From: a virus
Virus record (IMG/VR): IMGVR_UViG_3300020026_000018
DNA: 5,726 nucleotides
Strand: one strand, 5' to 3'
Shown here: one piece after another, positions 1 to 5,726 of the stretch
How positions within the stretch are numbered: position 1 is the first letter of the stretch
Layout: each line of letters opens with the position of its first letter
Translations under genes and position numbers: made by a program
Notes under the pieces: generated by a model
The model's database searches: none
The model's input: only the letters and a program-made list of their open reading frames with translations
What the model was told of the DNA's origin: nothing

Positions 1-121
1 CATACAAACCGATAATACTATCAAGCAAAGGTATAGGGAAAGGGTTTGTAAAAAGATATGGATTCGAAAGAGCAAAATACCAAGGAATAGATACAAAAGA
101 TGAATATGTAACAAAGAGCGG
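1..121. repeat. Terminal redundancy, left copy. It is identical to 5606-5726 and marks circular closure of a 5605-nt genome.
   Basis: A base-by-base comparison shows 1-121 (catacaaaccgataatac...acaaagagcgg) equals 5606-5726. The VP4 reading frame passes through the junction without a stop. Confidence 0.97.
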
Positions 122-401
122 ACATAAGGTGGGGATTCCGATATACTATAAAAATAAAAGGTATACGGAAGAAGAAAGAGAGAAGCTATGGCTCCAAAAA
201 CTCGATAAAAACGAGAGATGGGTAGGTGGAGAAAAAGTAAAAGCAGACGACGATAAAGAGTATTACGGTCTACTAGAATACTACAGAAGGTTAAACAGAG
301 AGATGGGATACGGAAGCCCGGATGATTGGGACGTAGTCCAATACGAAAACGACAGGCGTAAAATAATACAAGCCAGGCGGCTAGAAGGATATGAAGAATG
401 A
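1..401 (+). CDS. VP4: Replication initiation protein (VP4 / gpA-like), C-terminal portion. It continues the ORF that starts at 5020, and codons are in phase from base 3. Bases 1-121 duplicate 5606-5726.
   Basis: The frame (position mod 3 = 0) matches frame 5020 once the 5605-nt unit length is subtracted. Translation reads YKPIILSSKGIGKGFVKRYGFERAKYQGIDTKDEYVTKSGHKVGIPIYYKNKRYTEEEREKLW... and ends at TGA 399-401. The track ORF 129-401 is only the part downstream of an internal GTG. The complete protein is 987 nt, or 328 aa. Confidence 0.9.
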   Translation, partial: YKPIILSSKGIGKGFVKRYGFERAKYQGIDTKDEYVTKSGHKVGIPIYYKNKRYTEEEREKLWLQKLDKNERWVGGEKVKADDDKEYYGLLEYYRRLNREMGYGSPDDWDVVQYENDRRKIIQARRLEGYEE

Positions 402-666
402 AATGCTGAGTTCTACACAGCTCAACAAATTATACAAGGGTGTGGGGGATGGTATTGCGTCCCAGGGGGCTGTCTCGCTGTCGCTCGTGGGAACCCCTGG
501 GACGCAATACCAAGTGTGGGTGTATGTGTGGAGCGACACAAAGGCGCTCGCCGCTCGGGCTGCCTACCCGGCAGGGGCATTTCAGCGGTTTAGTTTTACA
601 AACAGGAGCGGGAGTACCCGCCCCCTACCGGGGAGGAGTAAAACAGCTAAAAAACACCCACATTAG
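391..666 (+). CDS. Doubtful ORF (91 aa) across the GC-rich island. Listed only because it is open; more likely noncoding.
   Basis: The ATG overlaps the VP4 stop. Codon choice (GCT, GTC, CTC, GCC, TCC) departs from the strong NNA preference of the confident genes. A second frame (440-682) is also open, as expected for GC-rich non-coding DNA. The ORF contains an 18-bp perfect inverted repeat. Confidence 0.2.
   Translation: MKNEMLSSTQLNKLYKGVGDGIASQGAVSLSLVGTPGTQYQVWVYVWSDTKALAARAAYPAGAFQRFSFTNRSGSTRPLPGRSKTAKKHPH
438..664 (+). other. GC-rich, highly structured intergenic element. Candidates are an ssDNA replication or packaging signal, or a structured RNA; function unknown.
   Basis: A hand count gives 125 G+C in 441-640 (62.5%) against 33 in 1-100. 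It contains an 18-bp perfect hairpin (451-468 with 494-511). A 9-bp long-range helix pairs TGTGGGTGT 515-523 with ACACCCACA 654-662 and encloses 524-653. Small GC hairpins are 560-564/570-574, 608-612/617-621 and 622-625/630-633. CGCTC motifs (482, 545, 552) and GAGCG motifs (531, 606) are repeated and complementary to each other. TACC(C)G occurs three times (565, 615, 626). Confidence 0.6.
451..511 (+). repeat. Perfect 18-bp inverted repeat forming a 61-nt hairpin with a 25-nt loop.
   Basis: GGTATTGCGTCCCAGGGG (451-468) is the exact reverse complement of CCCCTGGGACGCAATACC (494-511). The loop 469-493 contains the tandem GCTGTC..GCTGTC. Confidence 0.95.
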
Positions 667-705
667 GGTATATAAAATGTGAAAACAAAGAGCGTAAATT
701 GCAGC

Positions 706-783
706 ATGAAATCAATCGTAATAGCGCTAGTATGCGCTCTAACGGCATATTGCCTAACAAACAACAAAAACAAATCAAAATGA
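706..783 (+). CDS. Small hydrophobic peptide (25 aa, MKSIVIALVCALTAYCLTNNKNKSK). Putative membrane peptide; not in the ORF track because it is under 60 aa.
   Basis: The ORF runs from ATG 706 to TGA 781-783. Its codons (GTA, ATA, CTA, ACA, GCA) match the genome's NNA preference, whereas the overlapping frame of ORF 699 uses T-ending codons here. The stop overlaps the next start as ATGA (780-783). It has a hydrophobic N-terminal stretch of about 15 residues followed by a Lys/Asn-rich tail. Confidence 0.45.
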   Translation: MKSIVIALVCALTAYCLTNNKNKSK

Positions 784-956
784 AATTCGACGTAAGCATT
801 CTCGCCTATGACGAGAAAGGAAACATTGCTCAACGGCTAGAGCTGGACAACCTAAGCATGATAATGCTAGTAGGAGTGCTAGTGGGGTTTCCCAGAAGGA
901 AGTTCGCATCAATGGTTATCACTATAGTAACCTCAACAGGCGAACAAGAAAATTAA
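780..956 (+). CDS. Hypothetical protein (58 aa from ATG 780). The track ORF 699-956 begins at a TTG that is probably not used.
   Basis: Sequence is MKFDVSILAYDEKGNIAQRLELDNLSMIMLVGVLVGFPRRKFASMVITIVTSTGEQEN. Codon usage is typical of the genome (CTA, GTA, GGA, ATA). ATG 780 overlaps the stop of the upstream small ORF. A short hydrophobic stretch reads LSMIMLVGVLVGF. Confidence 0.5.
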   Translation: MKFDVSILAYDEKGNIAQRLELDNLSMIMLVGVLVGFPRRKFASMVITIVTSTGEQEN

Positions 957-989
957 GAATAATTGTTAAACAAATTCAATTCTGAAGCC

Positions 990-1226
990 ATGTACAAAGG
1001 AAAATTTGCACCACGTAGCGATATAGCAAAGAACTTCGAATGGTGGGAAGCTGAGCACGAAAGAGCAGCCTGGGAAAACGACCAGGTGAGCGAGGAAACA
1101 CGACAAAGGTGGATACGAGAAAGGGAGGAAATGGATTTAAAATTGTGGGTGCCTAGCGACCTGATGAAGCCATACCACGAATACCGGAGGGAATGGAAAT
1201 TAGAGACCATTACATCACAGAAATAA
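990..1226 (+). CDS. Hypothetical protein (78 aa from ATG 990). The track ORF starts at TTG 963.
   Basis: Sequence is MYKGKFAPRSDIAKNFEWWEAEHERAAWENDQVSEETRQRWIREREEMDLKLWVPSDLMKPYHEYRREWKLETITSQK. It is charged and Trp-rich with genome-typical codons. I recognise no family. Confidence 0.5.
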   Translation: MYKGKFAPRSDIAKNFEWWEAEHERAAWENDQVSEETRQRWIREREEMDLKLWVPSDLMKPYHEYRREWKLETITSQK

Positions 1227-1393
1227 CGTACATAAACCTAGATGAAGACGGGTTGGTAACAAAAGTCTTCGATAACAACAAATTCCAAATCACTAAAAAA
1301 GAAAAAGGTGAAACAACACGATCAAAACATTGGGTTACCATTAGATGGTACTACTACATCAGAAGAAAGCCAGAACAACTCTCGCTTTTTTAG
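1193..1393 (+). CDS. Hypothetical ORF (66 aa). It may be the N-terminal part of a longer product fused to the 1308-1637 frame.
   Basis: ATG 1193 overlaps the end of the previous ORF by 34 nt. The reading frame overlaps ORF 1308-1637 by 86 nt. The tract A6-G-A5 (1295-1306) sits where the two frames would join. Confidence 0.35.
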   Translation: MEIRDHYITEITYINLDEDGLVTKVFDNNKFQITKKEKGETTRSKHWVTIRWYYYIRRKPEQLSLF

Positions 1394-1637
1394 CGAAGAA
1401 ATCCTGGGAAGTCCATTTACAGCAGTAATGGAGGAGGACGAATGGTTCATTACCTGGGGACGCTGGCGAGTAAGTGACAAACTAAAAAGCCGAGAAGAAA
1501 TTGATACATACATGGAAGAACAGAAATGGAACCTCATGTGTGCCTACATGGTAGCGCTGCAACAAGCAGCAAGACAATACGATAGACTAGGCGAAACACC
1601 ACCAGAACAAGAAATGCTAACTAATCAAAATCAATAA
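1308..1637 (+). CDS. Hypothetical protein directly upstream of VP1. The start is uncertain: GTG 1308, ATG 1428, or entry by a frame shift from ORF 1193.
   Basis: The frame is open from 1260. The only in-frame starts are GTG 1308 and ATG 1428 (MEEDEWFITWGRWRVSDKLKSREEIDTYMEEQKWNLMCAYMVALQQAARQYDRLGETPPEQEMLTNQNQ). Stop TAA 1635-1637 lies 1 nt before the VP1 ATG at 1639, which suggests translational coupling. Confidence 0.55.
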   Translation: MKQHDQNIGLPLDGTTTSEESQNNSRFFSEEILGSPFTAVMEEDEWFITWGRWRVSDKLKSREEIDTYMEEQKWNLMCAYMVALQQAARQYDRLGETPPEQEMLTNQNQ

Positions 1638-1638
1638 A

Positions 1639-3597
1639 ATGAGTACAGTAACGCTAGGAGGCGACAGACTGGGCGTAGAAGGAAAAATGACCGTTGAAAT
1701 GAACGGATTCCCAACAGCGCCAGCGAATATGCGCCAAATATGGCAAAACACGCAAAGCCCAGGTACATTACCTGTGGTGCTAACTGAAGTGTTATTGCCA
1801 GGGGATAAAGGGAGCTTGAAATTCAATGCGCGTGTAGACACGCTACCAACGTTAGGACCATTGTTTTCAAGCTTCAAACTACAGATAGATACATTTATAG
1901 CACCCTGGAGGCTGTATAATAGTCGAATGCGGGGAAACATGACGGGAGTAGGGCTAACAATGAACACAGTGAAACTGCCAACAATGACGCTAACCGCGTT
2001 ACCAACAGCAGAAGGAACGGATGACATTGACAATAGTCAGATAAACCCATCATGCCTACTTAAATACCTGGGGCTAAGTGGGGTCGGAATAGCACCAACG
2101 GAAGAAGAAGAACGAACGTTTAACGCAGTAGATTTGCTCATATATTGGGACATATATGAGCGATATTATGCGAACCAGCAGGAAAAGCGGGGCGCAGTCG
2201 TTCATTGTGGAGATGGTGTAGTTACATCAAAAACAATAACGGCAATAGTAGCGAGCAACGCAGATTCGAGCGTAAACGCGGTACTAGATGAAGCCCCGGC
2301 AATGGATGTAATGTTCGTAATATCGGCAGGCAGTACTATTGAAATTTCGTTCACAGGAATGACACCTCCAGACCTAAAACAAGTATACGTAAGACTAGTA
2401 AACGCAGGATTGGTAAGCCTGGAAGATTTATTCACAGGAGCGTACTCAAACACCTCATCAACAACAATACAGGGAGTCATAAATGTATCGAGATGGGGAA
2501 CGGATACAATAAAAAACTGGCAATACGAAACAGGGTCGACACCCAGAACGGTAAAGCCGAGAGTACAATTCTTCGACCTAACAAACATAGACGACGTACG
2601 ACACGAAGTATTGTCGTTCAATCAAACAACGCCGTATTCAATCAACAGCGCGAACCTGGCACCATACAAATACCTATTCGAGTCAGGAATGCCAGACATG
2701 CCAAATATACTATGCTCGCAAGAGGGATTGGGGATAAAGACGCACATTAGCGACATCAACAATAACTGGGTAGACACCACGTACATGTCAAACGTGGCAA
2801 GTGCGAGTGCGGTAAGTACAGTGGGAAATCAATTCACAATCGACAGCTTCTTATTAGCAGAAAAACTGTATCAGGTACTACTCCGGGTAGCGGTAAGTGG
2901 TGGGACGGTAGATGATTGGATGGATGCTACTTACGGAATGAAGCCAAGTGGAAAGATGGAAATGCCGATGTTCATTGGCGGTATGAGCGAGGAAGTACAA
3001 TTCCAAGCAAAATACTCAATGGCAGCAACAGAAGGGCAACCCCTGGCCACCTTAGCAGGAACCGGAGGTTTAGGAGGAAACCGAAAAGGGGGGTATGTTC
3101 GGATAAACGAAGTGAAGGAACCGAGTACGCTAATGGTAATAGCATCATTAACACCGAGGGTAGTATACACCCAGGGTAATAAATGGAGCTTGAACCTAAG
3201 CAGCGTAGACGATCTGTTCAAGCCAAAATTAAACGGAATCGGATTCGAGGACTTACAAACCGAAACACTGGCCTGGTGGGATGTAAAGCACAATGGTACT
3301 ACATGGGTGAAAAAGAGCGCAGGAAAACGCCCAGCATGGCAAAATTACCGGACAGCGGTACATAAAGCATTTGGAAATTTTGCAATCCCAAACAATATCA
3401 TGTACATGACGTTGGCGCGCCGGTATGAATATGATGAAACGACTGGAATCCAGGATTTGACGAGTTACGTCGATCCGAATAAATTCAACTTCATATTCGC
3501 GGAGGCGGACCTAAGCGCTATGAACTTCTGGGTACAAATCGAATGTGACTTACAATTGCAACGACAAGTAGCAGCAAGGGTAATGCCGAACCTGTAA
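1639..3597 (+). CDS. VP1: Major capsid protein (VP1 / phiX174 F-like jelly-roll capsid protein), 652 aa.
   Basis: This is the longest ORF. The N-terminal region LPVVLTEVLLPGDKGSLKFNARVDTLPTLGPLFSSFKLQIDTFIAPWRLYNSRM matches the pattern I remember from Microviridae capsids (vlPGD...F.vP.Rl.w). The C-terminal ...FWVQIECDLQLQRQVAARVMPNL is typical of the family. The size fits the larger non-phiX capsids with inserted loops. Confidence 0.95.
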   Translation: MSTVTLGGDRLGVEGKMTVEMNGFPTAPANMRQIWQNTQSPGTLPVVLTEVLLPGDKGSLKFNARVDTLPTLGPLFSSFKLQIDTFIAPWRLYNSRMRGNMTGVGLTMNTVKLPTMTLTALPTAEGTDDIDNSQINPSCLLKYLGLSGVGIAPTEEEERTFNAVDLLIYWDIYERYYANQQEKRGAVVHCGDGVVTSKTITAIVASNADSSVNAVLDEAPAMDVMFVISAGSTIEISFTGMTPPDLKQVYVRLVNAGLVSLEDLFTGAYSNTSSTTIQGVINVSRWGTDTIKNWQYETGSTPRTVKPRVQFFDLTNIDDVRHEVLSFNQTTPYSINSANLAPYKYLFESGMPDMPNILCSQEGLGIKTHISDINNNWVDTTYMSNVASASAVSTVGNQFTIDSFLLAEKLYQVLLRVAVSGGTVDDWMDATYGMKPSGKMEMPMFIGGMSEEVQFQAKYSMAATEGQPLATLAGTGGLGGNRKGGYVRINEVKEPSTLMVIASLTPRVVYTQGNKWSLNLSSVDDLFKPKLNGIGFEDLQTETLAWWDVKHNGTTWVKKSAGKRPAWQNYRTAVHKAFGNFAIPNNIMYMTLARRYEYDETTGIQDLTSYVDPNKFNFIFAEADLSAMNFWVQIECDLQLQRQVAARVMPNL

Positions 3598-3621
3598 AAG
3601 AGTAGTGTTCATGGGGTTTGT

Positions 3622-3678
3622 GTAAGGGGTCAGCATAGTAAGGCTGTAGTGTTTGAGCACAGCCCCTTACTTTTTTTT
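3622..3678 (+). terminator. Rho-independent terminator downstream of VP1.
   Basis: GTAAGGGG (3622-3629) pairs with CCCCTTAC (3663-3670). An alternative nested stem pairs GTAAGGCTGT (3638-3647) with ACAGCC(CC)TTAC (3659-3670). T8 (3671-3678) follows immediately, and A9 then runs into the next ATG. Confidence 0.7.
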
Positions 3679-3686
3679 AAAAAAAA

Positions 3687-4022
3687 ATGAAAATCAAAAG
3701 AATGAGAAGATCAAGACCAGAGCGAACCAGTATTCGCTGTAATGACTCCTATGAAGGTGAGTCGATTGAAGAAAAAATGCGACGGGTGAGGATGCAAAAC
3801 GCACCGATCGAGGAAACCGGACAAGGAATTTGGCCGGAAGGGAATGAAGTATTACCACTTCATGATGTAAGGACGGATAGATTCGACCTAGCGTTGGACG
3901 CAGCGAATAATACCGAAAGAGCATTGACGGCACGCGGAGAATCGGCACCAGAAATGCAGAAAGAAGAGGGGAATGTTGGCACCGGAGACGGTGAACAAGC
4001 ACCATCAGATACCAACAAATAA
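3687..4022 (+). CDS. Small conserved structural or assembly protein, putatively internal-scaffold-like (VP3-like), 111 aa.
   Basis: It has a basic N-terminus (MKIKRMRRSRPERTS). The segment GESIEEKMRRVRMQNAPIEE...VLPLHDVRTDRFDLALDAA resembles the motif GE.IE.K..R....PI......VLP..(D/N)(I/V)RTDRF(D/E)(I/L)A that I remember from small proteins of gut microviruses. It sits between VP1 and VP2. The assignment is from memory and not searched. Confidence 0.55.
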   Translation: MKIKRMRRSRPERTSIRCNDSYEGESIEEKMRRVRMQNAPIEETGQGIWPEGNEVLPLHDVRTDRFDLALDAANNTERALTARGESAPEMQKEEGNVGTGDGEQAPSDTNK

Positions 4023-4089
4023 GTACAGACGCGACTTGTTCATAAAACAATCATTAACAATGACTTAAAAGGCGGTACGCGTCTGTACT
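4022..4089 (+). repeat. 12-bp perfect inverted repeat (stem A) enclosing a 44-nt AT-rich loop. The left arm begins on the last base of the upstream stop codon.
   Basis: AGTACAGACGCG (4022-4033) is the exact reverse complement of CGCGTCTGTACT (4078-4089). The TAA stop of the preceding gene is at 4020-4022. Confidence 0.9.
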
Positions 4090-4119
4090 ATATAATCAAG
4101 TACGGTGTACCGCTTTTTT
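4067..4119 (+). terminator. Terminator-like hairpin (stem B) with a T6 tail. It cannot form at the same time as stem A.
   Basis: GCGGTAC (4072-4078) pairs with GTACCGC (4107-4113). An inner helix pairs CTGTAC (4083-4088) with GTACGG (4100-4105), using one G-U pair. T6 follows at 4114-4119 and A4 precedes at 4067-4070. Bases 4078-4088 are shared with the right arm of stem A. Confidence 0.45.
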
Positions 4120-4134
4120 AGGAAAAAAGCGGAG
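4111..4134 (+). promoter_or_regulatory. 9-bp hairpin CGCTTTTTT-AGG-AAAAAAGCG (stem C) abutting a GGAG Shine-Dalgarno-like motif upstream of VP2.
   Basis: Bases 4111-4119 pair perfectly with 4123-4131 around a 3-nt loop. The hairpin uses the T6 tract of stem B. GGAG at 4131-4134 lies 8 nt before ATG 4143. Confidence 0.5.
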
Positions 4135-4142
4135 CAAAGAAA

Positions 4143-5018
4143 ATGGATCCTTTCGGAATGATAGCACAAGCAGGTGCAGACCTGGGGTTGGGGATGATAA
4201 CACGAGGCATCAACAACAGAGATCAGCTGCAGCAACAAGGAAAGCTTAACGAGCAACAGTTCGCTATCGATGGACGAGCATTGGCGAGACAGAAAGCAGC
4301 AGAGTTACAACAGTGGAGAGACACAAGCTACGGAGCGCAGCTGGATGAAATGAAAAGGAACAACCTAAGCCCAGGTATGATGTACGGAGCAGCAGGGGGG
4401 GGAGCTGGTCAACTAGGTGGAAGCACAGGAAGCGTAAACGCACCAAAAGCAGCAACGCCCGGGAATGAAGTGCTAGGAATGACGGTAGCACAAAGACAAC
4501 TGATAGAAGCGCAAACAGAAAACGTCAAAGCGGATACTGCAAAGAAAAAGGGAGTAGACACAGACCTCACGCGAGAACAAGGAAGGATGACACATATCGC
4601 GGCCAACCTAGCAGCACACACGCAACAAGAAGCGGAGCAAATAATGTGGGCACAGGCGAAAAAGCTCACGGAAGAAGCGAAAGCCGCGGGAAACATGGTA
4701 GACGCAGAGTTAAAGAAAAAGCAAGCGGACGCAATAGGGGCATTCATAATGAATGAAATAAGATGGGTGGAGAAAGACAAGACCGAAGCAGAGCTAAAAG
4801 CAATAGGCGAAACAGTAGCGCAAAAATGGAAAGCGCTAGAAATACAACAGGGGCACCTGGATATACAAAAGTTTGTGCAAGACGTAAGTAATAGCACAAA
4901 ACTAACGGTAGAGACGGTAACGAAGTTAGCCCAAATGGTGGGAGGTGGAGTAATTAAAGGGATTCCAAACAAGACGATCAAAACCCATGAATTGGGTAAG
5001 TCGACAAAAATAGAGTAA
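4143..5018 (+). CDS. VP2: DNA pilot / minor capsid protein (VP2, phiX174 H-like), 291 aa.
   Basis: The layout matches microvirus VP2/H proteins as I remember them. The N-terminus reads MDPFGMIAQAGADLGLGMITRGINNRDQLQQQ. A Gly-rich segment (GAAGGGAGQLGGSTGS) is followed by a long Ala/Gln/Glu/Lys-rich stretch that looks like coiled coil. The gene lies directly upstream of VP4, with TAA 5016-5018 and ATG 5020. Confidence 0.8.
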   Translation: MDPFGMIAQAGADLGLGMITRGINNRDQLQQQGKLNEQQFAIDGRALARQKAAELQQWRDTSYGAQLDEMKRNNLSPGMMYGAAGGGAGQLGGSTGSVNAPKAATPGNEVLGMTVAQRQLIEAQTENVKADTAKKKGVDTDLTREQGRMTHIAANLAAHTQQEAEQIMWAQAKKLTEEAKAAGNMVDAELKKKQADAIGAFIMNEIRWVEKDKTEAELKAIGETVAQKWKALEIQQGHLDIQKFVQDVSNSTKLTVETVTKLAQMVGGGVIKGIPNKTIKTHELGKSTKIE

Positions 5019-5019
5019 A

Positions 5020-5726
5020 ATGTGCCTGTACGGACGAATCATGCGGAATCCAAAGTACAGGGCAAACAAGAAAAACGGCGGGGTCGTACCGGAAATGAAA
5101 GATGTCAGAGTACAGTACGTCCCCGTTAGTTGTGGCGTTTGCTTCGAGTGCATGAAACAAAAGGCAAACGAATGGAAAATAAGACTAACGGAGGACGTAG
5201 AAGAGAACCCTGGGGGAAAGTTCGTGACACTCACATTCTCAGAGGAAGCGTTAGTAAAGCTAGGAAGCAAAATAAAAGGACTAGAGGGCTATGCCCTAGA
5301 GAACGAAATAGCAACAAGAGCAGTAAGGTTCTTTACAGAACGATGGAGGAAGAAATTCAAAAAAGCCCCTCGACATTGGCTGATCACAGAATTAGGCCAC
5401 GAGGGGACAGAAAGAATACATCTGCACGGAATAATATGGGCAGATGATGCAAAAGATATAGAGGAGCGATGGAACGCTGGAAAATATAAATACGGGTGGG
5501 TCTGGAAGGAGAAAGTGGTAAATGAAATAGCGGTAAACTACGTAAACGAGGAAACCGTAGGTTATATGATGAAATACGTAACTAAAACAGACCCAAAACA
5601 TAAAACATACAAACCGATAATACTATCAAGCAAAGGTATAGGGAAAGGGTTTGTAAAAAGATATGGATTCGAAAGAGCAAAATACCAAGGAATAGATACA
5701 AAAGATGAATATGTAACAAAGAGCGG
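5020..5726 (+). CDS. VP4: Replication initiation protein (VP4 / gpA-like HUH rolling-circle endonuclease), N-terminal portion. It stays open to the window end and continues at 3-401 through the circular junction.
   Basis: There is no stop from ATG 5020 to 5726, which is why it is absent from the ORF track. A Cys cluster CGVCFEC lies at 5131-5151. RCR motif 1 is FVTLTF (5221-5238). The HUH motif is IHLHGIIW, with HLH at 5419-5427. The two-tyrosine catalytic motif YMMKYVTK (5563-5586) follows the same YxxKYxxK pattern as phiX174 gpA (YVAKYVNK). Confidence 0.92.
   Translation, partial: MCLYGRIMRNPKYRANKKNGGVVPEMKDVRVQYVPVSCGVCFECMKQKANEWKIRLTEDVEENPGGKFVTLTFSEEALVKLGSKIKGLEGYALENEIATRAVRFFTERWRKKFKKAPRHWLITELGHEGTERIHLHGIIWADDAKDIEERWNAGKYKYGWVWKEKVVNEIAVNYVNEETVGYMMKYVTKTDPKHKTYKPIILSSKGIGKGFVKRYGFERAKYQGIDTKDEYVTKS
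5606..5726. repeat. Terminal redundancy, right copy, identical to 1-121.
   Basis: Exact 121-nt match to the window start. It lies inside the VP4 coding sequence. Confidence 0.97.

Follow-up and report, generated by a model that had tools for sequence, protein, structure and literature searches.

Microviruses outside the phiX174/G4 group dominate the ssDNA viromes of guts and other environments. Microvirus replication proteins (Reps) are of the two-tyrosine type, and the sole mapped origin, that of phiX174, lies inside gene A and is unrelated in sequence to the locus described here. In plasmids, the various types of single-strand origin (sso) behave as exchangeable cassettes. The sso of ICEBs1 is found just past the relaxase gene nicK and its activity is orientation-specific; sso1 contains several stem-loops, and its deletion left ICEBs1 transfer undiminished, a second region being redundant with sso1 (PMC4595007). 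Plasmid sso elements that served as queries in the same study were 168–340 nt long, and the sso of pBAA1 was still functional when its sequence was altered but its structure preserved (PMC4595007). Among microviruses, the reekeekee- and roodoodoo-microviruses carry conserved, predicted intergenic DNA hairpins next to rep, for which a role as minus-strand origin has been proposed but not certified (Olo Ndela et al. 2022, PMC9865509). These hairpins have conserved loops, compensatory changes in their arms and spurious open frames running across them (PMC9865509).

The window analysed in this work (the whole stretch of DNA, 5726 bases) represents a single circular microvirus genome with a unit of 5605 nt and a terminal overlap of 121 nt. 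Every gene of this genome is carried on the plus strand, to which all coordinates refer. These include the genes for the major capsid protein (1639–3597) and the pilot protein (4143–5018), as well as rep, which starts at position 5020, crosses the 121-nt overlap and ends with a TGA codon at 399–401, its 3' part occupying positions 1–401. The rep product is a VP4-like HUH protein of 328 aa (PF23343), in which an HUH motif and a YxxKY motif are recognizable by direct reading. Its relatives in GenBank are uncultured faecal and environmental Microviridae, with Rep identity of at most ~51%. The largest non-coding gap, from the rep stop codon to the first small ORF, is occupied by the G+C-rich island that is the subject of this report. 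Approximately 25 related genomes were recovered by exact-pattern and Rep-based scans, mostly from one set of JGI metagenomes, with others coming from ENA and Logan assemblies (the source metagenomes being JGI 3300020017–3300020050, SRR279468xx/SRR279469xx and ERZ27235360); where they need to be told apart, they carry L numbers. The region has a fixed orientation and a fixed position, directly 3' of rep with a promoter box downstream, and related microviruses carry diverged homologues of its modules at the corresponding place. The region is a real and selected, non-coding mosaic of DNA structures, and constitutes a new sequence family.

The G+C content is 62.5% over positions 441–640, in agreement with the approximately 62% given by an earlier, sequence-only reading of this DNA, and 59.9% over 438–664. 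The one-third G+C described for the surroundings holds for the immediate flanks (33–38%) but not for the whole genome (44.7%). Folding of 430–690 against dinucleotide-shuffled controls, a check proposed by the same reading, gave −116.3 kcal/mol (z = −5.9) for RNA and −61.2 kcal/mol (z = −6.1) for DNA; for the minus strand folded as RNA, z was −6.7. In each of these three cases, none of 200 shuffles folded as well, and all of the top seven 150-nt windows of the genome in DNA stability fall within 376–675. The main sources of this strong signal are a 19-bp hairpin and the hairpin pair at 608–633. The short GC hairpins noted in the sequence-only reading were found at 560–574 (loop TACCC), 608–621 (AGTA) and 622–633 (TACC), and the CGCTC/GAGCG complementarities are present as well.

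What did not hold was the picture of a single 230-nt island. The region is instead mosaic, with four or more separable modules that differ in their evolutionary behaviour: an accessory block (module A), a core (B1) with two hairpins, H1 and H2, and an unpaired tail, an exchangeable cassette with hairpins H3 and H4, and a downstream inverted repeat (H5). The 9-bp helix (515–523 with 654–662) that had been thought to close a domain does have its arms (510–523 and 654–667, 86% complementary) but is specific to this lineage. Its 5' arm belongs to a module that is missing from sibling genomes and its 3' arm to a separate conserved inverted repeat; because the two arms come from module A and H5, conservation of the helix is impossible. 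Likewise, a long-range H2:H4 duplex appears in the minimum free energy (MFE) DNA fold of 540–675, but L004 and L006 have a different H2 and the duplex is therefore not conserved.

Two frames, ORFs 391–666 and 440–682, had been noted as open across the region, and both are; the frame past the rep stop is also open, for ~60 codons. These frames could be taken to indicate a small protein or a read-through extension of Rep, but openness is expected in a G+C-rich stretch, stop codons being A+T-rich, and the frames are not conserved. Comparison of the window with L002 (84–90% identical) reveals 1-nt indels near 449 and 649, and in the ATG-initiated frame these two genomes read B1 in different frames. 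In the sibling genome L176, 140 nt are missing, which also breaks ORF 391–666. The spacer between an invariant 9-mer at the end of B1 and H3 is 8 nt long in the window lineage and 6 nt long in L004 and L006, so the H3/H4 block, although 100% identical, is read in different frames in different lineages. Despite these indels of 1, 2 and 140 nt between close relatives, the hairpins are intact. In addition, the nucleotides of the B1 tail are invariant at all three codon positions, and no frame of the island matched any Pfam or PHROG family. These comparisons show that the island is non-coding, and we regard a protein-coding region or a Rep extension as hardly credible. Accordingly, where an A+T-rich phage has a G+C-rich island, long open frames across it should not receive a gene annotation.

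Module A is an accessory block of 138 nt (402–539), delineated by alignment and blastn-short. It is carried by the window, by L002 and by one of the two genomes joined in contig L001, the second of which is also represented by L176. In the siblings L176 and L175 it is missing, and the rep stop directly abuts base 540; these module-A-less genomes look viable and come from two samples. The module contains a hairpin with a 25-nt loop (450–512, with 450–468 paired to 494–512) that is perfect (100% complementary), as had been claimed, but comprises 19 bp rather than 18. The hairpin reaches −25.2 kcal/mol when folded as DNA (z = −7.5). Its loop includes a 14-mer, CTCGCTGTCGCTCG (474–487), that is common to L004, and bases 479–486 are complementary to 531–538. 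More than 120 matches to this 14-mer were obtained in IMG/VR, all of them noise save those in L002 and L004. Close to the end of the module is an iteron-like 7-mer, AGCGACA (532–538), which lies directly 5' of H1 in most relatives; across 13 genomes, most of its copies are located no more than 300 nt past the rep stop and in plus orientation. Different long hairpins occupy this same site, directly past the rep stop, in different lineages, and those at the position of module A or replacing the island show compensatory changes (L177 compared with L217, and L210 with L179).

Core B1 (540–599) consists of H1, H2 and the tail. Besides the window lineage, diverged copies (~75% identical) are present in L004, L006, L177, L187, L189, L200 and L217, and the phages with diverged B1 range from ~50% to ~90% in Rep identity. 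H1 (544–556, GCGC-TCGCC-GCTC) has a 4-bp stem, in which the window lineage has one C-T mismatch, around an invariant TCGCC loop. Three of its four pairs are changed on both sides, giving the stems GCGC/GCGC, GGCC/GGCC, GTCC/GGAC and AGCC/GGCT. H2 (560–574, CTGCC-TACCC-GGCAG) shows covariation in four of its five pairs, including a compensatory T-A to C-G change in L176. Thus, in 11 B1 sequences, seven of the nine pairs of H1 and H2 are changed on both sides, and 91.5% of the cells are Watson-Crick paired, compared with 65% in shuffles and only 30–42% when the partner is slid by 1–3 columns as a control; these counts come from an N-padded alignment made manually and in knowledge of the structure, which biases them towards that structure. 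The hand alignment was used instead of a MAFFT alignment of B1, which misplaced H2. RNAalifold recovered H2 to H5 independently but preferred another fold for H1. Taken alone as DNA, 540–600 is no more stable than its shuffles (z = −0.7), and the support that these alignments lend to the B1 core is comparative, not thermodynamic. The pattern of substitutions shows that selection acts on the structure of H1 and H2.

By itself, covariation such as that of H1 and H2 does not distinguish an RNA from ssDNA of identical sense, and the plus strand is the mRNA sense. The region could be an RNA-level element in the 3' untranslated end of the rep transcript, for example a non-canonical terminator or hairpin cluster, a 3'-end stabiliser, an RNase III-type processing site formed by the 19-bp hairpin, or a structured small RNA. 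Such an element would suit both the RNA fold (z = −5.9) and the location, which directly follows the final gene of a one-directional set and precedes a promoter box. However, the sequence-only reading had matched the region to no RNA family, and we obtained the same result: cmscan against Rfam with permissive E-value thresholds returned only chance-level hits for the window (E = 3–9) and none at E ≤ 1 for 12 relatives; no tRNA or tmRNA was found either. Nor does 402–700 contain an intrinsic terminator, that is, a plus-strand hairpin followed by a T-run: the sequence after H4 is AGGAGTAAAAC and that after the 19-bp hairpin is AAGTGTGG, whereas the canonical terminators of this genome (3622–3680 and 4064–4125) have runs of T6–T8. 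An invariant H1 loop and a nearly invariant 22-nt unpaired motif exceed the needs of a terminator. The substitutions speak mildly against RNA as well. One-sided changes from G-C to G-T were seen in 0 of 94 cells, and no covarying pair passes through a G-T intermediate. G-T pairs are rare in the MFE folds of the islands, and plus and minus strands of 18 islands, compared in order to separate a plus-strand function from dsDNA palindromes, folded equally well, with no strand asymmetry. The lack of G-T intermediates and the strand symmetry fit DNA pairing better than a typical functional RNA, and we consider an RNA-level element unlikely.

Positions 600–648 are occupied by an exchangeable cassette, of which the window carries one variant, with H3 (608–621, GCGGG-AGTA-CCCGC) and H4 (622–633, CCCC-TACC-GGGG) followed by AGGAG. 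As DNA, the pair H3/H4 (608–633) folds at −9.7 kcal/mol (z = −3.2). The window cassette is 100% identical at 606–637 in L004, at 608–637 in L006 and at 619–637 in L184, phages with Rep only 50–55% identical to that of the window. Unrelated, longer structured cassettes are found at the same position in L175, L177, L178, L187, L189, L200 and L217. The exchange is best seen in the comparison of L175 with L176, which are ~99% identical up to base 599, cannot be aligned over the next 100–150 nt, and are ~99% identical again thereafter. The left boundary of the exchange coincides with the 3' end of the invariant 9-mer, TAGTTTTAC (591–599), and the cassette begins directly after ...TTAC. We attribute this breakpoint to homologous recombination within a nearly invariant 22-nt block that ends in the 9-mer.

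Presence, absence and swapping of modules between near-identical genomes, together with the differing long hairpins found at one site past the rep stop across lineages, would also be expected of selfish or neutral G+C-rich palindromic insertions (MITE- or REP-like) or of recombination debris that has accumulated in the only large tolerant intergenic gap. The tetranucleotide TTAC, which we take to be the target of IS608-type ssDNA transposons, offers a lead in this direction but not a test. Both the covariation in H1 and H2 and the complete conservation of 30 nt of H3/H4 at ~50% Rep identity show purifying selection. Moreover, direct reading shows no terminal inverted repeats in module A, and the interval from the 9-mer to H5 was never found empty. 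Capture of host or mobile DNA, another suggestion of the sequence-only reading, finds no support in our searches. We detected no copy beyond the homologous position in viral, metagenome, genome and plasmid collections, the host genomes having been scanned with one pattern. BLASTN of 430–670 (word size 11) yielded no match at E ≤ 1 among 50,697 phage records, which should include the relatives of phiX174 and G4, and a blastn search of PLSDB plasmids gave nothing or chance matches of 25–32 nt. The scan of 185,579 species genomes with the core motif returned two chance matches (Scytonema and Leptolinea) with dissimilar flanks. Similar TACC-loop hairpins turned up in L003, L005 and L011, but none of the three is a microvirus, and no Pfam match was found for their ORFs. 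The conservation pattern contradicts a selfish nature for B1 and H3/H4, whereas for module A it is possible; as an account of the region, we consider it quite unlikely.

The tail of B1 (575–599) is conserved and unpaired, comprising GGGCATTTCAGCGGTT and then the 9-mer TAGTTTTAC; the nearly invariant 22-nt stretch within it is CATTTCAGCGGTTTAGTTTTAC. The 9-mer is invariant in all B1-bearing genomes and matches TAGTATTAC, the nick nonanucleotide of circoviruses and nanoviruses, at 8 of 9 bases. This similarity raises the question of whether the region is the plus-strand rolling-circle origin, with Rep nicking in or next to TAGTTTTAC and with the AGCGACA repeats, which are concentrated and orientation-biased here, as its binding iterons. 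The HUH and YxxKY motifs of Rep would be in keeping with this role, as would a cassette breakpoint exactly at the 3' end of the 9-mer, but recombination in the 22-nt block explains that breakpoint equally well. B1 is absent from L210 (Rep 88% identical) and L179 (~90%), which carry a different structured island instead and lack TAGTTTTAC anywhere on the plus strand; L210 also lacks AGCGACA near rep. Since Reps that are 88–90% identical should need the same origin, we downgraded the 9-mer as a nick site. It does not appear to be needed by Rep, nor is it placed in the loop of a conserved stem, no such stem flanking it; moreover, the phiX174 origin is situated within a gene. For these reasons a plus-strand origin at this site seems very unlikely.

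Downstream of the cassette, the inverted repeat H5 (654–671) reads A(C/T)ACCC-N6-GGGTAT and leads into an A-rich stretch. What is conserved in H5 is the sequence itself, without covariation, and this repeat probably belongs to the promoter or operator downstream instead of to the island proper. Six relatives have a TAnnTTTG box that begins 21–23 nt past H5; the window has TAAATTGC (695–702) at the position of this −7 promoter box. We take TAnnTTTG to be the Bacteroides-type −7 element, which suggests a host among the Bacteroidota and places the island upstream of a promoter. A dif-like XerC/D attachment site of the kind used by temperate microviruses, for which the 28-bp bacterial dif consensus serves as the criterion (PMC3091885), was considered around 654–690; the best match genome-wide was 21 of 28 and outside the island, with a mean best score of 20.8 in shuffles.

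The B1 core is not universal. Some relatives with ~45–50% Rep identity have A+T-rich DNA alone at the position of the island, and for each module there is a close relative without it; as B1 and module A are both absent from close relatives, no single module is indispensable. The post-rep intergenic region is a recombination hot spot in this lineage.

The island is best explained as the main non-coding control region of the phage, with the rep stop on one side and the structural-gene promoter on the other. Its position, its orientation, the structural covariation and the Watson-Crick-only substitutions would best fit an origin of complementary-strand synthesis, and the region is non-coding and has stable hairpins on the packaged strand, as such an origin should. 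The low stability of B1 alone (z = −0.7) counts against this reading, as does the absence of modules from close relatives, and no similarity of the island to phiX174, G4 or any GenBank phage or plasmid was found. By analogy with plasmid single-strand origins, we tentatively favour, with somewhat less than even confidence, a signal in the packaged DNA that directs synthesis of the complementary strand. In this scheme, it is as DNA, on the packaged plus strand, that the hairpins would work. Once the single strand has entered the cell and become coated with SSB, the G+C-rich Watson-Crick hairpins would remain folded and present a fixed set of loops together with the nearly invariant unpaired CATTTCAGCGGTTTAGTTTTAC. 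The host priming machinery, either a primase/primosome or RNA polymerase, would then start the complementary strand there, which would make the island a single-strand (minus-strand) origin. Its conserved core would be formed by H1, H2 and the tail, while the module A block and the H3/H4 cassette may represent accessory or exchangeable enhancers, swapped between co-circulating phages as sso cassettes are among rolling-circle plasmids. In this scheme, the priming function, the choice of host enzyme and the primer start site are inferred.

A further possibility, about which we are more doubtful, is that the B1 core and the freely exchangeable ssDNA-structured cassettes together make up a previously undescribed system, a complementary-strand origin of microviruses with suggested Bacteroidota hosts. 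If true, no origin of this kind would have been defined before outside the phiX174/G4 group, and by swapping cassettes the phages would adapt to, or escape, the priming or ssDNA-sensing machinery of the host. H1/H2 with the 22-nt tail, the H3/H4 cassette and the 19-bp hairpin are small, separable candidate signals that can be tested directly, and the natural presence/absence and cassette-swap variants resemble a deletion series. Minus-strand initiation in non-model microviruses thereby becomes directly testable.

Comparison with the ssDNA coliphages reveals both shared and distinct features. Like G4 oric, the phiX174 primosome site and the f1/M13 minus origin, the island is an intergenic, orientation-fixed array of stable hairpins on the packaged plus strand, and, as in G4, a conserved single-stranded stretch is located 3' of the hairpins. 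In contrast to these origins, to which it has no sequence similarity, the island comes from a phage with another, probably Bacteroidota, host and is modular, with presence/absence of modules and exchange of cassettes between siblings. The origins of CRESS-DNA viruses, with a stem-loop and TAGTATTAC/TAATATTAC, resemble it in the 8-of-9 match of TAGTTTTAC, the adjoining HUH Rep gene, the short repeats nearby and the recombination breakpoint at TAGTTTTAC, but the island has no conserved stem-loop at this site. Similarity to the sso elements of plasmids and ICEBs1 includes size (~260 nt for the island), stem-loops, the site directly past the gene for an HUH nickase or relaxase, constraint on structure over sequence, and dispensable, exchangeable modules. 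Unlike them, the island shows no plasmid similarity and lacks CS-6, the hallmark hexamer of ssoA: TAGCGT is absent from 402–700, and an ssoA type was rejected for the window. Relatives with a different cassette carry CCAC-TAGCGT-GG, an observation that we record as a lead only. A promoter mimic in Bacteroidota format (TTTG...TAnnTTTG within a hairpin) is not evident in the window. The closest counterparts among microviruses are the reekeekee- and roodoodoo- hairpins, which are likewise predicted, intergenic and near rep, with conserved loops, compensatory arms and spurious frames. They belong to another clade and have other sequences; the island is much larger (~260 nt, with 5–6 hairpins) and is a mosaic, distinguished by its 22-nt unpaired motif and an ultraconserved two-hairpin cassette.

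Within the island core, the loop of the second hairpin, H2 (565-569), is complementary to positions 587-590 of the tail, immediately 5' of the invariant 9-mer at 591-599, and the same positions are complementary in the relatives. The pair reads TTCC/GGAA in most relatives and ACC/GGT in the lineage of the window, a single compensatory event to which L184, a genome with a more distant Rep, is an exception; on this basis, the loop and tail may form a small pseudoknot. A recurrent arrangement lies directly 3' of rep in L178, L182, L184, L192, L212 and GenBank MG945485 (L204), which represent several subclades at approximately 50% Rep identity. It consists of CATGCCTCCGGCGG, a motif with the hairpin GCC-TCC-GGC, and of GGA(A/T)T 8-25 nt further on. 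H2 and its tail may have evolved from this layout.

The 7-mer AGCGACA is concentrated in the first ~300 nt past the rep stop, nearly always in the plus orientation, as seen in 13 relatives. Its copies are often arranged in tandem, for example, as GCGACAGCCAAAGCGACAGCC in L177, L189 and L217. The window carries a direct copy at 532-538 and an inverted copy at 479-485. Both here and in the related genome L004, the reverse complement of AGCGACA is located in a hairpin loop, where pairing with a direct copy is possible.

Contig L001 (IMG/VR 3300020047_004644, 9348 nt) consists of two related but distinct genomes joined together, ~88-93% identical to the window, with module A, the segment that follows the rep stop in the window, present in one and absent from the other; the possible explanations are a chimeric assembly and a heterodimer. 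Hairpin pairs with the two-hairpin layout and TACC loop of H3 (608-621) and H4 (622-633) are also found in three unrelated A+T-rich viral contigs (L003, L005 and L011), in which, up to four times per contig, a GC hairpin precedes CCCC(GCCCCC)-TACC-GGGG(GCGGGG). No microvirus proteins are encoded on these contigs, and Pfam matched none of their three largest ORFs. Among the Rep homologues, P0003, at 50% identity over 99% of the query, has a length of 520 aa as opposed to the usual ~330 aa, with a possible extension or fusion.

Downstream of the island, a conserved 25-codon ORF (706-783) encodes a hydrophobic, Cys-containing peptide, MKSIVIALVCALTAYCLTNNKNKSK, and its stop codon overlaps the ATG of the next ORF at 780 (ATGA). 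The ORF shows ~99% nucleotide conservation between the sibling genomes L175 and L176 and is also present in L002 and L210; its product is a possible membrane or lysis peptide. In six relatives (L178, L004, L187, L189, L200 and L217), a Bacteroidota-style -7 promoter box, TAnnTTTG, is found 21-23 nt 3' of the ATACC-N-GGTAT repeat that corresponds to H5 (654-671), and the window has TAAATTGC at the matching position (695-702). These observations hint that the host belongs to the Bacteroidota and that H5 is an operator or promoter element.

Elsewhere in the genome, two intergenic regions contain canonical terminators, namely a hairpin GTAAGGGG/CCCCTTAC followed by T8 (3622-3680) and, within the gap at 4022-4132, a hairpin GGCGGTAC/GTACCGC followed by T6. 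Besides the terminator, the latter gap holds a nested inverted repeat of 12 bp, perfectly matched between 4022-4033 and 4078-4089, which makes the gap a second structured non-coding region and a candidate for a role in replication as well.

L210 (2008-2190) and L179 (~3270-3450), whose Reps are 88-90% identical, carry an entirely different island, a bulged rod hairpin of ~95 nt. Comparison of the two genomes shows compensatory changes in this hairpin, and its bulges are conserved in position. In seven relatives (L175, L177, L178, L187, L189, L200 and L217), TAGTTTTAC is followed by an alternative cassette, whose conserved blocks are GGGGGGCTGAGCCC, GTAGACTGAGCGACA and a hairpin CCAC-TAGCGT-GG. 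The TAGCGT hexamer of this hairpin has the sequence of CS-6, an element found in the ssoA type of single-strand origin in plasmids.
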